Translations under genes and position numbers: made by a program
Shown: positions 1 through 64,000 of the stretch, in pieces
Layout of the letters: each line of letters begins with the position of its first letter
Position numbering within the stretch: the stretch's first letter is position 1
Source of the DNA: a bacterium
GTDB lineage: Bacteria > Omnitrophota > Gorgyraeia > Duberdicusellales > 4484-171
Length of the DNA: 64,000 nucleotides
Direction: 5' to 3'
Assembly: GCA_021796115.1 (NCBI GenBank)
Contig: JAJYOP010000001.1
Location: forward strand, 119,755 to 183,754
The notes under the pieces: generated by a model
Seen by the model: only the letters and a program-made list of their open reading frames with translations
Told to the model about the DNA's origin: nothing
The model's database searches: none

Positions 1-66
1 CGTTTGGTCATTGGATGTTGAATATTGGAACTTGTTTGTACCTTGTCTCTTGGTTATTGGTTATTT
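1..66. repeat. Right arm of a long TTGG/ATTGG-word palindrome, truncated by the window edge
   Basis: Low-complexity TTGG/ATTGG words. The last 19 nt (48-66, TCTTGGTTATTGGTTATTT) are identical to 3417-3435, the end of the complete palindrome at 3236-3435. Confidence 0.6.
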
Positions 67-73
67 CTAGCGC

Positions 74-113
74 ATCTGTGCCCATCTGTGATTTGTATCT
101 GTGCTAATCTGTG
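74..113 (+). promoter_or_regulatory. ATCTGTG box array (4 exact boxes, 7-N3-7-N6-7-N3-7) upstream of ilvN
   Basis: Exact ATCTGTG at 74, 84, 97 and 107. The same spacing recurs at 42764, 49933 and 51929. Confidence 0.6.
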
Positions 114-133
114 TATGAGGAGCGAAGCGACGA

Positions 134-604
134 ATGAGACATATTATTTCAGCAACGGTAGATAATAAACCAGGTGTTCTTGCTAGAATTGCTGGATTAT
201 TTAGCGCGAGAGGTTACAATATAGCATCTTTAGCAGTAAGCGAAACCCTTGATCCCACTATTTCTTATCTGACTATGGTGGTTGAAGCCGAGGACGAGCG
301 GATATTGGAACAGATTAAAAAACAATTAAACAAACTTATAGATGTGATTACGGTTACTGATTTTACCAAAAAAGACCATATCGAAAGAGAACTCGTTCTT
401 TTGAAAATAGATTACTCTTCAAAAGATAAGGCAAAAATAGAGACTATCCTAAATAAATATGTGGCAAAAATTGTTTCGCACCAGGAGAACACCGCAATTA
501 TAGAAGCAGTAGGCAATCAAGAACAAATAAAACAACTTTTATCCGCACTTCTACAGTTCGGGATAAAAGAATTGGTTAGAACTGGAAGGCTCGCTATAGC
601 ATAA
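134..604 (+). CDS. ilvN: Acetolactate synthase small (regulatory) subunit
   Basis: N-terminal ACT-domain signature VDNKPGVLARIAGLFSARGYNIASL; followed by ilvC. Confidence 0.85.
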   Translation: MRHIISATVDNKPGVLARIAGLFSARGYNIASLAVSETLDPTISYLTMVVEAEDERILEQIKKQLNKLIDVITVTDFTKKDHIERELVLLKIDYSSKDKAKIETILNKYVAKIVSHQENTAIIEAVGNQEQIKQLLSALLQFGIKELVRTGRLAIA

Positions 605-606
605 GT

Positions 607-679
607 GTCAGAAGACAGACGACAGATGTCAGAAGTCAGAAAAAATCTGTCTTCTGTTGTCTGTCTTCTGACTTCTGAA
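607..679. repeat. Long imperfect hairpin of CAGAAG/CTTCTG words after ilvN (possible terminator)
   Basis: GTCAGAAGACAGACGACAGA... is complementary to ...TCTGTCTTCTGACTTCTGAC around an A6 loop. No clear U-tract follows. Confidence 0.55.
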
Positions 680-700
680 CAATAAAAAGGAGGTCCTAAG

Positions 701-1693
701 ATGGCTAAGGTGTATTACGATAAAGATGCAGATTTAAATCTTTTAAAAGGCAAAACTATTGCGATTATCGGCTACGGCATACAAGGCCGTGGTCAGGCGT
801 TATGTCTTCGTGATTCTGGCTCGAGCGTCGTGGTTTCAGAAATGCAGGGTACGCCGAACTATGAACAGGCTAAGAAGGATGGTTTTAATCCTGTTAGCGC
901 AGAAGAAGCTGCAAAACAAGCAGAGATTATTCAAATTCTTACCCAGGATCATGTCCAGGCGAAAGTTTATGTTGAGAGCATTAAACCAAATTTGAAAAAG
1001 GGGAAGGCTCTTTGTTTCTCTCACGGTTTTAACATCCGTTTTAAACAGATAAAACCGCCTAAGAGCGTTGACGTTTTTATGGTAGCTCCCAAAGGCCCTG
1101 GCGCGTTAGTCAGAAGAATGTACGAAGAGGGTAAAGGCGTTCCCTGTCTTGTAGCAGTTTTTCAGGACGCCACAGGAAATGCTTTAAAACTTGCCCTTGC
1201 CTATGCAAAAGCAATAGGCGGCACACGCATGGGAGTCATTGAAACTACTTTTGCCGAAGAAACCGAGACTGATTTGTTCGGTGAGCAAGCAGTTCTTTGC
1301 GGCGGAGTAAGCGAATTAATTAAGGCTGGCTTCGATACCTTAGTAGAAGCCGGCTATCAGCCAGAAATAGCTTATTTTGAGGTTTTACACGAACTTAAAC
1401 TAATCACCGATTTGATCCAGGAATTTGGCATAAGTGGTATGCGCCGCAGAGTTTCTAATACTGCTTGCTACGGAGATTTAACCAGAGGCCCGCGCATTAT
1501 CAACCAGCGGACACGCAAAGAGATGCAGAAGATTCTTAAAGAAATTCAGAAAGGAAAATTTGCCAAAGAATGGATTAAGGAAAATGAAACCGGCCGTAAC
1601 AATTTTAATCAGCTGCTTAAGGCTGGCGATGAGCATAAGATTGAGCAGGTGGGAAAGCAGTTGCGCGAGATGATGCCTTGGATGAAGAAATAG
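701..1693 (+). CDS. ilvC: Ketol-acid reductoisomerase
   Basis: [17 protein letters not shown] Rossmann motif, class I length (330 aa), GGAGG Shine-Dalgarno upstream. Confidence 0.95.
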
Positions 1694-1733
1694 GGTCCAA
1701 GGTAAAGGGTTCAGAGTACAGAAAAGAAAAAAA

Positions 1734-3233
1734 ATGGAAAAGATTATAATTTTTGATACGACATTAAGAGACGGGGAACAGGCTCCAGGAGCATCTTTGA
1801 CGCCGGAACAGAAAATCGAAGTTGCTTATCAACTCGAAAAACTGGGCGTAGATGTGATTGAAGCAGGTTTTCCTATTGCCAGCCCCGGAGATTTTAATGC
1901 GGTAAAAACGATTTCGCAGAAAATTAAAAACCGTATTATCTGCGGCCTGGCAAGATGCATAAAAGCCGATATCGAAGCGGCGCGCGGTTCTCTACAAAAA
2001 GCAGCTAATCCGCGCATTCATCTTTTCCTTGCTACCTCAAAAATCCATCTGCAGTATAAATTCAGGAAAGCAGAAGACGAAATTCTTGAACTAGCAGTTA
2101 ATTCGGTAAAACTTGCACGTAAGTATTTTGATGATATAGAATTTTCTCCGGAGGATGCGACCCGTACAGACAGGGAATTTCTCTTTAGGGTAGTTGAGGC
2201 AGCGATTAATGAAGGGGCAAAAACAATCAATATTCCAGATACGGTAGGCTATAGCTACCCCCAAGAAATTCACTCGCTGATTTATTCGATACTGAATAAC
2301 GTGCCGAATATAAATAAGGCGGTAATTTCGATTCATTGCCATGATGATTTGGGAATGGCTACAGCAAACTCTCTTTCCGCCATCCTTGCCGGCGCGCGCC
2401 AGGCGCATTGCACAATAAACGGGATAGGCGAGCGCGCAGGCAATGCCTCGCTTGAAGAAATTGTTATGGCCCTTAAGACACGTAAAGATATTTTTGGAAA
2501 TTTTTGCAACAATATAAATACGCAAGAAATTTTCCGCGCTTCACGCATAGTAAGCACATTGACGGGTTTTGTTATCCCTCCCAACAAAGCGATAGTAGGA
2601 GAGAATGCTTTCAGGCATGAGTCAGGCATACATCAGGATGCGGTTTTAAAACAAAGAACAACCTATGAAATAATTGATCCAAAGGTTGTTGGTGTTGAAA
2701 AAAGCGAGCTCGTTCTTGGCAAACATTCCGGCAGGCACGCCCTTATTGCCAGGCTCAAAAACCTGGGTTTTTCTTTTGACGACAAAAAAGTAGAGCTTAT
2801 TTTCAAAAGGTTCAAGGAATTAGCCGATAAAAAGAAGGAAATTTTCAATGACGATCTTGTCGCGCTGGTTACCGAAGAAACCAGCGAGAAGAAGAAAAAT
2901 TATGAATTGGTGTCAATACAGATTTCTTCCGAAACAAAAAAATCCGCGCAAAGCACGGTAAAAATAAAACACAAGAAAAAAATTCATGAAGCCAGTTCAA
3001 AAGGTGACGGCCCGGTAGATGCCTGTTATAAAGCAATCGATAAAATTACGAAAATAAAAACTAAATTAATTGCCTATAACTTGGAAGCAGTAACCAAAGG
3101 AAAAGATGCCCAGGGGCTTGCCCGGGTTGAGATAAGCGTCAAAGGGAAAATGATAGCCGGCAAGGCCACAAGTACAGATGTTATCGAAGCTTCGGCCAAG
3201 GCGTATTTGGACGCTTTAAATAGAATAGCTTGA
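1734..3233 (+). CDS. leuA: 2-isopropylmalate synthase (citramalate synthase not excluded)
   Basis: IFDTTLRDGEQ and HCHDDLGMATAN motifs, C-terminal LeuA dimerisation/regulatory region. Confidence 0.8.
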   Translation: MEKIIIFDTTLRDGEQAPGASLTPEQKIEVAYQLEKLGVDVIEAGFPIASPGDFNAVKTISQKIKNRIICGLARCIKADIEAARGSLQKAANPRIHLFLATSKIHLQYKFRKAEDEILELAVNSVKLARKYFDDIEFSPEDATRTDREFLFRVVEAAINEGAKTINIPDTVGYSYPQEIHSLIYSILNNVPNINKAVISIHCHDDLGMATANSLSAILAGARQAHCTINGIGERAGNASLEEIVMALKTRKDIFGNFCNNINTQEIFRASRIVSTLTGFVIPPNKAIVGENAFRHESGIHQDAVLKQRTTYEIIDPKVVGVEKSELVLGKHSGRHALIARLKNLGFSFDDKKVELIFKRFKELADKKKEIFNDDLVALVTEETSEKKKNYELVSIQISSETKKSAQSTVKIKHKKKIHEASSKGDGPVDACYKAIDKITKIKTKLIAYNLEAVTKGKDAQGLARVEISVKGKMIAGKATSTDVIEASAKAYLDALNRIA

Positions 3234-3235
3234 GA

Positions 3236-3435
3236 AATAACCAAGTTCCAAGATACAATAACCAAACAATAAACAAATTACAATGTACAAATTACAGACA
3301 AATCACAATTCCAAAATTACAATGACCAAATTGTTTTTGTTTGTAATTTTGGAATTGTTTATTGTCTATTGTTTATAATTTGTTATTTGTATATTGTAAT
3401 TTATTTGTATCTTGTATCTTGGTTATTGGTTATTT
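3236..3435. repeat. ~200 bp imperfect palindrome built from CCAA/AATTACAA words
   Basis: Perfect 17-bp core stem CAATTCCAAAATTACAA (3306-3322) / TTGTAATTTTGGAATTG (3341-3357), with flanking arms imperfectly complementary out to 3236 and 3435. Confidence 0.75.
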
Positions 3436-3444
3436 AATAAAACT

Positions 3445-3903
3445 ATGCGCTACATTATTAATGTAATTGCCATACTCGTTGTGGCAGCTATAGTTTCGCT
3501 TGCTGTCTACTTCAAAAATAATTCTACAATTTATCCCTTCCAAGGCGACGTTCATAAATTTCTTAAAGAAGTTTCCCAGTTCATGACAGCAACGAAAAGA
3601 AACATAAACATGAGTATTGCCCCTACGCGGAGAAAAAAAATTACTTTTATCGATAAAGAATCGATTCTTCGTCAATATATCCCATGGGTTTTTGGAGAAT
3701 TTACCGATGGTGATTGGAAAAATTTCTGGGGACTTATTTATAACCCCATCTCTGACCCAAAAAGCAAATATGGCCAGAAAAGATACCGCGCCAAGGAAGA
3801 AATAGAAGGTTATCTTATTGAAAATTATTCGAATCCTTTCAGCTATTTCAATAAAAGCCAGTGGCAAGATTTCTGGAATATTGTAGGCGCAGATATACAA
3901 TAA
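3445..3903 (+). CDS. Hypothetical membrane-anchored protein
   Basis: Start moved to MRYIINVIAILVV because the 3412 start lies inside the palindrome arm. One N-terminal TM helix; no family recognised. Confidence 0.5.
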   Translation: MRYIINVIAILVVAAIVSLAVYFKNNSTIYPFQGDVHKFLKEVSQFMTATKRNINMSIAPTRRKKITFIDKESILRQYIPWVFGEFTDGDWKNFWGLIYNPISDPKSKYGQKRYRAKEEIEGYLIENYSNPFSYFNKSQWQDFWNIVGADIQ

Positions 3904-3912
3904 ATATTATTA

Positions 3913-4776
3913 ATGTCTAAAACTCCCGCCATATTCGGTTTGTTGGGTTTTCCGGTAAGCCACAGTTTTTCGCCGGCTATGCATAACGCCGCCTTTAAAC
4001 ACCTTAACATTAACGCCGAATATAAATTGTTCGAAAAAAGGCCGGAAGAGGTAGAGAAATTTATTACTTCCTTAGAGAAGCAGAGTATTTCCGGCCTAAA
4101 CGTGACGGTTCCTTACAAAGAGAAGGTATTAGATTATGTAAAGATAGATAACGATTCTTTTTATGTCAGGCAAATAAAAGCAGTAAATACAATAGTAATG
4201 GAAAACGGCGTTCGAAAAGGATTTAATACCGATGCCCCGGGTTTCGAGAGGGATTTGAAAGAAAAAAGCGGGGATCCAAAAAATAAAAAAGCAGCTATTT
4301 TGGGTGCCGGAGGCGCTTCGCGTGCCGTCAGCTTTGTTTTAGCGAAAACAAAAGTCAAGGAGATAGCCATATACGATATTGACAAAAATAAATCTAAGAA
4401 TATAGTGGATTTAATTAAAAGTTTATTTCCGGGTTTTGCCATTTATTCGGTAAATCAGATAGAAGAATTAAAAATTAAAGAAAAAGACCTGCTTATTAAC
4501 GCAACCCCTATCGGTATGAAACCTGATGATCCTTGCCTGGTTATGGAAGAAATGCTGCATAAGAAGTTATTCGTTTACGACGTTATTTATAATCCGGTCA
4601 AAACAAAATTATTGGCCTTGGCGGAAAGGGCTGGAGCGAAAACAGCAAATGGTTTAGGTATGCTTTTATATCAAGGCGTAATCTCTTTTGAGTATTTTAC
4701 AGGAGAAAAAGCGCCCATAGATATAATGCAAAAAACACTTGAGGAGAGCCTGAAAAATGCCGGAAGCCGTAAATAG
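3913..4776 (+). CDS. aroE: Shikimate dehydrogenase
   Basis: GLLGFPVSHSFSPAMHNAAF and GAGGASRAV motifs. Confidence 0.9.
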   Translation: MSKTPAIFGLLGFPVSHSFSPAMHNAAFKHLNINAEYKLFEKRPEEVEKFITSLEKQSISGLNVTVPYKEKVLDYVKIDNDSFYVRQIKAVNTIVMENGVRKGFNTDAPGFERDLKEKSGDPKNKKAAILGAGGASRAVSFVLAKTKVKEIAIYDIDKNKSKNIVDLIKSLFPGFAIYSVNQIEELKIKEKDLLINATPIGMKPDDPCLVMEEMLHKKLFVYDVIYNPVKTKLLALAERAGAKTANGLGMLLYQGVISFEYFTGEKAPIDIMQKTLEESLKNAGSRK

Positions 4777-5599
4777 AATTTTTGTTTTTATCTTCGGAAC
4801 CATTGTTGGCAGTTTCTTGAATGTTTGCATATACAGGCTGCCGAAGGATGCTTCCATAGTAAAGCCCCGTTCTTTTTGCCCGCATTGTAAAACTCCCATA
4901 CTTTTCTACGATAATATACCCATAATAAGCTTTATTTTACTTAGAGGAAAATGCCGCAGCTGCAAAGAGAAAATTTCTTTAAGATACCCGCTGGTCGAAC
5001 TCATTACCGCCATAATATTTTTGGCGCTCTATCTTCATTTAGGGTTATCATGGCAACTGGCAAAATACATGTTCTTTTTCTCTCTACTTATCGTTGTATC
5101 GTTCATAGATATTGATTATCACGCGATACCCGCATACTTATGTTTTATCGGAATCGTGATGGGGTTGCTGTTTGAAGCAATCGCCACCGTAAATTTGCTA
5201 AAAGCAGGCCAGCTTACCAGCTTGGAGCTTATGCCCATATATATTTCTCTGCAAGGGCTGATTTTTGGTATGGGTTTTACTTACCTTTTCAAATTTTTCG
5301 GAGATATACTTCTCAGTATCTACCTTGGATTCCGCAAGAAAGAGTCTATCGAGGGAGAGAAAGAATCGCTTGGCTTGGGCGATGTTGACTTTATGGGCCT
5401 GGTCGGAGTGTTTCTTGGCATAAAAGCAGTAATTGTTGTTTTTTTTCTTGCACCTTTCTTTGCGCTACTTTATTCTGCTGGTGCATTATTTTTTAAAAAA
5501 TCTCATCTGATACCTTATCTCCCTTATCTTTCTCTGGCGACGGCAGTTTTCTTTTTTTGGGGAAATCAAATATTGAGATTTATCGGGTTTACTTTTTAA
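4757..5599 (+). CDS. pilD: Prepilin peptidase / N-methyltransferase (A24 family)
   Basis: CPHC...CRSC zinc motif, polytopic membrane protein, GLGDVDFMG aspartyl motif. Overlaps aroE by 20 nt. Confidence 0.85.
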   Translation: MPEAVNRIFVFIFGTIVGSFLNVCIYRLPKDASIVKPRSFCPHCKTPILFYDNIPIISFILLRGKCRSCKEKISLRYPLVELITAIIFLALYLHLGLSWQLAKYMFFFSLLIVVSFIDIDYHAIPAYLCFIGIVMGLLFEAIATVNLLKAGQLTSLELMPIYISLQGLIFGMGFTYLFKFFGDILLSIYLGFRKKESIEGEKESLGLGDVDFMGLVGVFLGIKAVIVVFFLAPFFALLYSAGALFFKKSHLIPYLPYLSLATAVFFFWGNQILRFIGFTF

Positions 5600-5612
5600 T
5601 TCGGAGGTAAAA

Positions 5613-6740
5613 ATGAGAATATTAACCTCAGGAGAATCGCACGGCGAATATATTGCTGCCATAATAGAAGGTTTTCCCAAGGGTGTGCTGATAGAGCAGG
5701 ATTTTATAAATCATGAGTTAAAGCGCAGAATGCAGGGTGTTGGCCGCGGCAAGCGTATGCTTATCGAAGATGATAAGATAGAAATAGTTTCCGGGTTACG
5801 TAATAAAATTTCTCTTGCCAGCCCCATAACCGTTTTATTAAGAAATAAAGATGTAAAAATATTTACGCAAAATAAAGACGAATTACCCGTACTTTCCATA
5901 CCGCGGCCTGCTCATGCTGATTTGGCAGGAGCGCTTAAATACAAAGAAGCCGATATCAGAAACATCCTTGAACGCGCTTCAGCGCGGGAAACCGTCGGCC
6001 GGGTCTGTGCTGGCGCCATATGCAAACAATTCCTCTCAAATTTCGGGATAGATATTGCAAGTTTTACTGTAAGCGTTGGAGAAGCTGCTTCTCATATTAA
6101 ACCCAAAAGTGTTTCTGATATAAAAACAAAAGTAAAGAATTCAAAACTTAATTGTATAGACATAACAATTGAAAAATCGATGATTCGTGAGATAGAAAAA
6201 GTCGGAAGCAATAAAGACAGCCTCGGCGGAGTTACAGAAATTTGGATAGATGGCCTACCGGCCGGTCTTGGCACATTCATGCATTTCGATAAGCGTCTTG
6301 ACGCAAAGCTTGCCGCAAGCCTTATGAGCATCCCCGGAGTAAAAGGTGTCGAAATAGGCCTTGGTTTTGATTACGCAAAGAAAAAGGGTTCTCTCTCGCA
6401 TGACGAAATTTATTATTCAAAAGCAAAAGGTTTTTACCGGGAGACAAACAATTCAGGCGGAATAGAAGGCGGCATCTCAACTGGCGAGCCAATTATTATA
6501 AGAATAGCCATGAAACCCATTGCAACTCTCCGGCAGCCTCTCAATTCGGTAAATATTGCTACAAAGAAAAAAGAAAAAGCAATCGTTGAGCGTTCCGACA
6601 CCTGTGCTATCGCTGCCTGCGGCGTAATTGCTGAAAATATGAGCGCCATAACCATAACCGAAAGTTTTTTAGACAAATTTGGCTGCGATAGCCTTGACGA
6701 GATAAAGGTTAACTATCGGAATTATGTTAGAACGCCCTGA
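5613..6740 (+). CDS. aroC: Chorismate synthase
   Basis: MRILTSGESHG N-terminus, SARETVGRV motif. Confidence 0.93.
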   Translation: MRILTSGESHGEYIAAIIEGFPKGVLIEQDFINHELKRRMQGVGRGKRMLIEDDKIEIVSGLRNKISLASPITVLLRNKDVKIFTQNKDELPVLSIPRPAHADLAGALKYKEADIRNILERASARETVGRVCAGAICKQFLSNFGIDIASFTVSVGEAASHIKPKSVSDIKTKVKNSKLNCIDITIEKSMIREIEKVGSNKDSLGGVTEIWIDGLPAGLGTFMHFDKRLDAKLAASLMSIPGVKGVEIGLGFDYAKKKGSLSHDEIYYSKAKGFYRETNNSGGIEGGISTGEPIIIRIAMKPIATLRQPLNSVNIATKKKEKAIVERSDTCAIAACGVIAENMSAITITESFLDKFGCDSLDEIKVNYRNYVRTP

Positions 6741-7000
6741 AAAACACACTTTACAGCGCAGAAGCGCTAAATCCCGCAAAAACGCAAAAAGGGAAAGCCT
6801 GAAGATTCATTTCATTCTTAGGTTTTGCGCTTTTACGGTAATTTTGTGCCTTTGCGGTGTAAATGGATTTTTTCAGAAGCCAGCGTTAAAAACCTTGACA
6901 ATTTAAGAAATTTCTGTAATTTATTTATAATACGAATAACCAGGAATCAAAGACGAGTAATCACTAATCTATTTGTGGAAATTCGTCCTTTGCTTCAGGT

Positions 7001-7062
7001 GGTTCGACTTTGCTCACCACAAGTCGTTCGTTCAGGAGGACTTTAAGCGCAGTCGAAGGGTC
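7001..7062. repeat. ~60 nt element bounded by the inverted repeat TTCGACT / AGTCGAA(GGG)
   Basis: Shares TTCGACTTTGCTCA and AGTCGAAGGGT with 42684-42735. Confidence 0.55.
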
Positions 7063-7112
7063 GTTTTGGATTCATGGCGATTCGTGTCAAAAAGGAGGAG
7101 GTGTTAAAAAGT

Positions 7113-7478
7113 ATGACTAAATTGTGTAAAATTTTATTGTGCGTTTTATGCTTAACTATGACAGGCGTGATGAATCCAGCAATTACTTTTTCCCAATCAG
7201 CAAAAGAATCAGCCGGCGAAGGGCCAGCAGTACAAGAAGCTTCAGGCGAAATAGTTTCCGTAGACGCAGCTAACCAGACAGTGGTAGTAAAAGTAAAGCA
7301 AAATGAAGCTGGGGAAACTTTCCAGGAAGTCAAACTTTTGGTTGGTACAAATACGATGATTGATAGCGAAAGTTCCAGCTTGACCATTTCCGATCTCAAA
7401 CCAGGAAACAGGGTAACAATAGTTTACGAAACGACAGCCAACGGCATAAATAAAGCGAATTCAATTATGGTTAAGTAG
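7113..7478 (+). CDS. Hypothetical secreted protein
   Basis: Start moved to MTKLCKILLCVLCL (AGGAGGAGG Shine-Dalgarno at ~7093). Has a signal peptide; no family recognised. Confidence 0.55.
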   Translation: MTKLCKILLCVLCLTMTGVMNPAITFSQSAKESAGEGPAVQEASGEIVSVDAANQTVVVKVKQNEAGETFQEVKLLVGTNTMIDSESSSLTISDLKPGNRVTIVYETTANGINKANSIMVK

Positions 7479-7537
7479 GCCATAATAAGGGGATGCATAA
7501 ATCAATTATGTTTGACAGCCCCGCTCGTTATACTCGC

Positions 7538-7600
7538 GGGGTAATTCGACTAAATACTTTTTTGACGGGAAGTCTAAAAAAGTATAGTCTCATTAAAGGA
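7538..7600 (+). promoter_or_regulatory. Conserved leader hairpin, copy 1 (GGGGTAATTCGAC - AU-rich stem - GTCTCATT - SD)
   Basis: Stem ATACTTTTTTGAC / GTC(T)AAAAAAGTAT. Homologous copies at 10370-10435 and 52291-52355. Confidence 0.6.
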
Positions 7601-7601
7601 G

Positions 7602-8078
7602 ATGAAAATGAAAAAAATCGCTTTCTTAATGGCGCTCATAATGATCTTCAGTATTTCCTGTGCTAAAAAAGCAGAAAAAAAGGTAGAAGCACCTCTTGAG
7701 TCAGAAACAATTGTTCCAGAAACAACAAATCCTGTCACACTCGAACCGCAGCCTCAAGGCACAACCATGACTACCAAAGAAGGCACATCTGTGGTAACGA
7801 AGGATGCTCTTACGCCTCAAGTGCCGGTTGCTACGGAGACCGCAGGTGCATCGGAGAAACCAACCCCAGAAAATATTCAAACTGCCTTAAAAAACGCTGG
7901 TTTATATACAGGCAATGTTGACGGAAAGATCGGCCCAAAAACAAAAAAAGCAATAGAAGCATTCCAGAAGCAGAACGGTTTAACTGCCGATGGCAAGGTT
8001 GGCCCAAAGACTTGGGATAGACTTAAAAGCTATTTAAGTAAAACAACAGAAGCTGTTCCGGCAGGAATCAAGAACTAA
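7602..8078 (+). CDS. Lipoprotein with C-terminal peptidoglycan-binding (PG_binding_1-like) domain
   Basis: Lipobox FSISC; C-terminal IQTALKNAGLYTGNVDGKIGPKTKKAIEAFQKQNGLTADGKVGPKTW. Confidence 0.75.
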   Translation: MKMKKIAFLMALIMIFSISCAKKAEKKVEAPLESETIVPETTNPVTLEPQPQGTTMTTKEGTSVVTKDALTPQVPVATETAGASEKPTPENIQTALKNAGLYTGNVDGKIGPKTKKAIEAFQKQNGLTADGKVGPKTWDRLKSYLSKTTEAVPAGIKN

Positions 8079-8132
8079 AGAGAGCGATAGATTATACAAA
8101 CAGAAGAGCAGAATTCAGTTGATATTTCAAAA

Positions 8133-8158
8133 CAGGGAACGGCTTAAACCGTTCCCTG
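8133..8158 (+). terminator. Hairpin CAGGGAACGG-loop-CCGTTCCCTG
   Basis: 10-bp perfect stem after the stop codon. A near-identical hairpin lies at 44721-44747. Confidence 0.6.
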
Positions 8159-8262
8159 CGAGAATTTTTATCCACCCAATTCTTATTTGACATTTCTAAA
8201 AGGAAGTATAAAATAAACTAATTCAGCTTTAAAGATTTTCAGGTTTAAGAAGGAGGTTTTAA

Positions 8263-8688
8263 ATGTTTTTAAAGATTATTTTCTCGGCTATACTAGTCTT
8301 GGGGCTGGTGGGGTGTGCAACTGGAAAGAATAGCGAACTTTCCGGCAGCCAAGGGCAAGAAATGCAGGCAAAGATTTCAGATTTAGAAAAGCAATTACAA
8401 TATAAAGATGAAGAAATCCGTGATTTAGAGGAAAAATTATCTAAGGCAAAAGTCCCGGAAACGACAGAAATAGTCAACGCTTCAGAAGTAGATATTACAA
8501 AAGTTACGCCAAAGAACATTCAAACCGCATTAAAAAATGCCGGATTTTATAGCGGAACAATAGATGGTAAAATCGGCAAAAAAACAAAGGAAGCAGTAAA
8601 AGAATTTCAAAAAGCAAACGAATTAAAAGCTGATGGAGTAGTTGGTAAACAGACCTGGATTAAATTACAAAAATATATCCAGCAATAA
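8263..8688 (+). CDS. Lipoprotein with coiled-coil and C-terminal peptidoglycan-binding domain (paralog of 7602-8078)
   Basis: Lipobox LVGC; C-terminal IQTALKNAGFYSGTIDGKIGKKTKEAVKEFQKANELKADGVVGKQTW. Confidence 0.75.
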   Translation: MFLKIIFSAILVLGLVGCATGKNSELSGSQGQEMQAKISDLEKQLQYKDEEIRDLEEKLSKAKVPETTEIVNASEVDITKVTPKNIQTALKNAGFYSGTIDGKIGKKTKEAVKEFQKANELKADGVVGKQTWIKLQKYIQQ

Positions 8689-8697
8689 AAATATTTT

Positions 8698-9672
8698 ATG
8701 AGTAAAAAACTGCCAGTAATTAAAAAGTTAATTTTGATTGCTTTGTTCCTTTCTTTTTCGGCCGGAAATTTGCGCGCCGCTACCAACGAAGAAAAAAAGA
8801 ATGAAGATTTAAAGAAACTTCAGGAAAAATTCACCTGGTGGCCTACCGATGCAAAGCCCGCTCCGATAAAAGATGAAACTACCGGAGGCTATTGGTGGTG
8901 GCCCAATAAGCCCGGCGAAACAAGGCCGTGGGGTAATCGAGGCTACATTTATGTCTATAAAATGATTTTTGATTACAAGGCAGAAGAACTACCGCCGCCA
9001 AAGCCACAGGAAAAAAGGCCATCGCTGCTTATTAAGAAGATAATTAAAAACGTAAAGATATATTTTGATTTTGACAGCGCTAAGTTAAGAAAAGATGCGA
9101 CACAAATTTTAGAAAGCGCAGTAAAAACGCTCGAAAAAGAAAAAGAAGCCGACATACTTATAACCGGCAATTGCGATATCCGCGGCTCCGAAAAATACAA
9201 TTTAAAACTTGGCAGAAAGCGTGCCGAAAGCGTAAAAAAATTCATGATTAATAACGGAATTCCCGAAGAAAGAATCCGTATTGTCAGCCGCGGTAAACTC
9301 GATGCCATTGCCCATGTAACCGATTTAGAAGGTATGCAGAAGGACCGGAATGCCCAATTTATGATTGCCGAAGTCGAAGAGATAATGGTTCCTTACACAG
9401 GAGAGGGCGGTTCAGAAGAAACTATTCCTTCCGATGCTAAAATGATAGAGGAAGGAAAATATATTGAAGAAAAAGAAGAACCGGTTGAAAGCGAAGTTAA
9501 GGTTTCAACAAGAGAATATACGGTTAAAAAAGGTGACTCTCTCTGGACAATAGCGCAACATGAATTAGGCAGCGGCCATCGCTGGAAATATATTTATGAG
9601 ATGAACAAGAAGGTAATTAAAAAGCCGAATAAGTTGAAAACTGGTACGAAAATACTAATCCCCATCGAGTAG
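8698..9672 (+). CDS. OmpA-family protein with C-terminal LysM domain
   Basis: OmpA_C-like IYFDFDSAKL...GNCDIRGSEKYNLKLGRKRAESV; LysM YTVKKGDSLWTIA...GTKILIP. Confidence 0.8.
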   Translation: MSKKLPVIKKLILIALFLSFSAGNLRAATNEEKKNEDLKKLQEKFTWWPTDAKPAPIKDETTGGYWWWPNKPGETRPWGNRGYIYVYKMIFDYKAEELPPPKPQEKRPSLLIKKIIKNVKIYFDFDSAKLRKDATQILESAVKTLEKEKEADILITGNCDIRGSEKYNLKLGRKRAESVKKFMINNGIPEERIRIVSRGKLDAIAHVTDLEGMQKDRNAQFMIAEVEEIMVPYTGEGGSEETIPSDAKMIEEGKYIEEKEEPVESEVKVSTREYTVKKGDSLWTIAQHELGSGHRWKYIYEMNKKVIKKPNKLKTGTKILIPIE

Positions 9673-9689
9673 GAATAAAATAACAATGT

Positions 9690-9729
9690 AAACGCTGATC
9701 GTAGCTAAAAGGGCTATGGTCAGCGTTTT
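9690..9729 (+). terminator. Intrinsic terminator
   Basis: AAACGCTGAtcGTAGC / GCTAtgGTCAGCGTTT stem followed by a T-run. Confidence 0.7.
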
Positions 9730-9955
9730 CTAATTTGTTTGCGCAGACAATTTATGTTCGCTTCGCTCCATAAATTACAGACCATAAGTTTTCTGCGAAA
9801 CAATCTTTGGCATTTACCTAATAAAATATTAAGGCAGGTGTCAAGTTAATTCGTACTGTGATTTTTTATTCGCCATGCCTGTCCACCAGGACGTCCTGTT
9901 GGGCTGCCCTTCAGGTAGTCTCAGGCTTGAAAAAAATCACATGCTCATTAAAAAA

Positions 9956-10282
9956 ATGAGAACCGTAGCGCTTTTATTTATTTCCAACATTTTTATGACT
10001 TTTGCCTGGTATGGACACCTAAAGTATAAGAATTCTCCTTTATGGATTGCAATATTTGTGAGCTGGCTTATTGCCTTTGTAGAATATTGTTTTCAGGTCC
10101 CGGCAAACCGCATAGGCTATTATGAATACAGCGCCGCCCAGCTTAAAACAATACAGGAAGTTATAACTTTGATAGTTTTTTCGGTATTTTCAGTTTTCTA
10201 TCTTAAAGAAGGTTTAAAATGGAATCATGCGGTAGGCTTCCTGCTTATAATTTTAGCAGTAGTATTTATTTTTAAAAAGTAA
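9956..10282 (+). CDS. DMT-superfamily small membrane protein (DUF486-like)
   Basis: Start moved to MRTVALLFISNIFMTFAWYGHLKYK, the typical N-terminus of this family. About 4 TM helices. Confidence 0.65.
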   Translation: MRTVALLFISNIFMTFAWYGHLKYKNSPLWIAIFVSWLIAFVEYCFQVPANRIGYYEYSAAQLKTIQEVITLIVFSVFSVFYLKEGLKWNHAVGFLLIILAVVFIFKK

Positions 10283-10369
10283 TAATAAGCACATCATTTT
10301 TTCAAGCACGAAGTGTGTAGAAAAAATGATAGTGCGAATTATCCCTTCACTTCGTCCCAAGCAAAGCTT

Positions 10370-10435
10370 GGGATAATTCGACTACACACTTTTTCAGATT
10401 TCCTGTCTGAAAAAGTGTAAGTCTCATTGGGAGGT
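10370..10435 (+). promoter_or_regulatory. Conserved leader hairpin, copy 2
   Basis: GGGATAATTCGAC, perfect 13-bp stem ACACTTTTTCAGA / TCTGAAAAAGTGT, GTCTCATT, GGGAGG Shine-Dalgarno. Confidence 0.6.
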
Positions 10436-10440
10436 GTGTA

Positions 10441-10854
10441 ATGAAAAAAGTCTTATTTTTATTAGCTATTTTTATAATTGTTATCGGTAATTTATATGCC
10501 CAGCAAACAGAGTCTCTTGATGGAAACGGTTGGAAATTACTTAACCGATACAGGGATGGCATGACTATGCGCATGGTTTTAGTGCAGGGTATTATCGCCG
10601 GCGCAGAGGCCATGAATCGCGAGCGCGCCAGAGAAATTTATCCAGGTAGCGATTATAACAAACTTTCCCTGATGATGGATGAGTTCTATAGCGAAGATAA
10701 AAATTTATCAATACCTACACAATATGCTTTATATGTCATTTTTTTAAAAATTAAAAATCACCCCAAAAACGAAATTGATGAAGCAATTAAAAAATTTAGA
10801 AAAGGTTTCCAGCCGCAGTTTTTAGAAATCGATAAAGAAAAAGCAAAAAAATAA
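10441..10854 (+). CDS. Hypothetical secreted protein
   Basis: Signal peptide MKKVLFLLAIFIIVIGNLYA; no family recognised. Confidence 0.55.
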   Translation: MKKVLFLLAIFIIVIGNLYAQQTESLDGNGWKLLNRYRDGMTMRMVLVQGIIAGAEAMNRERAREIYPGSDYNKLSLMMDEFYSEDKNLSIPTQYALYVIFLKIKNHPKNEIDEAIKKFRKGFQPQFLEIDKEKAKK

Positions 10855-10899
10855 TTTTGTATATTATTGACATAATCCGGTAGTGTGATAAATTAAAAA

Positions 10900-11271
10900 T
10901 TGATGATCGAAAGGCGCAAGTTTGATAGAGTATTTAAATCATCAATTGTGAGATTTAGATTTTTTAAAAGCCACCTCGGCATGTCTTCCCGTTGCGAGAA
11001 CATTTGTGAGGAAGGTATGCGCTTGGTTGCTCTCCAAAGGCTCTCACCCGGCATGATGCTTAATCTAAATTTCCAATTGGAAGAATTAGGCCCGCCAATT
11101 TTAGCTTCCGCCAAAGTGATATGGCAAAACAACAGGGATAATATTTACTATCCCTTTGCGGTAGGATTAAAATTCACCAAAATAAGTTCTGCCGACCGCG
11201 AAAGAATCGCTAGTTACATAAAAACAGCAAGCAGAGAAAACCCTTCTAATGCCCCTAAAGTCGTCCGTTAA
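10900..11271 (+). CDS. Stand-alone PilZ domain protein
   Basis: RRKFDR (RxxxR) near the N-terminus and a NICEEG variant of D/NxSxxG. Confidence 0.65.
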   Translation: MMIERRKFDRVFKSSIVRFRFFKSHLGMSSRCENICEEGMRLVALQRLSPGMMLNLNFQLEELGPPILASAKVIWQNNRDNIYYPFAVGLKFTKISSADRERIASYIKTASRENPSNAPKVVR

Positions 11272-11377
11272 TCCCTTATATTTAGCGAAAAAGAAGTTGC
11301 GAAGGCGTTTGCCTGTGTTATAATTTCCTATCTCTGCTTGACGATAAATTTCATCCCGTTACAGGGCGATTATAAGT

Positions 11378-11461
11378 GCCGAGGTAACTTCCGCCAAAGG
11401 CGGACCCGCCCACATATAAAAAATTATCGGTGGCGGGCAGTCGGTATCCGACTTCGCTACC
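11378..11461 (+). pseudogene. tRNA-Phe 5' fragment (acceptor 5' strand + D arm) interrupted by a 48-nt double-hairpin element
   Basis: GCCGAGGTAact[11390-11437]CAGTCGGTA matches GCCGAGGTAgctCAGTCGGTA of the intact tRNA-Phe 150 nt downstream. The upstream TAAGT is also shared. Confidence 0.55.
11390..11437. repeat. Double-hairpin element E, copy 1
   Basis: CCGCCAAAGGCGG + CCCGCCCACATATAAAAAATTATCGGTGGCGGG; ~90% identical to 59284-59328. Confidence 0.7.
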
Positions 11462-11526
11462 TTAAAAAATAGAGTGACTTATAATTTTGAAAATTATGTC
11501 ATCACTTAATGTGGTGGCTTTTAAGT

Positions 11527-11599
11527 GCCGAGGTAGCTCAGTCGGTAGAGCGAAGGACTGAAAATCCTTGCGTGGGGGGTTCGATTCCCTCCCTCGGCA
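11527..11599 (+). tRNA. tRNA-Phe (GAA)
   Basis: Cloverleaf folded by hand: acceptor GCCGAGG/CCTCGGC, anticodon loop CTGAAAA, T-loop TTCGATT. No encoded CCA. Confidence 0.9.
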
Positions 11600-11611
11600 C
11601 TGTATTATTTT

Positions 11612-11639
11612 AGAGAGGTTATAAAACCTCTCTTTTTTA
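11612..11639 (+). terminator. Intrinsic terminator after tRNA-Phe
   Basis: AGAGAGGTT-ATAA-AACCTCTCT followed by TTTTT. Confidence 0.85.
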
Positions 11640-11692
11640 TTGGGATTAGGCATAATTCTATATGAAAAACATACAATATCAAATTGTTAGGA

Positions 11693-11715
11693 AAATTTCT
11701 CCCAGGGAAAAATTT
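11693..11715. promoter_or_regulatory. 23-bp palindrome AAATTTCTCCC-A-GGGAAAAATTT (candidate operator)
   Basis: One mismatch between the half sites. Centred ~60 nt upstream of the inferred riboswitch transcription start. A related site lies at 12911-12931. Confidence 0.5.
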
Positions 11716-11727
11716 AGGAAAGTAGCC

Positions 11728-11758
11728 TTGCAATCTTGTTAAATATATGTTATACAAT
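11728..11758 (+). promoter_or_regulatory. Sigma70-like promoter of riboswitch cassette 1
   Basis: TTGCAA-N17-TATACAAT. A 32-nt block AATCTTGTTAAATATATGTTATACAATAAATG is identical at 52039-52070. Confidence 0.6.
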
Positions 11759-11789
11759 AAATGGTAAGGTAGTTCTTCAAAATTTATAG

Positions 11790-11937
11790 GAAAAAAGCTA
11801 ATCCTGAGAAACCAGGTGGCGCAACCCACGAACCAGAACATAGTTCGATTCGGTGGGTTGCCCGGCACCGAATTTATTCTGGTGCTGGGCAAAGCTTAAA
11901 GAGCCTAAAGCCGTAAGGCTATGGTAGTCAGCTGCCG
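11790..11937 (+). promoter_or_regulatory. GEMM-I-like cyclic-dinucleotide riboswitch aptamer, copy 1 (carries a ~66-nt insertion)
   Basis: AGCTAATCC..GAAA..GGCGCAA[insert]AAGCTTAAAGAGCCTAAAGCCGTAAGGCTATGGTAGTCAGCTGCCG resembles the Vc2 core GGCAAACC..GAAA..GGGACGCAAAGCC..GGCCTAAACC..CCGGTAGGTAGCGGGG. Confidence 0.65.
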
Positions 11938-11954
11938 TAAAATACAGAATGTTT

Positions 11955-11986
11955 AAAGCCCATAGTTTTGACTATGGGCTTTTTTG
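11955..11986 (+). terminator. Intrinsic terminator (riboswitch expression platform)
   Basis: AAAGCCCATAG-loop-CTATGGGCTTT followed by a T-run. Confidence 0.85.
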
Positions 11987-12129
11987 TTTGAGCAGGCAAT
12001 CTATGCTTGCTCTTACCGCAAGCGCAGGAGTTTGCATCCGGACCTAATCCCTTTTGCCAGAATTCTACGGGCTTTGTCCGTGCGGGTTCCAGGTTTTCAA
12101 AAATTGGCAAACTCCAGAAAATTTTACTT

Positions 12130-12158
12130 TTGATAACAAAGAAAAATTGTAATACAAT
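12130..12158 (+). promoter_or_regulatory. Sigma70-like promoter proximal to pilin 1
   Basis: TTGATA-N17-TACAAT, 25 nt upstream of the GGAGGG Shine-Dalgarno. Confidence 0.55.
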
Positions 12159-12182
12159 ATTACTATAAAAAGGAGGGTAGTA

Positions 12183-12548
12183 ATGAGAAATAAAAAAGGT
12201 TTTACGCTTATCGAATTAGTCATGGTTATTGTTATCCTGGGTATTTTGGCAGTAGTGGCCGCACCAAAGTATTTTAACCTTTCAGCATCCGCCAACCAGG
12301 CAGCAGAACAGGGTGTAGTGGGCGGAGTAAGGTCCGGTATCTCGAGTTATTTTGCGCAGAATAAAGCTTATCCTCTAACCCTGGACGCAGCTCTACCTGT
12401 TGCCTGTAGTACAGCAAACGCATGTTTTACAAACGTTCTCTCGCAGGGCGGTATCACTTCCCAATGGACAAAGGTTAGTAATACCCTTTATAGAGGGCCG
12501 ACTGGTACATCATACACTTATACTGTCGCAGATGGCTCGTTTCAATAA
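12183..12548 (+). CDS. Type IV pilin (paralog 1, canonical Gly at -1)
   Basis: Prepilin leader MRNKKG|FTLIELVMVIVILGILA with Glu+5; Cys-x6-Cys pair in the C-terminal part. Confidence 0.85.
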   Translation: MRNKKGFTLIELVMVIVILGILAVVAAPKYFNLSASANQAAEQGVVGGVRSGISSYFAQNKAYPLTLDAALPVACSTANACFTNVLSQGGITSQWTKVSNTLYRGPTGTSYTYTVADGSFQ

Positions 12549-12550
12549 TA

Positions 12551-12700
12551 ACGCGAGTTTTACATAGTCAGATAGCACTTATTGCCCCTGCAATGCTTCT
12601 TGTTTTTGCTTCCCTTGCTCCGGGAGAATAGTTGTATTCATCAGCCAAAGACCTCAAGAAAATCAGTAACAAAAGTATATTTTTCCCTGTACCCTCCTAC
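12551..12700 (+). pseudogene. Remnant of the PilX-like gene 5' end (start codon ATG changed to ACG)
   Basis: ACGCGAGTTTTACATAGTCAGATAGCACTTAT... aligns with ATGCGAGTTTTACAGAGTAAGGCTATAGCACTTAT at 17085 and 16451. Homology fades after ~130-150 nt and in-frame stops appear. Confidence 0.6.
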
Positions 12701-12910
12701 GAAATCACCATACCTACAAAGTAAGAATAGCCATAACTACTAAAAACCGCCCTTAACAGCACACCGTATTATCGGCCCCTTAGCTAAAAAATATTCCGGC
12801 AGTTGGCAAATATAAAAATGATTAAGCAATAGAATAATACCAGAGGCAGCAGACAACAAATTCGCCTCTAGGGAGTAAATCCGGCGTATACTTTATCAAA
12901 CTGTTGGGAG

Positions 12911-12931
12911 AATTTCTCTCAGGGAAAAATT
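12911..12931. promoter_or_regulatory. Second copy of the TTTCTC-N-GGGAAAAATT palindrome
   Basis: AATTTCTCTC-A-GGGAAAAATT, ~50 nt upstream of the extended -10 promoter in front of pilB. Confidence 0.45.
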
Positions 12932-12957
12932 AAAAAATAGATGGTGCAGAAAGATTG

Positions 12958-12966
12958 TGATATAAT
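12958..12966 (+). promoter_or_regulatory. Extended -10 promoter element upstream of pilB
   Basis: TGaTATAAT; no good -35 element. Confidence 0.45.
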
Positions 12967-13098
12967 AAAAATTATTCATCCAGGGAAAACCTTTAGTTTA
13001 TGAAAATAGAGCCCCGCGGACTTTAGTCTATGGGCCCAACGCGTAAAAAATTGCTCTCAAAGGCTGCTTAAATAATTATTGACGGATAGGAAGAAAAA

Positions 13099-14769
13099 AT
13101 GGCAGGCAGTTTAGAAATTTTAGATTTGTTATTAAAAGAAGGTTTAATAACTTCGGAACAGATTGAAAAGGCAAAAATAGAGACCAAACGTACCGGCCTA
13201 AGCATAGAGAGGGCTCTGGAAAAGTTAGGTTTTATTACCGAGGAAGATATCGTAAGGACACGGGCAAACGCACTGGGGATACCCTATATGGATTTGGAGA
13301 GCTGCCAAATTGACCCCAATATTATAAAACTAATTCCTGAAAGCATCGCCAGAAAATATAAAATCCTTCCTCTTTTTAAAATCGGCAACAGTCTTAATGT
13401 GGCGATGGTTAATCCCTCTGACATAGTTGCCATGGATCAGATACGAAGATTGATATCCAGCGGAGGGAACCTTGAGGTGATATTAGTAAGCCAAAAAAGC
13501 TTAGAGAAAGTTTTGGATGATTGTTTCGATACGAGCGGCGCAACCGCGAAGATACTTGAATCAATAGATAAGTCCGCCGGAAAAATAAAACAAACAGGGC
13601 TGATAGAAAGCGCCGATGAGGCGCCAGTCATAAAATTGGTCGACTCATTAATCGCCGAAGCAGTAAAAAACAGGGCTTCGGATATTCACATCGAGCCTGA
13701 ACAGGCAAATGTGCGGGTACGTTTCCGCATTGACGGAGCACTGCAAGAGATAAATTTCCTTCCTAAATCACTTCAGGATAATGTAGTGTCACGCATCAAA
13801 GTTTTATCCAAGATGGATATTGCGGAAACCCGCAGCCCGCAGGATGGCAGTATCAATATGAAGCTGGAAAACCGGGAATTAGATATCCGCGTTTCCACCT
13901 TTCCTACTATTTACGGAGAAAATGTCGTGATGCGGCTTTTAGACAAAACTTCGGTTTTGTTCGGGCTTAAGGACCTTGGGCTTTCAGAAGAGACTCTCAA
14001 CCAGTTTAATAAGCTTATCCGCCGGCCAAACGGAATAATCCTGGTTACCGGACCAACCGGCAGCGGAAAAACTACTACTCTATACGCGGCGCTTACCAGC
14101 ATCAGTTCCATGGAAAAGAATATTATTACCATCGAGGATCCGGTTGAATACGAGCTGCCTTTGATTCGGCAAACTCCCGTTAATACCAAAGCGGGGATTA
14201 CCTTTGCTAACGGCTTGCGCAGTATCCTCAGACAGGATCCGGATATTATTATGGTGGGAGAAATTCGTGACAAGGAGACTGTGGAAATAGCTATACAGGC
14301 CTCGCTTACGGGCCATCTTGTGTTTTCCACCCTGCATACCAATGATGCCGCTTCGGCGCTCACGCGTTTAATCGATATTGGCGTTGAGCCATTTTTAGTC
14401 TCAAGTTCCATCGTCGGCATTCTTGCTCAGCGTTTAGTGCGCCTGATTTGCCCAAAGTGCAAGGAGGCCTATACTCCTAGCAGCGATATTCTTGAGGAGC
14501 TTGGTCTTTCCAAACAGGAAGAATATTTACACGGTAAAGGTTGCCCAGTTTGCAAAAAAACCGGCTTTTTTGGCAGAGTGGGCATATTTGAATTGCTGGT
14601 TATCAATGAGGATATCCGTAAAATGATAGAGGCAAAAAGTTCTGCGGATGAGATAAAAAAAAGGGTCATCTCCCTCGGGATGACTACATTACGCCAGGAT
14701 GGCATTAATAAAATAAAACAGGGATTAACCACCGCCGAAGAGGTTGTTAAGGTAACAGAAATAGAATAG
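13099..14769 (+). CDS. pilB: Type IV pilus assembly ATPase (GspE/PilB/MshE family)
   Basis: N-terminal T2SSE_N-like repeats, Walker A GPTGSGKTTT, Asp/His boxes, tetracysteine CPKC...CPVC. Confidence 0.9.
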   Translation: MAGSLEILDLLLKEGLITSEQIEKAKIETKRTGLSIERALEKLGFITEEDIVRTRANALGIPYMDLESCQIDPNIIKLIPESIARKYKILPLFKIGNSLNVAMVNPSDIVAMDQIRRLISSGGNLEVILVSQKSLEKVLDDCFDTSGATAKILESIDKSAGKIKQTGLIESADEAPVIKLVDSLIAEAVKNRASDIHIEPEQANVRVRFRIDGALQEINFLPKSLQDNVVSRIKVLSKMDIAETRSPQDGSINMKLENRELDIRVSTFPTIYGENVVMRLLDKTSVLFGLKDLGLSEETLNQFNKLIRRPNGIILVTGPTGSGKTTTLYAALTSISSMEKNIITIEDPVEYELPLIRQTPVNTKAGITFANGLRSILRQDPDIIMVGEIRDKETVEIAIQASLTGHLVFSTLHTNDAASALTRLIDIGVEPFLVSSSIVGILAQRLVRLICPKCKEAYTPSSDILEELGLSKQEEYLHGKGCPVCKKTGFFGRVGIFELLVINEDIRKMIEAKSSADEIKKRVISLGMTTLRQDGINKIKQGLTTAEEVVKVTEIE

Positions 14770-14771
14770 CT

Positions 14772-15992
14772 ATGGGCATTTTTCAATATAAGGCAAGAGA
14801 TAAATTTAATCGGCCGAAAACCGGCGTACTTAGCGCCAGCTCCATAGATTTAGTGGCGGTAAAGCTAAAAAGCGAAGGTTATATTCCTATTTCCATTGTT
14901 CCCAAAAAAGAAAATGTGGCAGAGGTATTAAGCGATAAGGTTTCTCTGCGGGCAAAAGTGTCTTTTTCCGAGCTGAATGCTTTCACCCGCCAATTCCACA
15001 CGCTGCAAAAATCAGGCATTCCGATTCTTTTATCATTAACGGCGCTGGAAGAGCAGACGAAGAACCCGCTTTTTAAAAAAGTCATCGGCAAAATTACTAC
15101 TGATATAGCGGCAGGTTTAAAGCTTTCGGTTGCCTTGGAAAAATACCCCCGGATTTTTAATAAGATGTACACCAATATGGTTAAGACCGGAGAAGCCTCC
15201 GGACGTTTAGACGAAATCCTGTGGAGGCTGGTAGTATTAGGCGAACATGAGGAGCGTATCCGCATGCGTATTAAAGCTGCTACGCGCTATCCGATAATCG
15301 TGATAACCGCACTTAGCCTTGGTTTTATAGTTTTGACTACCTTTGTCGTGCCGCGCTTTGCAAAAATTTTCAGCCAATTCAAGGTAGATTTGCCTTTGCC
15401 CACCCGCATCCTTTTAGGGATACATTTTATTATCACGAAATTCTGGTGGCTGATTATAATTTTGGTTGTAGCAGGAGTTTTTGCTTTTTTGCGGATTATC
15501 CGTACCAATAAAGGCAGGCTCGTCTGGGATACTTTAAAACTAAAAATCCCTGTGTTTGGCCCTTTGATTTTAAAAATAATTGTTTCGCGCTTTACCAGGG
15601 TTACTGCCATACTTTTGTCTGCAGGTGTTTCTATCTTAGAGGTTTTAGACCTTACCTCCGAAGGCGCGGGGAATGTAGTTATTGCGCGCATAATTAATAA
15701 TATCAAAATAAGCGTTAATCAGGGCAAAGGCATGCTTGCGCCGATGAAAGAAAGCGGAATATTCCCTTCTGTCGTAATTCTGATGGTTTCTACTGGCGAA
15801 CAAACCGGCGCGATGAGTGAGCTCCTGACTCATGTTGCCGATTATTTCGACGAGCAGATAGATTATACCATTAGCAATCTGGTTGCCTTGATTGAGCCGA
15901 TTCTGATTTTTATTTTAGCTTGCGGAGTATTGCTAATGGCTTTAGGGATATTTTTACCAATGTGGAATATCATGTCGCTTTTTAAAAAATAA
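14772..15992 (+). CDS. pilC: Type IV pilus platform protein (GspF/PilC family)
   Basis: Duplicated T2SSF domain, 3 TM segments, 406 aa, directly after pilB. Confidence 0.88.
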   Translation: MGIFQYKARDKFNRPKTGVLSASSIDLVAVKLKSEGYIPISIVPKKENVAEVLSDKVSLRAKVSFSELNAFTRQFHTLQKSGIPILLSLTALEEQTKNPLFKKVIGKITTDIAAGLKLSVALEKYPRIFNKMYTNMVKTGEASGRLDEILWRLVVLGEHEERIRMRIKAATRYPIIVITALSLGFIVLTTFVVPRFAKIFSQFKVDLPLPTRILLGIHFIITKFWWLIIILVVAGVFAFLRIIRTNKGRLVWDTLKLKIPVFGPLILKIIVSRFTRVTAILLSAGVSILEVLDLTSEGAGNVVIARIINNIKISVNQGKGMLAPMKESGIFPSVVILMVSTGEQTGAMSELLTHVADYFDEQIDYTISNLVALIEPILIFILACGVLLMALGIFLPMWNIMSLFKK

Positions 15993-16079
15993 AAGAGATA
16001 ATTATTCAAAAAGTTAAACAAGGGGAGGGGTATCCTGAAATATAGATTAAGTATCTTAATATTCAAAAGGAGGGCGGTA

Positions 16080-16448
16080 ATGAGAAAGAAAAAAAGTTTT
16101 ACGCTTATCGAGTTAGTCATGGTTATTGTTATCCTGGGTATTTTAGCAATAGTGGCCGTACCAAAATATATTGATCTTTCAGGCCAAGCCAATCAGGCAG
16201 CAGAGCAGGGTGTTTTGGGCGGAGTCAGGTCCGGTATATCGACGTATTTTGCGCAGTTTAAAGCTTATCCAGCAACCTTGGATTCAGTTCCAATTCTTAC
16301 TTCCTGTAGTACCGCAAATCCATGTTTTACAAACGTTCTCTCGCAGGGCGGTGTTACTTCCCAATGGACAAAGACTAGTAATACCCTTTATAGAGGGCCG
16401 ACTGGTACATCATACACTTATAACTCTGCAGCTGGGACATTCCAATAA
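16080..16448 (+). CDS. Type IV pilin (paralog 2, Ser at -1)
   Basis: MRKKKS|FTLIELVMVIVILGILA; highly similar to 12183 and 16717. Confidence 0.8.
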   Translation: MRKKKSFTLIELVMVIVILGILAIVAVPKYIDLSGQANQAAEQGVLGGVRSGISTYFAQFKAYPATLDSVPILTSCSTANPCFTNVLSQGGVTSQWTKTSNTLYRGPTGTSYTYNSAAGTFQ

Positions 16449-16450
16449 TA

Positions 16451-16537
16451 ATGCGAGTTTTACAGAGTAAGGCTATAGCACTTATCGCCTGTGTAATACT
16501 TATTGTTTTTGCTTCTCTGGCTGTGTGGGGTGGATAG
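16451..16537 (+). pseudogene. Truncated 5' copy of the PilX-like gene (28 codons then stop)
   Basis: The first ~80 nt are identical to 17085-17165. The reading frame ends at TAG 16535-16537, at the duplication junction. Confidence 0.75.
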
Positions 16538-16552
16538 TTATGTTTGCCATTT

Positions 16553-16636
16553 TTCATTTTAGCTTGCGGAGTATGGCTAATGGCTTTAGGGGTGTTTTTG
16601 CCAAGGCGGAATATTATATCGCTTTTTAAAAAATAA
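16553..16636 (+). pseudogene. Remnant of the pilC 3' end
   Basis: Encodes ..ILACGVWLMALGVFLPRRNIISLFKK*, compared with the PilC C-terminus ILACGVLLMALGIFLPMWNIMSLFKK*. Confidence 0.8.
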
Positions 16637-16716
16637 AGGAGGTGGTGGTTCAAAGAGTCGATACAAGGGTGGTTGGAAAAATATAGAGATTAAGTATATC
16701 TAAAAGGAGGAGGATA

Positions 16717-17082
16717 ATGAGGAATAAAAAAAGTTTTACGCTTATCGAATTAATTATGGTTATTGTTATCCTGGGTATTTTAGCAATAGTGGCCGTACCA
16801 AAATATATTGATCTTTCAGGCCAAGCCAATCAGGCAGCAGAGCAGGGTGTTTTGGGCGGAGTCAGATCCGGTATATCGACTTTTTTTGCCTTTTGGAAAG
16901 CTTATCCACCAACCCTGGATAGTTCTCTCAATAGTGCCTGCAGCCCAACAAATGCATGTTTTACAAACGTTCTCTCGCAGGGCGGCATCATTTCTCAATG
17001 GACAAAAACTAGCGCTACAACTTATACTGGGCCGACCGGTACAATATACACTTATAACGCAGTAAATGGGACATTCCAATAA
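16717..17082 (+). CDS. Type IV pilin (paralog 3, Ser at -1)
   Basis: MRNKKS|FTLIELIMVIVILGILA; the first ~150 nt are nearly identical to paralog 2. Confidence 0.8.
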   Translation: MRNKKSFTLIELIMVIVILGILAIVAVPKYIDLSGQANQAAEQGVLGGVRSGISTFFAFWKAYPPTLDSSLNSACSPTNACFTNVLSQGGIISQWTKTSATTYTGPTGTIYTYNAVNGTFQ

Positions 17083-17084
17083 TA

Positions 17085-17873
17085 ATGCGAGTTTTACAGA
17101 GTAAGGCTATAGCACTTATCGCCTGTGTAATACTTATTGTTTTTGCTTCTCTGGCTGTGTGGGGAGTAGTTGTGTTTGTCGCTCAAAGGCTTCGGGCACA
17201 TACTGTAAAAGAAACATCCATCAAGGCTATTTATCTGGCGCAGGCAGGGCTTAATTATTCTTTATACCAGTATCGCCAGCGCGGAGTAGTTTTTTCAGGA
17301 AGAGTTAATCTGGATGCAAGCGATTATGCAGTAGTAAAAACAACCATCGGCGGCGGAGGAGCTTCTTCCGCCGTTATTGTTAATGCTGTAAAATCCTTTT
17401 TGGGAAATAATAATACGCAGTTACAAGGGGTAACTGTCGGAAATTTTTCGAGTTCCCCGATTACCATTAAGAAAATGATAGTGACCTGGACTTTGAATAA
17501 TAGGGCAATGCTTTCAATCCAGATTAGAGGCTTAACTGTTTGGTCCGGAAGAGCGACTTCGAGCCCTGCCGCTGTAAACATTATTAGCACCACTATACCT
17601 GCGAATAATGCTTACCCGATTAATATCCGGTTTAATAACTCGATGAGAAACACCATTATTACTTTACAATTTGTAATGAGTGACGGCACAATTACTTCTC
17701 CTTGTACGGTTTATCCGGCTCAAGGTTCTCTCTGTTCGCAAAGCCAGACACTTAGCATAAAAAGCATGGGTAAAACTACCCGTTCCGGCATATACCGGAC
17801 TGTTCAGGCTGTCTATAACGTATCTACGGGAGATGTCAACAGTTGTAGTGAAATCAATGCCACTGTACCTTAA
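17085..17873 (+). CDS. PilX-like pilus-associated protein (membrane anchored, not a prepilin)
   Basis: N-terminal TM helix followed by KAIYLAQAGLNYSLYQY, reminiscent of the PilX_N AxxAAEAGL motif. No G/FTLIE cleavage motif. Confidence 0.5.
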   Translation: MRVLQSKAIALIACVILIVFASLAVWGVVVFVAQRLRAHTVKETSIKAIYLAQAGLNYSLYQYRQRGVVFSGRVNLDASDYAVVKTTIGGGGASSAVIVNAVKSFLGNNNTQLQGVTVGNFSSSPITIKKMIVTWTLNNRAMLSIQIRGLTVWSGRATSSPAAVNIISTTIPANNAYPINIRFNNSMRNTIITLQFVMSDGTITSPCTVYPAQGSLCSQSQTLSIKSMGKTTRSGIYRTVQAVYNVSTGDVNSCSEINATVP

Positions 17874-18249
17874 AAAAAGTTTCACCTTAATCGAATTGAT
17901 TATGACTATAGTAGTGCTGGGGTTAATCGCCATTCCCTTAAGTATTTCTCTTACTGCGCAGGTAGAGGGTTTGGTTAAATCCGGACAATATACCCAAGCG
18001 CTTAATCTGGCGCGCTACGAAATGGAACGCGTTAATAACCTTCCTTTTGCAAGCGTTATTACTACCAGGTTTTCCCGGTATCAAGGTTATCCTTACGATG
18101 TGGTAGATACGGTAAGATATGTGCAGGGCGGCAGTGCGTCTGCCGAGGCGCTTAAACAGATAGCCATAAGCGTATCGAATGCAGGAACCAGTCAGGTATT
18201 AACAAGCCTTACTACTTATATTGCCAAAAACGTAAAGTATGGTTTATAA
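17857..18249 (+). CDS. Minor pilin / pseudopilin (prepilin-type N-terminal domain)
   Basis: MPLYLKKS|FTLIELIMTIVVLGLIA; start chosen at the Met nearest the leader. Confidence 0.7.
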   Translation: MPLYLKKSFTLIELIMTIVVLGLIAIPLSISLTAQVEGLVKSGQYTQALNLARYEMERVNNLPFASVITTRFSRYQGYPYDVVDTVRYVQGGSASAEALKQIAISVSNAGTSQVLTSLTTYIAKNVKYGL

Positions 18250-18790
18250 AAATAGCGCATTTACTCTTATCGAGCTGGTTATGACAATTGTGATAATCGG
18301 AATACTATCCGTAGTCGGAGCTTGGCTCATGGCTTATTTTGTGCAGGATTCTGTCTATATACCTCAGCAGCTGACTTCAGATATGGCAGGCCAAGAGGCT
18401 TTGGATATCATGATTGAAGGCGATAAGCAGGCTAAAGGTTTGCGTTTTAGCAAGGTAATCAGTAGTATAAGCAATAACCGGATTATTTTTACGAATCAGG
18501 ATGGCCAGACCATAACTTATATTTTGAATAGTGCTACCAACAAGCTTAGCCGTATAATTAACGGAACGTCTGCGCAAATTCCATATTATGCGGCCAGCGG
18601 CGTAAATATCGCCGCTGACGGCAGGGTGTTCTTTATTTATTACGATTCCAACGAAGCCATTACACGCATTGCGGCAAAAGTGCGCAGAATTGCTATTAAA
18701 CTCGTTGCTTCAACCGGTACAGGTTCTTTTCAAAACTGGAACGGAAAATCAGTTCTTGGCTCAAGTATCACAGTGCCCAGGTATCAATAG
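18239..18790 (+). CDS. Minor pilin / pseudopilin (prepilin-type N-terminal domain)
   Basis: MVYKNSA|FTLIELVMTIVIIGILS. Confidence 0.7.
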   Translation: MVYKNSAFTLIELVMTIVIIGILSVVGAWLMAYFVQDSVYIPQQLTSDMAGQEALDIMIEGDKQAKGLRFSKVISSISNNRIIFTNQDGQTITYILNSATNKLSRIINGTSAQIPYYAASGVNIAADGRVFFIYYDSNEAITRIAAKVRRIAIKLVASTGTGSFQNWNGKSVLGSSITVPRYQ

Positions 18791-18807
18791 CAAAAAAGGA
18801 GGGAAGT

Positions 18808-19047
18808 ATGGGAAAAGTAGTGCTTGTTTTTTGCGGTGCAGTTTCTTTGGTGGCGGGGATACTCTTCTTATTTTTTCCTAAAGCCCTGCAGAAAGCTAAT
18901 GACAATTTTAATAAAGCAACCAGCAAGGTGGCAGTGTCGCTTGATGAGCAGGTTTTGCGGGTGCGTGCAGGAATGGGTATATCCTGTATTTTGATTGCCG
19001 TTGGCTGTTTCTTTTTGGTTTATTGGATAATCAAAAAGCATGGCTAA
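18808..19047 (+). CDS. Small two-TM membrane protein
   Basis: GGAGGG Shine-Dalgarno, two hydrophobic helices; sits within the pilus operon. Confidence 0.5.
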   Translation: MGKVVLVFCGAVSLVAGILFLFFPKALQKANDNFNKATSKVAVSLDEQVLRVRAGMGISCILIAVGCFFLVYWIIKKHG

Positions 19048-20623
19048 ATTTTTATTCAGCCGGCGTAAATACATTCTGGTAATCGAAATAGGCAAAATAG
19101 CCTTGAAGGTAGCTTCTTTTTTGCGCTCTGCCTCAAGTTTAGAGCTATTAGACTACTCCTTAGAAAAAATAAATCCGGAAAACGATTCCTCTATCCAAAT
19201 CAGTGATTATCTGCACGCCTTTCTTAAGAAAGGCGTGCTTCCGGTAAAAGAGGCAATTTTAAGTATCGCGGATACGGATTCAGTAGCAATAAAATACTGC
19301 CAATTACCCGCCTTAAAACACAACGAGATATTAAGCGCAGCCATCTGGCAGCTAAAGGATCAGGTGCATTTTGACTTAGAAAGCGCTTATTTCGACTGGC
19401 GGGTTATTAAGGAATTCAGCGACGAAGAAGGTGCGCGCCAACAGGGTATTATTTTTGCGTTTTGCCGAAGAGAGGCAGTGGAAAAATACCTTGCTTGTCT
19501 TCGCCAATGCGGGTTGCACACTTCAGCAATTCTTGCCAGCGCGCTTAATTACGGCGAAGTCTTAAAGAGTTTAGCGAAAGATAAAACCGTTTCTTCGGAA
19601 ATAGTCCTTGACCTTGAATATCTTAATTCGGTTTTAAGCCTGTATATAGACAAGAAACTCCATTTTACCCGCTATCTGCCAGTTTCAGTGGACACCTACA
19701 CGCGTTCGTTGATAGGCACGCTTGCCTCTGAGAGGGGCAAAGTGGCTTTGACATTGAGTGAAGCTGAAGAAATAAGGGATAATATCGGAATACCTCAGGA
19801 CGCATCAGCCTTTGTTAAAGATAACCTGCAGGCAAGCCAGATTATTTCTTTAATCCGGCCGGTCCTTGAGAGCATAGTAAGGGAAACCAAACACTCCCTG
19901 AATTATTTTACCTCTACCCTTAATGCGCCGTTGCCGCAGATTATTTATACTACCGGCTTAGGGGCAAACCTGAAGAATCTGGACGCTTATCTGGCCAAAG
20001 AACTGGGTTTTCCCGTCGAAAGGCTTCCCTTTCCGGAAATTCTTTCTACCACGCGCATAAGCCAGGCCAAAGTGGAAAAAGATCGCAGCCAGCTGGTAAG
20101 CTGCGTGGGGGCTGTTTTGTTAGCCGGCCGCAATGTCAGCCTTTTAGCCGGAGGAGTAAGGATGCGTTGGGTTACGAATGCGTTAACAAAACGCTTGCTT
20201 TCTTTCTTCGCTGTCATAGGAGGAGTAGTTTTATTTCTCATGCTTATCTCTATTCTATCCATTCCCGTATATAGTTATCGCTTGAAAAAAGCCAAGAGTT
20301 TTTTTAGTGATAAAAAACAGCTTGCTTCTTTTTTTGAAAAAGCACAGACGGGAGGAAACCTGGTTTTTGAAGTTTCGCGCCAGCGGCTTAGCCTGGATGC
20401 ATTCCTGAATTTTATCAGCGAGTCTATTCCCGCTGGGCTACGCTTAAACGAGTTAGAGCTTAATCAATATCATGGCGAACTAACCCTTCAGGGGGAGGCG
20501 CGCCGGTCTCAGGATCTGGAGGCATTTTTAAAAAAGCTTGAGGCCTCAGATTATTTTTTAAGCCTTAAGCCTGTTACTATGCAAAGCCGGGATTTTAAGA
20601 TAAAATGCAAACTGCAATATTAA
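19040..20623 (+). CDS. PilM-PilN fusion (MshI-like pilus assembly protein)
   Basis: ~370-aa actin-like PilM-type region, then TM LLSFFAVIGGVVLFLMLISILSIPVY and a PilN-like periplasmic domain. Confidence 0.65.
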   Translation: MAKFLFSRRKYILVIEIGKIALKVASFLRSASSLELLDYSLEKINPENDSSIQISDYLHAFLKKGVLPVKEAILSIADTDSVAIKYCQLPALKHNEILSAAIWQLKDQVHFDLESAYFDWRVIKEFSDEEGARQQGIIFAFCRREAVEKYLACLRQCGLHTSAILASALNYGEVLKSLAKDKTVSSEIVLDLEYLNSVLSLYIDKKLHFTRYLPVSVDTYTRSLIGTLASERGKVALTLSEAEEIRDNIGIPQDASAFVKDNLQASQIISLIRPVLESIVRETKHSLNYFTSTLNAPLPQIIYTTGLGANLKNLDAYLAKELGFPVERLPFPEILSTTRISQAKVEKDRSQLVSCVGAVLLAGRNVSLLAGGVRMRWVTNALTKRLLSFFAVIGGVVLFLMLISILSIPVYSYRLKKAKSFFSDKKQLASFFEKAQTGGNLVFEVSRQRLSLDAFLNFISESIPAGLRLNELELNQYHGELTLQGEARRSQDLEAFLKKLEASDYFLSLKPVTMQSRDFKIKCKLQY

Positions 20624-21201
20624 AACAATTAATTCTAAGTCAATTGGGTAAGCTTAAGAAAGTTAACCTTAAATCTGCGAGGCAAAAAAAAATAATTGCC
20701 GCCTCGGTATTTATTATAATATTAGCTTTGGCTTATTTTCTTACGCTAAATACGCGCCAGCACTTGAGCCAAGATACGCTTTATTGGGAAGGCCGGGCAG
20801 CGCTAGCAAAAAACCTTTTGGCTAAATTCAAATCAGAAGAGGTAGTTCTTCATCTTTTAAAACAACAGGCCCGGAACTCCCAACGCATCATACGCTTGCC
20901 ACAGGGCCAAGATATAGTTCAGGCGGCCGAAGAGTACGCTCAAAGGATGAATATCCGGATAATTAATACAAAAAGTAAGGCCACGCATACCATTGTTATT
21001 GACTCCCGCGATGTCCAGGTTTATACAGTAGAGATAAAAGCCGAAGCCGGTTTTGTTAATCTCATGCGCTATTTTAACATGCTTTACCGAATTACCCCGG
21101 ATTTTGTTTCCGTAGACAGGCTAAAAGTTAGCAGAGATGCAAAAAATCAGGATAAGTTAAACGTTCAGGCAGAATTGAAGTTTTATCACTTATCATCATG
21201 A
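20605..21201 (+). CDS. PilO/MshJ-like pilus assembly protein
   Basis: Single TM, coiled-coil then alpha/beta domain. The call rests mainly on position between the PilMN fusion and the secretin. Confidence 0.5.
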   Translation: MQTAILKQLILSQLGKLKKVNLKSARQKKIIAASVFIIILALAYFLTLNTRQHLSQDTLYWEGRAALAKNLLAKFKSEEVVLHLLKQQARNSQRIIRLPQGQDIVQAAEEYAQRMNIRIINTKSKATHTIVIDSRDVQVYTVEIKAEAGFVNLMRYFNMLYRITPDFVSVDRLKVSRDAKNQDKLNVQAELKFYHLSS

Positions 21202-21674
21202 AGAAATTAGAGAAAAAAGACAGGTTAGAGCTGATTGTTACGGTTATTCTAATCATCGTTTTCATTGTTTTAGTTGCCGCCGTAAACCTGCACAAAAGTA
21301 CCGCCAGCCCGGATTACGCGCGTACTGCGCCGACAATATTTCGTACAAAGCAATACTTTAAAGACGGCGGGCAGCGTAACAAAGGCACGTCATTTATATT
21401 AAACAACTCTTACGGAGACATAGCCAGAATAAAACGCAATCCTTTTTCCTACGGCGTTTCCGGAAATAACCAGGAAGCAGGTCGCCTATCTAATTTATCG
21501 CTTACGGGAATAATCTGGAACATAACTAAGCCGTCAGCGGTAATTAATGGGCAAACCGTGGCTGTGGGGGATGTTATCGAAAATTTTAAGGTTACGCAGA
21601 TTAAGCAGGACAGCGTGGTCATAGAGAACGCAAATTCCAGGCTGGAATTGAAATTAAATCAAGGAGGGTCTTAA
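21198..21674 (+). CDS. Pilus assembly accessory protein with GspB/MshK/PilP-like C-terminal domain
   Basis: N-terminal TM. The C-terminal LTGIIWNITKPSAVINGQTVAVGDVIENFKVTQIKQDSVVIE is paralogous to the C-terminus of 24123-24596. Confidence 0.45.
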   Translation: MKKLEKKDRLELIVTVILIIVFIVLVAAVNLHKSTASPDYARTAPTIFRTKQYFKDGGQRNKGTSFILNNSYGDIARIKRNPFSYGVSGNNQEAGRLSNLSLTGIIWNITKPSAVINGQTVAVGDVIENFKVTQIKQDSVVIENANSRLELKLNQGGS

Positions 21675-21693
21675 AAAGGGAGGATATGGCTAG

Positions 21694-23310
21694 ATGAAGA
21701 AATATAAAATTATTGGAGAAATATCACTATTTTTATTCTTGCCTTATTTTTTTCTTTTCGCCGCCTCCGGCTATATTGAGTCTCTTGAGTTCAAAGATAC
21801 GGATATCAGGCAGGTTTTAAATGCTATTGCTGCCGAGGCCAGGAAGGAAGGCGACAATATAAATATTGTTGCCAGCCCTGAAGTGGAAGGGCTGGTCACC
21901 ATTGATTTAAAGAATATCGACTGGCGCACAGCATTAAAAACAATTCTTAAGACTTACAATTATGGCTATACAGAGCGTGGCGACATTATTACTGTCTCCG
22001 GCTCATTGGGGCCGTCTAGCCAGACCGGCTTAAAGATGGAATTGTTTAAATTTAAATACCTCTATGCGGATGTCGCTAAGAAACTAATCTCGCCTTTACT
22101 TTCTCCGGACGGAAAAGTTTCGGTTTTGGATATCCCGGAAGAAAGAATATATTCCAGCGGTACGGATTTATCTGCACAGAGTATGCCGTCGTCAAGCAGC
22201 ACTAACACCGGCGCAACGCCTTCGCCCACAGGCAATCCCACAGGCCAGGAAAGTCAAGGCCAGGCAAGCACAACCCATTCCAAAAGCCTGGTTGTTTACG
22301 ATACCGCGGAGAAACTTGACCAGATAAGCACTCTTTTGAGCGAACTGGACGTGATGCCAAAGCAAGTTTTAATCCAGGCGATTATTATGGAGGTAAGCCA
22401 GGATAGTCTTAAGGATATCGGTTTTGACTGGGGCACAGGCATTGGCGGTGCAACGTCAACTACCGGCCCTCTTCCAGTAAACGTACGCGGCGGAACTTTG
22501 GGCGGCCAGGGCATGAATTCCCAGGTTAACCCAAGTGTTTTTAATCCGTCAGAGAACAACGCAGCTTCATCGCCCGTGAATGGAATCTATCCCTATAATA
22601 CAGGGCTTCAGGTTCTATTCCAGAAGTTAAGCGGCACAAAATTTGAAGTAATTTTGCATGCCTTGGAAGAGGATGTCCGGACCAACACTCTTTCTAAGCC
22701 CATTATTCTGACTGCGAATAATCAAATGGCCTCTATCTTGATCGGCACGCAATATCCGATTATCCAAACCTCTTCAAGTACTCAGAGCACCTATTTAGTC
22801 GGCGGCTCGTTGCAGCAATATTTGGATGTGGGCATACAACTGAAAGTCAGGCCGCAGATTTGCGGTTCGCATGATCAATACATAAATTTGCTGCTTCATC
22901 CCATGGTCTCTACCATTAACAGTTATGCCAAAGTTTTTAGTTCGCAGCAGACGAGCCCGCTCGTAAGCCAACAGCCTATAGTCCAATATCCTATTATAGA
23001 TACCCGCGAAGCAGAGACGCAGATGTTTCTTAAAGACGGGGAAACTATTGTCATGGGCGGATTGCTTAAAAACGTGAAGTCAAACGAAGACACAGGCGTG
23101 CCTTTCTTAAGCAAGATTCCTCTATTGGGCAAGCTATTTAACCGTTCTACAAAGGATAAAAGTAAAATGGATTTGATGATTTTTATTACAGCCAAGATTG
23201 TTAAGCCCGGCGAAGTTTTGCCTCAAGAGGTCCTGGAAACAGAGACGCTTAAAAACCAATTTAAAGAGACGCAGCAAAAAGATAAAGCCGGCAGTAATTT
23301 TAAGAAATAG
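21694..23310 (+). CDS. Type IV pilus / T2SS-family secretin (PilQ/MshL-like)
   Basis: Secretin C-domain with GVPFLSKIPLLGKLF motif, N-terminal secretin-N modules, Ser/Thr/Pro-rich linker. Confidence 0.85.
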   Translation: MKKYKIIGEISLFLFLPYFFLFAASGYIESLEFKDTDIRQVLNAIAAEARKEGDNINIVASPEVEGLVTIDLKNIDWRTALKTILKTYNYGYTERGDIITVSGSLGPSSQTGLKMELFKFKYLYADVAKKLISPLLSPDGKVSVLDIPEERIYSSGTDLSAQSMPSSSSTNTGATPSPTGNPTGQESQGQASTTHSKSLVVYDTAEKLDQISTLLSELDVMPKQVLIQAIIMEVSQDSLKDIGFDWGTGIGGATSTTGPLPVNVRGGTLGGQGMNSQVNPSVFNPSENNAASSPVNGIYPYNTGLQVLFQKLSGTKFEVILHALEEDVRTNTLSKPIILTANNQMASILIGTQYPIIQTSSSTQSTYLVGGSLQQYLDVGIQLKVRPQICGSHDQYINLLLHPMVSTINSYAKVFSSQQTSPLVSQQPIVQYPIIDTREAETQMFLKDGETIVMGGLLKNVKSNEDTGVPFLSKIPLLGKLFNRSTKDKSKMDLMIFITAKIVKPGEVLPQEVLETETLKNQFKETQQKDKAGSNFKK

Positions 23311-23319
23311 AGAATAAAC

Positions 23320-24126
23320 ATGTATCGGGATTTCCTCAATTACTACGAATTAAGGAGCGTAGCTTTTAATATTACCAGCAATCCTGATTTCTTTTTTGAA
23401 AGCCGTTCTCATCAGGAAGCCATTTGTTCGTTATTATTCGGAATTCATGAAAGAAAAGGGATAATTCTGATTACCGGAGAGGTGGGAACCGGCAAAACCA
23501 CTCTCTGCAAGGCGCTTTTTAATAAACTTCCCGCGGAAGTAAAAATTTCCTTGATTCTTAATCCTTTTTTCAGCGAAGTCCAGTTGCTTAAAGCGATAGC
23601 CGAGGATTTCGGCTTAAAGGTCAGAAGCATAGAATTGCTTGATATTATCAATATTATAAACTCTTTTCTCATTAAGCTGAGTTTAAATAATGGCAACGCG
23701 GTTTTGGTAATCGATGAAGCGCAAAATCTTACTAATCAGCAGTTAGAACAAATCAGATTGCTTTCTAATTTAGAAACTAAAGACGAGAAGCTTCTGCAAA
23801 TTGTCCTGGTCGGGCAGCCGGAGTTAAAAGAAAAGATAAGCCAGTATAACTTAAGGCAGATTTACCAAAGAATCGTGGTCAAGAGCCACCTTACTCCACT
23901 TATGGATTATGAAGTTAAAGAATATATTGATTTCAGGCTGGGAAAAGCCGGCCATGGCAATGTAATTATCGCTCCGGAAGCCTACAGGATGATATACGAT
24001 TTTAGTAAAGGCATTCCCCGGCTGATTAATATTCTTTGCGAGCGGGCCATGATTTTAGGTTTCGTCCGCCAGCAGAGGATTTTGACAGAAGAGATATTTT
24101 TCAATTGCATTGAAGAGGTAAGATGA
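23320..24126 (+). CDS. ExeA/MshM-family AAA ATPase
   Basis: Walker A GEVGTGKTT, Walker B LVIDEAQNL, GQPEL motif typical of the GspA/ExeA family. Confidence 0.8.
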   Translation: MYRDFLNYYELRSVAFNITSNPDFFFESRSHQEAICSLLFGIHERKGIILITGEVGTGKTTLCKALFNKLPAEVKISLILNPFFSEVQLLKAIAEDFGLKVRSIELLDIINIINSFLIKLSLNNGNAVLVIDEAQNLTNQQLEQIRLLSNLETKDEKLLQIVLVGQPELKEKISQYNLRQIYQRIVVKSHLTPLMDYEVKEYIDFRLGKAGHGNVIIAPEAYRMIYDFSKGIPRLINILCERAMILGFVRQQRILTEEIFFNCIEEVR

Positions 24127-24596
24127 GTATTTTATACGACTACTTGAAAGTTTTAGAGAAAAAAAGAGGCCAGAGAATCTTAGACCAGCAGACAGCCGCC
24201 GGGCAAAAAAAGACAGTTATCCCGCCGTCTTACTGGCGAGCAAGTTTTGTTTTTCTTGCCGCGGTTTTAATTGTTTTTTTATTTTTCAGAAATGCAAAAA
24301 ATAATCAACCAAAAATAGCCGAGAAAATAGATACCAACCAGCAAAGCAATAGCCCCATTCCCAAGGATTCCAATAGCCTTGTTAGTAATAGCGACTCCAC
24401 TTTAGATTATTCTCTTAACGGCATTATTTATAATTCCAATTTTCCTTTCGCAATAATTAACGGCAAGTTGGTGGAAAAAAATGCAAAGATTGGTGACTGG
24501 CGGGTTGCGGAAATTTACCCTTCAGAGGTTAAGCTGGAGAATATCAACAATAATGCAGTGCTTACGCTTAAATTAAATTTATCCGACGAAAAATAA
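24123..24596 (+). CDS. GspB-like protein (partner of the ExeA-like ATPase)
   Basis: TM anchor; C-terminal LNGIIYNSNFPFAIINGKLVEKNAKIGDWRVAEIYPSEVKLEN. ATGA overlap with the ATPase gene. Confidence 0.5.
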   Translation: MSILYDYLKVLEKKRGQRILDQQTAAGQKKTVIPPSYWRASFVFLAAVLIVFLFFRNAKNNQPKIAEKIDTNQQSNSPIPKDSNSLVSNSDSTLDYSLNGIIYNSNFPFAIINGKLVEKNAKIGDWRVAEIYPSEVKLENINNNAVLTLKLNLSDEK

Positions 24597-24644
24597 CAAA
24601 AATTTTATTGGAACTTTTGAAAACTGCATAATAATATTAATAAG

Positions 24645-26606
24645 ATGAAGATATCGGGCACACAAAAACAATCAAAGCGCAGAGATTTTAAGGAACTTAA
24701 ATATAAATATCAGCTGCTGAGAAACCTGATGGATTTCATCCCCGATGTTATCTATTTTAAAGATAGAAAAGGCAGGTTTATTATGGTGAATCAGGCTCAT
24801 GCCAAAGGCTTGGGAGTAAAGCCCGAAACGCTGATAGGAAAGACTGACTTTGATATTTTCCCCAAAGAGAGGGCAACGAGAATGGTTCAGGATGACGAAC
24901 GGGTTATGGCTTGCGGCAAGCCCATAATCGATAAAATAGAGCGGGCTACCCGGCCGGATGGCGTAGATAATTATGTTTCCACGACCAAGATTCCGCGTTA
25001 TGACCATCAAGGCAAAGTTATAGGCCTTATTGGGATTACCAGGGATATTACCCGGCGTATGCAGTTTGAACGAATGAAAAGAGATAAAATAAACATAGAA
25101 AAGAAGCTCGAGTCTCTCAGAGAACTCAATGCGATGAAGTCAGAGTTTGTCTCTACTGTTTCTCACGAACTGCGCACCCCCCTGGCGATAATCAAGCAGT
25201 TAATCACGCTTATCCTTAATGAAACTGTCGGAAAACTAAAGGATAAGCAGAAGGAAGTGCTTGTAAAGGTATTGGAAAATTCCGACCGCCTGAAAAAAAT
25301 AATTGATGATTTGCTGGACATCTCCCGCATCGAAAGAAACACCTTAAGGCTTCGCTATTCGCTGGTTGACATTGTAGGCCTGGTTAAAGAATCATCAGGA
25401 TTTTTTACAAAATTAGCCGAAGAGAAAAATATACGCCTGAAATATTCTTATCCTAAAGAAACAATCAATCTTTTCGTCGACGCTGACCGGATAAACCAGG
25501 TCATAGGTAATCTTATCAGCAACGCCATTAAATTCACTGCCGACGGCGGAGAGATAAAGGTAGAGATAAAGATTTTTGAAACAAAAGTCAGATTGGGGTT
25601 CATAGATACCGGCATAGGCATTGCCAAACCTGAGTTGCCCCTAGTATTTAGCAAATTTACCCAGCTTTCTAAGATGCCGGCATCAGAAAATAAAGGCGTA
25701 GGATTAGGGCTGGCGATATGCAAGGATTTGGTTGAAAAACATAAAGGAGAAATTTGGGTTGAATCCAAAGTCGGAGTGGGGAGTAGGTTCTATTTCACTT
25801 TACCCCGCTTTTACACTTTCGATATGCTGGACAAAAATATAAGGGAGAAAGTAAGCAACCTGATAAAGAATGGCGTATCCGTATATAATATTACCTTGCT
25901 GATTTTAAATTACACCGAATTCAGGCATAGGTTTAAGATAAGGGCTAAGACGTTATTGGCGGATTTGCGCGTCATTATTGATACGGCGCTAAAATATGAG
26001 CAGGAAGAAAAAGATGCGATGGTCATGGTAAATGCTAAGTTAGGCAAGTTCAGTATTGTTCTTCCCAGAGTGACGGATAAGCTGGCAGTCAAAATTTCAG
26101 AACTGCTTAAATATAAAATAAAGGATTATTTTGTAAAAAATACGATTGAAGATGTTTTTATAACCGTAGGCACATTATCTTATTCGCAGAAAATATTTTC
26201 GCATGGCAAAGGGTCTTCTGCCTCGCAGTTTTCAATTAAAGAAATATATATAGGTTCAGAAACACGGCTTTGTAAGAGAATACCCATTAAAACAACTGTC
26301 AAGCTTTTTCTGGTTGGGGGTAAAATAGAGTTATGCGAATCCGTGGATATTTCGGAGACGGGCATATGTTTATTAACCAGCCAGTTATTGAAAACAGATA
26401 TGCAGGTGAAGTTGAGCATCGCGCTTCCGGAAAATGAGGAGCTTATTATTGTAACAAAAGCGCGGGTAGTTTGGATAAAAAAGAACGAACCCTCACTTCT
26501 TAAAGAGGCTAATCAATACAAGGTAGGCCTGGAATTTATAAGCTTGGCTCCTAAATATACCAAGGCTATCCGCGGAATAGTAAAACGCAACTTTCATAAA
26601 GGTTAG
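24645..26606 (+). CDS. Cytoplasmic PAS sensor histidine kinase with a GGDEF-like degenerate middle region and a C-terminal PilZ domain
   Basis: PAS (FIPDVIYFKDRKGRFIMVN), H-box SHELRTPL, HATPase GVGLGLAICKDLVEKHKGEIWVES. C-terminal PilZ has RLCKR (RxxxR) + DISETG (DxSxxG) from nt ~26259. Confidence 0.8.
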   Translation: MKISGTQKQSKRRDFKELKYKYQLLRNLMDFIPDVIYFKDRKGRFIMVNQAHAKGLGVKPETLIGKTDFDIFPKERATRMVQDDERVMACGKPIIDKIERATRPDGVDNYVSTTKIPRYDHQGKVIGLIGITRDITRRMQFERMKRDKINIEKKLESLRELNAMKSEFVSTVSHELRTPLAIIKQLITLILNETVGKLKDKQKEVLVKVLENSDRLKKIIDDLLDISRIERNTLRLRYSLVDIVGLVKESSGFFTKLAEEKNIRLKYSYPKETINLFVDADRINQVIGNLISNAIKFTADGGEIKVEIKIFETKVRLGFIDTGIGIAKPELPLVFSKFTQLSKMPASENKGVGLGLAICKDLVEKHKGEIWVESKVGVGSRFYFTLPRFYTFDMLDKNIREKVSNLIKNGVSVYNITLLILNYTEFRHRFKIRAKTLLADLRVIIDTALKYEQEEKDAMVMVNAKLGKFSIVLPRVTDKLAVKISELLKYKIKDYFVKNTIEDVFITVGTLSYSQKIFSHGKGSSASQFSIKEIYIGSETRLCKRIPIKTTVKLFLVGGKIELCESVDISETGICLLTSQLLKTDMQVKLSIALPENEELIIVTKARVVWIKKNEPSLLKEANQYKVGLEFISLAPKYTKAIRGIVKRNFHKG

Positions 26607-26609
26607 GTT

Positions 26610-26981
26610 ATGGCAAAAAAGAGGATATTGTTGGTTGAAGACGAAGCCGATATGGCCTACGCATTAACGCTGCAACTCGAAGCAGTTAATTACGAGGTTT
26701 TAAAAGCGGCTGACGGCTTGGCTGGTTTAGATAAGGCGCGCAAAGAAAAACCTGATTTAATCATATTGGATTTAATGCTTCCTAAAGTGGATGGTTTTAA
26801 AGTCTGCGCTCTCCTTAAAAGAGACCAGCGTTACGCAAAAATTCCTGTAATTTTGTTGACGGCACGCGCGCAGGAATCAGATATAAAGATAGGTGAAGAA
26901 TGCGGAGCCAACGCCTATATGACCAAGCCATACGATGATAAGGTGCTGATTGCAAAAATTGAAGAGTTATTAAAAAAATAA
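26610..26981 (+). CDS. Single-domain response regulator (CheY-like receiver)
   Basis: ILLVEDE..., DLIILDLMLPKVDG phospho-acceptor Asp, T and K motifs. Confidence 0.88.
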   Translation: MAKKRILLVEDEADMAYALTLQLEAVNYEVLKAADGLAGLDKARKEKPDLIILDLMLPKVDGFKVCALLKRDQRYAKIPVILLTARAQESDIKIGEECGANAYMTKPYDDKVLIAKIEELLKK

Positions 26982-27106
26982 TGGCATGAGGGCTGTTAAT
27001 CCTTCGAAGAAACCATCCGGCTTTAGGGCTATCCTTAAAAGGTATGTAAACCCTACCCCCTTCGGGGTTAGCCCCCTTCCTTACGGGTCCCCTGGGCTTC
27101 ATAAAT

Positions 27107-27688
27107 ATGTCTTCTTTTAACTATATGGATGAAGCAGAATTAATACGCCGGTGCATAAATAAAGAAAAAGAAGCCTGGGACGTTTTTGTTAAGCGCTATG
27201 CTAAATTAATTTACTGGGCAATAAAAAAAAGATTTAGCTTAAGTAACTTTGCCTTTAGCGATGATGACGTCCAAAATATTTTTCAGGAAGTTTTTCTCTC
27301 AATTATTAAAGAAGACAAACTTATGCAATTAAAAGATTCAAAAATGGTCTCGGGTTGGCTAGCGATGGTAGCTTCCAATAAGACCATAGATTTTATGCGC
27401 GAAAAAATCCGTGTATCAGAGCATTTCATCTATGATGCGCCGCCATCAAAAGAGCAGAAGCCGGCTAATAATTTATTCGACAAAGAAACAACGGACATCG
27501 TAAAAAATATTATTGATACCTTGTCAAATAAGGAGAAAATCATTATTTCTCTAAATCTGTTTGAAGATAAAACTCACAGGGAAATAGGTAGTATGCTCGA
27601 TATACCAATAAGCACAGTTTCTACCATAATTTCCAGAACCAAGATAAAACTTAAAGAACAATTAAAAACCAAAGGAATCGGAGGTTGA
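27107..27688 (+). CDS. ECF-type sigma-70 family RNA polymerase sigma factor
   Basis: Region 2 (VQNIFQEVFLSI) and region 4 HTH (HREIGSMLDIPISTVSTIISRTKIKL). Confidence 0.8.
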   Translation: MSSFNYMDEAELIRRCINKEKEAWDVFVKRYAKLIYWAIKKRFSLSNFAFSDDDVQNIFQEVFLSIIKEDKLMQLKDSKMVSGWLAMVASNKTIDFMREKIRVSEHFIYDAPPSKEQKPANNLFDKETTDIVKNIIDTLSNKEKIIISLNLFEDKTHREIGSMLDIPISTVSTIISRTKIKLKEQLKTKGIGG

Positions 27689-27698
27689 AGAATAAAAA

Positions 27699-28247
27699 AT
27701 GAAAGACTTGGAAAACTTGATAAAACAGCACTTAAAAACTACGGGAAATACGGAAAAAACCGCTAACTGTCCCTCTGAAAAAGTGCTATCAGACTACCTC
27801 GAGCACAAATTATCCGGCCATGAAGAAGGGGTATTGGAAGAACATATTAGCCATTGTGGCTTTTGTTTGTCACAAATCAGCCTGGCATATGAGGCACAAA
27901 AAGAAAAAATAATACCCAAAGTGCCGGCGCAATTGATCGAAAAAGTAAAAAACTTTATTGCGGCTGACAAAGCCGGTATTTCTGCCAAAATGGCTAAAAA
28001 GAGAAAGATAAAAAAGAACTTATTCCTGGCTGCTACGCTCATATTTTTCGTTCTTTCGTTCCTAATTCACAAATATTTTATGCAGTTCTTATTCGCGGGA
28101 CTTATTGTCGGATTTCGTTGGGCTTTAGAAAGTGAAAATGCACGGACATTGATTATGGTCATAGATTCCTGGCGCAAACACGCGCATAACGATGATGAAG
28201 AGATAGAAAAACGCCTGAAAGATAGATTTTCTAAACGCGATTTGTAA
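27699..28247 (+). CDS. Anti-sigma factor (zf-HC2 type) with TM segment
   Basis: HxxxCxxC motif HISHCGFCLSQI, central TM helix, directly after the ECF sigma gene. Confidence 0.65.
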   Translation: MKDLENLIKQHLKTTGNTEKTANCPSEKVLSDYLEHKLSGHEEGVLEEHISHCGFCLSQISLAYEAQKEKIIPKVPAQLIEKVKNFIAADKAGISAKMAKKRKIKKNLFLAATLIFFVLSFLIHKYFMQFLFAGLIVGFRWALESENARTLIMVIDSWRKHAHNDDEEIEKRLKDRFSKRDL

Positions 28248-28467
28248 TAAAAAATACCCACGGGCCTTGGTCCGTGCGAGCTCGAGGGTATATTTTCGTA
28301 AACTCCCCAATTTTATTATTAATTCCAGCCAGGCCCTTTCCGCAAGAAAATTTTTAAAATTTTTGAAAGTATTTTGACTTCTCCATCGTCTATTAAGTAA
28401 GGGAGACAAAAGTACCATAATTATTCTTTAAAAAAGCCTGTCCTTGCGGCAGGCAGAGGAGGTATCA

Positions 28468-28725
28468 ATGGAGTTGGATTTTAAAGTTACAAGACTGCAT
28501 AAGTTTGACGGCACCGGAGCGACAAAAGCAATGTGTGACATTGCAATTTCCGACCAGATTGTCATCAAGGGTTTCAGAATTGTTGAAGGCAAAAACGGCT
28601 TGTTTGTTGGTTTGCCGCAAGAAAAAGGTAAAAACGGCAAATGGTATGATTGTGCCTTCCCCTTAACCCCCGAGGTTCGCGAAGCTCTAAATAAAACTGT
28701 GCTTAGCGCGTATCAGGCCGGCTAA
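28468..28725 (+). CDS. spoVG: SpoVG family protein
   Basis: Start moved to MELDFKVTRL (GAGGAGG Shine-Dalgarno 6 nt upstream). KAMCDIAISDQIVIKGFRIVEGKNGLFVGLP matches the SpoVG core. Confidence 0.8.
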   Translation: MELDFKVTRLHKFDGTGATKAMCDIAISDQIVIKGFRIVEGKNGLFVGLPQEKGKNGKWYDCAFPLTPEVREALNKTVLSAYQAG

Positions 28726-28742
28726 CTTCATACGTGCCTCTG

Positions 28743-28781
28743 CTTGCGCCGGGTTTACTTCACGCCCGGCGCAAGTTTCTT
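28743..28781 (+). terminator. Intrinsic terminator after spoVG
   Basis: CTTGCGCCGGG-loop-CCCGGCGCAAG followed by TTTCTT. Confidence 0.75.
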
Positions 28782-28949
28782 AGCTATCTTTGAGGTTATC
28801 CGTCAACTCATGAAGCCTATTCCGGAAGAACCAAAACGGAAAATTGGTTTTGTAGCGATTAAAATATTTTTCTGACAATATTTAGCGAAAATTAAAAAAT
28901 AATTTGACAAATCATCAAATTAATGTTAAAAAAGGAGTAATGAAATAAT

Positions 28950-30452
28950 ATGATTAATTTAAGAAGTATTTGTCGAAAATTCTTGCTTCTAACTTGCTTC
29001 TCAATGCTCCCTCATAATTCTTACGCGGTTTTTATAAATGTGGAAGACATCGAAGATGCGTACATAAAAAGAATCGCTATTTCGCCGCTCGATGAAAGCC
29101 TCATTTATGTCGGTTCAAAGAACGCGCTTTTTAAAAGCATTGACAGCGGAAAGACCTTTCAAAAGATTTACGTTTTTAAAGACGAAGAACTCTCGCATAT
29201 TGCCTTTGACCCGATAAGCGCAAATACCGCCTATGTAGCTGCTACAAGACATTTGTACAAGGTAACTGACAAAATTGATATGATATACCGCGCCGCGGAC
29301 GAAGAAACCATTTTAAGCGTAGCAAAATATAAAGACGGAATATACATTGGTACGACAAGCGGGCTGTATTTTAGTTCCGAAGATATCTTGAAATGGCAAA
29401 AAATCGGCGGGCTGACTGACGCAGTTTCAATTAATTACCTTGAACCGTCCCAAGACGGTTTATATCTTGCTGCAAACAAAGGAGTGTATTTTTTTAAAAA
29501 TAAAGATAATATCAGACGAATATTTGTTTTGCGCGATAACGAGGCAGAAGGCGAAGAGGAAAACGGCATAGTCGCAAATATCATAAAAGTCGACATCTTT
29601 GACAAAAATAAAATCTGGCTTGGCGCTACTAACGGGATTTTTCTATCCAGCGATAAAGGAGAAAATTGGCGCAAACTTTATTTAGGCAGCCTGGACAGCT
29701 TAAACATTATTTCGTTGGCACAAACTAAATTAGAAAAGGATTCTATTTACGCAGGCACCCTTAAAGGTTTCTTTAAAGCTAATTTAAAAACAAATTCCTC
29801 AAAGCAGATTTTTGAAGGCCTTTATTCGGATGAAATCTTTTGGGTAGCTTTTTCCGCCAGCGGAGAAATCTATCTTGCCACTTCAAGAGGATTATTTGAA
29901 ACCGCATATTTTAACGCGCCGTCAAACAAACGTTCCATTGAAGAAATATTAAAGGGTGAGCCATCGATACGGGAAATCCAACAAGCAGCTATCCGTTATA
30001 ACGAAACAAGTCCAGACAAAATAAGGCAATGGAGAAATGCCGTAAAGGTCAGGGCATTATTCCCTACGCTAAAGCTTGATTATGACAAAACCATAACCAC
30101 CGCCTTAGGCGCAACTTATGATCGTGTCCAGGTTGGTCCCCGCGATTGGGGCGTAAGTTTTTCTTGGGATATCGCGGATTTAGTCTGGAATACCCGCGAA
30201 ACCGACATTGATACACGAAGTCGGCTTAATACCCAATTAAGGCTTGATATACTTGATGAGATAAACCGGGTCTATTTTGAGCGTTTAAGGGTTAAAAAGG
30301 AAATTGTCTCTAATAATTTACCGGAAGAAGAATTGTGCCAAAAAGATTTAAGATTACAGGAATTAACTGCTATAATAGATGGGTATACGGGAGGATACTT
30401 TTCTAAAAGAGTTGCTGAATTAAATCAAGAACCATGCAGGAAAAGCCAGTAG
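28950..30452 (+). CDS. Secreted BNR/Asp-box repeat (beta-propeller-like) protein with an unrecognised C-terminal region
   Basis: Signal peptide; Asp-box-like SIDSGKTF and SSDKGENW. Confidence 0.55.
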   Translation: MINLRSICRKFLLLTCFSMLPHNSYAVFINVEDIEDAYIKRIAISPLDESLIYVGSKNALFKSIDSGKTFQKIYVFKDEELSHIAFDPISANTAYVAATRHLYKVTDKIDMIYRAADEETILSVAKYKDGIYIGTTSGLYFSSEDILKWQKIGGLTDAVSINYLEPSQDGLYLAANKGVYFFKNKDNIRRIFVLRDNEAEGEEENGIVANIIKVDIFDKNKIWLGATNGIFLSSDKGENWRKLYLGSLDSLNIISLAQTKLEKDSIYAGTLKGFFKANLKTNSSKQIFEGLYSDEIFWVAFSASGEIYLATSRGLFETAYFNAPSNKRSIEEILKGEPSIREIQQAAIRYNETSPDKIRQWRNAVKVRALFPTLKLDYDKTITTALGATYDRVQVGPRDWGVSFSWDIADLVWNTRETDIDTRSRLNTQLRLDILDEINRVYFERLRVKKEIVSNNLPEEELCQKDLRLQELTAIIDGYTGGYFSKRVAELNQEPCRKSQ

Positions 30453-31471
30453 TTTTGATACTTTGCGGTGGAAGGTCGTTAAGGCTCTGGCCGCTCTCTG
30501 AATATAAAAGCAAAAATTTTATCGATATCTTCGGTTTTTCTCCTCTTGAACTCACCGTTAAGAGATTTTTAAAGATAACCTCGCAGGATAATATTTTCCT
30601 TGTTGCCAGCAGCAAGGAAAGAAATGCTTTAATAAAACTAAAACTCATAAGAAAGGAAAATATCTTTCTTGAGCCCGATAGTAAAAATACTTCCGCCGCC
30701 ATACTGCTTTCTTTATTTTGCCTGAGAAGAAGATTTTCTCAAGACAAAACCCTTATAATTTCGCCGGTAGACCATCTGATAAAAGAAGAAAAACTTTTTT
30801 TTAACGCGCTGAATACTTCTCTAAATGTTGCCAAAGAAGGTTGGATTGTTACTTTAGGCATAGAGCCAACTTCTCCTACGCCAAACTTTGGCTATATTCA
30901 AACTGGAGAGGAGGTAAGTAAAAATACATTTTCGATAAAAAGATTTGTGGAAAAGCCAAGCCGCCAGGAAGCAGAAGAACTTATCCGTCGTGGAAATTAT
31001 TTTTATAACAGTGGATTGTTTATTGCCTCTCTTTCAACGCTTGATAGAGAATATAAAAAATACAGCAATTCCTACACTATTTTTTCTAATATTTTTAAGA
31101 AACCATATTATTCAAAAGATTTATTGCAAGCCTACAAAAAAATAGAGGATATACCTTTTGATAAAGCTATCATGGAGCGCACTAAAAAAGCAATGATGGT
31201 TAAGGCTAAGTTTTTCTGGAAGGATTTCGGCTCTTGGCACGCAATATACGAAGCATTGCCCAAAGATAAAGACGGCAATGTCAAAAAAGGAAGGGTTTTT
31301 ACGCATAATGCCGCCAACAATCTTCTTTATTTAAGTGATGCAAAAAAGAAAGTCCTGGTTATTGGCCTTGAAGATTTATTCTTCATTGATACCGACAAAT
31401 TCACCCTCCTTACCCAACGTAATTATATAGACAACCTCAAACTCGCCCTCAAGGAGTTTAAAAAAAATTGA
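30434..31471 (+). CDS. Mannose-1-phosphate guanylyltransferase-like nucleotidyltransferase
   Basis: N-terminal ILCGGRSLRLWPLS (GxGxRLxPLS) motif, ~345 aa, no isomerase domain. Confidence 0.7.
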   Translation: MQEKPVVLILCGGRSLRLWPLSEYKSKNFIDIFGFSPLELTVKRFLKITSQDNIFLVASSKERNALIKLKLIRKENIFLEPDSKNTSAAILLSLFCLRRRFSQDKTLIISPVDHLIKEEKLFFNALNTSLNVAKEGWIVTLGIEPTSPTPNFGYIQTGEEVSKNTFSIKRFVEKPSRQEAEELIRRGNYFYNSGLFIASLSTLDREYKKYSNSYTIFSNIFKKPYYSKDLLQAYKKIEDIPFDKAIMERTKKAMMVKAKFFWKDFGSWHAIYEALPKDKDGNVKKGRVFTHNAANNLLYLSDAKKKVLVIGLEDLFFIDTDKFTLLTQRNYIDNLKLALKEFKKN

Positions 31472-31555
31472 TAAGTCTTCCCGGCGCCGCATTGCATTAT
31501 AAGCCCGCCATTTAAAATCTTGTTTGATTCTGTATTTGTTTTATAATATCAAGCT

Positions 31556-32485
31556 ATGAACTACTTTTACGGGCCGGTTCCGTCAAGAAGATTGGGATTC
31601 TCTTTGGGGGTGAATTTAACGCCCCAAAAATACTGCACTTTTGACTGTATCTACTGCCAAATCGGCAAAACTTCGAAGAAAACCGTCGAGAGGTTTTTCC
31701 CTGTGAATATGGAAAACTTCGAAAGGCAGTTAAAGGAAATTATCCGCAAGAACCAAAAAATCGATTACATTTCTATCTCTGGTTCTGGCGAGCCGACACT
31801 CCATAAAAGTCTTGATTTAATCATCGATACCATAAAACACACAACTCAAAATAAATACCCGGTTGCAGTAATTACTAATTCATCGCTTTTGTATCAAAAA
31901 GAGGTAAGGAAAGAACTGGCGAGAGCAGATTTGATTGTGCCTTCGCTTGATGCGGCAACAAAAAAAAGTTTTTATAAAATAGATAAACCGCAAAAAAGTA
32001 TAACTTTTAAGAAGATAATTAACGGCCTTATCGCTCTTCGCAAAGAATTTAAAGGCAAAATCTGGCTGGAAATTATGCTTATCGGCGGTATTAATGATTC
32101 CATAGCCGACGCTTATAAATTCAAGGCACTGGTTAAAAAGATTAATCCGGATAAAGTGCAGTTAAATTTACCAGTGCGGCCCTCGGGCGCAAAAATAAGC
32201 TTTCCGGAATACGCCAGAGTCAAGCAAATAAAGAAAATTATCGGGCCAAAAACCGAAATCGTCTCATCGTTCTACAAACAAGCGCAAAAGCGGTTTTCGG
32301 CAAGTATCACGCAGGACATTATAAGATATTTAAAAGTAAGGCCGGCAACTTTAATTGATTTAGCCAAGTCAATGGGGCAGGATAAAACTTATCTTGAAAA
32401 ACAATTAAAAAAGTTATTGGCCAAAAGCATTGTAAAAATAAAGACACATAATAATAAAAAATATTTTATCTATGCTCAAAGATAA
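31556..32485 (+). CDS. Radical SAM protein with C-terminal winged-helix-like region
   Basis: YGPVPSRRLGFSLGVNL then CTFDCIYC (CxxxCxxC). Confidence 0.7.
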   Translation: MNYFYGPVPSRRLGFSLGVNLTPQKYCTFDCIYCQIGKTSKKTVERFFPVNMENFERQLKEIIRKNQKIDYISISGSGEPTLHKSLDLIIDTIKHTTQNKYPVAVITNSSLLYQKEVRKELARADLIVPSLDAATKKSFYKIDKPQKSITFKKIINGLIALRKEFKGKIWLEIMLIGGINDSIADAYKFKALVKKINPDKVQLNLPVRPSGAKISFPEYARVKQIKKIIGPKTEIVSSFYKQAQKRFSASITQDIIRYLKVRPATLIDLAKSMGQDKTYLEKQLKKLLAKSIVKIKTHNNKKYFIYAQR

Positions 32486-33119
32486 TTTTGAAAATATATT
32501 AAAAGAAATTCCCCCAAACGTGGAGCTTGTGGTGGCGGCAAAATCAAGAACAGTCAAAGAAATAGAGGAGGTGATTTCCGCCGGCGCAAAGATTATTGGC
32601 GAAAATTACGTAAAAGAAGCGGGTGAAAAATACGCCTTAATCGGCAAAAAAGTAGAGTGGCATTTAATTGGCCATCTGCAGAAAAATAAAGTTAAAGATG
32701 CCGTAAGAATTTTTGATATGATAGAAAGCCTTGATTCGGCAGATTTAGCGGCCGCAATAAATAAAGAGTGCCGAAAAGTGCAGAAAATCATGCCGGTATT
32801 GATTGAGATTAATTCTGCGGCGGAATGGCAAAAGGCCGGAATTTTACCGGAAGATTTTAATGCTTTTATGGAGGAGATATTAAAGTTGAAAGCCATAAAG
32901 CCAATGGGTTTAATGACCATGGGGGCATTGCTGAAAAACCCGCAGGATATGCGCCCCTTTTTTGAAAAAACCCGGCAAATTTTCGAAAAAGCGAAAAAAA
33001 TTTTCATGCTTAACGATTGGAAATATCTTTCCATGGGCATGAGCGATAGTTATAAAGTAGCTATAGAAGAAGGGGCTAATATGGTACGAATAGGAACGGC
33101 GATATTTGGTCCGCGATAA
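32472..33119 (+). CDS. yggS: YggS-family pyridoxal-phosphate homeostasis protein
   Basis: LVVAAKSRTV (PLP lysine), HLIGHLQKNKV, SMGMSDSY, RIGTAIFG. Confidence 0.85.
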   Translation: MLKDNFENILKEIPPNVELVVAAKSRTVKEIEEVISAGAKIIGENYVKEAGEKYALIGKKVEWHLIGHLQKNKVKDAVRIFDMIESLDSADLAAAINKECRKVQKIMPVLIEINSAAEWQKAGILPEDFNAFMEEILKLKAIKPMGLMTMGALLKNPQDMRPFFEKTRQIFEKAKKIFMLNDWKYLSMGMSDSYKVAIEEGANMVRIGTAIFGPR

Positions 33120-33126
33120 CACAGGT

Positions 33127-33156
33127 ATCCACGATTTTTATCTGTGATCATCTGTA
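33127..33156 (+). promoter_or_regulatory. Partial ATCTGTG array (3 boxes) directly upstream of the MBL-fold gene
   Basis: ATCCACG-N6-ATCTGTG-N3-ATCTGTA; TATAAT at 33155-33160. Confidence 0.45.
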
Positions 33157-33166
33157 TAATAAAGAT

Positions 33167-33874
33167 ATGACAATAAAAATACTTTTCGATAAAGAAAAAC
33201 TGGACTCCAGGTTTGAAAGCGGTTGGGGTATTTCCTATTTACTTGGCGATATGCTTTTTGATACAGGAGAAAAACCCGAGTATCTTTTACATAACATGAA
33301 AGCTTTGGGAATAAATCCGGAAGAGCTTAAAAAGGTAATAATCTCCCATAACCACTGGGACCACCGCGCAGGACTATGGGATTTACTTAAAATAAATAAG
33401 GATTTAGAAATCTATGGCTGTTCAGATTTTTTTGATGAATTTAAAGATAAGCTTAAGGGCTATAATTTTATAAAAATCGAGGCCTCTAAAGAGATAGGTA
33501 AAAATATATACACAACCGGGCCATTTAAAGCATCGCACAAAGGCATGCCGATTTTAGAACAGTCGCTTATTGTCCAGAATAAAGATAGTATTTCAATTAT
33601 ATGCGCCTGCGGCCATATGGGTTTAATAGATTTAATAAATAAGGCGAAATCACTTTTTAACGGTTTAAAAATAAATTTGCTTCTCGGCGGTTTTCATTTT
33701 ATCGAGGCCGACATGCGTATGGCACAATATGTAGTCAGCCAAATTAAAAAATCAGGCATAGTAAAAATTGCCCCGGCTCATTGCACCGGAAACGAAGTCG
33801 CAAAGCTATTTAAAGATTTATACGGCAAAAATTTTATTACCATAAAAACCGGCACCGAAATAGAACTATGGTAA
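33167..33874 (+). CDS. MBL-fold metallo-hydrolase
   Basis: HxHxDH motif SHNHWDH. Confidence 0.7.
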   Translation: MTIKILFDKEKLDSRFESGWGISYLLGDMLFDTGEKPEYLLHNMKALGINPEELKKVIISHNHWDHRAGLWDLLKINKDLEIYGCSDFFDEFKDKLKGYNFIKIEASKEIGKNIYTTGPFKASHKGMPILEQSLIVQNKDSISIICACGHMGLIDLINKAKSLFNGLKINLLLGGFHFIEADMRMAQYVVSQIKKSGIVKIAPAHCTGNEVAKLFKDLYGKNFITIKTGTEIELW

Positions 33875-33896
33875 GTAAAAAATATATAATAATTTA

Positions 33897-35165
33897 TCAC
33901 AATTTCTTGTTCAATTTCCTGACGAAGTTTTTTATCTCCCAAAAATCCCTTATTTTATCCTGCTGAAAAAATCCGAAAATTGAATTGTTATGTAAAAGCG
34001 GCTCTTTAAACTCCGGAGGATATTCTTCAAATAATTTAGTTCCCGGAACAGGAGAAAATTCCGCCAAAGATACCCGCGCGCCCAAAGAATTTAAAAACTC
34101 CACATCTTTGCGAAGATCTTCCAGGTTTTGCCGCGGAAATCCCAATAAAAGATATACGCTAACCCCCCCATTTTTAAAGCCGCTATTTTTCAATAAATTC
34201 AAGCCCTTTACAAGGTCATCCCTATTTACTTTATCGCCCCAGAGTTTTTGTAAGGAAGAGTCGAGGGTCTCAAGGCCAAAGTGAGGATTAACGAAGCCGG
34301 AATTTTTTAGGAGTGCGGCCATCTCTTCGTCAAGAAACCGCAGGTGTAACGCATTAGGCGTATGGAAATTTATATTTAATTTTAATTCGTTTATTGCCCT
34401 AAGGATCCTTTTTGCATATTCAGGTTCATAGAAAAAGGCGTCATCATAGAGCACAAAATCTTTCATCCCTCCCGCCGCATATTTTTTAATAAAATTTATA
34501 ACTTTATCTTCCGGCAAGCGGAAAAAATCCGGAAATAATTTTTTTATCGCACAGTAGTTACAATTAAAAGGACAGCCCCATGACGTTCGAAAGACAATAT
34601 AATCAAGCGTTTTATAAAAATCATCATACTCCGGGAGGGTTGCGTAAAGTTTTTCGAAATCATATTCGATACCGAAAAGTTTGAAAAAATCTCCAAGCTC
34701 TTCATTGCCAAAAACAAAATCACATCCACTATTTAGCTTCGCATGATCTTTACAGAGCGTGGCATAAGTTCCGCCAAGAACTATTTTTATGCCGGGAAAT
34801 TCTTTTTTAAGAATATTTGCTGCTTCGATGATTCCCGGATACCAATAGGTCATGGAAGAAGTGATTAGTATATAATCAGGTTTTTTATCCCTGATTTTTT
34901 CTCTAAACTTATCCAAGCTGATGCCGTATCTTTTAAAATAACGTGGTATAGAATCAAACATTTTTGGCTTCTCGATTATTTCATTAAGATATTTGCCTCT
35001 GCCAAAAGTAGCGCTGGTTAATTTTTCTTCAAGGCAGTCAATGTAGCTGACATTTGCTTTCTTTTGCTTAAGATAGGAAAGTATGACTAAAAAACCATAA
35101 GGCTTTAGCCAGAAATCATAAGCCGCAAAATCATAAATCCATGGATTTATAGCTAGGATATTCAT
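33897..35165 (-). CDS. B12-binding-domain radical SAM protein
   Basis: N-terminal cobalamin-binding-like domain, CPFNCNYC cluster motif, 422 aa. Confidence 0.7.
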   Translation of the reverse strand: MNILAINPWIYDFAAYDFWLKPYGFLVILSYLKQKKANVSYIDCLEEKLTSATFGRGKYLNEIIEKPKMFDSIPRYFKRYGISLDKFREKIRDKKPDYILITSSMTYWYPGIIEAANILKKEFPGIKIVLGGTYATLCKDHAKLNSGCDFVFGNEELGDFFKLFGIEYDFEKLYATLPEYDDFYKTLDYIVFRTSWGCPFNCNYCAIKKLFPDFFRLPEDKVINFIKKYAAGGMKDFVLYDDAFFYEPEYAKRILRAINELKLNINFHTPNALHLRFLDEEMAALLKNSGFVNPHFGLETLDSSLQKLWGDKVNRDDLVKGLNLLKNSGFKNGGVSVYLLLGFPRQNLEDLRKDVEFLNSLGARVSLAEFSPVPGTKLFEEYPPEFKEPLLHNNSIFGFFQQDKIRDFWEIKNFVRKLNKKL

Positions 35166-35208
35166 CTCGCGATAATTATATCAAATATGGTATAATATTT
35201 ATAAAAAT

Positions 35209-36195
35209 ATGCTGGAAAACATTTTTCGACAAACAATTACTGAATACGATTTGATAGAGAAGAAGGACCGGATAATCCTTGGCATTTCTGGCGGACCGGA
35301 TTCTCTATTTATGCTTTATCAATTCCATAATCTTGCCAAAGAGTATAAATTGCATCTTGTTTGTGCACACTTTAACCATATGCTAAGGCAAGAGGCTGAC
35401 GACGAAGAGGAGTATGCAAAAAATTTATGCAAAAATCTTGGCCTCGATTTTATCAGTGAAAAAAAAGATGTGAAAAAGTTTTTTGCCGGTGATTCGCTTG
35501 AGCAAACCGCAAGAAACCTTCGTTTTGATTTCTTTTTAAAATGCAGCCGGCACTATAAAATAAAAAAAATCGCCCTTGCTCACCATAAAGATGACCTTAT
35601 TGAAACGATTCTCATGCGCCTATTCCGCGGAACGGGCATAAAAGGGTTACGCGGCTTTCTTCCAAAATCAAAATATAAAGGATTAACCATTATCCGGCCG
35701 TTGATTGAAATGCGAAAGCAAGAAATTGTTTCCTGGCTTAAAGAAAATAAAATTGAATACTGCCTGGATAAAAGTAATTTTGAAGATAAATTTTTTCGTA
35801 ACCGTATACGGCTTAAATTAATACCATTCCTTGAGGAGCTCAATCCAAGCATTGTCCAAAATTTGTCTAATTTGAGTAAGACTATTTCGCTTGATTATGA
35901 TTTTATCTATACGTTTTCCCGTAATGCCTTCAACTTGCTCAAAAAAGGCGATTCTAAGCGAGAAGTTAAACTCTCCCTTGAAGGGCTCAAAAAACTGCAT
36001 CCTGCCATACTCAAAAATGTCATCAGGATTGCTTTTGAAGAAGTAAAGGGCGACACGCGAAAATTAGAGCTTAGGCATATGGATGAAATAATTGATCTTA
36101 TCTTCAAAAGACCTGTCGCTAGCATTGTGCACCTGCCATCGCTTTCTGTCAGAAAAGAGCAGAATATAGTCATTATTAAAACCTTGATTTTGTAA
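35209..36195 (+). CDS. tilS: tRNA(Ile)-lysidine synthetase
   Basis: PP-loop GISGGPDS, LAHHKDD motif. Confidence 0.88.
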   Translation: MLENIFRQTITEYDLIEKKDRIILGISGGPDSLFMLYQFHNLAKEYKLHLVCAHFNHMLRQEADDEEEYAKNLCKNLGLDFISEKKDVKKFFAGDSLEQTARNLRFDFFLKCSRHYKIKKIALAHHKDDLIETILMRLFRGTGIKGLRGFLPKSKYKGLTIIRPLIEMRKQEIVSWLKENKIEYCLDKSNFEDKFFRNRIRLKLIPFLEELNPSIVQNLSNLSKTISLDYDFIYTFSRNAFNLLKKGDSKREVKLSLEGLKKLHPAILKNVIRIAFEEVKGDTRKLELRHMDEIIDLIFKRPVASIVHLPSLSVRKEQNIVIIKTLIL

Positions 36196-36219
36196 GGCCA
36201 TAAAGTATAATACCTATCT

Positions 36220-38115
36220 ATGGAAAACAAGAAAAAAACCCAAAATCCAAATTTCATCCGCGGGGCCACCATCTGGATAATAATATTTATGGGGCTGATG
36301 GCCTTGACCAATATTTTTTCTTTTAAGCTCAATATTAAAGAGCTTAATTACAGTGAATTTTACAGATTGGTTGAAGATAATCCCCGGAATAATACTATAA
36401 AATTGGCAAAAGAAACAGATAACGAAATCACGGGAGAATTTACCGAAAAAGGCGCAAAGGAAATCGGGGAAGGTAAGGAGTATTTTAAAGTTTATATCCC
36501 GGAAAACGATAAAGACATGCTTGCGCTTTTAAGAAAGAATGTAAACAAGTTTACGATAGAGCCCCCAAAAGCATGGGCAAACATGCTTTACTATTTATTC
36601 CCGACCCTTATTTTTATTGCTTTTCTCTGGTATTTTTCCTATAAAGGAAACCAATTGGGTTCGCGCGTCTGGAGTTTCGGAAGATCAAGAGCGCAAGTTA
36701 TTGAAAAAGAAAAAGCAACAAGAATTACCTTTAAAGATGTTGCCGGGATAGATGAAGCTAAGGAAGAATTGACAGAGATTATAGAATTTCTAAAAGATCC
36801 TAAAAAATTTCAACGCCTCGGAGGTCACATTCCCAAAGGCGTTCTGCTTGTCGGCCCTCCAGGTTGTGGGAAAACGCTTCTTGCTAAAGCAGTTGCCGGC
36901 GAAGCAGAAGTACCGTTTTTTAGTATCAGTGGTTCCGACTTCGTTGAGATGTTTGTTGGCGTGGGTGCATCGCGTGTGCGCGATTTATTCGACCAGGCCA
37001 AGAAGGCCGCAAAACTTGGGGGCCGCGGGTGCATAGTTTTTATCGATGAAATAGATGCGGTGGGCCGGCAGCGGTTTGCCGGTATCGGCGGAGGCCACGA
37101 TGAAAGAGAACAAACCTTGAACCAATTGCTTGCCGACATGGATGGTTTTCAAACTGAAGAAGGAATAATTGTTATGGCGGCAACAAACCGTCCGGATGTT
37201 TTAGACCCCGCACTGCTTAGGCCGGGCAGATTCGACAGGCATATTATCGTAAATCTTCCTGATATAAAGGGAAGGGAGGAAGTATTAAAAGTTCATACCA
37301 GGAAAGTTAAGTTATCGGAAAAGGTCGACTTAAAATCATTGGCGGCTCAAACGCCGGGCTTTTCCGGCGCTGATTTGGCAAATCTTTGCAATGAAGCCGC
37401 GCTGCTTGCCGCAAGGCATAATAAAGAATCAGTTGAGCAAATTGATTTTGAAAAATCCATAGAAAGGATAATGATTGGGCCGGAAAAGAAAAGCCATGTT
37501 ATGTCAAAGAAAGACAAAGAAATTACTGCGATACATGAAGCAGGTCATGCGCTTATTTCGCTTTTACTTACCGAGCTTGATCCTCCAAAACGCGTTTCGA
37601 TAATTCCAAGAGGCCTTGCCGGAGGTTACACCTTCGCTCCCCCGATAGAAGATAAGCACCATTGGTTTAAGAACGAAATATTTGCAAGAATCGTTTTTGC
37701 CCTTGGCGGCAGGGCATCTGAAGAGATAAAATTACACGACATTACAACCGGCGCTCAAGATGATTTGGAAAAGGCTTCGCAGATGGCAAGGCATATGATT
37801 ACCAAGTTTGGTATGTCTGAGAGGCTTGGAAATATTACTTTGGGCCGGCGTGAAGGGCCGGTATTTTTAGGCCGGGACTTACTTGAAGAAAAAAATTACA
37901 GCGAAGAAACCGCCCGCATTATCGATGAAGAAGTAAAAAAAATTATTGATCAGGCTTACAAAAAAGCAAAAGATCTGCTAGCTGACAATGCAGACAAACT
38001 TAAAAGCCTTTCCGACGCTTTGGTTGAAAAAGAGGTTCTCGATGGAGAAGAGGTAAAGAAAATTACCGGAATTTTCAGAAAGTCCCCCACAGAAGACAAA
38101 GGGGATACCGCATAG
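36220..38115 (+). CDS. ftsH: ATP-dependent zinc metalloprotease FtsH
   Basis: Two TM helices, Walker [12 protein letters not shown], zinc motif HEAGHAL. Confidence 0.95.
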
Positions 38116-38145
38116 TTTTCCCGCTATTTTCGTCTTAAAATTTAG

Positions 38146-39360
38146 ATGAAGATCACTCCTGTAAAAATCGAAAATGAATCTCAAGCAAAGAATTTAATGT
38201 CTTGCCTTGGCGTAACCAGCCAAGGCATCAATATCTTATCTCCAAAAAGCGTTTACGCTGTTTTTAAGATAGAGGGTATAAAATCTTGGGAAGCAAACAT
38301 CATAAAACAACATTTACTTTCGTTAGGGTCAGATAGCGCAATAGAAAGAACGGCTTTAATCAAAAATATAAAAACTGCAACGCTTATTTTCGGCAGCGTC
38401 AGCCAGCTTGAAAAATTATGTCTAAAGCTGAAAAACCAGCCTTTTAGCCTCAAAGATATAGCTAACGAATTATCTTTTTACCTCGGTAATTTTTTTAAAA
38501 CAGAATTTATTTTTAAGGCCCGCGACAAAACATTAAAAATAAACAAACCGATTGTTTGCGGCGTAATAAATCTGACGACTGATTCTTTTTCCGGCGACGG
38601 ATTGTTGAAACACCAGTTGTCAAATGGACAATACCAAAAATTAATATTGAGGGAAGCGGAAACGATGGTTAAAGCAGGAGCAGAAATGTTAGATTTAGGA
38701 GCCGAATCCTCAAGGCCGCATTCCAAACCGATACCTGAATCCGAAGAAACAAAAAGGATAGCTCCGGCCGTTGCAACAGTCAGAAAGGAATTTAAAAACA
38801 TAATACTTTCAGTAGATACCTATAAATTTAATGTTGCAAAAATTGCCGCCGAAGAGGGTGCGGATGTAATCAACGATATCACAGCTTTACGCAAATCGCC
38901 AGAAATAATTAATTTGATAAAAAAACAAGAACTTGGCGTTATCATCATGCATATGAAAGGTATTCCCGCCACAATGCAAAAAAATCCGCATTATAAAAAT
39001 ACAACTGAAGATATACTTGATTTTTTTAAAAGCCGGGTTTTGCTTTTAGACCGGAAAAAAATAGACCGTAATCGTATTTTACTTGATCCAGGCATAGGTT
39101 TTGGAAAAACCGTGGAAGACAATCTTAAAATCATAAGGGAATTATATAAATTTAAAATATTAGGGTTTCCTGTTTTTCTTGGTTTATCGCGAAAATATTT
39201 TATCGGCAAAATCCTGGACAAAACCGTAAATGAAAGGCTTTATGGAACTATTGCCGGGAATGTGGTAGCATATATAAATGGAGCAAATATATTAAGAGTC
39301 CATGATGTAAAAGAAAATAAAGAAGCGCTTGATATCGCATTTAATATAATAAACATTTAA
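38146..39360 (+). CDS. folP: Dihydropteroate synthase with a ~130-aa N-terminal extension
   Basis: GVINLTTDSFSGDG, DLGAESSRP and DPGIGFGK motifs start at about residue 135. The N-terminal domain is not recognised. Confidence 0.8.
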   Translation: MKITPVKIENESQAKNLMSCLGVTSQGINILSPKSVYAVFKIEGIKSWEANIIKQHLLSLGSDSAIERTALIKNIKTATLIFGSVSQLEKLCLKLKNQPFSLKDIANELSFYLGNFFKTEFIFKARDKTLKINKPIVCGVINLTTDSFSGDGLLKHQLSNGQYQKLILREAETMVKAGAEMLDLGAESSRPHSKPIPESEETKRIAPAVATVRKEFKNIILSVDTYKFNVAKIAAEEGADVINDITALRKSPEIINLIKKQELGVIIMHMKGIPATMQKNPHYKNTTEDILDFFKSRVLLLDRKKIDRNRILLDPGIGFGKTVEDNLKIIRELYKFKILGFPVFLGLSRKYFIGKILDKTVNERLYGTIAGNVVAYINGANILRVHDVKENKEALDIAFNIINI

Positions 39361-39363
39361 AAC

Positions 39364-40113
39364 ATGTTTTTAAGATTCTTAAACGCGAGGACGATTCTAG
39401 AAATAATTATACTCTGGGCCGTTATATACCGGGTATTGGTTTCTTTGAAAGGAACGAGGGGCGTTTATATTATAAGAGGAATTATCGTTTTGATAATTTC
39501 TTATTTTATCTTCCAGAAATTAGGGCTTACGGTATTAATCTGGCTGCTTACCAATTTTTTCGCCTTTTACTTGATAATTATCGTTGTAATATTCCAGCCT
39601 GAATTGCGCGAGGCGCTCATAAAATTAGGCCAGCGCCATATTTTTTATAAAGGCCTGGGTAAAGAAGAGATAGAAAAAATATTAAGAGAAATCGTTTCTG
39701 CAGTAAGTATTCTTTCCAGGAAAAAAATAGGCGCACTTATCGCCATTAAAAGGGAAATGGGCCTTAAAGATTATATAGAAAGCGGCGTTATGGTTAACGC
39801 AGATTTGAGCTCTGAATTATTGCAAAATATATTTCATCCGCTGGCGCCTCTTCATGATGGAGGAGTTATCGTCGAAGGTCCAAAAATAGTTGCTGCCTCC
39901 TGTCTTTTTCCGCACAGCGACAGTTTGAATCTTGAAAAAGGCATAGGCATGCGTCATCGTTCAGGTATAGGGCTTTCCGAACATTCGGATGCCCTTGTGG
40001 TAATTGTTTCAGAGGAGAATGGGCACATATCTTTGGCGATAAATGGCCAATTAACCGGAGACTTAACTTCGGATGATCTCCTTACCATTTTGAAAGGGCA
40101 ATTAAGCAAATGA
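39364..40113 (+). CDS. cdaA: Diadenylate cyclase (membrane-anchored CdaA type)
   Basis: Three N-terminal TM helices; DAC domain motifs HDGGVIV and GMRHRSGIGLSE. Confidence 0.88.
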   Translation: MFLRFLNARTILEIIILWAVIYRVLVSLKGTRGVYIIRGIIVLIISYFIFQKLGLTVLIWLLTNFFAFYLIIIVVIFQPELREALIKLGQRHIFYKGLGKEEIEKILREIVSAVSILSRKKIGALIAIKREMGLKDYIESGVMVNADLSSELLQNIFHPLAPLHDGGVIVEGPKIVAASCLFPHSDSLNLEKGIGMRHRSGIGLSEHSDALVVIVSEENGHISLAINGQLTGDLTSDDLLTILKGQLSK

Positions 40114-40256
40114 AGATAAAATTTTTAAAACTAAGAAAATTAAACATAAAGGAATTAATAACCTATAATTTCTGGCTAAAGATGATTTCTTTAGGCATAG
40201 CAATAGTTGTCTGGCTTTATGTAAGTAATCAAATCACAAAAGGTCTCAAGATATAA
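40110..40256 (+). CDS. 48-aa single-TM ORF overlapping the cdaA stop (ATGA); resembles only the N-terminal anchor of CdaR/YbbR
   Basis: Not in the ORF track (below 60 aa). MKIKFLKLRKLNIKELITYNFWLKMISLGIAIVVWLYVSNQITKGLKI. Occupies the position of cdaR. Confidence 0.4.
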   Translation: MKIKFLKLRKLNIKELITYNFWLKMISLGIAIVVWLYVSNQITKGLKI

Positions 40257-40267
40257 TTAAAATAAAA

Positions 40268-40981
40268 ATGAAACTGGGTGTAAATATTGACCATATCGCA
40301 ACCTTGCGCCGGGCTAGAGGCACGTTTTATCCCGACCCGGTCGTAGGGGCTTTACTTTGTGAATATAGCGGTGCAAGCTCAATTGTCGCTCATCTTAGAG
40401 AAGACAGGCGCCACATCAAAGAGAGAGATATTTTATTGATTAAAAAAGCAATAAAGATACCTTTTAACCTGGAGATGTCCATAAATAAAGATATCGTAGA
40501 TTTTGCATTAAAGATAAAACCAGACCAGGCAACTTTGGTTCCGGAAAAGCGCCAGGAGCTTACTACTGAAGGCGGAATCGATTTAATAAAAAATTATAAA
40601 AAAGTTGAGTTTGCCGTAAAAAAATTACAGAAAAAAGGCATAACCGTCAGTTTATTTATTAATCCAAGCAAAGCGCAAGTTGAGAAAGCAAAGCAAATCG
40701 GCGCCGAGCACATTGAATTTAATACCGGGGAATACTCCGAAGCAAAAGCTAAAAGCTCGATAAAAAAAGAATTGAAACAAATAAAAGATACAGCTACCTT
40801 TGCGAAAAAAATGGGATTTTTCGTTGCCGCCGGTCACGGGCTTGATTACGAAAATGTAAAAGCAATCGCCAGTATAAAAGAAATAGAAGAATTAAATATC
40901 GGCCATTCAATAATTTGCCGTTCAATTTTTGTAGGTATAGCGGCGGCAGTCAAAGAAATGCGGTCATTACTGAAAAAGTGA
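40268..40981 (+). CDS. pdxJ: Pyridoxine 5'-phosphate synthase
   Basis: LGVNIDHIATLRRARG, EDRRHI, GHGL motifs. Confidence 0.92.
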   Translation: MKLGVNIDHIATLRRARGTFYPDPVVGALLCEYSGASSIVAHLREDRRHIKERDILLIKKAIKIPFNLEMSINKDIVDFALKIKPDQATLVPEKRQELTTEGGIDLIKNYKKVEFAVKKLQKKGITVSLFINPSKAQVEKAKQIGAEHIEFNTGEYSEAKAKSSIKKELKQIKDTATFAKKMGFFVAAGHGLDYENVKAIASIKEIEELNIGHSIICRSIFVGIAAAVKEMRSLLKK

Positions 40982-40987
40982 AACTTT

Positions 40988-41013
40988 CCGGTCTTTAAGA
41001 CCGGGACTTTTTT
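40988..41013 (+). terminator. Intrinsic terminator after pdxJ
   Basis: CCGGTC-TTTAA-GACCGG followed by a T6 run. Confidence 0.8.
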
Positions 41014-41167
41014 CCGGCGCAAGAATATTGCTCGCATATTCATCCAGCCCTTCGAGAAGGGCTGGATTCATCTCCAGGCTATCCGAAGAAATGGCCCTTC
41101 CGGATACCTTTTAAGGAAGGCCATAAAGCCATGGGATTCTTGCGGAGGGGATTAAAATCAAAATGTT

Positions 41168-41548
41168 ATGGTAGTCGGCGTTGGCATAGATATGGTCAAA
41201 ATTGAGAAGATACAAAACGCAATCGAGCGTTTAGGCAAGGCTTTTATCGCTAAGATTTTTAATCCACAAGAAGTGAAAAATATTTCGGAAGGTAAAATGT
41301 ATTATCAACGTTTAGCGGCGCGCTTTGCGGCAAAAGAAGCAATAATAAAAGCAATTTCTAAAGAAAAACCGCTAGCTTTAAAAGATATCGTCATATTAAA
41401 TAAACCAAATGGGGCGCCCTATTGCGAATTTAAAAAAGACTTGGGAATAAAAATTTTTCTTTCCATAACCCACATCGAAGATTACGCAGTTGCCTGTGCG
41501 GTAGCAGAGAAAAACAAAGGGCGAAAGAATAAAGTTAAAGGGCGATGA
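41168..41548 (+). CDS. acpS: Holo-[acyl-carrier-protein] synthase
   Basis: VGIDMVKIEKI, FAAKEAIIKA, SITHIEDYAVA motifs. Confidence 0.9.
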   Translation: MVVGVGIDMVKIEKIQNAIERLGKAFIAKIFNPQEVKNISEGKMYYQRLAARFAAKEAIIKAISKEKPLALKDIVILNKPNGAPYCEFKKDLGIKIFLSITHIEDYAVACAVAEKNKGRKNKVKGR

Positions 41549-42399
41549 GATTACCAAAACACTTATTGAAACGAAAGCCAGACACCCATAAAGGTGATTA
41601 CGGTTTTATTTTCGTATTGGGCGGATCACCAGGGCTAACCGGCGCAGTTTCTTTATGCGCCAGCGCAGCCTTAAGAATGGGTTCCGGATTGGTAAGAGCA
41701 GGAGTTCCGGTATCTTTAGGAAGTATTCTCTCGACGAAACTTACCGAAGCTACTACTCTTTTTCTTGAAGAAGAGAACGGGTATCTTTCGGAAAAAGGTT
41801 TTAAGCAAATAGAAGCTTTACTGGAAAGGATAGATGTGATTGCTTTGGGAGGAGGAGCCTCTCAGGAACCTTGCGCAAGAAAGCTGCTCTTAAAAGTAAT
41901 TGAAAATATCGATAAACCAATGGTGATAGATGCAGACGCTTTAAATGCTATTTCCACGGATTTAACTGTTTTGGAGAGAAGAAAATCGAAACAATTAGTA
42001 TTAACTCCACACAATGTGGAATTTTTACGTTTAACCAAACTCAAGGTCGAAGATATAAAACGAAAACGAAAAGACCTTGTCAAAGATTTTGCTTTTAAGT
42101 ATAATCTAACTCTTCTATTAAAGGGGCATCGCACATTAGTAACTAATGGCAAAGAGTTATTTGAAAATAATACGGGAAATCCCGGTATGGCGACTGCCGG
42201 TTCAGGTGACATTCTGGCCGGGATAATTGCTTCACTCTTGGGACAAGGTTTGAGCTGTTTCGAAGCGGCAAAAATCGGCGTTTATCTGCACGGATTAGCC
42301 GGAGATTTGGCGGCGAAAGATAAAACAGAAATTTGTCTTATCGCTTCAGATATTATAGAATATTTGCCTAAGGTGATAAAGAAGATTAGTAACACGTAG
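41545..42399 (+). CDS. nnrD: ADP-dependent NAD(P)H-hydrate dehydratase (YjeF C-terminal type)
   Basis: HKGDYG, GAVSLCASAALRMGSGLV, GSGDILAGII motifs. Confidence 0.85.
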   Translation: MRLPKHLLKRKPDTHKGDYGFIFVLGGSPGLTGAVSLCASAALRMGSGLVRAGVPVSLGSILSTKLTEATTLFLEEENGYLSEKGFKQIEALLERIDVIALGGGASQEPCARKLLLKVIENIDKPMVIDADALNAISTDLTVLERRKSKQLVLTPHNVEFLRLTKLKVEDIKRKRKDLVKDFAFKYNLTLLLKGHRTLVTNGKELFENNTGNPGMATAGSGDILAGIIASLLGQGLSCFEAAKIGVYLHGLAGDLAAKDKTEICLIASDIIEYLPKVIKKISNT

Positions 42400-42441
42400 C
42401 AGGTTATGCGTGTTACGTGCGACGTAATACATAATAAAACC

Positions 42442-42514
42442 GCCCAGGTAGCTCAGTTGGTAGAGCTCCTCACTTGTAATGAGGGGGTCGAAGGTTCGAG
42501 TCCTTTCCTGGGCT
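42442..42514 (+). tRNA. tRNA-Thr (TGT)
   Basis: Acceptor GCCCAGG/CCTGGGC, anticodon loop CTTGTAA, T-loop TTCGAGT. Confidence 0.9.
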
Positions 42515-42683
42515 TTGTGTACGAAAATGTTAGCAGATGAAAATCGCAGATGGTCACAGATGAGAAATTCCAATAACCAATTTCTAAATTACAAACAAAT
42601 TCCAATATTCAATGATTCAAATTCCAAACCCAAAGCGTTCGGAACATTGGCCTTTTGGTCATTGAAATTTATTTGAAATTTGT

Positions 42684-42735
42684 CCTTCGACTTTGCTCAG
42701 GACACCCTTGAGCGAGTGAAAACGAGTCGAAGGGT
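42684..42735. repeat. CCTTCGACT...AGTCGAAGG element, copy 2
   Basis: Shares the 14-mer TTCGACTTTGCTCA and the 11-mer AGTCGAAGGGT with 7001-7062. Confidence 0.55.
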
Positions 42736-42763
42736 TGGTGTTTGGAGCTTGAGATTTGATAAT

Positions 42764-42804
42764 ATCTGTATTAATCTGTGGTTTGTTGTCTGTGCTGATC
42801 TATG
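42764..42804 (+). promoter_or_regulatory. ATCTGTG box array (degenerate, 4 boxes) directly upstream of tRNA-Tyr
   Basis: ATCTGTA-N3-ATCTGTG-N7-GTCTGTG-N3-ATCTATG. A possible promoter TTGGTG-N17-GATAAT lies at 42735-42763. Confidence 0.5.
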
Positions 42805-42810
42805 AAAATT

Positions 42811-42893
42811 GGGCAGGTTCCTGAGCGGCCAAAAGGGACAGACTGTAAATCTGTTGTGCTTGCACTTCGGAGGTTCAAATCCTCCCCTGCCCA
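42811..42893 (+). tRNA. tRNA-Tyr (GTA)
   Basis: Class II tRNA with long variable arm, acceptor GGGCAGG/CCTGCCC, anticodon loop CTGTAAA. Confidence 0.88.
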
Positions 42894-42998
42894 TTCTTCT
42901 TCGCCCGACACTAATTGAAACCGCAGGTCGGGCCTCGAAGGAATAGTTCCTGCGAAGCCCGACCGGCGATTACCTTGCGAATAGCGAAGCAGAACATT
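42894..42998 (+). repeat. Conserved tRNA 3' trailer element, copy 1
   Basis: Starts TTCTTCTTCGCCCG immediately after the discriminator base. Homologous to 56836-56968, which follows tRNA-Ala. Confidence 0.65.
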
Positions 42999-43030
42999 TT
43001 CTTAAAAAGGATAAACGAAACTAAGATGAC

Positions 43031-43101
43031 GCGGGCGTAGTTCAATGGCAGAACACTAGCCTTCCAAGCTGGATATGTCGGTTCGATCCCGATCGCCCGC
43101 T
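43031..43101 (+). tRNA. tRNA-Gly (TCC)
   Basis: Acceptor GCGGGCG/CGCCCGC, anticodon loop CTTCCAA, T-loop TTCGATC. Confidence 0.88.
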
Positions 43102-43199
43102 TACTGAGACTTGCAATCTTTCAGACAGGAAGTCTGAAAAATTGCCTAGTCGAAATACCCCCGAGCGACCGAAGGGAGCGAGTGGGGTAATAAATAAAC

Positions 43200-44204
43200 A
43201 TGAAACAAAAGATTTCCATACTCGGTGCCGGCGGTTGGGGGACTACTTTAGCCGTTGTTCTTTCCGGTAAAAAAAATCTAGAGACAACATTATGGTCGGC
43301 ATTTCCCGAACAAGTCGAGCAAATTATTAAAGAAAGAGAAAACAAAGATTTTCTTCCTTCCGTAAAAATACCAAAAAACTTGAAAATTACCTCTAGCCTC
43401 AAATCAGTGCTGTCTGCAAATATAATTATTTTAGCAATACCTGCCGAACATCTGCGAAGCTGTCTTGTTAATATTAATGTGGCAGGAGTTGATTTTAAAA
43501 ACAAGCTTTTTTTAAGTGTGATTAAAGGAATAGAAATAAAAAGCCTGAAGCGACCGAGCGAAATATTACACGAAATGCTTAATTTACCTTATGAACAGAT
43601 AGTAGTTCTCTCCGGCCCGACAATTGCTAAAGAGGTAGCGCAAGGTATACCTGCAGTTGCAACGGTTGCCTCCAATTCGTACGCCAACGCACAAAAAATC
43701 CAAAAAATATTCGAATCAACAAATCTTCGGCTTTATACCCATAAAGATATGATTGGTATAGAAACAGCCGGCGCGCTAAAAAATATTATCGCTATTGCCT
43801 GCGGTATTTCCGATGGCCTTGGTTTTGGAACAAATACTAAATCAGCAATAATTTGCCGCGGTTTAAAAGAGATGATGCGTTTCGGCAGAGCTCTGCATAT
43901 AAACGAATCAGCATTTTTAGGGATAAGCGGAATAGGGGATTTATGCACAACATGTTTTTCTAACTTCTCAAGAAATAGATTTATCGGCAAACAAATTGCT
44001 TCAGGCAAAGCACTCAATGAAGTATTAAAAAATATGAAAATGGTTGCTGAAGGCGTGACGACGGTGAAGTCCGTTTATAACATAACTAAAAAATATAAAA
44101 TAGATATGCCGATAACTAAAGAGATATATCTTATTCTTTATAAAAATAAATCTCCCAAAATAGCAGTTAAGGATTTGATGGGCCGCCCATTGAAGGATGA
44201 ATAG
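43200..44204 (+). CDS. gpsA: NAD(P)H-dependent glycerol-3-phosphate dehydrogenase
   Basis: ISILGAGGWGTTLA, GALKNIIAIA and GDLxxTC motifs. Confidence 0.92.
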   Translation: MKQKISILGAGGWGTTLAVVLSGKKNLETTLWSAFPEQVEQIIKERENKDFLPSVKIPKNLKITSSLKSVLSANIIILAIPAEHLRSCLVNINVAGVDFKNKLFLSVIKGIEIKSLKRPSEILHEMLNLPYEQIVVLSGPTIAKEVAQGIPAVATVASNSYANAQKIQKIFESTNLRLYTHKDMIGIETAGALKNIIAIACGISDGLGFGTNTKSAIICRGLKEMMRFGRALHINESAFLGISGIGDLCTTCFSNFSRNRFIGKQIASGKALNEVLKNMKMVAEGVTTVKSVYNITKKYKIDMPITKEIYLILYKNKSPKIAVKDLMGRPLKDE

Positions 44205-44228
44205 CCAACCAATTAAAGGAGGGTTAAT

Positions 44229-44711
44229 ATGAAAAGGTTATTTTCGTTTCTCTTATGTCTTTTGTTTGTTGTTACAATTTCAGGCTGTGAAAGTAATAAA
44301 ACTAGGGTAGCTGAGGGCGCAGTAATTGGAGGGCTTGTGGGAGGTGCTGCTGGCGGGATCATCGGACATCAAAGCGGACATGCCGGAGTTGGCGCAGGTA
44401 TCGGTATAGCTGCAGGGGCGCTCACGGGTGCCTTAATCGGTAGCCAAATAAATAAGCCACAAACCCAACAGCAGCCCCAAGCTACTAACCAATCCGTTCA
44501 AAATACACAAGTACAACAACCAGCCGTTCAAGGTGGCCAGCTTTCGATAGATCAAATAGTTCAGCTGCATAAACAGGGAATAAGTGATGACGAAATTATT
44601 GCTAAGATTCACAGTACGAATTCAAAATTTGCCCTTTCAACCGAAGGTGTTAATTATCTAAAACAACAGGGATTGAGTCAAAAGGTTATTGACTCCATGC
44701 AAAGTAAATAA
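44229..44711 (+). CDS. Glycine-zipper lipoprotein
   Basis: Lipobox ISGC, GGxxGGxxGG glycine zipper, Gln-rich linker. Confidence 0.6.
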   Translation: MKRLFSFLLCLLFVVTISGCESNKTRVAEGAVIGGLVGGAAGGIIGHQSGHAGVGAGIGIAAGALTGALIGSQINKPQTQQQPQATNQSVQNTQVQQPAVQGGQLSIDQIVQLHKQGISDDEIIAKIHSTNSKFALSTEGVNYLKQQGLSQKVIDSMQSK

Positions 44712-44720
44712 TATTTCCGG

Positions 44721-44747
44721 CAGGGAACGGTTTTAAAACGTTCCCTG
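44721..44747 (+). terminator. Hairpin CAGGGAACG-loop-CGTTCCCTG
   Basis: Same stem sequence as 8133-8158. Confidence 0.6.
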
Positions 44748-44805
44748 CACTCGATAGTTACTTGCCTAAGGCGCAAAGTGTGATAAAATTAAAATAAAAT
44801 AAGCT

Positions 44806-45141
44806 ATGAATAATATAGATTGGCAAGGTTTTAGCAGTAGATTTTCCGGATATTTAAACGAACTAACAAGTTTCAATTTTCATATATCCAACCCGGTATT
44901 CTGGCTCTTCTTCTGCATACTTTTCTTAGTGCTATTAAAATTATGGACGGCAAAAAAAGCTTTTTCTTTTTGTGCTGTAATCGCTTTGATTTTGCTGGCA
45001 TCAACTAAAATCGAAGCCAATATTTTAAGTTTTTTTAGCCGGGGCGGAGAATCATTTGATGGCGTAATTATAAGGATAGTTACAATGGTAATTATTTGCA
45101 TAGTAATATTGTATTATTCTTGCATAAAAAGCAATTATTGA
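44806..45141 (+). CDS. Hypothetical membrane protein
   Basis: Three predicted TM helices; no family recognised. Confidence 0.45.
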   Translation: MNNIDWQGFSSRFSGYLNELTSFNFHISNPVFWLFFCILFLVLLKLWTAKKAFSFCAVIALILLASTKIEANILSFFSRGGESFDGVIIRIVTMVIICIVILYYSCIKSNY

Positions 45142-45375
45142 TTGATAAATGTAAACTTTTTCTTCCTTGATCGCCTTCCAATTCTTGCTTTACAGCCTAA
45201 AAAAAGCCTAGTATAATAACACAAATTAAGCCAGTCAGGTTTATTTAAGGTAACAATTCTTTAATTATTTTGCTTCCCCGGAACCACTACGGGGTGACAG
45301 CTAGCCAAGAAAAAGCTTCTCTGAAACACTTCGAGGCGAGCATCATATAAGGGGCAGAGCCCCTATGACTTTTAC

Positions 45376-45451
45376 CGGGGGATAGCGCAGTCCGGATTAG
45401 CGCACTTGAATGGGGTTCAAGAGGCCGTGGGTTCAATTCCCACTCCCCCGA
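45376..45451 (+). tRNA. tRNA-Pro (GGG)
   Basis: Acceptor CGGGGGA/TCCCCCG, anticodon loop ATGGGGT, T-loop TTCAATT. Confidence 0.85.
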
Positions 45452-45529
45452 TTCTATAGTTTTATGTTAAATTCCATGGCGGGAGTCCCTTGGACTAAAA
45501 TAAAAATGTGTGTTTGTTAGGAGGTAAAA

Positions 45530-45895
45530 ATGGATAAATATAAGGGCGAAGAGCGAAGAAAATTTCCAAGAGCAAATGCAAATTTTGTTGTAAGTTATAG
45601 ACTAAAAGAACATCCTGGTACTTATGATCTTAGCCAGACAAAAAATGTAAGCCAGGGGGGAATGCTTATTACCACAAATAAAAAATTTGATAATGGTATA
45701 CAATTGGCAATGACAATAAGGTTTCCGTTTGTTAACCAGAAAATAGAAGTTACAGCAGAAGTTATTGATTCAAAAGAAATAGTTAAAGGCTTAATATATG
45801 AAACACGTTTAAAATTTGTGGATTTGCCAGACGGATTTTTTAAAGAACTTGGCGACTTTATAAAGGAGTTATTAGAAAGATGGTCAAAAAAATAG
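45530..45895 (+). CDS. Stand-alone PilZ domain protein
   Basis: RRKFPR (RxxxR) and NVSQGG (D/NxSxxG). Confidence 0.75.
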   Translation: MDKYKGEERRKFPRANANFVVSYRLKEHPGTYDLSQTKNVSQGGMLITTNKKFDNGIQLAMTIRFPFVNQKIEVTAEVIDSKEIVKGLIYETRLKFVDLPDGFFKELGDFIKELLERWSKK

Positions 45896-47148
45896 GTATA
45901 ATCGGATTAGGCAATGTTGGGGCAGCCACACTTAAATCGCTGGCTGACCACTCCTCACTCGTTAAGCGTCGCACCTCGGTAAAGATTGAAGTAAAAATAG
46001 CCTGCGATTCACGAAAAAGTAAAGGAAAAATTGCTTCTAAATACGGGGTCCCTTTTACTACTGATGCCTCTAAAGTCATCAATGATCCGCAAATAGACAT
46101 AATAGTTGAATTAATCGGCGGAATTGAGCCGGCCCTCACATTTATTAAACAGGCGTTAGAAAACGGAAAAAATGTCGTTACTGCCAATAAGGCTCTTTTA
46201 GCCGAGCGCGGCAAAGAGCTTTTTTCTCTTGCGCATCGAAAAGGAAAAAATATAGGTTTTGAAGCATCTGTTTGCGGAGCAATACCGCTTATAAAAAGTA
46301 TTTCTGAAGGGCTGGTCGCTTGCGATATCAAGAAGATATACGGCATCTTAAACGGCACAACCAATTATATACTTTATAAAATGGGTAGCGATAAAATTGA
46401 TTTTTCGCTGGCACTGCGCAAAGCCCAGAAAAAAGGTTTTGCCGAAAGAAAACCGCATTTTGATATATCAGGAATCGATACGCTTAATAAATTATGCATT
46501 TTAAGCTATCTTTGTTTTGGGGTGTGGCCCTCTTTGGAACGGGTATATGCCGAAGGCATTTCTAAAATTAGTATGCTTGATATAGTTTGTGCGGAGGAAT
46601 TAAATTACAGAGTAAAACTTTTGGCTATCGCAAAAAGAAAAGGCGATTCTCTTGATTTAAGGGTCCACCCTACGCTGGTTCCGATAGGTCATCCTTTGTC
46701 AGAAGTTTCTTATGCTTATAATGCGGTTTATCTTGATACGCATCCGGCAGGGGATCTGCTTTTTTATGGCCGCGGCGCAGGCGGCCCACCTACTTCATCG
46801 GCAGTTATCTCTGATATAGTCAGCCTATCACAAGGAAGCAAAATTTCCGAACGGGAAAAAGAGAAAATAAAACTTAAAAATATAAAAAGTGTCCGGTCCC
46901 GTTATTATATAAGATTTATGGCCCATGATGAGCCAGGAGTTCTAGCGAAGGTTTCAAAGATTCTTGCCTCGCAGCACATCAGTATCGCTTCAGTTACGCA
47001 GAAAGAAAAATTACACAGAAAATTTGTTCCGGTAATCATGATTACCCATGCCGCAAAAGAAGCTGATATGCAGAGAGCGCTTGAAAGGATAGATAAACTC
47101 ACCGTAATAAAAAGCCCGTCGCAAATAATAAGAATAGAGGACTTCTAA
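45880..47148 (+). CDS. hom: Homoserine dehydrogenase
   Basis: [17 protein letters not shown]-terminal ACT domain. Confidence 0.9.
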
Positions 47149-48218
47149 TGGCTTACCAGGGCCTAATTTCACGTTACGCTAAATTTTTGCCGGTAACAAA
47201 AAATACGCCAATCGTTACCCTGCTCGAAGGCAACACCCCGCTTATTTATTCGCCGAAAATTTCTAAACTGCTTGGCAAAAATTTTAAAGTTTATTTAAAA
47301 TACGAAGGTTTGAATCCGACCGGCTCTTTCAAGGATAGAGGGATGACTATGGCGATTTCTAAAGCCAAAGAAGAAGGCCACACTGCGGTTATTTGTGCTT
47401 CAACTGGAAACACATCGGCATCGGCGGCAGCATATTCTGCTCGGGCAAATTTAAAATGCATAGTTATAATTCCTGAAGGAGCCATTGCTTTAGGTAAATT
47501 AGCGCAGGCACTTATTCATAATGCAACAGTAATTGCCATAAGGGGTAATTTCGACGGCGCACTTACCATTGTTCGTGAAATGGCTTCTAATTACCCAGTT
47601 CAACTCGTTAATTCCATTAACCCTTACCGTATAGAAGGTCAAAAAACTGCTTCCTTTGAAATTTGTGATTATTTAGGAAGAGTGCCGGATTTTCATATCC
47701 TTCCCGTCGGTAATGCCGGAAATATTACGGCCTATTGGAAAGGCTATAAGGAATACTATGCGTGCAAAAAAATAAATTCTTTGCCACAGATGTTAGGTTT
47801 TCAGGCAAAGGGTGCAGCTCCGATAGTTTACGGCTATCCAATCAGAAATCCAAAAACCATCGCCACGGCAATTAAAATCGGTAACCCCGCAAGCTGGCAG
47901 CAGGCCAAAACAGCAAGAGACGAATCGCGAGGGTTAATTGATGCTGTAAGCGATAACGAAATAATCTATGCCTATAAATATCTGGCTAAGGAAGAAGGGA
48001 TATTTTGCGAACCCGCCTCCGCCGCATCAGTTGCCGGATTATTTCAACTTATAAAACAAAGATTTTTTGAAAAAATTAAAAATAAAAAAGAAATCGTTAT
48101 TAGTTGTACCCTTACCGGCCACGGTTTAAAAGACCCGCAACTTGCCATAAAGAGCATAAAAAATCCGCCAACCGTAAAAGCAGAATTAACTGCAGTAGCA
48201 AAAGCAGCAGGAATCTAA
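47148..48218 (+). CDS. thrC: Threonine synthase
   Basis: PLP-lysine motif [16 protein letters not shown] overlap with hom. Confidence 0.92.
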
Positions 48219-48236
48219 AAAGAAAACAAAAATATC

Positions 48237-49829
48237 ATGAAAGATTTTTCGCAAAAAATTTCAAAAATTTTAGAGGACATCATAAAAAAAGAATACGAAG
48301 CTGTTATTGATGAGCCATTGTGGGAAGCCTCGCCACGGCAGGATTTTGGCGACCTTTCTTCGATGGCAGCTTTAAAACTTGCTTCTAGGCTTAAACAGGA
48401 TCCTCTGGAAATAGCTTCAAACCTCAAGGCCCACCTGGAAGAAAAAATTAAAAGCGATGTAGAAAAAATAGAGATTTTAAAACCCGGCTTTATCAATATT
48501 TTTATCGCAAAAGAAGTTTTGTTAAATTCTTTAAACGACATTCTGGAAAGTAAAGAAAAGTTTTTCCAGCGCAACCTAAAAAGAAAGATTATCCTCGAAT
48601 TTTTAAGTGCAAATCCAACCGGCCCGTTATCTATTGCCCATGGCCGGCAGGCGGTAGTTGGCGATGTTGTTGGAAATATTTTAGAATTTTTTGGGGATTA
48701 CGTCGTAAGGGAATATTATATTAATGATGCCGGAAAACAATTGGATCTTTTTATCGAGTCGGTAAAAGAGCGTATAAAAGAGATAAATGGAGAAAAATTT
48801 GCCATACCTGAAGGCGGATATCTTGGTGAATACGTAAAAGATGTTGCCAACGCTTGCGTCAGCGAGAAACCAAAGGATATTCGGGAATTCGCGCTTTCCT
48901 ATGAACTTTCCCTTATAAAGAAAGATTTGGAACAATTAGGAATACATTTTGATAATTGGATAAGTCAGCAGAAACTGATTGACGATAAAAAAATCGAAAA
49001 AGTAATCGATATTCTTAAAAAGAAAGGTCTGATTTTTGAACGGGAGAATGCCATTTGGTTTTCGGCAACTAAGTTTGGAGATGATAAAGACAGGGTAATT
49101 AAAAAAAGCGACGGCGAACTGACTTATTTTGCCTCCGATATCGCCTATCATGAAGATAAGATCGAACGTAAAACCCAACAGCTGATAAATCTTTGGGGGC
49201 CAGACCACCACGGGTATATCGAAAGGGTTAAATCTGCCATTCATGCCTTAGGTTATGACAAAGAGATTTTAAAAGTTATTATTATCCAGCTTGTAACTTT
49301 AAAGACCAAAGAGAAGATGTCGAAAAGGAAAGGCACGGCGGTTTTACTTTCTGATTTGATCAGCGAAGTGGGCAAAGATGCCACGCGTTTTTATTATCTG
49401 GTCAGGAAAAATTCTTCGCATTTAGAGTTTGATATTGATCTTGCCGAAGACATGTCTTTTAATAATCCTTTGTATTATGTCCAATATGCTTCTTCGCGTA
49501 TCGAGAGTATTTTTCAAAAGGCCGGGATTAAGAAATTCGATTCTAAACATACCAGTAATCTAGAAGGAAATGATGATTTAGCAGTTATCCGTATGCTCTT
49601 ACAATTTTCCTATGCGCTTGAAAAAGCTTATTACAGTTTAGAACCCGTATTTATTATCGAATATTTAAAAGCTCTCGCTGCGGTCTTTCATAAATTTTAT
49701 GAAACAAACCAAGTCATCGGTAAAGACAAAAATTTAGAAAAAGCGCGTCTTAACCTTTTAGAAGGAACCCGAATAGTCTTGCATTGCGCGTTAAATCTCC
49801 TCGGTATCACCCCGGCGAAAAAAATGTAA
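48237..49829 (+). CDS. argS: Arginine--tRNA ligase
   Basis: SANPTGPLSIAHGR (HIGH-type) motif, class I fold, C-terminal DALR-like domain. Confidence 0.9.
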   Translation: MKDFSQKISKILEDIIKKEYEAVIDEPLWEASPRQDFGDLSSMAALKLASRLKQDPLEIASNLKAHLEEKIKSDVEKIEILKPGFINIFIAKEVLLNSLNDILESKEKFFQRNLKRKIILEFLSANPTGPLSIAHGRQAVVGDVVGNILEFFGDYVVREYYINDAGKQLDLFIESVKERIKEINGEKFAIPEGGYLGEYVKDVANACVSEKPKDIREFALSYELSLIKKDLEQLGIHFDNWISQQKLIDDKKIEKVIDILKKKGLIFERENAIWFSATKFGDDKDRVIKKSDGELTYFASDIAYHEDKIERKTQQLINLWGPDHHGYIERVKSAIHALGYDKEILKVIIIQLVTLKTKEKMSKRKGTAVLLSDLISEVGKDATRFYYLVRKNSSHLEFDIDLAEDMSFNNPLYYVQYASSRIESIFQKAGIKKFDSKHTSNLEGNDDLAVIRMLLQFSYALEKAYYSLEPVFIIEYLKALAAVFHKFYETNQVIGKDKNLEKARLNLLEGTRIVLHCALNLLGITPAKKM

Positions 49830-49898
49830 GATTCACAGATGATCACACCTGTTCTTGCGGCAGTCAGGGATAGAAAATCATGAGATGCCACAGATACA

Positions 49899-49926
49899 TT
49901 GATTTTCTCTAAGAGGATAATATAAT
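49899..49926 (+). promoter_or_regulatory. Sigma70-like promoter upstream of recJ
   Basis: TTGATT-N16-TATAAT. It places the ATCTGTG array at about +1 to +40 of the transcript. Confidence 0.55.
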
Positions 49927-49932
49927 AAAAAT

Positions 49933-49973
49933 ATCTGTTACTATCCGGGTCTGTTAATCTGTGGTTATCTGCG
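49933..49973 (+). promoter_or_regulatory. ATCTGTG box array (4 boxes, partly degenerate) upstream of recJ
   Basis: ATCTGTT-N3-ATCCGGG-N7-ATCTGTG-N3-ATCTGCG. Inverted CACAGAT boxes lie at 49834, 49844 and 49889. Confidence 0.55.
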
Positions 49974-49980
49974 TAAAAAA

Positions 49981-51651
49981 ATGAAACGCAAAATCTGGAA
50001 AATAAAAGAACTTACTCCTTACGCAGCAACTTTGGGGCAAAAATATCAGATATCCGCATATCTTGCCCAAATTCTTCTTAATAGAAATATCCCCGAAGAG
50101 GATTTTCATTCTTTTTTAAACCACGATATAAACTCCATTCATTCCTGCCTGCTTTTGCCTGATATCGAAAAGGCAGTTTGCCGTATAAAAAAAGCAATTA
50201 ACGATAAAGAAAAAATTCTTGTTGTCGGCGACTATGACGTTGATGGGATTATGTCCCTAGCTATTTTTAACGAATTTATTAAAACATCCCCCGCGTTATT
50301 TTCTTTTTATATTCCTCACCGCATAAAAGAGGGCTATGGTTTAAATATCGAAGTCATAAAACAGGCAAAAAGAGAAAAGCGGACTTTAATTATCGCTTTT
50401 GACTGCGGGACTAATTCAAAAGAAGAAATAGAGCTGGCGCATTCCTATGGAATAGACATGATAATCGTTGACCACCATCACCCCAAAGATGGCCGCAATA
50501 ATCCATTTGCTTTTATCAATCCTAAACGTAAAGATTCAAAATATCCTTTTACCGAGTTAAGCGGCGCTGCGCTTTCTTTTAAACTTCTCGAGGCCCTAAT
50601 CGGCAAAGACGCTTTTAGTATGCTTGATTTAGTAGCTCTTTCGCTGGTATGCGATGTTGTTCCTTTAAAAGGTGAGAATAGAACGTTATTAAAAGAGGGG
50701 CTCAATTTATTAAAAACTAATAACCGGCCTGCAGTCTCCGCACTTTGTAAAGTTGCAAAAATAAGAAAAGAAAACATTACTGCATTTCATATCGGTTATA
50801 TATTAGGCCCGCGCATAAATGCCTCAGGAAGGATTGCTTCTGCCAGCGAATCTCTGCGGATGTTCTTAAGCGATGACGAAAAAGAAATTTTCTCTATCGC
50901 GTCTAAACTTCAAGAATATAACCAATTACGAAAAGATATTGAGCTTGATATTTTAAGGGAAGCTGAACAAAAAATAGAGAATAATTTATCGCAAAACTAT
51001 GCAATAGTTGTTGACGGAGAAGGCTGGCATTCGGGAGTTTTAGGTATTGTAGCTTCACGATTAGCCGACAAATATTACCGGCCGTCATTTGTGATTTCGT
51101 TTGAGGATGGTTTGGGAAAGGGTTCCGCGCGCTCGATACACAGCGTGCATCTCATGGAAGCTTTAGAAAAATGTTCCAAGTCCTTGTCTACTTACGGCGG
51201 GCACAGAAAAGCCGCCGGCATAGAAATTTTTAAAGAAGGTTTGGATGAATTTCGCAAAAATATAAACAATTATATAAAAGAGAATGTAGAAGCAAAAGAT
51301 CTAATCCCCATTCTGGACATAGATTTAAAATTAGATTTTAATGATATAAATGTCAATTTTGTAGAGTCCCTGGAAAGTTTAGAGCCTTTTGGCGAAGAAA
51401 ATCCCAAAGCTATGTTTGCCAGTTCTTCCGTCAGCAAAAAGAGTTCTCCTAAAAAAATAAACAGCGGTTATTCTGTCTGGCTTACCGATGGCAAAAAAAC
51501 TTTGGAAGCAGCAGTTTATGATAGTGGATTGCTTGATATCTTAGAATATGCTGATAAGTTTGATGTAGCCTATAACCTGCAGAAAAATACCTACCATAAC
51601 GAGCCGGTTTTAGCTATTAGGGATATTGCTATGTCTAGCGACAAAATTTAG
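49981..51651 (+). CDS. recJ: Single-stranded-DNA-specific exonuclease RecJ
   Basis: DHH family motifs VVGDYDVDGI, FDCG, DHHH. Confidence 0.9.
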   Translation: MKRKIWKIKELTPYAATLGQKYQISAYLAQILLNRNIPEEDFHSFLNHDINSIHSCLLLPDIEKAVCRIKKAINDKEKILVVGDYDVDGIMSLAIFNEFIKTSPALFSFYIPHRIKEGYGLNIEVIKQAKREKRTLIIAFDCGTNSKEEIELAHSYGIDMIIVDHHHPKDGRNNPFAFINPKRKDSKYPFTELSGAALSFKLLEALIGKDAFSMLDLVALSLVCDVVPLKGENRTLLKEGLNLLKTNNRPAVSALCKVAKIRKENITAFHIGYILGPRINASGRIASASESLRMFLSDDEKEIFSIASKLQEYNQLRKDIELDILREAEQKIENNLSQNYAIVVDGEGWHSGVLGIVASRLADKYYRPSFVISFEDGLGKGSARSIHSVHLMEALEKCSKSLSTYGGHRKAAGIEIFKEGLDEFRKNINNYIKENVEAKDLIPILDIDLKLDFNDINVNFVESLESLEPFGEENPKAMFASSSVSKKSSPKKINSGYSVWLTDGKKTLEAAVYDSGLLDILEYADKFDVAYNLQKNTYHNEPVLAIRDIAMSSDKI

Positions 51652-51864
51652 TTTCGCGCTCTTAATGCACTTTGTGCAGACGAAAACCCTTTTTACCTTG
51701 CCCTCAACAATAATCCTTCTTTTTTGAAGATTGGGGAGGAATTTTCTTTTTGTAATCCCGGTAGTTTTTTTACCTACACCGCCTTCCCTTTTGGCTTTAC
51801 CGCGCCTTATTATTGAATTTCCGCCGATGGTTTTTTTACTGCAAATTTCACAACGCCTGCTCAT
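51610..51864 (-). CDS. rpmB: Ribosomal protein bL28 (zinc-ribbon form)
   Basis: Start moved to MSRRCEICSKK (AAGGAG Shine-Dalgarno upstream). CxxC...CxxC, RKFLPNLQ motif. The 3' end overlaps the recJ 3' end by 42 nt, convergently. Confidence 0.8.
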   Translation of the reverse strand: MSRRCEICSKKTIGGNSIIRRGKAKREGGVGKKTTGITKRKFLPNLQKRRIIVEGKVKRVFVCTKCIKSAKLNFVARHSNIPNS

Positions 51865-51928
51865 ATTTATTACTCCTTTTATACACAGATAGTCAGAGAT
51901 GTGGAAGCGGATAATCACAGATGATTTT

Positions 51929-51968
51929 ATCTGTGATTATCTGTGATCTTTATCTGTGGCCATCTGTG
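51929..51968 (+). promoter_or_regulatory. ATCTGTG box array (4 exact boxes)
   Basis: Exact boxes at 51929, 51939, 51952 and 51962. Inverted CACAGAT boxes lie at 51884 and 51916. The perfect hairpin ATAATCACAGAT-GATTTT-ATCTGTGATTAT spans 51911-51940. Confidence 0.6.
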
Positions 51969-52034
51969 TACCCAAAATTATTATAACTATACTTATAAAT
52001 CAGCTATTGTCAAGGAAAATCTGGGGAAATCGTC

Positions 52035-52065
52035 TTGTAATCTTGTTAAATATATGTTATACAAT
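52035..52065 (+). promoter_or_regulatory. Sigma70-like promoter of riboswitch cassette 2
   Basis: TTGTAA-N17-TATACAAT; near-identical to 11728-11758. Confidence 0.6.
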
Positions 52066-52097
52066 AAATGACAAACCAGTTCTTTAAAATTTATACG

Positions 52098-52176
52098 AAA
52101 AAAGCTAACCTTGGGAAATCAGGGGGCGCAAAGCTTAAAGAGCCTAAAGCCATAAGGCTATGGTAGTCAGCTGCCG
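52098..52176 (+). promoter_or_regulatory. GEMM-I-like cyclic-dinucleotide riboswitch aptamer, copy 2 (compact)
   Basis: AAAAGCTAACCTTGGGAAATCAGGGGGCGCAAAGCTTAAAGAGCCTAAAGCCATAAGGCTATGGTAGTCAGCTGCCG aligns by eye with the Vibrio cholerae Vc2 core. Confidence 0.75.
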
Positions 52177-52195
52177 TTATTTTATTTGAAAGGTT

Positions 52196-52226
52196 AAACC
52201 CATAGCTTGTAGCTATGGGTTTTTTA
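52196..52226 (+). terminator. Intrinsic terminator (riboswitch expression platform)
   Basis: AAACCCATAGC-loop-GCTATGGGTTT followed by a T-run. Confidence 0.85.
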
Positions 52227-52290
52227 TTGAAAACCCCACTCGCAATTCGACCAGGTCTTTTTGCAAAGCAAAAAGACAGTCTCATTGCTC

Positions 52291-52355
52291 GGGGGTAATT
52301 CGCACTTGTCTTTTTTCAGACAGGAGTCTGAAAAAAGACTGTGCTCATTAGGAGG
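52291..52355 (+). promoter_or_regulatory. Conserved leader hairpin, copy 3
   Basis: GGGGGTAATTCGCAC, perfect 13-bp stem GTCTTTTTTCAGA / TCTGAAAAAAGAC, GTGCTCATT, AGGAGG Shine-Dalgarno. A related module (AATTCGAC..GTCTCATT) lies at 52244-52288. Confidence 0.6.
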
Positions 52356-52360
52356 TGGCT

Positions 52361-52696
52361 ATGTTAAGGAAAGCCGTGGGTTTACTTATTGTGTGTTTAA
52401 TGGTTATGTCAGTGAGCGCATTTGCCGAAGACAATAATGCGCTTGCTAAATTGGGCAGAGGGTTAACCAATGCCGTGACAGGAGTAGTAGAAATTCCAAA
52501 GCAAATTTATCTTGTTTCGCAGGAGAAAGAACCCATCACAGGCATTACTTATGGCACAGCCAAAGGTATATGCTATGGGTTAATGCGTACGGCAGCCGGA
52601 GTTTATGACACCCTTGCTTTCGCAATCCCTCCTTATGATAAACCGGTTATGGAGCCTGCATTTGTGTTTGAAGGATGGCAGGCGGAGAAAAAGTAA
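52361..52696 (+). CDS. Small secreted protein resembling the exosortase-system-associated TIGR04073 family
   Basis: Start moved to the ATG 5 nt after the Shine-Dalgarno. Signal peptide; KLGRGLTNAVTGVVEIPKQIY, GTAKGICYGLMRTAAGVYDTLAF, EPAFVF. Confidence 0.6.
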   Translation: MLRKAVGLLIVCLMVMSVSAFAEDNNALAKLGRGLTNAVTGVVEIPKQIYLVSQEKEPITGITYGTAKGICYGLMRTAAGVYDTLAFAIPPYDKPVMEPAFVFEGWQAEKK

Positions 52697-52712
52697 AATC
52701 TGAATAAGAAAA

Positions 52713-52755
52713 ATATAAGGGTACAGGCTTGAATGGCTTGTACCCTTATATTTTT
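52713..52755. terminator. Bidirectional terminator between convergent genes
   Basis: ATATAAGGGTACAGGC-loop-GCTTGTACCCTTATAT, flanked by A-run and T-run. Confidence 0.85.
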
Positions 52756-52760
52756 ACAGG

Positions 52761-53846
52761 CTAAATTTTCAGTAATCTGCCTGCTTCGTCTATTTTTTCA
52801 AGTAACTGCTTATCTTCTTTATCCGTTGCCAGCGCTTTTGCTTTTTTTAAATAAGAAATCGCCCCATTATTTTTGCCAATATTCAGATAAACCATGGCAA
52901 TATTATAATATATTTTTGGATTCCGTTTCTCTAAATCAAGTGCTTTGTGCAGCGCATCGAGAGCTTCTTTGTATTCTTTGAGCCTGCCATAGGCCCCGCC
53001 TAAATTTATGTAAGCGTTTATATCTTTCGGGTCTAATTCCACGGTTTTCTTAAAACACTCTATAGCCTGTTTAAGATTTTCCATACGAACATGCATAACG
53101 CCCAACCTATAATAAGTTTCTTTATTTGTGGTATCACACAACGCGCTTACATTAAGAAGAACTACTCCCTCTTCCTGCCTTCCGTTTTCAAAGGATTTCG
53201 AGCCTTCCTCTAAAAGTTTTTTTGCCACTTCTTTATTTTGCTGATTTTTTTCTATCAAATAACTGATATTTTCTTCGCATTTATCAACGATAGTTTTTTG
53301 CCCCCGGCTTTTAAAAAGCGTGCCCGCTTTTACGAGATCTATCAAAGCCATATCCGGCTGGCCGTTTTTTAAATAAAGCATGCCGCGATTAAACAAAGCC
53401 TCTTTTAAGAGCGGATTAATATTAGTAGCTTTATCATAATATTTTACAGCTTCCTGGTATTCGGAGTTTTTTTGCAGACATAACCCCAAATTATAAAATA
53501 CGATATCCTTTTTCGTATTATCCTGTAAACTTTCGGCCTTTTTTAAAGTTATAATCGCGCTTCGATAATTGCCGCGTTTTATTGATACGACAGCAAGGTC
53601 TATGTATGCTTCACTTTTATCAGGAACAAGTTCACGGGCTTTGAAAAAAGAATATTTCGCATTGTTCAATTGGTTTTGTTCAAGGCAGGATAAACCTTGG
53701 TTTATGTAATCGTCGTAAAGCTTTTGGAGGTTATTTTGCGAATCATTTTTTTTCGAATATTTTTCATTTACTAACTGCGTATAAGCAAGATGCGGCACGG
53801 CAATAACTAGGAGCAAGATTAATAAAATAAAAAATATTTTTTTCAT
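52761..53846 (-). CDS. Secreted tetratricopeptide (TPR) repeat protein
   Basis: Signal peptide; repeated A..Y..A....P....A TPR pattern across the protein. Confidence 0.75.
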   Translation of the reverse strand: MKKIFFILLILLLVIAVPHLAYTQLVNEKYSKKNDSQNNLQKLYDDYINQGLSCLEQNQLNNAKYSFFKARELVPDKSEAYIDLAVVSIKRGNYRSAIITLKKAESLQDNTKKDIVFYNLGLCLQKNSEYQEAVKYYDKATNINPLLKEALFNRGMLYLKNGQPDMALIDLVKAGTLFKSRGQKTIVDKCEENISYLIEKNQQNKEVAKKLLEEGSKSFENGRQEEGVVLLNVSALCDTTNKETYYRLGVMHVRMENLKQAIECFKKTVELDPKDINAYINLGGAYGRLKEYKEALDALHKALDLEKRNPKIYYNIAMVYLNIGKNNGAISYLKKAKALATDKEDKQLLEKIDEAGRLLKI

Positions 53847-53855
53847 CTATTTTAT

Positions 53856-55793
53856 TTAAATTTCCTGCCGTAATTGTTTTTCCGCATCAACTGCATCGCG
53901 GTTAACCTTGGATAAAACATGCGAAATTCTTATCTTCAAATTCTCGCTAATCGTCTTTGAGGAATAAATTTCTTTTAAAACCTGGATACTCATCCTGAAA
54001 TATCTGACGATTTCGCCTTCGTCTATTTCGCAGAATCTATTAATCCGTTCAAATTCCGTACCGCGTATCCAGGCTGTTGCAGCCTCGCTTAAATGGAAGT
54101 AAAAATTTTTGCTTAAAGGATAAATCCTGAAAGTTCTTTCTTGCTTATGTATACCGCCTAAAAATTTATTTAATTCCTGTTTCAGCCTTTTAACTTTTTT
54201 ATTCAATTTTGGCTTTTTTTCTCCTTTACGTGGTTCATAGGTAAGAGCGCATATGGTAACAAAGAGTTCTTCTTCGTCAAGTGAGTCAAGAAACCCATTG
54301 TCAAAAAGTTCTCCTATCTGAAGTTCAAAACTATAAACCTTGGAAGCAAGGTCAGCTTTCCAGCTTATGCCGCCTTCAATTATATAACGTAAATCAGTAA
54401 GCAAAGATACTTTTCGCTTGAGCAACCCGAGTACTTCTTTTTGCTCAAAGGCATTTGCCTGATGGAAATGGAATGATTGCGGATAAATATCGAAAATTTT
54501 GTTTCCCATTATTTTATATAAATTCAATATAGTCGCGTAACAGGAATTGAGCTGGCTCTCTATCGGCTCATAGCTTCCATGAATTATGTCTGCAAGCGAT
54601 GTTATGTCTATGTGACAGGGGTTTATTTTCATGAAGACATTGCCTTCTTTGTCTATGCCGCGCCTTCCGGCACGGCCCGCCATTTGATAAAAATCGCGCG
54701 TTTTTAAAAATCCGTGATATCGGCCATAGAATTTAGACATCGCATCGAAAACAACGGTTCTCGCCGGCATATTTATTCCGAGAGCAAAGGTTTCGGTTGT
54801 AAAAATAAGTTTTATCAAGCCGGTCGTAAAGAGCTGTTCCACTATTTCTTTTAGGGTAGGCAGTAACCCTGCATGATGATAAGCAATACCTTTTTTTATT
54901 AAAGGGTAAAGGTAATTCACATGCGGAGAAGAGGAGATATCAAACTTTTTAACCAGCTCATTAAATAAATTAATCATTTTATTTTGTTCTTCATTATTAA
55001 GGAAATTAAAATAGCCAACTTCTTCAGCTAATTCTTCGCAGCGCCGGCGCGAGAAAGAAAAATAAAGGCAGGGGAGGGCATTGTTATTTTTCAGATATTC
55101 GATAAGAGTATTCATGCGGTTTGGCCGGATATGAGTATAATAATTATGGTGATACTCTTTTATCCTGTCCTTAAGATAACCAGAGTTTTTTAAAGCTTCA
55201 AGGTTGGGAAAGATTTCGTTGTTGCATTGAAAGTAAAAATGCAGCGGCACCGGACGGGTTTTTTCCTTAACCGCAATAAGCGGGAATTTATGAACTTTTT
55301 TAAACCATTCGACAAATTGGTCAATGTTAGGAATGGTAGCCGAAAGGGCAAGCATCTTCATATGGGGGGGCAGCAGGATTATCGCCTCTTCCCATACCGT
55401 GCCTCTTTCTATGTCGGCAAGATAATGTATTTCGTCAAAAATCAACCAATCGCGGTGTGTGAATTCTTCGGGGTCAACCAAAATTGCATTACGGAATATT
55501 TCGGTCGTCATAATCAATATCGGGGCGTTTCTGTTGATGCTGACGTCGCCGGTGAGAATTCCTACTTTGCCGGGATATTTTTTGGAAAAGTCGCGGAATT
55601 TCTGGTTGGAAAGAGCTTTTATCGGCGCGGTATAGATAACACCTTTATTATTTTTTATACAATCGTTGATTATGTATTCGGCAATTAAGGTTTTTCCGGC
55701 ACCGGTGGGAGCGCTGACAATAACGGAGTTGTTTTGGCGCGCATAATCTATGGCTTCCTGTTGAAATTTGTCTAAAGTAAATTCATGCGGCAT
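53856..55793 (-). CDS. Superfamily 2 DEAD/DEAH-box helicase (Ski2/HelY-like)
   Basis: Motif I SAPTGAGKT, II FDEIHY, III SATIPN, VI QMAGRAGRRG. Confidence 0.8.
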   Translation of the reverse strand: MPHEFTLDKFQQEAIDYARQNNSVIVSAPTGAGKTLIAEYIINDCIKNNKGVIYTAPIKALSNQKFRDFSKKYPGKVGILTGDVSINRNAPILIMTTEIFRNAILVDPEEFTHRDWLIFDEIHYLADIERGTVWEEAIILLPPHMKMLALSATIPNIDQFVEWFKKVHKFPLIAVKEKTRPVPLHFYFQCNNEIFPNLEALKNSGYLKDRIKEYHHNYYTHIRPNRMNTLIEYLKNNNALPCLYFSFSRRRCEELAEEVGYFNFLNNEEQNKMINLFNELVKKFDISSSPHVNYLYPLIKKGIAYHHAGLLPTLKEIVEQLFTTGLIKLIFTTETFALGINMPARTVVFDAMSKFYGRYHGFLKTRDFYQMAGRAGRRGIDKEGNVFMKINPCHIDITSLADIIHGSYEPIESQLNSCYATILNLYKIMGNKIFDIYPQSFHFHQANAFEQKEVLGLLKRKVSLLTDLRYIIEGGISWKADLASKVYSFELQIGELFDNGFLDSLDEEELFVTICALTYEPRKGEKKPKLNKKVKRLKQELNKFLGGIHKQERTFRIYPLSKNFYFHLSEAATAWIRGTEFERINRFCEIDEGEIVRYFRMSIQVLKEIYSSKTISENLKIRISHVLSKVNRDAVDAEKQLRQEI

Positions 55794-55837
55794 AATAAAT
55801 TATTATACCAAAATTTCATCAGCGTAGAAATCATATA

Positions 55838-56494
55838 TTATATTTTCCGTAAAAACGATTCAGCAATTTTTCTTTTGCGCTTAAGGCAATATAAATTAGG
55901 TTTATAATAAAGCCACTGAAGAAGCTTTAAAGACTCTTTTTTGGCAAAGCGCAATTTATGCATATTTGTTTTATCCTTTTTATAGGTGCTTATGTCGCCT
56001 CTTATATTAATAATTTTTTTTAATTTATAGGAAATCCATTTTATATGTTTTTGGCTTGCAGACAGAAAATTAACATACAATCTTTTGTAAATATATTTTG
56101 GATTCTTAAAAGTGTTATATTTATCTTCGTATGTGGCTATAGACCCGTCACCATCTAAATGTCCTCTTAGAAAATCCGCTAAAAATTTATGAGGTATTTT
56201 TATAGCTTTTATCCGAAAAGTCTTACGTGGCATCAGACCAATAGAGATAAGCCAATTATAAAAGCATACATTTCCAAACTGAATCCTATAACATTGTCTT
56301 TTTGTGTAGCCGCCTTTAGGATTTTTAGTAATCTTATTTTTTAGATTTAAGCATTTACGAAAAGTATATAAAAGTTGTTTATCTGAAGAAGTAATGCTGA
56401 TGTGTCTTTTATCTGAAGATAAGTTTCCGTCAGTTGTGATGAGGCCAACTGCATAGGCTAGGTTTGATGTCCATTTGAAACATCTAATGCCCAT
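55838..56494 (-). CDS. LAGLIDADG-family homing endonuclease (two-motif, single chain)
   Basis: LAYAVGLITTDGNL and FLRGHLDGDGSI. Start set at MGIRCFKW, because the upstream part of the tracked ORF runs through tRNA-Leu. Confidence 0.75.
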   Translation of the reverse strand: MGIRCFKWTSNLAYAVGLITTDGNLSSDKRHISITSSDKQLLYTFRKCLNLKNKITKNPKGGYTKRQCYRIQFGNVCFYNWLISIGLMPRKTFRIKAIKIPHKFLADFLRGHLDGDGSIATYEDKYNTFKNPKYIYKRLYVNFLSASQKHIKWISYKLKKIINIRGDISTYKKDKTNMHKLRFAKKESLKLLQWLYYKPNLYCLKRKRKIAESFLRKI

Positions 56495-56508
56495 AAATTG
56501 GGAATAAA

Positions 56509-56592
56509 TGCCGAAGGAGGGAGTTGAACCCTCATGGAGTTGCCCCCATCGGTTTTTGAGACCGACTTGTATGCCAGTTCCAACACTTCGGC
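56509..56592 (-). tRNA. tRNA-Leu (CAA)
   Basis: Class II cloverleaf folded by hand: acceptor GCCGAAG/CTTCGGC, anticodon loop CTCAAAA, long variable arm, T-arm GAGGG-TTCAACT-CCCTC. Uninterrupted. Confidence 0.88.
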
Positions 56593-56762
56593 AAAGCAAA
56601 AAGATGATAACATCCTTGATTTTCTTTGTCAATTGACAACTTCTTTGCATAATGATATGATTTCTCTCGTTGTTCGTTCACTAACTTCTTAAGGCACTTC
56701 GGCGAGCGCGCCTCAGTGCCGATAAAAAATAAGGTATAACCCTAAATAATTGCTTTTTTATC

Positions 56763-56835
56763 GGGGCCGTAGTACAGTTGGGAGTACGCTTGCATGGCAT
56801 GCAAGAGGTCGGGGGTTCAAATCCCCCCGGCTCCA
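56763..56835 (+). tRNA. tRNA-Ala (GGC)
   Basis: Acceptor GGGGCCG/CGGCTCC with the G3:U70 identity pair, anticodon loop ATGGCAT. Confidence 0.85.
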
Positions 56836-56968
56836 TTCTTCTTCGCCCGTCGCCAACCGAAACCACGGGTCCGGGCTTCGAAGAAACAGGCTCTTTTCGC
56901 CAAGGCGAAGAAGAATGTTCCTGCGAAGCCATACCAGCGATTACTTTGCGAATGGCGAAACAGAACAC
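56836..56968 (+). repeat. Conserved tRNA 3' trailer element, copy 2 (with a ~35-nt extra segment)
   Basis: TTCTTCTTCGCCCG...TTCCTGCGAAGCC...GCGATTAC.TTGCGAAT.GCGAA.CAGAACA aligns with 42894-42998. TTCTTCTTCGCC (56836-56847) pairs with GGCGAAGAAGAA (56905-56916). Confidence 0.65.
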
Positions 56969-57033
56969 TTATATTTTTTGAAAAATAGAAGTTTTTATTG
57001 CCTTTGTTGATATTGGGTATCGATCATTAAAAA

Positions 57034-57627
57034 ATGAGCCCAAATTTTTTTGATATTTATTTTCCGCTAATATTTTTTTCAATATTTTTATTCGTTTTCA
57101 TATTTTCTATTCATTCCGGCAAAGGAAAATTCAAAAATCTATTAAATTTTCCGAATGGCCGTATTTCCAAGTTTTCGCTTATTCCGACATTTAAGGGGCA
57201 ATACCAGGGACTTGATTTTTCAATCTATCTTTTGCCGGCAGGGAAGGGTTCGCCGCCATACTTGATGATTTCGGTTTTGAAAAGCGCCTCATTTACCTTA
57301 CATATATATAAAGAAACCGGATTGACTAAATTGGGCAAAAAATTAGGTATGGTACGCGAAGTAGAAATTAATGACGAATTATTTGATGATAAATTTGTTC
57401 TTTCTTCTAATAATCGCACCCAAACAGTTAATTATCTTAATAATTCGACGATCAAGAATACAATTAAAGAACTTTTTGACAATGGTTTTATAGAGCTTAT
57501 CATAAACCGGAAGGGGGCTTGTATTAAAAAACCCAATTACATAGTAGAAAAAGATATTACCATGCAAAATATAACAACAATTTTACAGAAACTAAATTTA
57601 TTAGCCAGAGGATTATACGGAGAATAA
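57034..57627 (+). CDS. Hypothetical membrane-anchored protein
   Basis: N-terminal TM helix; no family recognised. Confidence 0.45.
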   Translation: MSPNFFDIYFPLIFFSIFLFVFIFSIHSGKGKFKNLLNFPNGRISKFSLIPTFKGQYQGLDFSIYLLPAGKGSPPYLMISVLKSASFTLHIYKETGLTKLGKKLGMVREVEINDELFDDKFVLSSNNRTQTVNYLNNSTIKNTIKELFDNGFIELIINRKGACIKKPNYIVEKDITMQNITTILQKLNLLARGLYGE

Positions 57628-57630
57628 ATT

Positions 57631-59133
57631 ATGAAAGTATATTTAGCCGGGTTTAATGTTGATACAACCGTTCTGAAAGAGCTTGAGGAAAAATCCGGCA
57701 AGCGCGAGGATATCACCCCGGAAGTACTTTCCGCAGCCTATGCCCGAATTAGCCGCGATCCCCGCCCGATAAACGAAATTAGGGCCGACGCACGTAAGGA
57801 AGTTGAGCGCAGCCGCAAATCCAATCAAACGATTATTTTTAAAATGGGCCATCACTCTGTGGCCGAACACGCAATATTTAACTTTGATATTCTAGGAGTA
57901 TCGCGCTTAGCCATGGAAGAGGCCGAGCATTTCAGGCTCTGCTCTTATACCGAAAAATCGCAACGCTATATTACCTTAGATAAAGATTTTGTCATACCGG
58001 AAGAGATAAAAGGGACTCACGAAGAAGCACTATTTGTAAAAACAATACACCTCCAAAACGAAGCTTATTTTAAACTTTTCGAAAAATTAAAAGATTATGT
58101 ATTTAAAAAACATAAAGATTTAGCTGCCGACCCGAAAAAACATAATTTGCTTGAAGGCTGGGCAAAGGAAGACGCCAGGTATATTACTGCGCTGGCCACA
58201 GAGTCCCAGGTAGGAATGACGATTAATGCAAGAGTCCTCGAATTGCTTTTACGCAGATTTGCCTCTTCGCCTTTATCAGAGGTAAAGAATTTAGGCAAAT
58301 TGATTTTTGAACAAGTTAATCCCATTGCGCCTTCGATAGTAATTTTTCGCGAGGCAAATGACCGCGACGTTAAAACCTATCCAGAATTAAGAGAAGTTAC
58401 AAAAGACTTATTTGAAAAGATTTACGAAAAAAAGATAAAAGAAGTTGAATTGGTTGAATATCCAGAAGACGGCGATAAGTTAATTTTGTCAGCGCTCCTT
58501 CATACCGCAGGAAATCTCCCCTATAAAAAATGCAAGTCAATTGCTGCAAAATTGCGCCGGAAAAAATCTGAAGAAATTTTAAAGGCCACCTGGCGCAATA
58601 TGCAGTTTTATGATTCGATGCTGCGTGAATTCGAATACGTGAATTTAACTTTTAACATTGTTTTGTCCGCGGCGTGTTTCGGCCAGCTTAAGCGCCACCG
58701 CATGTCTACTATCACCTCGCAAAGTTATGACCCGAATTTAGGTCTTACCATCCCTGAATCGATAAAGGAAATCGGAATGGAAAAATATTTTAGGGAAATT
58801 ATTGATAAAACTAACGATACTTATGCAGTTATAAATAAGAAAATTCCATTTGCCGCGCCATATATTTTGACCAACGCGCACCGAAAAAGAGTTTTAATGC
58901 GGTTAAATCTTCGCGAGCTATACCATATATCGCGCCTGAGAGAAGATCAACATGCACAGTGGGATATTCAGAATATTTCAGCTGCCATGAGCAAGGAAGC
59001 AAAAAAAGTAATGCCGCTTGCATCAAGTTTGCTTTGCGGCAAAGACAAATACAATGAAGATTATCAACAAATATTTGGACAATTACCCGCGATAACGCAG
59101 GCGGTTCTGCCCGGCGCACGCAAAATACAATAA
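57631..59133 (+). CDS. thyX: FAD-dependent thymidylate synthase, tandem-ThyX architecture
   Basis: Two ThyX-like halves: HFRLCSYTEKSQRY and LKRHRMSTITSQSY resemble RHRxxSxxxxSxRY. Confidence 0.65.
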   Translation: MKVYLAGFNVDTTVLKELEEKSGKREDITPEVLSAAYARISRDPRPINEIRADARKEVERSRKSNQTIIFKMGHHSVAEHAIFNFDILGVSRLAMEEAEHFRLCSYTEKSQRYITLDKDFVIPEEIKGTHEEALFVKTIHLQNEAYFKLFEKLKDYVFKKHKDLAADPKKHNLLEGWAKEDARYITALATESQVGMTINARVLELLLRRFASSPLSEVKNLGKLIFEQVNPIAPSIVIFREANDRDVKTYPELREVTKDLFEKIYEKKIKEVELVEYPEDGDKLILSALLHTAGNLPYKKCKSIAAKLRRKKSEEILKATWRNMQFYDSMLREFEYVNLTFNIVLSAACFGQLKRHRMSTITSQSYDPNLGLTIPESIKEIGMEKYFREIIDKTNDTYAVINKKIPFAAPYILTNAHRKRVLMRLNLRELYHISRLREDQHAQWDIQNISAAMSKEAKKVMPLASSLLCGKDKYNEDYQQIFGQLPAITQAVLPGARKIQ

Positions 59134-59283
59134 TTACACTGAATAAAACTCTAAACTCGCCCGCCACCGTAATATTTTATTTAGGCGGGTCAGTCTTTGG
59201 CTGAAAACCCTAAACTCTAAACAAACTCAAAACTCTAAATCACAAACACTAAACGTTTCGAGTTTATGATTTGTTTAGGATTT

Positions 59284-59328
59284 CCCGCCAGAGGCGGGTC
59301 CGCCCACATATAAAAAATATCGGTGGCG
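59284..59328. repeat. Double-hairpin element E, copy 2
   Basis: CCCGCCAGAGGCGGGTCCGCCCACATATAAAAAATATCGGTGGCG, embedded in a larger CTAAAC/GTTTAG-word palindrome (59140-59360). Confidence 0.7.
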
Positions 59329-59368
59329 AAAGAGTTTAGTATTTAGAGTTTAAAATTGGGTTCTTTCT

Positions 59369-60226
59369 ATGCTAAAATTAGGCTGTCATGTCTCAATTGC
59401 CGGAAAGATTTACGAAGCTGTAGACAGAGCGAAAGGCTTAGGCTGTACCACCATGCAGATTTTTGCCCGCAATCCCCGGCAGTGGAGAAAAGGCGGCCTG
59501 GCGAAAGAAGATATAAAAATATTTAAGGAAAAATTAAAAAAAGCCAAGATAAGCCCGGTAGCCGTTCATATACCATATATTTTAAATTTGGCCTCGGCAA
59601 AAAACAGTTTTCATAAAATCACGATAAGAGAATTTACACAGGATTTAATTGAGGCTGACGAGCTGGGTGCAGATTTTCTTGTGACCCATATGGGTTCTTA
59701 TAAAGGTACAACCGAAAAACTGGGCCTTTTAAAAATAGTAAAAGCTCTTAAAAAAATCCTTAAAAACGCAGCTCCAAAAAAAACCAAAGTGCTTTTAGAG
59801 AACACTTCCGGAAGCGGGCATTGGCTGGGATATAAATTCTCGCATCAGAAATTTATCTTCGAAAGAATGGATTGGCCGGAAAGCGTTGGGTTGTGTCTGG
59901 ATACGGCCCATTGTTACGCAGCGGGATATGATATAAGTAATTCCGAAGGGTTGAACGCCGTTATTTCGGAGATAGATGAAGAGGTTGGCCTGAAATATCT
60001 TGAAGTAATTCATTTAAATGACACAAAGGAAAAATTAGGCTCTTTAAAAGACAGACATTGTGATATCGGAGAAGGCAATATTGGGGAAAAAGGATTTGAT
60101 CTTATCCTGCATCACAAATTTTTGAGGACTTTGCCTTTTATCCTTGAAACGCCGAAAGAAACTGATGAAGACGATATAAGAAATTTAAATCTTGTAAAGA
60201 AAATTTATAATGATAAGTTAGAATAA
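59369..60226 (+). CDS. nfo: Deoxyribonuclease IV (endonuclease IV)
   Basis: LGCHVSIAG N-terminus, TIM-barrel AP endonuclease 2 pattern with HxxY, LEN and HLND motifs. Confidence 0.88.
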   Translation: MLKLGCHVSIAGKIYEAVDRAKGLGCTTMQIFARNPRQWRKGGLAKEDIKIFKEKLKKAKISPVAVHIPYILNLASAKNSFHKITIREFTQDLIEADELGADFLVTHMGSYKGTTEKLGLLKIVKALKKILKNAAPKKTKVLLENTSGSGHWLGYKFSHQKFIFERMDWPESVGLCLDTAHCYAAGYDISNSEGLNAVISEIDEEVGLKYLEVIHLNDTKEKLGSLKDRHCDIGEGNIGEKGFDLILHHKFLRTLPFILETPKETDEDDIRNLNLVKKIYNDKLE

Positions 60227-60227
60227 T

Positions 60228-62681
60228 ATGGAATACAACAAAAGTATCGACAAAAAATGGCAGGATTTCTGGGATAGAGAACGTATTTTCAGTACCGACA
60301 CTAAAAATACGAAGGATAAATATTACTGCCTGGTGATGTTTCCGTATCCATCCGCGGCCCTGCATGTCGGCCATGCGAGAAATTACATTATCGGTGATGC
60401 CGTCAGCCGCTACAAAAGGATGAAAGGTTTTAACGTGCTTTCGCCGATAGGTTTTGACGCCTTCGGCCTTCCGGCAGAAAACGCCGCGATAAAAGGAGGG
60501 TTTCATCCAAAGACCTCCACGCTTAATAACATCGCCACCATGAGGACTCAGCTTAAAAGCTGGGGTATCGGCTATGATTGGGATAGAGAGGTAATCTCTT
60601 GCCTTCCTGAATACTACAAATGGACGCAGTGGATTTTTACAAAACTTTTTGAAAAGGGTTTGGCTTATAAAAAGAAAGCTGCAGTTAACTGGTGCCCATC
60701 TTGCATGACTGTGCTTGCTAACGAACAGGTTATATCAGGAAGTTGCGAACGCTGCGATACAAAAGTAGTTGAACGTGATTTGTCGCAATGGTTTTTTAAA
60801 ATAACCGAATACGCTCAAAACTTACTTGATGATATTTCGCTGCTCAAGGCTTGGCCGGAACGCGTAAAAACCATGCAGACAAACTGGATTGGTAAATCAA
60901 CCGGCGTAAATATTGAATTTAAAGTTGAAGGCGAAGATAAAATACTTACCTGCTATACCACGCGCGTTGATACTATTTTTGGCGTAACTTACATGGTGCT
61001 TGCGCCGGAGCATCCGGCAATCCACGATTTAATCAAAAATAATCCTGACAAACAAAAAATTTATGCCTTTATAGAAAAAGCACGCGTTCAGGATAAGACA
61101 GACCGGGCTTCGGAAACCGTAGCCAAGGAAGGTATTTTTACCGGCCGCTACGTGATTAATCCGGTAAACGGCAAAAAAGTTCCGCTCTGGATTGCCAATT
61201 ATGTTTTGATGGAATACGGTACTGGAGCGGTAATGGCTGTACCGACACATGATAACCGCGATTTTGAATTTGCGAAAAAATACAGATTATCTTTAGAGGT
61301 AGTTATTGATAATCCAAAAGGACATTTAGATACAACCAAGATGAATGCAGCTTACGTTGAAGATGGAATTATGGTTAATTCCGGCGAATTTAACGGTCTT
61401 GGCAATCAAGAAGCAATTGAGAAAATCGCTGATTGGATGGAAAAGAAAAAAATCGGAAGGCGTTCGGTGCATTTCCGGCTTCGCGACTGGCTAATTTCGC
61501 GCCAGCGCTATTGGGGCGCGCCCATACCGATTATTTACTGCGAAAAATGCGGAGAAGTTGCCATACCGGAAAAAGATTTGCCGGTATACTTGCCGGAAAA
61601 TGTCGCTTTTAAACCAACCGGACAATCACCGCTAGTCGATTCAACGGAATTTTTAAATACAAAATGCCCTAAATGTGGCGGCAAAGCCAAACGCGAAACC
61701 GACACAATGGATACGTTTGTTGATTCAAGCTGGTATTTCCTGCGTTACATTTCGCCAAAAGAAAAAGCACGAGCTTTTGATGCCGCTCTGGTAAATAAAT
61801 GGCTGCCGGTTGATCAATATATCGGCGGAGTAGAACATGCGATATTGCATCTTTTGTATTCAAGATTTATTACGAAAGTGCTTTGCGATTTAAAATATAT
61901 AGATTTTAAGGAGCCTTTCGGCGCTTTGTTTACCCAAGGCATGATTGTAAAAAATGGCGCAAAAATGTCTAAGTCAAAGGGTAACACCGTTGCGCCTGAC
62001 TACATTATTGATGAATATGGCGCCGATGTCATGCGGCTTTATATTCTTTTTATGGGCCCTCCGGAGAAAGATGCCGAGTGGCAGGATGAAGGATTGCAAG
62101 GCTCATGGAGATTCTTGCAAAGAGCTCTTCGTTTGGTTGAAATGCTCGAAAATTACAAAGATTCAAAAGAAAACAAAGAACTTAATAATTACGAAAAAGA
62201 CCTGGTGCGAAAAATCCATTCAACAATAAAAGAAGTAACCCAGGACCTGGAAAGCTCATTTCAGTTTAATACCGCCATCTCGCGGATTATGGAATTAGTC
62301 AACCAGGTCTATAAAAGTATAAACGAAGGAATGGTGCGAAAAGAAATTTTTAGAGAAGCAGTAAGTACTGTTTTTATCCTGCTTTCTCCTTTTACTCCGC
62401 ATATCGCAGAAGAGGTAAATAGCGCGCTTGGATTCAGCGGTTCGATATTAAAGAGAAAGTGGCCGGATTTCAAAGAAGAATTAATTAAAACCGAAGAAAT
62501 AGAAATTGCTGTTTCCGTAAACGGAAAACTGCGCGACAAATTAATGATTAATGTCAATTGGAGCAAAGAAAAAATAGAGCAAAAAGCCCTTTCATCCAGC
62601 AAAATTCAAAGCTTCCTGCAAGGAAAACTTCCCAAAAAAATCATCTACGTCTCGGGGCGAATGGTTAACATTGTTATATAA
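60228..62681 (+). CDS. leuS: Leucine--tRNA ligase
   Basis: HVGHARNY (HIGH) and KMSKSKGN (KMSKS) motifs, 817 aa. Confidence 0.95.
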   Translation: MEYNKSIDKKWQDFWDRERIFSTDTKNTKDKYYCLVMFPYPSAALHVGHARNYIIGDAVSRYKRMKGFNVLSPIGFDAFGLPAENAAIKGGFHPKTSTLNNIATMRTQLKSWGIGYDWDREVISCLPEYYKWTQWIFTKLFEKGLAYKKKAAVNWCPSCMTVLANEQVISGSCERCDTKVVERDLSQWFFKITEYAQNLLDDISLLKAWPERVKTMQTNWIGKSTGVNIEFKVEGEDKILTCYTTRVDTIFGVTYMVLAPEHPAIHDLIKNNPDKQKIYAFIEKARVQDKTDRASETVAKEGIFTGRYVINPVNGKKVPLWIANYVLMEYGTGAVMAVPTHDNRDFEFAKKYRLSLEVVIDNPKGHLDTTKMNAAYVEDGIMVNSGEFNGLGNQEAIEKIADWMEKKKIGRRSVHFRLRDWLISRQRYWGAPIPIIYCEKCGEVAIPEKDLPVYLPENVAFKPTGQSPLVDSTEFLNTKCPKCGGKAKRETDTMDTFVDSSWYFLRYISPKEKARAFDAALVNKWLPVDQYIGGVEHAILHLLYSRFITKVLCDLKYIDFKEPFGALFTQGMIVKNGAKMSKSKGNTVAPDYIIDEYGADVMRLYILFMGPPEKDAEWQDEGLQGSWRFLQRALRLVEMLENYKDSKENKELNNYEKDLVRKIHSTIKEVTQDLESSFQFNTAISRIMELVNQVYKSINEGMVRKEIFREAVSTVFILLSPFTPHIAEEVNSALGFSGSILKRKWPDFKEELIKTEEIEIAVSVNGKLRDKLMINVNWSKEKIEQKALSSSKIQSFLQGKLPKKIIYVSGRMVNIVI

Positions 62682-62713
62682 TATAAATTTCTGCCGTCAA
62701 AGATTGCGTTAAT

Positions 62714-62825
62714 CGGTTGCGGTTGCGATACGCGTTATGGTTGCGTTATTCGCTTTACGTAAAAAAATAAGATTCACCGCGTAATCGATAGACACGGGAC
62801 GAAACGAGCTGCGTAACCGCAACCG
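62714..62825. repeat. GTTGCG/CGCAAC-word palindrome after leuS
   Basis: CGGTTGCGGTTGCG (62714-62727) pairs with CGTAACCGCAACCG (62812-62825). Flanked by the 11-nt direct repeat TATAAATTTCT at 62682 and 62836. Confidence 0.65.
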
Positions 62826-62859
62826 TAAAACGATTTATAAATTTCTTGCTTTGTAAAAT

Positions 62860-63222
62860 ATGTTTTCCCTAACCCCTCGCGAACGGAAAGTTTTGATTTT
62901 TATCACCGCTATAATTTTTTGCGGAGCGGTTTTGAGGTTTTTAAAGATAGATTTCTCTCGCAAGAAAGCCGTCAAAGAGATGAATTCAGCCCTCTTGGCA
63001 GGCACGCAAAACCAAAGCGAGCCTCAGCCAACAATTATTAATGTTAATACTGCCTCGCAAAAAGAGTTGGAAAGGCTTCCCGGCGTAGGCCCGGAAATTG
63101 CCCGGCGCATTATCGAATACCGCCAAACTAAAGGCAGCTTTATTATGGTTGATGATTTAAAGAAAATTAGAGGTCTCGGCGATAAAAAAATAGAAAAGAT
63201 AAAAAATCTTATTACCCTCTAA
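62860..63222 (+). CDS. comEA: ComEA-family DNA-binding competence protein
   Basis: N-terminal TM; helix-hairpin-helix INVNTASQKELERLPGVGPEIARRIIEYR. Confidence 0.85.
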   Translation: MFSLTPRERKVLIFITAIIFCGAVLRFLKIDFSRKKAVKEMNSALLAGTQNQSEPQPTIINVNTASQKELERLPGVGPEIARRIIEYRQTKGSFIMVDDLKKIRGLGDKKIEKIKNLITL

Positions 63223-63255
63223 ATTCCAAACCAGAAAACGGGTTTTAAACAAAAA

Positions 63256-64000
63256 ATGTTTAAAAAAATATTCAACGCTGCATTATTGAATTTCTGGCTC
63301 TTTATTGCTTTTGCCTGCGGCATTATTTTTGCTTTTTATTTTGCTTCTTTACCAATCTTTATTTTTACATTTATAACTTCCGTTATCTTGGTTTTATTTT
63401 TTTATAAGCAGCAGCAATTTTTGCTTTCAGATATTTTTATTATCCTCTTGTTTTTTTCTTTAGGCGCACTCTCTTATTTGCCTTATTCCTATAATGATGC
63501 AGATGATTTTCTGGGCGGAGAGAATACCTATGTTTTAAAAGTTTCTTCGTTGCCGCAAAAGTATCTTTCCAAAAATGCTTTTCTTGCAGAGATTAATGAA
63601 ATAAACGGTATTCCCGTAATGCTTCGGGCAAGAGTAATTGACTACGATAAAAAGATGGATTATTTAGACAAATATAAAGTGACAGGAAAATTATCTGAAA
63701 GGCAGTTTAATAATTTTAAATTTTATACTCTTTGGGTAAAAACAAATGCTTATCAAGAAAAGCTTGCAATGAATATGTGGGATAAGGCCACTAAACAATT
63801 GAGCTACCGGTTGCTCGATATTTTTAAGAAAAATTTGAATCATGAAAGTTATCGATTCCTTGGTTCAGTTTTTTTGGGCCGGCGCGAATTGCTGGATAAA
63901 GAAGAAAAAGGAATTTTTACCGATGCCGGCATTGCCCATCTTCTTGCTATAAGCGGTTCCAATATCGGGCTTACCGCAGTAGTGCTTTTTTTCATGCTTA
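63256..64000 (+). CDS. comEC: ComEC/Rec2-family DNA internalisation channel (5' partial, runs off the window)
   Basis: Not in the ORF track because no stop falls in the window. Open frame from ATG 63256; polytopic N-terminus, OB-like region, GIAHLLAISGSNIG motif. Confidence 0.75.
   Translation, partial: MFKKIFNAALLNFWLFIAFACGIIFAFYFASLPIFIFTFITSVILVLFFYKQQQFLLSDIFIILLFFSLGALSYLPYSYNDADDFLGGENTYVLKVSSLPQKYLSKNAFLAEINEINGIPVMLRARVIDYDKKMDYLDKYKVTGKLSERQFNNFKFYTLWVKTNAYQEKLAMNMWDKATKQLSYRLLDIFKKNLNHESYRFLGSVFLGRRELLDKEEKGIFTDAGIAHLLAISGSNIGLTAVVLFFML

Follow-up and report, generated by a model that had tools for sequence, protein, structure and literature searches.

The hairpin that stands directly before three small genes in the window (the whole 64,000-nt stretch of DNA analysed here) probably belongs, as one module (module B), to a family of short palindromic repeats, mosaic in build and intergenic in location, of the REP/BIME, REPIN or MITE kind. 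Several parts of this reading were observed directly: the motif is repetitive, it occurs in both orientations and in mosaic arrangements, its stem covaries, individual copies are present in one genome and absent from its relatives, and the Shine-Dalgarno (SD) sequences that follow it originate from the host. An earlier note on this DNA had proposed a cis-regulatory leader for secreted-protein genes. Of that proposal, the covarying hairpin and its very probable location in mRNA stand, while the tie to secreted-protein genes falls, because the hairpin is absent from the orthologous leaders, is found in both orientations, and precedes diverse genes. Occurrence in both orientations, together with absence before the same genes in close relatives, identifies an insertional repeat rather than a dedicated regulator.

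The sequences of the three leaders (7538-7600, 10370-10435, and 52291-52355) and of an extra module at 52244-52288 are as the note described them. All three follow the layout AATTCG-NNNN-(AU-rich hairpin)-NNNN-CTCATT and lie flush against the SD of a gene. At each locus a GC hairpin ending in GGGR precedes (T)AATTCG(A)C, an AU-rich stem with a T-run in its 5' arm and an A-run in its 3' arm, the string (A/G)GT(C/G)CTCATT, a GGAG-type SD, and ATG. Folding bore out the claims that GGGR is the end of the upstream GC hairpin and that the inner stems differ among the leaders yet stay paired. In the folds, the base of the long hairpin consists of AAU/AUU plus GAC(U)/(A)GUC (GCAC/GUGC in the third leader, copy 3b), which closes an upper stem of 13-14 bp, and the lower stem reaches past the flanks first described, as (G)AUCAAU/AUUGAU. 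The three leaders have minimum free energies of −28.9, −39.3, and −53.2 kcal/mol; relative to shuffles, their z-scores range from −3.9 to −7.1. The core of module B is a strand-asymmetric imperfect palindrome: (G)ATCAAT-TC-G NNNN (TA), a stem of 10-20 bp that usually carries the T-run and A-run, and (A) NNNN C-TC-ATTGAT. It is usually accompanied by a second, GC-rich hairpin module on the AATT side.

The pattern AATTCG..CTCATT matched six times in the window against 0.69 expected, and four of the six matches are copies named in the note. The two minus-strand matches at 12182 and 16716 are coincidental, being pilin N-terminal coding sequence (MRNKKGFTLIEL) rather than copies. Rfam found only tRNAs and a c-di-GMP-I riboswitch in the window and nothing for the motif; at gathering and permissive thresholds alike, the window, the three loci, and one long-form copy (described below) gave only noise far below thresholds. 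The motif is thus new to Rfam, as had been supposed. A scan for intrinsic terminators did not call the hairpin, which is followed by AGUCUCAUU(GA), with UAGUCGAAUU on the other strand.

A covariance model (CM R1) built from 44 diverse copies and run unfiltered on the window found six copies, two of them on the minus strand. Copy 1 (7537..7598, plus strand; 56.5 bits, E = 1.2e-11) reads AATTCGACTA-hairpin-AGTCTCATT. Directly 5' of it the fold places a companion GC hairpin, CCCCGC..GCGGGG (hairpin-1; 7519..7541, plus strand), a module of a type that also precedes most copies in other genomes, and directly after it come the SD GGAG (7598-7601) and the ATG (7608) of a plus-strand gene with the Pfam domain PG_binding_1. 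Copy 2 (10369..10432, plus strand; 69.7 bits) is flush with the SD GGAGG (10430-10434) and ATG (10441) of a plus-strand gene for a 137-aa signal-peptide protein. It forms an inverted doublet with a minus-strand copy of the GCAC/GUGC variant (10280..10346; 32.2 bits, E = 1.7e-05) around a central hairpin found by folding, CCCAAGC AAA GCTTGGG (10356..10372, plus strand), and the CTTATT end of the minus-strand arm overlaps the stop codon of the plus-strand gene at 9875-10282. The other minus-strand copy (43099..43162; 56.5 bits) abuts the 3' end of the tRNA at 43031-43101, is followed by hairpin-1 and then by gpsA (ATG 43200, plus strand), and is antisense to both neighbors. So placed, neither minus-strand copy can lead a secreted-protein gene.

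The remaining two copies lie at 52 kb, after a c-di-GMP-I riboswitch aptamer (52093-52178, plus strand; Rfam RF01051, 65.5 bits) and its intrinsic terminator (52196-52222, plus strand), both of them context and not part of the repeat. Copy 3a (52238..52290, plus strand; 32.8 bits) folds as a short hairpin nested in a CCCC..GGGG helix. Copy 3b (52291..52353, plus strand; 43.9 bits) is of the GCAC/GUGC variant and is flush with the SD AGGAGG (52350-52355) and ATG (52361) of a plus-strand gene of the TIGR04073 family, a label taken from the NCBI names of its homologues. The position of this third leader downstream of the riboswitch terminator, with a second related module beside it, had been read correctly. 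The genes after copies 1, 2, and 3b all carry signal peptides, and the three leader copies very probably lie inside the mRNA leader. No sigma-70-like site was found between element and SD, and at 52 kb a promoter in that interval would bypass the riboswitch, so copies 3a and 3b must lie inside the riboswitch-controlled transcript. An element that carries its own promoter was rejected on the same lack of a sigma-70-like site before the SD and because the -10-like strings of the hairpin-1 loops vary from copy to copy. The arrangement is identical in a second assembly of this organism, so that no polymorphism was seen within it.

The repeat nature of the motif is clearest from orthologous loci in related, syntenic Omnitrophota (74-88% protein identity). 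At 52 kb we compared loci with TIGR04073-family homologues (74-81% identity) in the synteny recJ, L28, gene, TPR, helicase. The interval 52244-52349 is missing in four of four relatives (L131, L133, L134, and L136), whereas riboswitch, terminator, SD, and start codon are conserved in all of these orthologues; in place of copies 3a and 3b the relatives have an unrelated CACAGAT..ATCTGTG palindrome or almost nothing. Conversely, L131 carries at 1032-1097 a copy of the GGCU/AGCC variant with an inverted companion module by the L28 gene, a place that is empty in the window and in the other relatives. For the 7.5-kb and 10.4-kb loci the comparison used aroC-syntenic regions (76-88% identity). Copy 1 is absent upstream of the orthologous PG-binding gene in L137-L140, and copy 2 upstream of the orthologous 137-aa gene in L138, L139, and L140. 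L140 in turn has copies at places where the window has none (among them 7974-8037): one precedes the second PG-binding gene, and one lies in the pilD-aroC spacer, which also holds a copy in L138 but measures only 14 nt in the window and in L137.

SD and spacer are identical in empty and filled sites. The SD is therefore host sequence, and the element lands just upstream of an existing SD. In these comparisons the genomes were too diverged for a target-site duplication or an exact junction between empty and filled states to be defined. The tRNA-gpsA copy occurs at the same position and in the same orientation in L016, whose GpsA is 65% identical, which means either that some insertions are old or that this site is a hot spot.

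The family extends well beyond these relatives. When one genome per GTDB species was scanned for the exact pattern, at least 114 loci came back, and about 120 of the 123 matches listed are genuine, with the full architecture including the preceding GC hairpin (the exceptions are L060, L094, and L111). Because most copies were gathered by an exact pattern, the search itself accounts in part for the invariance of the flanks and for the T-run. Most of the matches listed come from Omnitrophota metagenome-assembled genomes (MAGs), including ones labelled "Planctomycetia"; the window, too, is from an Omnitrophota MAG (ENA ERZ27233560). Also among the matches listed are at least 10 MAGs of Bacteroidota (in one of them, CAWBCI01, long contigs carry at least 11 near-identical copies), as well as Ignavibacteriae, Syntrophales/Smithella, two "Clostridia" MAGs, and Stahlbacteria. 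SD-like motifs precede 0-3% of open reading frames (ORFs) in the Bacteroidota-labelled loci versus 26-48% elsewhere, a difference which shows that the spread across phyla is not a binning artefact; the identical 8+9-nt core thus occurs in phyla that differ even in SD usage. A phage origin was considered and set aside: of 14 loci from a pattern scan of IMG/VR only one, on the viral contig L126, was genuine (it lacks the T-run), and blastn against INPHARED gave no match. Full-text literature searched for the flank sequences and for Omnitrophota repeats held nothing relevant, and the repeat family appears undescribed in Rfam, in phage and plasmid collections, and in the full-text literature.

The check by covariance model that the note had called for turned up further copies with strongly covarying stems. 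The model gave 139 hits in 0.74 Mb of collected loci, from which structure statistics were drawn on 134 distinct rows of an alignment fitted to the model. Paired cells made up 88.5% (73.8% in shuffles), double changes occurred in 17 of 21 pairs, and the covariation score was 0.311, compared with 0.088 in shuffles and at most 0.065 with slid partners. The four lowest pairs of the upper stem draw on all four Watson-Crick types, and the 4-bp P2 helix occurs as GACU/AGUC, GCAC/GUGC, GGCU/AGCC, and CAGA/UCUG. Since the rows were fitted to the model and come from related repeats, covariation alone does not show a function in RNA. The internal loop is asymmetric, with UC/UC on the given strand and tandem G.A/A.G on the other, and this contrast of TC/TC with GA/AG is kept across phyla. 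Apical loops are occasionally inverted relative to the flanks (CTTCG in 32 copies versus CGAAG in 3; AGGAA in 10 versus TTCCT in 3), and GGA occurs in 15 of 128 of them (12%). The suggestion of a CsrA-type mechanism was dropped because GGA is rare and the loops can be flipped; tblastn with E. coli CsrA found no match in the window or the collected loci, which are a small part of any genome.

Practically all copies lie between genes, and they show little regard for transcription direction. Among the matches listed, both flanking genes ran with the element in 36 copies and against it in 37, and in Omnitrophota-like genomes the downstream gene was on the same strand in 41 copies and on the opposite strand in 30. 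Besides gene starts, copies were found after stop codons, beside tRNAs, and in tandem arrays; in six Syntrophales MAGs an antisense copy lies in the xerC-hslV spacer. Head-to-tail tandems occur in L006, L077, and L049 and as copies 3a/3b of the window. Locus L061 has four tandem copies with a 118-bp period after a porin gene, an inverted companion hairpin module, and duplicated copies beside a tRNA-linked serine-recombinase island. Inverted doublets were seen at 10280/10369 of the window, at two sites in L138, and at one in L005, their outer termini being the CATT ends. Truncated and collapsed copies exist as well.

Taken together, these traits resemble those of several known repeat families, each with differences. 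Passages in three reports (PMC2817692, PMC3116915, PMC3479197) describe the REP, BIME, and REPIN elements of Proteobacteria, which are served by RAYT/TnpA-REP Y1 transposases, as imperfect palindromes of 21-65 nt with mismatches and conserved foot nucleotides. By the same passages (PMC2817692, PMC3116915, PMC3479197), they are numerous, strictly extragenic, present in both orientations, arranged in mosaics and inverted doublets, and co-transcribed as hairpins. Module B is likewise a short imperfect palindrome with many extragenic copies in both orientations, in mosaic clusters with other motifs as in REP/BIME and in inverted doublets as in REPINs. It differs from REP in lacking a 5' tetranucleotide of the GTAG/GGAG type, in having no RAYT gene next to any copy in the collected loci, in its AU-rich rather than GC-rich stem, in a core common to several phyla where REP classes are normally lineage-specific, and in its polar placement flush against the SD.

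The pneumococcal BOX elements (boxA-boxB(n)-boxC) and the Correia elements of Neisseria are modular and intergenic and often lie upstream of starts; they form stable RNA hairpins, are present or absent by strain, and may alter expression and undergo cleavage by RNase III (PMC3049150, PMC2649163). Module B shares their modular or mosaic build with variable internal modules, their stable hairpins, and their presence/absence polymorphism, but BOX and Correia are each confined to one genus, and Correia elements bear 26-bp terminal inverted repeats with a TA duplication and can create promoters; for module B neither a duplication nor a promoter was detected. Insertion polymorphism between related genomes is a trait shared with MITEs; as to terminal inverted repeats, module B forms doublets with inverted CATT ends, and no autonomous partner was found in the collected loci. 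Strand-specific subterminal hairpins with conserved flanks and no classical terminal repeats recall IS200/IS605 ends and PATEs, although module B is unlike the IS200 LE/RE hairpin (CCCCGC..GCGGGG) and was not found in 80 tnpA loci.

A sequence link to IS200 does exist in a long form of the repeat (~190 nt, sharply bounded), found in Bacteroidales, some Omnitrophota, and other MAGs, of which the motif makes up the 3' third. Its first 37 nt are 92% identical, as the reverse complement, to IS200-type right ends lying directly after tnpA (matches in Pantoea, Edwardsiella, Pseudanabaena, and Megaera plasmids), and the adjacent mini-hairpin and spacer resemble an IS200 left-end hairpin and the 3' end of tnpA. 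The ~90-nt part of IS200 type, LE plus RE, also occurs alone (L010:1690-1775). By sequence, the long form resembles a non-autonomous derivative of IS200 that has been joined to hairpin-1 and module B. The right-end match had suggested that module B might itself be an IS200/IS605 left end; this was rejected when the covariance model gave no match to module B in those 80 IS200 tnpA loci from metagenomes.

The search for a mobilizing gene gave no recurrent neighbor, whether transposase or RAYT, in a clustering of 708 neighboring ORFs, and tblastn with IS200 TnpA found no tnpA-like gene in ~1 Mb of collected loci, the one match (L071) being spurious, inside an acyl-CoA dehydrogenase gene. A GTAG-like foot or a conserved target tetranucleotide was not evident in the copies examined. 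Readings as omega-RNA, CRISPR, or attC were rejected for want of an associated nuclease or integrase, of unique spacers in the tandem arrays, and of R'/R'' cores. Y1 (HUH) transposases with REP-like hairpin repeats have been documented in Bacteroidetes and other phyla (PMC6006769), and by analogy this class is the leading candidate for the mobilization of module B.

Several findings count against the reading as an insertional repeat: the fruitless search for a mobilizing gene in the collected loci, the absence of module B from the 80 IS200 tnpA loci, the lack of a definable insertion junction, the identical second assembly, and the long persistence or retention suggested by the core common to several phyla and by the tRNA-gpsA copy. 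Polar placement is another. Of 79 Omnitrophota-like copies, 27-29 have their CATT end 0-3 nt away from an SD that has a start codon, and 7 others have it no more than 25 nt from the stop codon of a convergent gene, while only 7 of the 79 have a gene start on the non-CATT side within 160 nt. Such placement requires either a choice of target site or selection for a function in RNA. The CATT end could contribute as the true terminus of the mobile unit, as it is in the inverted doublets; short intergenic regions could leave the gap between stop codon and SD as the only tolerated site; and there could be a choice of target site, or selection that favors a hairpin immediately before the SD.

The polarity is also an argument for a generic functional 5'-UTR module, on which selection would act in RNA just before SDs and which would have been copied to many, often highly expressed, genes, a reading that we consider unlikely. 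Such a module might act as a 5' stabilizer against RNase J/E/Y, as an RNase III site, or as an insulator of the SD, and copies elsewhere would be decaying or secondary. Many of the genes directly downstream are highly expressed (those for L35, L31, L21, L9, L25, HU, EF-P, and RecA), and on the viral contig L126 two copies stand immediately before ATG. The apical loops are commonly cUUCGg-like, and the long interrupted helix (more than 20 bp) resembles RNase III substrates. Hairpins of this kind stand just upstream of the ribosome-binding site (RBS) in the RNase III processing signals of phage T7 and among 5' stabilizer stem-loops such as the ompA leader. By analogy, module B may be compared with the T7-type hairpins in its long interrupted helix, its small symmetric internal loop, and its location 5' of the next RBS, but it has no sequence similarity to the T7-type or ompA hairpins, and many of its copies are antisense or far from gene starts.

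Other evidence goes against a 5'-UTR module. The modest excess of G.U over A.C pairs on the given strand (64 versus 36) speaks for such a module, but the ratio is the same in copies transcribed sense (25:15) and antisense (23:12; Fisher p = 0.81), so the asymmetry belongs to the element and not to the mRNA. Roughly 40% of the Omnitrophota-like copies, and the majority of those in other phyla, run antisense to gene starts or lie far from them, Bacteroidota copies lack any SD context, and orthologous genes in close relatives do without the element. With comparably low probability, the family might be a hitherto undescribed kind of strand-specific hairpin repeat, common to several phyla, that either homes to sites just 5' of SDs through an HUH/Y1-like single-strand system or has been domesticated in Omnitrophota as a portable 5'-UTR module acting on 5' ends or stability in highly expressed genes.

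It is quite improbable that module B is instead a site acting in DNA, a cruciform or hairpin bound by an architectural or a replication/recombination protein (IHF, gyrase, or Xer-like), its intergenic position reflecting chromosome organization rather than transposition or RNA function. The strictly intergenic occurrence in both orientations, the strand-asymmetric internal loop conserved across phyla, and the xerC-hslV spacer copies conserved in the six Syntrophales MAGs would suit such a site, and REP/BIME elements bind IHF, gyrase, and Pol I according to a passage in PMC2817692. On the other hand, the inner stem sequence is free so long as it pairs, which fits a folded single strand better than a duplex site, gain and loss between relatives are rapid, and no associated protein was identified.

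Least credible of all is a gene-specific leader serving small secreted or envelope proteins, with CsrA possibly binding at GGA loops, since the signal-peptide genes after the three window copies, the GGA in two of those three loops, and the covarying hairpin are outweighed by the absence of the element from orthologous leaders, the minus-strand window copies without a downstream gene, the scarcity and flipping of GGA loops, the lack of a CsrA homologue in the loci searched, and downstream genes that across genomes are functionally unrelated (mostly housekeeping, with PhoU, ExbB/ExbD, ParA, and glycogen synthase besides those listed above, and no secretion-related set).

Under the preferred reading of module B as an insertional repeat, copies would be gained and lost quickly in the intergenic DNA of Omnitrophota. 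We infer that a Y1/HUH-type (RAYT/IS200-like) enzyme, or another one, mobilizes the copies in trans by way of a hairpin in single-stranded DNA. A copy landing downstream of a stop codon or terminator and ahead of the next SD would be transcribed within the mRNA and would fold there as a self-contained hairpin, leaving the pre-existing SD free. Because a hairpin of this kind leaves the SD free, the copies at the three window loci would be passengers in 5'-UTR or intercistronic RNA, and their effect there would be at most a generic one on mRNA stability or processing, with no gene-specific switch. Like Correia or BOX repeats, module B may nevertheless have a secondary influence on expression, though any such effect is likewise presumed: with no promoter before the SD and with modules lying inside the riboswitch transcript, a generic effect at the RNA level (stability, RNase III cleavage, or insulation of the SD) is possible.

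For annotation, these results remove a false candidate riboregulator. They also carry a warning that "compensatory" hairpins before several genes of one genome can be copies of a repeat, and that it is the test for presence or absence at orthologous loci that separates repeat copies from leaders. An abundant repeat family is hereby recorded in Omnitrophota, a phylum whose genomes are small and which has been little studied. The core shared with Bacteroidota, Syntrophales, and others of similar anoxic habitats suggests horizontal spread of the element or of the enzyme that mobilizes it, and landing flush against the SD could matter both for gene expression and for assembly breaks in Omnitrophota MAGs.

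In Bacteroidales, the hairpin repeat, the dispersed palindromic intergenic repeat with an AATTCG-type flank, an AU-rich stem and a CTCATT end, occurs together with another element. There we found a non-autonomous IS200-type element of ~90 nt, made up of a left-end-like hairpin, a 3' remnant of tnpA and the right-end hairpin ATACCCCGCTGCTTGCGGCGGGGTAGTTTATT, in L002, L003, L010, L022 and other loci of the Bacteroidales MAG CAWBCI01. This element is found both on its own (a solo copy lies at L010:1690-1775) and joined to the hairpin repeat in a composite of ~190 nt, of which a single MAG holds at least 11 near-identical copies; a truncated copy lies at L010:7640-7775 in CAWBCI01.

The locus L061 has two further arrangements. 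The interval L061:2800-5100 holds a tRNA gene and, after it, two duplicated blocks, each comprising the companion hairpin (the GC-rich module on the AATT side of the repeat), a repeat copy and a companion module in inverted orientation, along with a large serine recombinase of 612 aa encoded on the opposite strand. The region has the appearance of an integrated element whose att-like duplications carry the hairpin repeat. At L061:1112-1529 (minus strand), a porin-like gene and its terminator are immediately followed by four tandem units of companion hairpin, repeat and 33-nt spacer, which recur with a period of 118 bp; similar arrays with truncated right flanks are present in L006, L077 and L049. 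Among viral contigs (IMG/VR pattern scan, 14 loci), genuine copies were confined to UViG_3300009566_000070 (L126), at 1152-1203 and 5866-5918. Both lack the T-run of the 5' stem arm and the A-run of the 3' arm, and an ATG follows directly with no Shine-Dalgarno (SD) sequence. The repeat flank pattern is also imitated, on the minus strand, by coding sequence for the N-terminus MRNKKGFTLIEL common to several type IV pilin-like genes (window 12183-12548 and ~16716).

Certain copies are conserved in position. One between a tRNA gene and gpsA has the same place and orientation in the window (43031-43200) and in L016 (3421-3567), two Omnitrophota whose GpsA proteins are only 65% identical; either the insertion is old or the site next to the tRNA is a hot spot. 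An antisense copy in the xerC-hslV intercistronic spacer is conserved in six Syntrophales/Smithella MAGs (L025, L043, L074, L080, L099 and L103), often with degenerate tandem partners, and its stem sequences vary with pairing kept.

At the 52-kb locus, tandem copies 3a and 3b (52238-52290 and 52291-52353) precede the SD of a TIGR04073-family gene. In a second, independent assembly of the window's organism (Logan SRR13170412, L130), the contig starts 89 nt upstream of this gene, and the break falls within the tandem modules, the effect on an assembler expected from a repeat. A second palindromic repeat, with the core CACAGAT..ATCTGTG and unrelated to the hairpin repeat, occurs upstream of the riboswitch at 51907-51947, adjoining the L28 gene; in the Omnitrophota relatives L133 and L134, it lies between riboswitch terminator and SD, filling the slot held by 3a and 3b in the window. 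The c-di-GMP-I aptamer (65.5 bits) and the terminator, which together span window 52093-52222, are kept in four related Omnitrophota, and the spacer between terminator and SD is replaced. The exosortase-associated TIGR04073-family gene is under the control of this c-di-GMP-I riboswitch with its intrinsic terminator.

Follow-up and report, generated by a model that had tools for sequence, protein, structure and literature searches.

A predicted GEMM-I-type riboswitch leader with a conserved tandem-hairpin module in its binding junction, upstream of an Omnitrophota pilin gene

The closest described relatives of the RNA considered here are the GEMM-I riboswitches (Rfam RF01051, Vc2 type). In 320 of the 322 examples of the 2007 GEMM survey, the two helices (P1 and P2 in that paper, P2 and P3 here) are joined by an AAA linker; the survey also associates GEMM elements with pilus genes (PMC1950547). 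In the GEMM-Ib variants, an A at position 20 reads the adenine of 3',3'-cGAMP, and Vc2 carrying the G20A change binds both cGAMP and c-di-GMP (PMC6140456). Here we analyse a candidate relative of these elements in a 64,000-nt stretch of Omnitrophota DNA (the window). We put at about 0.6 the probability that positions 11783-11985 form a working GEMM-I-type cyclic-dinucleotide riboswitch leader with an accessory or tolerated four-way-junction module. As far as its sequence can tell, this element (winA) is a GEMM-I-derived leader, and what is new in it is a conserved tandem-hairpin module in the predicted binding junction, found in four Omnitrophota lineages. In the literature that we searched, we found no description of GEMM-I junction inserts or of Omnitrophota riboswitches.

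When the sequence is read directly, the GEMM-I blocks listed in the first-pass annotation of this DNA are all found where it placed them (Table 1). They span 148 nt, compared with about 87 nt in a normal aptamer, a difference on which the annotation did not remark, and a degenerate pattern joining the P2 and P3 blocks across the gap matches once in the window and not at all in 100 shuffles. Helix P2 has its GNRA tetraloop, internal loop and closing pairs G21-C46 and C22-G45, with two of the six stem pairs non-canonical; helix P3 has its tetraloop receptor, where CCTAAAGCC...GGCTATGG (11904-11924) fits RF01051 and is invariant in the 12 homologous leaders described below. P2 and P3 are not joined directly: the AAA itself is kept (11891-11893), with 68 nt (11822-11889) placed just 5' of C46 and A47, that is, between G45 and C46 of the last two P2 closing pairs and directly 5' of the AAA linker. 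Given the AAA of 320 of the 322 surveyed examples (PMC1950547), a 68-nt element at the linker is therefore unusual. Both this tandem-hairpin insert inside the ligand-binding junction and the A at position 20 were overlooked in the annotation. The insert site and position 20 are given in Vc2 numbering; A47 and the counting of positions follow what we take to be the Vc2 sequence. The numbers of G20 and C92 are confirmed in PMC6140456.

The annotation had made its GEMM-I assignment depend on a significant RF01051 match, and here the element comes close to failing. At Rfam gathering thresholds, the whole window gives a single RF01051 match, at 52093-52178 (65.5 bits), and none over 11790-11937; a relaxed scan of 11700-12200 gives 32.1 bits (E 1.6e-4) against a gathering cut-off of 35 and covers only the 3' half (11871-11939, the receptor helix and tail). 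The match is halved because the insert splits the element, as can be seen in the pairwise alignment with the 65.5-bit paralog. The GEMM-I homology as such is borne out by that paralog (winB, called copy B below; 52089-52225, with the insert-free aptamer portion at 52089-52184) and by Omnitrophota orthologs scoring 60-76 bits. Between the element and copy B, the promoter, the 5' core AAAAAAGCTAA, P2, P3 and the tail all align, and the type of terminator is shared; the 16-nt linker ahead of the terminator is poorly conserved. The main difference is a single gap-free insertion in the element, the 68 nt in question, and 11890-11937 is the same as in copy B except for one loop base. A score of 68.6 bits from a lineage model (R1) is discounted for the element, as the insert-stripped element was in the training set and the 3' arm of hairpin H2 was mis-assigned as a P2 arm.

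Table 1. Coordinates of the element, its parts and related features. Positions are those of the window unless a locus handle precedes them.
Feature	Position	Strand	Basis or remark
Upstream promoter: -35 TTGCAA 11728-11733, 17-nt spacer ending TG, -10 TATACA 11751-11756, overlapping TACAAT 11753-11758	11728-11758	+	read from sequence
P1 5' strand TTTATAGG, weak, and A-rich J1/2 linker	11783-11796	+	alignment to copy B and RF01051 consensus
Block AGCTAATCC	11796-11804	+	read from sequence
P2	11797-11821	+	alignment to copy B, 12-leader covariation
P2 closing GC, then UAA bulge, 5' arm TCCTGA (11802-11807)	11797-11798 (closing GC)	+	
GAAA loop (P2 tetraloop)	11808-11811	+	read from sequence
P2 3' arm CCAGGT, then GGC, then G11821 (= G45)	11812-11817 (3' arm)	+	
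Block GGCGCAA	11818-11824	+	read from sequence
Hairpin H1 (CAACCCAC...GTGGGTTG, inner GAAC/GTTC stem)	11822-11860	+	gap versus copy B, fold, homologous hairpins in L093, L105 and L120
Hairpin H2 (CCCGGCACC...GGTGCTGGG, inner GAA/TTC stem, bulged U)	11861-11889	+	fold, covariation
C46 and AAA linker (A47 equivalent 11891), P3 with receptor (CCTAAA / TATGG), then AGCTGCCG	11890-11937	+	RF01051 partial match, alignment to copy B
Block AAGC	11892-11895	+	read from sequence
Block GCCTAAAGCC	11903-11912	+	read from sequence
Block GGTAG	11923-11927	+	read from sequence
Block AGCTGCCG	11930-11937	+	read from sequence
P1 3' strand CGTAAAAT...	11936-11945	+	family alignment; pairing weak in the element
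Intrinsic terminator: 12-bp stem 11955-11982, T-run (TTTTTT) to 11985	11955-11985	+	consensus scan
Second promoter TTGATA-N17-TACAAT, before pilin gene	12130-12158	+	consensus scan, 10/12 consensus matches
MSHA-type pilin, paralog 1 (121 aa, N_methyl domain)	12183-12548	+	
Copy B: canonical GEMM-I aptamer (52093-52178) and same-type terminator	52089-52225	+	RF01051 65.5 bits, alignment to the element
TIGR04073-family gene (exosortase-associated), downstream of copy B	52361-52696	+	protein names from source records
Two-hairpin insert 5' of G20	L114 1243-1302		GGTA repeat on flanks
P3-tip extension, 41 nt	L125 1331-1371		
GEMM-I-like near MshE ATPase	L047 8968-9056	-	MAG labelled Armatimonadota
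GEMM-I-like near MshE ATPase	L048 8954-9042	-	MAG labelled Candidatus Tepidifontimicrobium
GEMM-I-like near MshE ATPase	L064 8549-8641	+	MAG labelled Mycobacteriales

Candidatus Omnitrophota MAGs contain the nearest relatives of the MshEN/T2SSE ATPase encoded beside the pilin gene, at 74% identity or less. When JGI metagenomes were scanned with a degenerate pattern, nine loci came out, eight of which are chance matches within unrelated sequence; two such scans of viral contigs returned none. The one real locus, L093, has a well-formed GEMM-I aptamer whose position 20 is G and whose 6-bp P2 is perfect, together with an insert like that of the element, and it sits before a TIGR04073-family gene that is the ortholog of the gene behind copy B. 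From the pattern scan and the contigs of TIGR04073-protein homologs, 12 distinct homologous leaders can be gathered, the element and copy B included. The element most likely belongs to a small Candidatus Omnitrophota riboswitch clade that normally precedes a TIGR04073-family gene. Six leaders are free of inserts (copy B, L094, L095, L097, L115 and L118) and four carry a two-hairpin insert between G45 and C46 (68 nt in the element, 67 in L093, 63 in L105 and 59 in L120); L114 and L125 are expanded elsewhere (Table 1). The RF01051 scores follow this anatomy: insert-free leaders reach 68-76 bits, L114 65.7 and L125 59.8, and of the insert-bearing leaders L120 scores 40.2 bits, with P2 and the insert taken as a 78-nt local gap, and L105 37.3. 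For L093 no RF01051 match is listed, only a sub-threshold match to RF03167 (39.1 bits).

The aptamer helices were examined for covariation in the 12 leaders with the inserts removed in silico, using 500 shuffles and slid-register controls. In the aptamer register, 92% of the cells pair and 12 pairs change on both sides; none of the 500 shuffles reaches the observed values, and the slid registers collapse. P2 covaries at five of its six pairs, C22-G45 switches to U-A, and the only unpaired P2 cells, a U.U and an A.C, are both in the element. P1 covaries in the family, and both window copies pair poorly in that register.

The insert is itself strongly structured. The fold of 11822-11896 has a minimum free energy of -36.6 kcal/mol (z -6.1), and every insert is much more stable than its shuffled versions (z -5 to -9). 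When H1 and H2 are each read as beginning with C and ending with G, no base is left unpaired, and P2, H1, H2 and the G21-C46 pair make up a perfect four-way junction. The inserts of L105 and L120 are of a second sequence type (TCCCGCA...TGCGGGA, then CCCGCC...GGCGGG) with the same architecture and again no linker bases. Across the seven junction-proximal pairs of each hairpin, 98% of the cells pair and 7 of the 14 pairs change on both sides (four of seven in H1 and three of seven in H2, where every cell is paired), in a comparison of only four sequences of two types, with the register set by hand and anchored at the junction. A MAFFT alignment of the four insert-bearing aptamers was dropped, with the 3' arms of H1 out of register, and junction-anchored arm constructs were used instead. 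Sequence is better conserved in the insert than in the P2 stem: between the element and L093 the insert is 83% identical, compared with 2 of 12 identical P2 stem positions, and between L105 and L120 the figures are 78% and 5 of 12. In a search for pairing of the insert with the expression platform or with other aptamer strands, nothing is consistent across the four insert-bearing sequences; L105 alone stands out, in that its H2 resembles the P3 tip. A 9-nt identity of H1 to the T-arm of the adjacent tRNA (GTTCGATTC) is taken as chance; it is not kept in L093.

The end of the insert, 11878-11892 (TCTGGTGCTGGGCAA), resembles the preceding 11811-11825 (CCAGGTGGCGCAA), and the lineage model aligned the former as the P2 3' arm. 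This likeness may be a trace of an origin by duplication.

The same data bear on where the insert came from. The double hairpin could be a selfish or slippage-generated palindrome with no role of its own, harmless through its stable self-folding and repeatedly gained and lost, and we consider this a real possibility while leaning somewhat against it. Its distribution is patchy: the L114 and L097 proteins are 92% and 88% identical to that of L093, yet neither leader has the G45-C46 insert, nor does copy B, the window's own paralog of the element. This patchiness among close relatives fits a passenger as well as it fits a functional domain. Short direct repeats flank several inserts (the 4-nt GCAA in the element and L093, GGTA in L114; none at L105 and L120), each insert is a pair of hairpins that resemble each other (that of L093 can also form one long hairpin), insert GC is 52-66% compared with 39% for the window, and expansions occur elsewhere in this aptamer, 5' of G20 in L114 and at the P3 tip in L125. 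Against a passenger stand the identical site and the zero-linker junction in two sequence types, as well as the conservation of the insert above that of the P2 stem. In a mobility test, moreover, no further copy of any insert was found in the 902 kb of collected loci, the 64-kb window included; the multiple dispersed copies with target-site duplication that mark a mobile or repetitive palindromic element are thus not seen. A passenger origin is in any case compatible with a working riboswitch.

The promoter and terminator that would frame this working riboswitch can also be compared across the family. The first-pass annotation had proposed a promoter upstream of the aptamer. Its TTGCAA-N17-TG-TATACA sequence is present, and the TTGnnn-N17-TGnTAnnnn layout is kept in all 12 leaders, 24-36 nt upstream of P1; a consensus scan does not call it, because the -10 hexamer lacks the final T. 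The other two signals that the annotation had described, a strong intrinsic terminator after the aptamer and a separate promoter ahead of the pilin gene, are both recovered by the consensus scan, the terminator as a GC-rich stem-loop (-17.3 kcal/mol) followed by a T-run. Since the second promoter lies between this terminator and the pilin gene, the switch could only raise or lower a basal level of transcription, much as the annotation had proposed.

Several further features lie in the surrounding intergenic DNA. Nearly all leaders have a conserved box, GYTCTTTAAA, after the predicted transcription start and before P1 (in the element GTTCTTCAAA, 11766-11782). The element is closely preceded by the end of a tRNA-Phe that has a terminator of its own. 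Further tRNAs are clustered at 42442-45451 (four) and 56509-56835 (two). The spacer at 11986-12135 is GC-richer than its surroundings and folds at -47.1 kcal/mol (z -3.1 versus shuffles), with no family match. The heptamer CACAGAT/ATCTGTG occurs 18 times, compared with 3.1 expected, and is clustered in intergenic DNA (74-113, 49834-49963 and 51884-51968); this includes DNA a short way ahead of the copy-B promoter and the orthologous leaders L097, L114, L115 and L118, where it stands between terminator and ribosome-binding site. From their sequence, these clusters may be a regulator binding array.

The terminator offers a candidate expression platform. Its 5' arm CCATAGTT (11960-11967) is the complement of GGCTATGG (11917-11924), the 3' strand of P3. 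Every one of the 12 leaders shows such complementarity between the terminator's 5' arm (CCCAUAGUC, CCCAUAGUU or CCCAUAGCU) and the P3 receptor strand GGCUAUGG, and the duplexes have energies of -9.8 to -13.5 kcal/mol. The 5' arm is also more conserved across leaders than the 3' arm. We tentatively read this complementarity as an OFF-switch layout. Folding calculations did not provide thermodynamic backing for an antiterminator: forcing the pairing costs +5 to +17 kcal/mol, and folds of the nascent transcript retain P3.

The unit from promoter (11728) to terminator (11985) could also be transcribed as a stand-alone structured RNA, about 220 nt long, with a role in trans and no effect in cis on the pilin gene. 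The unit is indeed complete from promoter to terminator, and it lies about 200 nt from the pilin gene, with a second promoter in between. In the orthologous leaders, however, it directly precedes the ribosome-binding site of the TIGR04073 gene, about 60 nt away in L094 and L095, which is a cis-regulatory layout, and GEMM-I elements are overwhelmingly found in a 5' regulatory configuration (PMC1950547). We therefore regard a free-standing small RNA as improbable and continue with the riboswitch leader.

The gene that this leader precedes is the first of several pilin genes, with further paralogs at 16080 and 16717. Omnitrophota relatives encode their pilins downstream of the ATPase and PilC; in the closest of them, what lies upstream is a kinase and a response regulator, with no leader. 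Comparison of the leader and its parts by BLAST with 80 Omnitrophota-type MshE ATPase loci gave no matches, and Rfam at gathering thresholds found no GEMM-I in the 15 closest MshE loci; the unit of riboswitch and first pilin gene is therefore specific to the window's lineage.

Domains known as c-di-GMP receptors flank the riboswitch, a PilZ-domain ORF upstream (10900-11271) and the MshEN-domain T2SSE ATPase downstream (13099-14769). To judge from these domains, the pilus locus seems to be coupled to cyclic dinucleotides through RNA as well as through protein. The lineage model also places canonical-looking GEMM-I elements, at 28-35 bits, in three MAGs (Table 1), no more than a few kb from MshE-type ATPase genes, and thus an association of riboswitch and pilus ATPase recurs across phyla.

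Some of these observations count against a working switch and would suit a decaying copy. On that account the element arose by duplication of a leader, and the interruption of its junction cost it ligand control; it would now be a constitutive promoter-terminator unit or inert, and the pilin gene would be transcribed from the 12130 promoter. The element falls below the Rfam cut-off (32.1 versus 35), P1 is weak, and the two non-canonical P2 pairs are absent from the other 11 leaders. The riboswitch-pilin arrangement is seen in this genome only, and the pilin gene has its own promoter, independent of the riboswitch, so that riboswitch control is dispensable. What speaks against decay is the pattern of change. 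Substitutions relative to copy B are restricted to the stems of P1, P2 and the terminator and to one P3 loop base; the unpaired core bases are all identical, and the terminator has been kept through a compensatory G:C insertion in its stem. In addition, the insert-bearing L093, L105 and L120 have perfect P1 and P2 helices and no evident alternative promoter for the gene behind them; the insert as such therefore does not inactivate the aptamer. Decay thus seems to us distinctly unlikely, and a working riboswitch leader is the reading that we carry forward.

If the leader works, its ligand is of interest. A11796 is the equivalent of Vc2 G20, and both window copies have an A there: the unpaired G before the closing GC in RF01051 aligns to an A in copy B, and A11796 follows from the alignment of the two copies. 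Both copies also have U for the first A of the GCAAA bulge. The other ten Omnitrophota leaders have G at position 20. By analogy with GEMM-Ib, A20 in the window copies suggests recognition of 3',3'-cGAMP or of both c-di-GMP and cGAMP; with the dual specificity of Vc2 G20A taken into account, the ligand would therefore be cGAMP, c-di-GMP or both. A motif scan for GGDEF, EAL and HD-GYP found none in the ORFs of the window, which is 64 kb of the genome only.

Taken together, these data allow a mechanism to be proposed. The aptamer appears to keep helix P2 with its tetraloop, helix P3 with the receptor and every conserved base of the junction, and the 68-nt module would turn the base of P2 into a linker-free four-way junction beside the ligand-intercalating A47. 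Because the module is predicted to fold on itself and so to bring its ends together, the binding pocket should still be able to assemble. The RNA would then bind a cyclic dinucleotide, with A20 suggesting 3',3'-cGAMP or dual recognition to judge from the literature. For transcripts from the 11728 promoter, binding would set the balance between termination at 11955-11985 and read-through into the pilin gene. The direction is tentatively OFF: the free aptamer would allow an antiterminator, and the ligand-locked aptamer would leave the terminator to form.

A further step would be to regard the tandem-hairpin module as an accessory domain with a function of its own. Insert-bearing GEMM-I aptamers would then form a new structural subclass, marked by a four-way junction at the ligand pocket, and the module would tune affinity, specificity, folding kinetics or partner binding; with A20 in both copies considered as well, it would be a sign of cGAMP-type signalling in the control of Omnitrophota pili. 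As a whole we find this proposal rather unlikely on sequence evidence.

The locus is of wider use in several ways. It offers a natural, evolutionarily maintained entry site for a large structured module in the core junction of the c-di-GMP-I aptamer, useful for studies of pocket assembly and for biosensor engineering. Curated covariance models miss or half-match the insert-bearing copies, and riboswitch censuses in candidate phyla therefore undercount them. The element also links predicted cyclic-dinucleotide sensing by RNA to an MSHA-type pilus locus in Omnitrophota that encodes PilZ and MshEN domains as well, and it hints that cGAMP-type recognition may not be confined to Geobacter.

Among known systems, the element is closest to GEMM-I of the Vc2 type (RF01051). 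The two share a P2 with GAAA tetraloop and internal loop, a P3 with the CCUAAA/UAUGG receptor, the ...GC...CGC-AAA-GC... junction and the GCUGCCG tail; they also share a 5' regulatory position with an intrinsic terminator and the association with pilus genes, and the insert-free paralog and orthologs score 60-76 bits with that family. Unlike RF01051, the element's clade has a tandem-hairpin module of 59-68 nt between G45 and C46 and a four-way junction at the base of P2, and the window copy falls under the gathering score and has A at position 20. With the GEMM-Ib or 3',3'-cGAMP riboswitches of Geobacter (e.g. Gs1761), both window copies share an A in place of the G that reads the first ligand base. 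The element differs from these in its phylum, in the G of the ten other Omnitrophota leaders, in that no cGAMP synthase is seen in the window, and in its proposed logic, which is tentatively OFF; the Geobacter GEMM-Ib switches are reported as ON. The families c-di-GMP-I-GGC (RF03167) and c-di-GMP-I-UAU (RF03168) belong to the same clan as the element and give weak partial matches (39.1 bits to RF03167 in L093; 16 bits to RF03168 at 11787-11866 of the window), far short of the 59 and 65.9 bits of their gathering scores. Altered binding-site bases, not an inserted domain, define those families. Finally, optional or variable inserted helices are familiar from other aptamers, such as the variable linker of ZTP and the optional P3a of TPP. 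As in those, the element tolerates a self-contained structured segment between conserved parts; unlike them, where the segment sits at a peripheral loop or an inter-domain linker, it takes that segment into the core of the predicted ligand-binding junction.

Follow-up and report, generated by a model that had tools for sequence, protein, structure and literature searches.

A probable non-autonomous double-hairpin element at the ligand pocket of a GEMM-I type riboswitch upstream of an Omnitrophota pilus gene cluster

Riboswitch leaders and gene context

The window (the whole 64-kb stretch of DNA that was analysed) carries two sister riboswitch leaders, termed copy 1 and copy 2, with a common architecture in which a promoter block is followed by a GEMM-I type aptamer and an intrinsic terminator (Table 1). 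Copy 1 lies upstream of a type IV pilus / MSHA-like gene cluster. A tRNA-Phe gene is located at 11527-11599, and the inserted element described below starts 224 nt downstream of it. The nearest homologs of the window's pilus ATPase are only 72-78% identical and are named Omnitrophota or Omnitrophica. In the loci of the closest ones (L002-L005) the upstream place that a pilin gene and a riboswitch take here is occupied by a histidine kinase and response regulators, and the Rfam scan detected no GEMM-I at any of them; an orthologous empty site is therefore not to be had, and the uninterrupted copy 2 was used as the reference.

In the crystal structures of the Vibrio cholerae aptamer Vc2 by Smith et al. 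and by Kulshina et al., both of 2009, A47 is reportedly stacked between the two bases of the ligand. G20, A47 and C92 of Vc2 have been named as ligand-contacting residues (PMC4744006), with contact to the ligand also made by the backbone of A47 (PMC5888326). All of the corresponding residues are present in copy 1, namely the A at 11796 (A20 type), the AA at 11891-11892 and the C at 11935, and pairwise alignment gives identity to copy 2 at every conserved core position of the aptamer, with the P2 GNRA tetraloop (GAAA) and the P3 receptor (CCUAAG / UAUGG) both in place. Both copies carry an A at the G20 position as GEMM-Ib does, which is the signature of cGAMP-sensing GEMM-Ib and of bispecific G20A mutants (PMC6140456). 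The host RNA thus resembles GEMM-I (RF01051) in its P2 GAAA tetraloop, P3 receptor, junction AA and GCC with the C92 equivalent, whereas copy 1 departs from it in the 68 nt that break its P2/P3 junction and in scoring below the Rfam gathering score. In minimum free energy (MFE) folds of the two leaders the terminator forms in each copy regardless, and the weak complementarity of 6-8 bp between P3 and the terminator does not settle whether the switch is of the ON or the OFF type.

Table 1. Positions of the features discussed, in window coordinates unless a locus handle is given.
Feature	Position	Strand	Remarks
Promoter block, 30 nt, TCTTGTTAAATATATGTTATACAATAAATG	11734-11763 and 52041-52070	+	two exact matches, identical in both leaders
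Riboswitch copy 1, whole aptamer	about 11783-11939	+	from alignment to copy 2
Copy 1 5' half: P1 5' strand and P2, ending in the P2-closing GC (11821-11822)	11783-11822	+
A at the Vc2 G20 position, copy 1	11796	+	from the copy 2 cmscan alignment and the copy 1/copy 2 alignment
GAAA tetraloop of P2, copy 1	11808-11811	+
Inserted double-hairpin element, 68 nt	11823-11890	+	missing from copy 2; composite also in L018 and L034
H1: AACCCAC GAA ..GAAC ATA GTTC.. TTC G GTGGGTT	11823-11859	+	one bulged G on the 3' arm
H2: GCCCG GCACC GAA TTTA TTC T GGTGC TGGGC	11860-11890	+	one bulged T on the 3' arm
Conserved 21-nt H2 core, GCACCGAATTTATTCTGGTGC	11865-11885	+	exact in 79 metagenome contigs
Copy 1 3' half, including P3 and GCCG	11891-11939	+	RF01051 partial match, 32.1 bits
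Junction adenosines, copy 1	11891-11892	+
P3 with tetraloop receptor, copy 1	11893-11933	+	one loop base differs from copy 2
C92 equivalent within GCCG, copy 1	11935	+
Copy 1 intrinsic terminator, 12-bp stem and T tract	11955-11989	+
Second promoter-like site, between the copy 1 terminator and the pilin gene	12130-12158
Pilin-like gene (N_methyl), first gene of the type IV pilus / MSHA-like cluster	12183-12548	+	downstream of copy 1
MshEN-domain ATPase of the pilus cluster	13099-14769
Riboswitch copy 2, uninterrupted "empty site" reference	52093-52178	+	RF01051 65.5 bits, E 1.4e-10
Copy 2 terminator, equivalent of that of copy 1	52196-52225		compensatory stem changes between copies
Composite in L018 (QNCG01000055.1): ACCCAGAACCAGAACAGAGTTCGGTTCTGGGT then GCCCAGCACCGAATTTATTCTGGTGCTGGGC	370-431		Candidatus Omnitrophota
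Composite in L034 (JBDRDJ010000014.1), internal duplication in H1	311-391		Candidatus Omnitrophota
3' tRNA pseudo-fragments, examples	L040, L042, L056, L066, L074, L099
5' tRNA pseudo-fragments, ending in the D-loop, then H2 in opposite orientation	L075, L087, L114
H2 in a peripheral insertion of a group I intron	L041		23S rRNA gene
Terminator-like H2 copies	L043, L055, L059, L102		A-run and T-run flanks
Nested H2 copies inside other hairpins	L038 group

Extent, position and fold of the insert

Pairwise alignment of the leaders yields 62-68 extra bases in copy 1 relative to copy 2, lying between ...GGTGGCGC and AAAGCTTAAAG; over 250 nt the two leaders are otherwise collinear, with a single extra block between GGTGGCGC and AAAGCTT. 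At 68 nt the insert can be read in five frames, from 11821-11888 through 11825-11892, since the repetition of GCAA at 11821-11824 and 11889-11892 allows the boundary to be shifted by 2 nt either way. The frame adopted here, 11823-11890, is the one in which the insert consists of exactly two abutting hairpins, H1 followed by H2, both of which have the unusual detail of a 3-bp GAA/TTC top segment followed by a single bulged base on the 3' arm.

The 66-mer folds at -32.2 kcal/mol as compared with -18.0 +/- 2.9 kcal/mol for 200 shuffles (z -4.84), none of which (0/200) is as good. With the flanking AA and TT included, the insert reaches -36.6 kcal/mol in the two-hairpin fold, against -24.7 kcal/mol for one long hairpin formed from its ends. 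The ends constitute imperfect terminal inverted repeats (CCCAcgaACCAGAA ... TTCTGGTgcTGGG), and the degenerate pattern of the hairpin unit matches both strands.

When mapped by way of copy 2 as aligned with cmscan, the breakpoint has on its 5' side model position 37, where the GC that closes P2 ends in C, and on its 3' side positions 38-39, the junction adenosines; in the Vc2 numbering this corresponds to the step between C46 and A47. The contiguous three-way junction is not kept in copy 1, where 68 nt separate the P2-closing pair from A47. When compared with RF01051, copy 1 misses the gathering score of 35 bits and is aligned over the 3' half alone (11871-11939, 32.1 bits), with P2 skipped, while the 5' half is found as a separate weak clan match (11787-11866, 16 bits) in the Rfam E-value scan; on the evidence of these two partial matches, the covariance model splits the aptamer exactly at the insert. 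For annotation purposes, this means that riboswitches interrupted by such elements are missed by covariance-model scans, copy 1 being below the Rfam threshold. Over the insert itself, the Rfam E-value scan of 11600-12200 returned chance-level matches only.

These results bear out the initial annotation, which had read from the letters a block of about 66 nt folding into two hairpins at the junction of the intercalating adenosine. The alignment to copy 2 confirms the block together with the strings and coordinates quoted for it, the fold is far above chance, and the cmscan breakpoint and the copy 1/copy 2 alignment place the extra bases at the junction and not in a variable peripheral loop. The claim that the window holds no other copy also stands, as a second copy was found neither at up to 3 mismatches, nor by blastn-short, nor by a structural regular expression.

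Composite copies in other Omnitrophota genomes

A degenerate pattern was built from CCCA, ACCAGAA and ATTCGGTG, the segments that H1 has in common with the reverse complement of H2. It matches both hairpins of the window and gave 31 matches in the genome collection, mostly chance occurrences in diverse taxa, among which two Candidatus Omnitrophota metagenome-assembled genomes, L018 and L034, carry H1 and H2 in the same order and spacing. H2 is identical in these two and differs by one base in the window (G.U for A-U), and the lower stems of H1 show compensatory changes across the window, L018 and L034 (CCCAC/GTGGG, CCCAG/CTGGG and CCCCG/CGGGG, respectively). In the composite form, H1 is variable and the upper stem and loop of H2 are highly conserved. 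An exact 24-mer spanning the H1/H2 joint had 0 matches in the metagenome collection, from which it follows that the joint is not conserved, though the units are.

The L034 element lies within a divergent intergenic region. The L018 element has split a partial copy of tRNA-Pro(GGG) within the T-loop (TTC^AAAT); the intact counterpart at 168-244 lies 85 nt upstream of this fragment and is identical over the duplicated part, and a deleted variant of the composite (L086) occupies the same T-loop site. Precise insertion is thus documented by two filled/empty comparisons, riboswitch copy 1 with copy 2 and the L018 tRNA-Pro fragment with the intact gene, which are paralogous and not allelic.

In all three composites a C ends the left flank, CTGGGC ends the element and AA begins the right flank, which continues as AAAGC in the window, AAATCC (the tRNA T-loop) in L018 and AAGAC in L034. 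In the same order, the target sites read GCGC^AAAG, GTTC^AAAT and ACAC^AAGA. Based on these common flanks, the target can be written as YC^AA, the end of the element and the target being identical over 2-4 nt. The repeats at the edges, GCAA in the window, CA in L018 and CAA in L034, fit either a 2-nt CA duplication or a duplication-free insertion at C^AA. The earlier remark that the end of the insert, GGGCAAAGC, resembles the interrupted motif is simply accounted for, since the element ends in ...CTGGGC, as all composite copies do, and always stands before the AA(A/G) of its target.

Dispersal of the second hairpin

The contigs with the exact H2 core represent 58-67 distinct contexts depending on the flank length compared, and the conservation of the 21-mer follows in part from its having been the search sequence. 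Outside the core, pairing of the 4-bp lower stem (YCCN/NGGR) is kept through co-variation. The first pair outside the core is paired in 52/58 contexts, where shuffles reach 37 on average and 47 at most, and the paired types are C-G (35), A-T (8), T-A (2), T.G (6) and another wobble (1). In the same 58 contexts the left flank is a purine followed by YCCN and the right flank is NGGR followed by C/T, with no GTAG or CGTC. Two H2 copies per fetched locus were seen in three loci only (L057, L097 and L107). The hairpin of L097 lies within a 180-nt repeat between small toxin-antitoxin-like genes.

A tRNA gene lies within 100 nt of H2 in 15/67 contexts, the background being one tRNA per 8.5 kb of loci. 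Among the settings collected in Table 1 are tRNA pseudo-fragments; those of the 3' kind repeat the T-arm and 3' acceptor strand as a short stretch immediately behind an intact tRNA, and in their T-loop the TT is separated from the rest by TTGA, then an optional variable hairpin, then H2. With tRNA neighbourhoods, a group I intron and terminator-like copies among its contexts, the module is not riboswitch-specific.

The hosts look like Candidatus Omnitrophota, to which the window is assigned from the named homologs of its pilus ATPase, together with at least one Patescibacteria-like contig, the H2-bearing L098 (522.9 kb), judging from its MTAP gene, which is closest to named Patescibacteria homologs. 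Gene exchange between Omnitrophota and Patescibacteria in groundwater has already been reported (PMC12455944). That the insert in copy 1 represents one copy of a small hairpin-forming repeat family of ultra-small groundwater bacteria is strongly supported by these sequence comparisons. The initial annotation had left a small insertion element as one of its options, and this option has gained from the two-hairpin composite in two Omnitrophota genomes and from H2 in about 60 further contexts. Its option of a disabled pseudo-riboswitch would then be the likely outcome of such an insertion. Its other option of an aptamer with an extra domain has been weakened, because the module is found outside riboswitches and is absent from the sister copy.

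A literature search found no published description of the hairpin repeat. The family would be of interest to genome biology as one not described before that appears to be common to Omnitrophota and Patescibacteria-like genomes and is strongly associated with tRNA genes and their pseudo-fragments, occurring also in a group I intron. The mechanism of its spread and its apparent exchange between phyla are testable questions.

Search for a mobilising enzyme or carrier

No tblastn match to an IS200-type transposase was obtained in the 891 kb of fetched DNA, a weak negative as the TnpA query was approximate. Within 2 kb of the copies no protein family recurred apart from resampled loci, and no integrase was found beside the L018 copy. 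A search of IMG/VR with the 21-mer gave 0 matches and hence no sign of a viral carrier. We infer the mobility of the element from its distribution.

Proposed mechanism and effect on the riboswitch

We consider it likely, with a probability of about 0.7, that copy 1 has received a non-autonomous hairpin element at C^AA in its ligand pocket, by which its ligand sensing is most likely disabled. A trans-acting enzyme recognising the hairpins, of which none was found near any copy, would insert the element as DNA, here between the P2-closing C (C46 equivalent) and the ligand-stacking junction adenosine (A47 equivalent). Two rigid helices placed at this breakpoint with no linker would convert the three-way junction into a five-way junction, by which ligand binding in copy 1 would most likely be abolished or strongly weakened. 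The second messenger would in that case cease to act on the terminator, and the pilus operon would perhaps be buffered by the second promoter-like site. Loss of ligand control in copy 1 is, on the sequence, a reasonably probable outcome. Riboswitch biology would find in copy 1 a naturally occurring insertion mutant, hit where the GEMM-I pocket is most sensitive and accompanied by an intact sister copy 40 kb away in the same genome.

Given the second promoter-like site before the pilin gene, loss of the switch may have been nearly neutral, and as all conserved core nucleotides of the aptamer are intact, the insertion was probably recent or nearly neutral. In comparison with copy 2, the second pair of P1 has changed from C-G to G.G, the basal pair of P2 from C-G to U.U and the P2 pair beside the tetraloop from G.U to A.C, leaving a P2 stem of four Watson-Crick pairs flanked by A.C and U.U. 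These three changed pairs could be taken as signs of decay in the helices of copy 1. The G.U to A.C change in P2 can, however, be isosteric, a point against a disabled copy 1.

The same leader could also be read as still functional, with the hairpins bulging out of a five-way junction as an inert or stabilising side-domain and the AA at 11891-11892 supplying the intercalating adenosine. This we regard as unlikely, although a good deal is consistent with it: the hairpins are self-contained with paired ends and very stable (-36.6 kcal/mol), P2, H1 and H2 stand as separate helices in the MFE structure of the complete leader, every conserved core position matches copy 2, the promoter block is identical, the terminator stem has been kept via compensatory changes, and H2 is tolerated elsewhere in a peripheral position of a group I intron. 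In copy 1, however, the insert adjoins the P2-closing pair on one side and the junction adenosines on the other, without linker nucleotides, three helix pairs are weaker than in copy 2, and the occurrence of the module in many non-riboswitch contexts argues that it was not selected as part of the riboswitch RNA.

A wider reading, which we hold to be doubtful, would make these hairpins cross-phylum (Omnitrophota and Patescibacteria), site-specific elements that home to T-loop-like TT^CRAA / C^AAA sites in structured-RNA genes and create tRNA pseudo-fragments as they do so. The riboswitch junction, GCGCAAAGC, would then have been struck by virtue of T-loop mimicry. If true, homing of this kind would point to an RNA-level or tRNA-fragment-dependent step. 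The 5' and 3' pseudo-fragments adjoin intact tRNA genes, and some end in a non-encoded CCA.

It is more improbable still that the element has been co-opted in the leader, as a site for a double-strand-specific RNase or as a protein platform, so that a new input has replaced ligand control of the pilus operon. The strong conservation of the H2 loop and upper stem over about 60 contexts in two phyla would fit recognition by a conserved protein, and RNA-level action is on record for REP-type hairpin repeats (PMC3733652); yet that conservation is partly a product of the 21-mer search, no candidate protein appears among the neighbours within 2 kb, and nothing specific to the copy 1 locus supports co-option. 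A chimeric join is hardly credible even for a window taken from a MEGAHIT-style metagenome contig (ENA contig k141_326913), as the insertion is base-precise inside an otherwise collinear 250-nt alignment, the same riboswitch stands on both flanks, the pilin gene is present on three recorded contigs, and the same composite occurs in independent assemblies from other studies.

Comparison with known elements

Several other identities for the hairpins were considered and set aside. As a substitute P2 (GC...GC followed by CAAAGC), H2 has neither a GNRA loop nor an internal loop, and it occurs at many unrelated sites. Derivation of H2 from a tRNA anticodon or T-arm segment via microhomology found no counterpart among the tRNAs of the fetched loci, GCACCAGA, TCTGGTGC and related 8-mers being present in 0/57 distinct sequences. 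Neither the arms nor the spacer are in keeping with the consensus known for dif sites. For an integron attC site, the R boxes (RYYYAAC ... GTTRRRY) are not conserved, H1 being bracketed by AAC...GTT in the window and only by AC and GT in L018, and instead of cassette arrays it is tRNA genes, an intron and a riboswitch that provide the settings.

In general behaviour the element resembles the small palindromic repeats that do not move on their own. REP sequences and REPINs, which are mobilised by RAYT tyrosine transposases, are similar in being short, GC-stemmed imperfect palindromes of 29-37 nt per unit that form a stable stem-loop; they are likewise single or in adjacent pairs, dispersed, mostly intergenic, sometimes terminator-like and non-autonomous. 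The hallmark of REP is a GTAG (or CGTC) tetranucleotide at one end (PMC3733652), whereas no such tag stands at the foot of the hairpin in 58 contexts. No RAYT gene was found either, by tblastn over 891 kb with an approximate query or among neighbours within 2 kb, and the element further differs in its single copy in 64 kb of the window genome and in the presence of the same 21-mer in two phyla. Unlike the inverted doublet of a REPIN, it joins two different hairpins in the same orientation with the bulges on the 3' arm. With no tag, no RAYT in the DNA covered and a seemingly low copy number in the window genome, it is not a REP as defined.

Rickettsia palindromic elements and the Correia elements of Neisseria are also small, non-autonomous hairpin inserts that can lie inside functional genes, including RNA genes, and be co-transcribed with them. 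These miniature elements (MITEs) measure about 100-150 bp and have clear terminal inverted repeats, with a TA duplication in the case of Correia, whereas the present element has 68 nt and only an imperfect terminal inverted repeat (CCCAnnnACCAGAA / TTCTGGTnnTGGG), and its 2-4 nt of end identity are indistinguishable from a target duplication. Double-hairpin elements were reportedly described in Allomyces mitochondrial DNA by Paquin, Laforest and Lang in 2000 (as cited in PMC7218506). They are comparable in being tiny, composed of two adjacent hairpins, optional between relatives and judged mobile from presence/absence, and differ in compartment and lineage, with no sequence in common.

With regard to the PATEs derived from IS200/IS605, no Y1 transposase was seen in the 891 kb searched with the approximate query, and as compared with IS608 the hairpins reach the very ends of the element, with no room for the spacing of guide and cleavage site. 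PATEs nevertheless have end hairpins with an extra-helical base, are inserted immediately 3' of a short specific sequence with no clear duplication and have a right end that resembles the target, features that the present element would appear to share. Its ends and target preference may thus be said to recall, loosely, the miniature elements derived from IS200/IS605.

Ligand specificity and dinucleotide-linked proteins

Both GEMM-I riboswitches, the interrupted copy 1 and its sister copy 2, carry A instead of G at the position equivalent to G20 of the Vibrio cholerae reference riboswitch Vc2 (AAAAAAGC). An A at this position is the hallmark of GEMM-Ib riboswitches, which sense cGAMP, and of G20A mutants that are bispecific (PMC6140456). 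In this Omnitrophota genome the riboswitches may therefore respond to 3',3'-cGAMP or to both dinucleotides.

Dinucleotide-linked protein domains are also encoded near copy 1. The pilus ATPase downstream of it contains MshEN, the c-di-GMP-binding domain of MshE-type ATPases, and a PilZ-domain ORF lies directly upstream of tRNA-Phe. The pilus locus may therefore sense the dinucleotide at two levels, RNA and protein.

Leader promoters and surroundings

A 30-nt promoter block (TCTTGTTAAATATATGTTATACAATAAATG) is identical in the two leaders, which are 40 kb apart and have otherwise diverged surroundings; its identity suggests a common regulator or strong constraint. A second sigma-70-like promoter (TTGATA-17-TACAAT, 10/12 matches) follows the copy 1 terminator and precedes the pilin gene; it may permit riboswitch-independent expression of the pilus operon. 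The copy 2 promoter is preceded by clustered ATCTGTG(A) repeats (cacagatgattttatctgtgattatctgtgatctttatctgtggccatctgtg), which may constitute an array of binding sites. Two more inverted repeats (ggtctttttgcaaagcaaaaagac and gtcttttttcagacaggagtctgaaaaaagac) sit between the copy 2 terminator and the downstream ORF at 52362.

Occurrence of the H2 hairpin in other loci

The exact 21-mer core of H2, the second hairpin of the element splitting copy 1, is present in L098 (contig Ga0315277_10000002, 522.9 kb), whose MTAP gene is nearest to Patescibacteria proteins (69–73% identity, named hits). This places the H2 repeat in two phyla, the L098 host being Patescibacteria-like as judged by its MTAP gene.

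At several loci from other genomes and metagenome contigs (L018, L040, L042, L056, L066, L074, L099, L075, L087 and L114), short tRNA pseudo-fragments directly adjoin H2 near intact tRNA genes. The 3' pseudo-fragments (as in L040, L042, L056, L066, L074 and L099) start within the T-loop and the 5' pseudo-fragments (as in L075, L087 and L114) end within the D-loop. Two of the loci, L018 and L074, have a CCA at the pseudo 3' end that the adjacent intact tRNA gene does not encode.

In L097, an H2-containing repeat unit recurs 814 nt apart between small toxin-antitoxin-like genes, a layout that looks similar to a cassette array. In the 23S rRNA gene of L041, the hairpin lies inside a large peripheral insertion of a group I intron. 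H2 is also among the contents of L077, a 23S fragment with >1.4 kb of insertions, and a LAGLIDADG-type ORF is present in L095, a related locus.

Coordinates of the features described (L-loci in local coordinates)
Feature	Location	Remarks
A at Vc2 G20 position	window 11796 (copy 1), 52103 (copy 2)	directly 5' of P2-opening GC
Identical promoter block	window 11734-11763 (copy 1 leader), 52041-52070 (copy 2 leader)	
PilZ-domain ORF	window 10900-11271	
Sigma-70-like promoter	window 12130-12158	
Pilus ATPase	window 13099-14769	
ATCTGTG(A) repeat cluster	window 51915-51970	
Two inverted repeats	window 52240-52345	
H2 core	L098 4363-4383	
Group I intron in 23S rRNA gene	L041 77-587	minus strand; at about model position 1955
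H2 core in intron	L041 476-496	
Intact tRNA gene and pseudo-fragment with H2	L018 168-446	
~180-nt repeat unit with H2	L097 3436-3703 and 4245-4475	also in L107

Follow-up and report, generated by a model that had tools for sequence, protein, structure and literature searches.

In c-di-GMP-I (GEMM-I) riboswitches, the ligand is contacted by nucleotides G20, A47, and C92, of which G20 marks the c-di-GMP-selective pocket and not the fold. As first described, the aptamer has a P1 stem consisting of 2 bp, a highly conserved 3-nt internal loop, and a further 6 bp, a P1-P2 linker that is AAA in 320 of 322 cases, and a P2 stem that carries a tetraloop receptor when the loop of P1 is GAAA (PMC1950547). 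In Vc2, G20 contacts the alpha guanine of the ligand (PMC6140456), and position 20 is the main published determinant of specificity, the A/A/C triple at the three contact positions being typical of cGAMP riboswitches (PMC6456294, PMC9481103). In the Gmet_0970 riboswitch, the change A20G shifts selectivity from cGAMP to c-di-GMP (PMC6456294), and a paralogous aptamer from Desulfobacca acetoxidans that has A20 binds cGAMP markedly better and c-di-GMP slightly worse (PMC9481103). RNAs with A20 are often bispecific, and they keep nanomolar binding of c-di-GMP through a protonated adenine that pairs with guanine: the affinities of Vc2 G20A are 53 nM for c-di-GMP and 120 nM for cGAMP, those of the natural Cbe 1-2 aptamer are 30 nM and 463 nM, respectively, and the outer stem adds to selectivity (PMC6140456).

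The stretch of DNA analyzed here (the window, 64,000 nucleotides) is part of a 283-kb metagenome-assembly contig from a bacterium of the phylum Omnitrophota. It contains two GEMM-I elements in leaders that are homologous from promoter to terminator (alignment A1). At both loci promoter, aptamer, terminator, and gene follow one another on the same strand, a 5' regulatory position with an expression platform. The features are listed below; R1 is the lineage model described in the text that follows.

11728..11756 (+), putative promoter of leader 1: -35 TTGCAA at 11728-11733, 17-nt spacer, extended -10 TGTTATACA at 11748-11756; read from the sequence by its near-identity to the leader 2 promoter (alignment A1) and absent from the consensus-scan list
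11784..11940 (+), aptamer 1: GEMM-I with a 68-nt insert; A20, U23, A47, C92, GAAA tetraloop, 11-nt receptor
11796 (+), A20 of aptamer 1: from the R1 alignment and a pair check
11821..11888 (+), two-hairpin insert: hairpin H1 at 11821-11861 and hairpin H2 at 11862-11888; a gap in alignment A1
11917..11924 (+), P2 3' strand of aptamer 1, GGCUAUGG: complementary to the terminator 5' strand CCAUAGU at 11960-11966; candidate antiterminator
11955..11988 (+), intrinsic terminator of leader 1: 12-bp stem, then a U tract
12183..12548 (+), prepilin-type pilin/pseudopilin gene: follows leader 1; extra copy with 79% identity to the pilin at 16080-16448
52035..52063 (+), putative promoter of leader 2: -35 TTGTAA at 52035-52040, extended -10 TGTTATACA at 52055-52063; from alignment A1, conserved in orthologues
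52091..52179 (+), aptamer 2: complete GEMM-I; A20, U23, A47, C92, GAAA tetraloop, receptor
52103 (+), A20 of aptamer 2: from the RF01051 and R1 alignments and a pair check
52156..52163 (+), P2 3' strand of aptamer 2, GGCUAUGG: complementary to the terminator 5' strand CCAUAGCU at 52200-52207; candidate antiterminator
52196..52228 (+), intrinsic terminator of leader 2: 12-bp stem, then a U tract
52361..52696 (+), gene for a secreted TIGR04073-family "exosortase system-associated" protein: NCBIfam TIGR04073, 90.7 bits against a cut-off of 50

The TGTTATA core of the leader promoter is conserved in orthologous leaders. The pilin gene behind leader 1 is followed by a cluster that encodes PilB/GspE, PilC, pilins, PilMN, and a secretin. 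Upstream of the leader 1 promoter, at 11690-11715, there is a near-palindromic 25-mer, GGAAAATTTCTCCCAGGGAAAAATT. A second copy that matches it at 23 of 25 positions is present at 12906-12931 and is followed by a promoter-like TTGTGATATAAT that precedes PilB, so that the two copies may represent a common operator. Elsewhere in the window, an ORF at 55838-56650 (-) gives a faint LAGLIDADG_3 hit and adjoins tRNA genes at 56509-56592 (-) and 56763-56835 (+); it may be what is left of a homing endonuclease.

Aptamer 2 matches the Rfam model RF01051 at 52093-52178 (+) with 65.5 bits, against a gathering score of 35. Position 11 of this model is the conserved unpaired G immediately 5' of the two-pair P1a "GC" and is equivalent to G20 of Vc2, and the Rfam alignment of aptamer 2 assigns A52103 to it with the top posterior probability. 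In aptamer 1, Rfam aligned the 3' half alone (11871-11939), at 32.1 bits and under the threshold of 35, because ~68 extra nucleotides interrupt P1. A lineage model for numbering aptamer 1, R1, was prepared from 13 canonical Omnitrophota aptamers with the window sequences left out. The structure of R1 comprises 23 pairs, with 94% of the cells paired and 12 pairs showing compensatory change, values that are reached in none of 500 shuffles. R1 matches aptamer 1 over its full length (11784-11940) with 58.8 bits and an E value of 2.6e-12 and aligns its "GAAAAAAGCUAA" to "GAuAAaGGcAAA", which places A11796 in the G20 column; it matches aptamer 2 with 97.4 bits and places A52103 in the same column. 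The preliminary description had read an A at the G20-equivalent position of both aptamers from a hand alignment and had named a covariance-model alignment as the check on the numbering. Its quoted strings and coordinates are exact, and the models put A, not G, in the G20 column of both copies.

The other two contact nucleotides are kept, A47 at 11891 in aptamer 1 and at 52130 in aptamer 2 and C92 at 11935 and 52174, so that both aptamers have the contact triple A/A/C. Compared with the c-di-GMP-I set G20/A47/C92, they depart at position 20 and agree at the other two, and both have the full nucleotide combination of GEMM-Ib, A20 with A47 and C92. The equivalents of C44 and G83, the GAAA tetraloop, and the 11-nt receptor are also present in both. 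A second core change common to the two copies is a U in place of the conserved A23 (GCUAAC versus GCAAAC; U23 at 11799 and 52106), which sits in the internal loop described as highly conserved (PMC1950547). We found no description of an A20 aptamer with the additional A23U change in the literature searched.

The two copies are not equally well preserved. All 23 model pairs of aptamer 2 are standard, and it has the GAAA loop, the AAA linker, and the receptor strands CCUAAA...UAUGG; this aptamer, which precedes the TIGR04073 gene, looks fully functional. Three of the 23 pairs are broken in aptamer 1, two of the six in P1b (mismatches U.U and A.C) and one in P0 (G.G), and one of the three is pair 19-34, which is C-G in 13 of 13 orthologues. 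Its layout is otherwise that of aptamer 2, with 68 nt added between the equivalents of C44 and G45. Given this interruption and partial erosion, aptamer 1 may be a weakened or decaying sensor. No third GEMM-I copy was detected in the window at E ≤ 0.05, nor with R1 in the window and its flanks; A20 is present in both GEMM-I copies of the 84 kb examined.

Both aptamers share with Vc2 and the RF01051 family the two-hairpin fold (P1 with 2 bp, a 3-nt loop, 6 bp, and GAAA, followed by the AAA linker), a P2 with the 11-nt receptor, the nucleotides A47, C92, C44, and G83, and a place in 5' leaders that contain an intrinsic terminator and precede surface- or pilus-protein genes. They differ from Vc2 and the family in A20 and U23 and, in aptamer 1, in the insert on the 3' side of the P1 loop. 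In the common GEMM arrangement, the terminator overlaps P2 (PMC1950547), whereas in the window there is no overlap and the terminator is instead complementary to the P2 3' strand. With the GEMM-Ib riboswitches of Geobacter (Gs1761 and Gm0970), they share the fold, the A at the alpha-base contact, A47, and C92, and one window copy likewise has a pilus-related gene downstream. Unlike the Geobacter RNAs, they occur in the phylum Omnitrophota and have orthologues with G20 in sister species, and neither a Hypr-GGDEF synthase, the type with Ser at the position of GacA residue 348, nor a DncV-type synthase was found in the window and the 10 kb on each side of it. The resemblance extends to Vc2 G20A, the Cbe 1-2 aptamer of Clostridium beijerinckii, and the cluster-3 aptamer of D. 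acetoxidans, each of which has a single G20A change in a c-di-GMP-type background (PMC6140456, PMC9481103). As with the natural and engineered bispecific A20 aptamers, the window copies stand beside G20 relatives; affinities have been measured for the bispecific RNAs, whereas the window aptamers are known from sequence alone. Both elements belong to a known kind of riboswitch and show a known type of natural variation, A20, which has not been discussed for this phylum.

The history of the substitution can be followed in orthologous leaders. Homologues of the TIGR04073 protein behind leader 2 carry the name Candidatus Omnitrophota, and 13 Omnitrophota loci in GTDB that have a TIGR04073 orthologue carry an RF01051 match upstream of it; no such match was detected at the TIGR04073 homologues found in Verrucomicrobiota, Nitrospirota, and Geobacteraceae in GTDB. 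A 12-sequence alignment was used in the scan for related loci. The pattern used to scan metagenomes was taken from the 3' half of the aptamer and is hence blind to position 20; it gave eight more loci, some with an aptamer region identical to that of GTDB loci. Together with the closest relative found (locus L036), the GTDB and metagenome loci provide 19 distinct aptamers besides those of the window. G20 is present in 18 of these (..A(A/G)GGCAAAC..), some of which have a compensated GU..AC variant of P1a. The single aptamer with A20, that of locus L010, reads GAUAAGAGCAAAC and has the normal A23. L036, whose protein is 86% identical and whose locus is syntenic with the same promoter, has G20 and reads ACGAAAAGGGCAAAC, as compared with ACGAAAAAAGCUAAC in the window, which indicates that A20 is derived and recent in the window genome. 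Judged from these sequences, A20 has arisen at least twice in this aptamer set. U23 is private to the window genome, and the combination of A20 and U23 was found there only. A20 is not maintained among orthologues of the lineage as it is in the Geobacter regulons, L010 alone sharing it.

Other departures from the common form were seen in the same set of loci. In the L010 aptamer (L010:1231-1406), which belongs to a second Omnitrophota lineage, A20 is accompanied by an insert of 85 nt and by a receptor of variant sequence (CCUAAU...CUACGG). RF03167, the c-di-GMP-I-GGC variant, has a match in another Omnitrophota MAG at L022:770-854, where the score of 59.4 bits just passes the threshold of 59. 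This match precedes a TIGR04073-like gene, and an ordinary RF01051 aptamer lies nearby on the opposite strand at 1905-2000. Extra hairpins 5' of the G20 position are present at L039:2542-2600 (-) and L015:1250-1310, and that of L039 is flanked by the short direct repeat GGTA.

The two window leaders have in common the promoter (TTG(C/T)AATCTTGTTAAATATATGTTATACAAT), the A20/U23 core, and the P2 variant GCUUAAAGAGCC, the last of which is absent from orthologues. In two related operons, with PilB proteins that are 74-77% identical, a PAS-HisKA-PilZ kinase and a response regulator directly precede PilB; no pilin intervenes, and no GEMM-I was detected by R1 in the parts of these loci that were scanned. 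The shared promoter, core, and P2 variant, the extra pilin, and the bare related operons suggest that the riboswitch-pilin cassette is a lineage-specific duplicate. The presence of A20 in both window aptamers is therefore probably the result of one recent event and not of independent changes. A riboswitch before orthologues of the pilin was also sought elsewhere, but the pilin homologues found were the pilins that follow PilC. In the window the kinase-PilZ gene follows the secretin gene, whereas in the relatives it is directly upstream of PilB, which indicates that the pilus locus has been rearranged.

The insert of aptamer 1 folds as two adjacent hairpins (-34.6 kcal/mol) and lies between the C44 equivalent (11820) and the P1a 3' strand GC (11889-11890). 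Where exactly it begins and ends is uncertain by 4 nt, since GCAA occurs both at 11821-11824 and at 11889-11892. R1 pairs G21-C22 (11797-11798) with the GC at 11889-11890, past the insert, which would place the insert on the 3' arm of the internal loop of P1 and leave the GC-AAA-GC junction with A47 intact. A homologous insert, ~85% identical by eye, is present at the same site in L007:1065-1131 (the same as L043) in a G20 background, and hairpin 2 differs between the two by a compensatory change of C-G to A-U and a change of G.U to G-C. Inserts also occupy this site in L010, L012, L015, and L042, each folding as two hairpins; that of L010 shares the motif CCCACGAACC with the window insert. 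Altogether, one site of Omnitrophota GEMM-I aptamers bears inserts of 31-85 nt that represent four or five unrelated sequences. The aptamers that contain them score 32-47 bits, at or below the Rfam gathering score, and it is the insert that makes aptamer 1 escape the threshold. Similar aptamers lacking the insert exist (L041 versus L042 and L038 versus L043), and its gain or loss therefore looks recent.

A second copy of either hairpin was not found in the window with up to three mismatches, a search for an Rfam family matching the insert gave noise only, and we found no description of inserts of this kind in GEMM-I in the literature searched. The flanking repeat GCAA..GCAA would suit a MITE-like element, but unrelated two-hairpin sequences are present at the same site elsewhere. 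They may represent a small mobile element, hairpins whose insertion is tolerated, or a structural module at the periphery.

We propose that both elements are GEMM-I riboswitches that have undergone recent, lineage-specific G20A and A23U changes and that act by termination of transcription. The terminator 5' strand (CCCAUAGY) could pair either with the terminator 3' strand or with the P2 3' strand, GGCUAUGG. Binding of the ligand to the aptamer would lock P2 and free the terminator 5' strand, the terminator would form, and transcription would stop, which would make each element an OFF switch. The antiterminator duplex of leader 2 has a calculated energy of -12.1 kcal/mol, as compared with -5.4 +/- 1.9 for shuffles, and at most of the ~20 loci it is between -9 and -12 kcal/mol, as compared with ~-5 +/- 2 for shuffled strands. 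In the L013/L015 subfamily, the receptor strand (GUAAGG / GUAGGG) and the terminator strand (CCCUAUUCC) co-vary. Folding of leader 2 gives -36.2 kcal/mol when the aptamer is enforced, in which case the terminator forms, and -37.4 kcal/mol when the antiterminator is enforced, and two conformers that are predicted to be so nearly isoenergetic would be a plausible two-state switch. The OFF logic is drawn from this complementarity, for which covariation is limited because the receptor strand is almost invariant. It is the opposite of that in Geobacter, where the transcripts controlled by the riboswitches fall on deletion of gacA, the gene for the cGAMP synthase, in keeping with ON switches (PMC6456294), whereas the logic predicted for the window is OFF.

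Two further elements lie between the terminators and the genes. Between the leader 1 terminator and the start codon of the pilin gene, there is a promoter-like site at 12130-12158 (sigma-70-like, TTGATA-17-TACAAT, 10 of 12 matches) that could bypass the riboswitch, and for this reason aptamer 1 may have only partial or vestigial control over the pilin. In the TIGR04073 leader, a stem-loop at ~52297-52345 lies downstream of the riboswitch terminator and directly upstream of the Shine-Dalgarno sequence. Stem-loops close to the start codon recur in L007, L012, L036, L039, L041, L042, and L044, several of them flanked by AATTCRCA...TGCTCATTRRAGGAGGTG, and may be a second regulatory or stabilizing element.

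The signaling proteins encoded around the aptamers bear on the identity of the ligand. Three PilZ proteins are encoded within the 64 kb (10903-11271, 24645-26606, and 45530-45895). The c-di-GMP motifs RxxxR and (D/N)xSxxG are intact in the PilZ protein of 45530-45895 and at the C terminus of the kinase of 24645-26606, in which PilZ is fused to PAS-HisKA-HATPase; the third protein, 10903-11271, has NxCxxG. The PilB of the window has an MshEN domain. The absence of a cGAMP synthase from the window, reported in the preliminary description, is borne out: there is no GG[DE]EF motif in its six frames and no GGDEF or CD-NTase domain in the precomputed Pfam lists for the window and the 10 kb on each side. 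Within these limits the sole cyclic-dinucleotide synthase seen is a DAC (PF02457) diadenylate cyclase (39364-40113), from which it follows that the organism probably makes c-di-AMP. No diguanylate cyclase was seen in the same span either, and production of c-di-GMP is therefore deduced solely from the presence of its receptors. The genomic context favors c-di-GMP, which most likely is still the physiological ligand. A20 would lower the affinity, thereby retuning the threshold of the response, and would let cGAMP bind in vitro. We assign a probability of roughly 0.55 to the reading that both elements are terminator-type OFF switches that sense c-di-GMP, probably with an altered affinity and with some cross-binding of cGAMP in vitro.

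The changes might instead be neutral or mildly deleterious drift in sensors that are decaying, aptamer 1 above all, with promoters and protein regulators mainly governing expression. The broken pairs of aptamer 1, including the otherwise invariant 19-34, its score under the Rfam threshold, the promoter-like site that separates its terminator from the pilin gene, the lineage-specific duplication that gave rise to the riboswitch-pilin cassette, and the U at A23 are in line with such decay. However, aptamer 2 keeps all of its pairs and every other core nucleotide, as reflected in its R1 score, the terminators and the antiterminator complementarity are intact in both leaders, and G20A alone leaves nanomolar binding in the RNAs that have been tested (PMC6140456). 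Drift is, on balance, an unlikely account of the two elements. Improbable to a similar degree are two bolder interpretations, one in which A20, with or without U23, is a de novo switch to sensing of cGAMP or of both dinucleotides and another in which the insert module defines an undescribed structural subclass of GEMM-I. The switch could have occurred between closely related Omnitrophota species and been wired as an OFF switch. The module could form a four-way junction in P1, the alternative being that the inserts are junk that is simply tolerated.

The preliminary description had gone on from A20 to a possible cGAMP specificity of the GEMM-Ib type. Its alignment was right, and position 20 is the published switch, but neither the genomic context nor the orthologues bear out the specificity. 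For both aptamers to be truly cGAMP-selective, the TIGR04073 and pilin leaders would have been rewired and the synthase would be encoded elsewhere in the genome. The confirmed A20, A47, and C92, the effects of position 20 in Gmet_0970 and D. acetoxidans, the recurrence of A20 in a second Omnitrophota lineage (L010), and the inclusion of pilin genes among the GEMM-Ib targets of Geobacter (PMC6456294) are in accord with this. Against it are the G20 kept in 18 of the 19 other distinct orthologous aptamers, the c-di-GMP receptors at the same locus, and a window and 10-kb flanks in which DAC is the only cyclic-dinucleotide synthase found. Natural and engineered A20 RNAs, moreover, are frequently bispecific or prefer c-di-GMP (PMC6140456), in keeping with the earlier caution that A20 is insufficient by itself for selectivity. 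Hypr GGDEFs have been placed in deltaproteobacteria, for example Geobacter and Myxobacteria (PMC6456294), and none has been reported for Omnitrophota in the literature searched. Selectivity of both aptamers for cGAMP is thus possible but distinctly doubtful. That A20 and U23 reshape the pocket to accommodate a ligand of another kind, for instance a linear or a further cyclic dinucleotide, is highly improbable, for although two changes in the conserved 5' core are common to both copies, GEMM-I variants with changed contacts exist in the Rfam clan (RF03167 in Omnitrophota locus L022 among them), and a diadenylate cyclase gene is present in the window, the combination is confined to the window genome while L010 has A20 with a normal A23, the rest of the pocket is canonical, and no linked gene has changed, the downstream gene being the same as in the G20 relatives.

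On present evidence, the window aptamers are natural G20A versions of a common riboswitch. They are of practical use in that the G20 orthologues, the A20 copies, and the A20 with U23 form a matched natural set for testing the effect of A20. Less expected is the two-hairpin insert that recurs in P1; it is relevant to annotation as well, since it causes real aptamers to fall below the Rfam threshold. If the aptamers were truly cGAMP-selective, riboswitch-based cGAMP signaling would be extended to a mostly uncultivated phylum, and a switch of specificity would have been caught between near-identical orthologues, with G in the relative whose protein is 86% identical and A in the genome described here.
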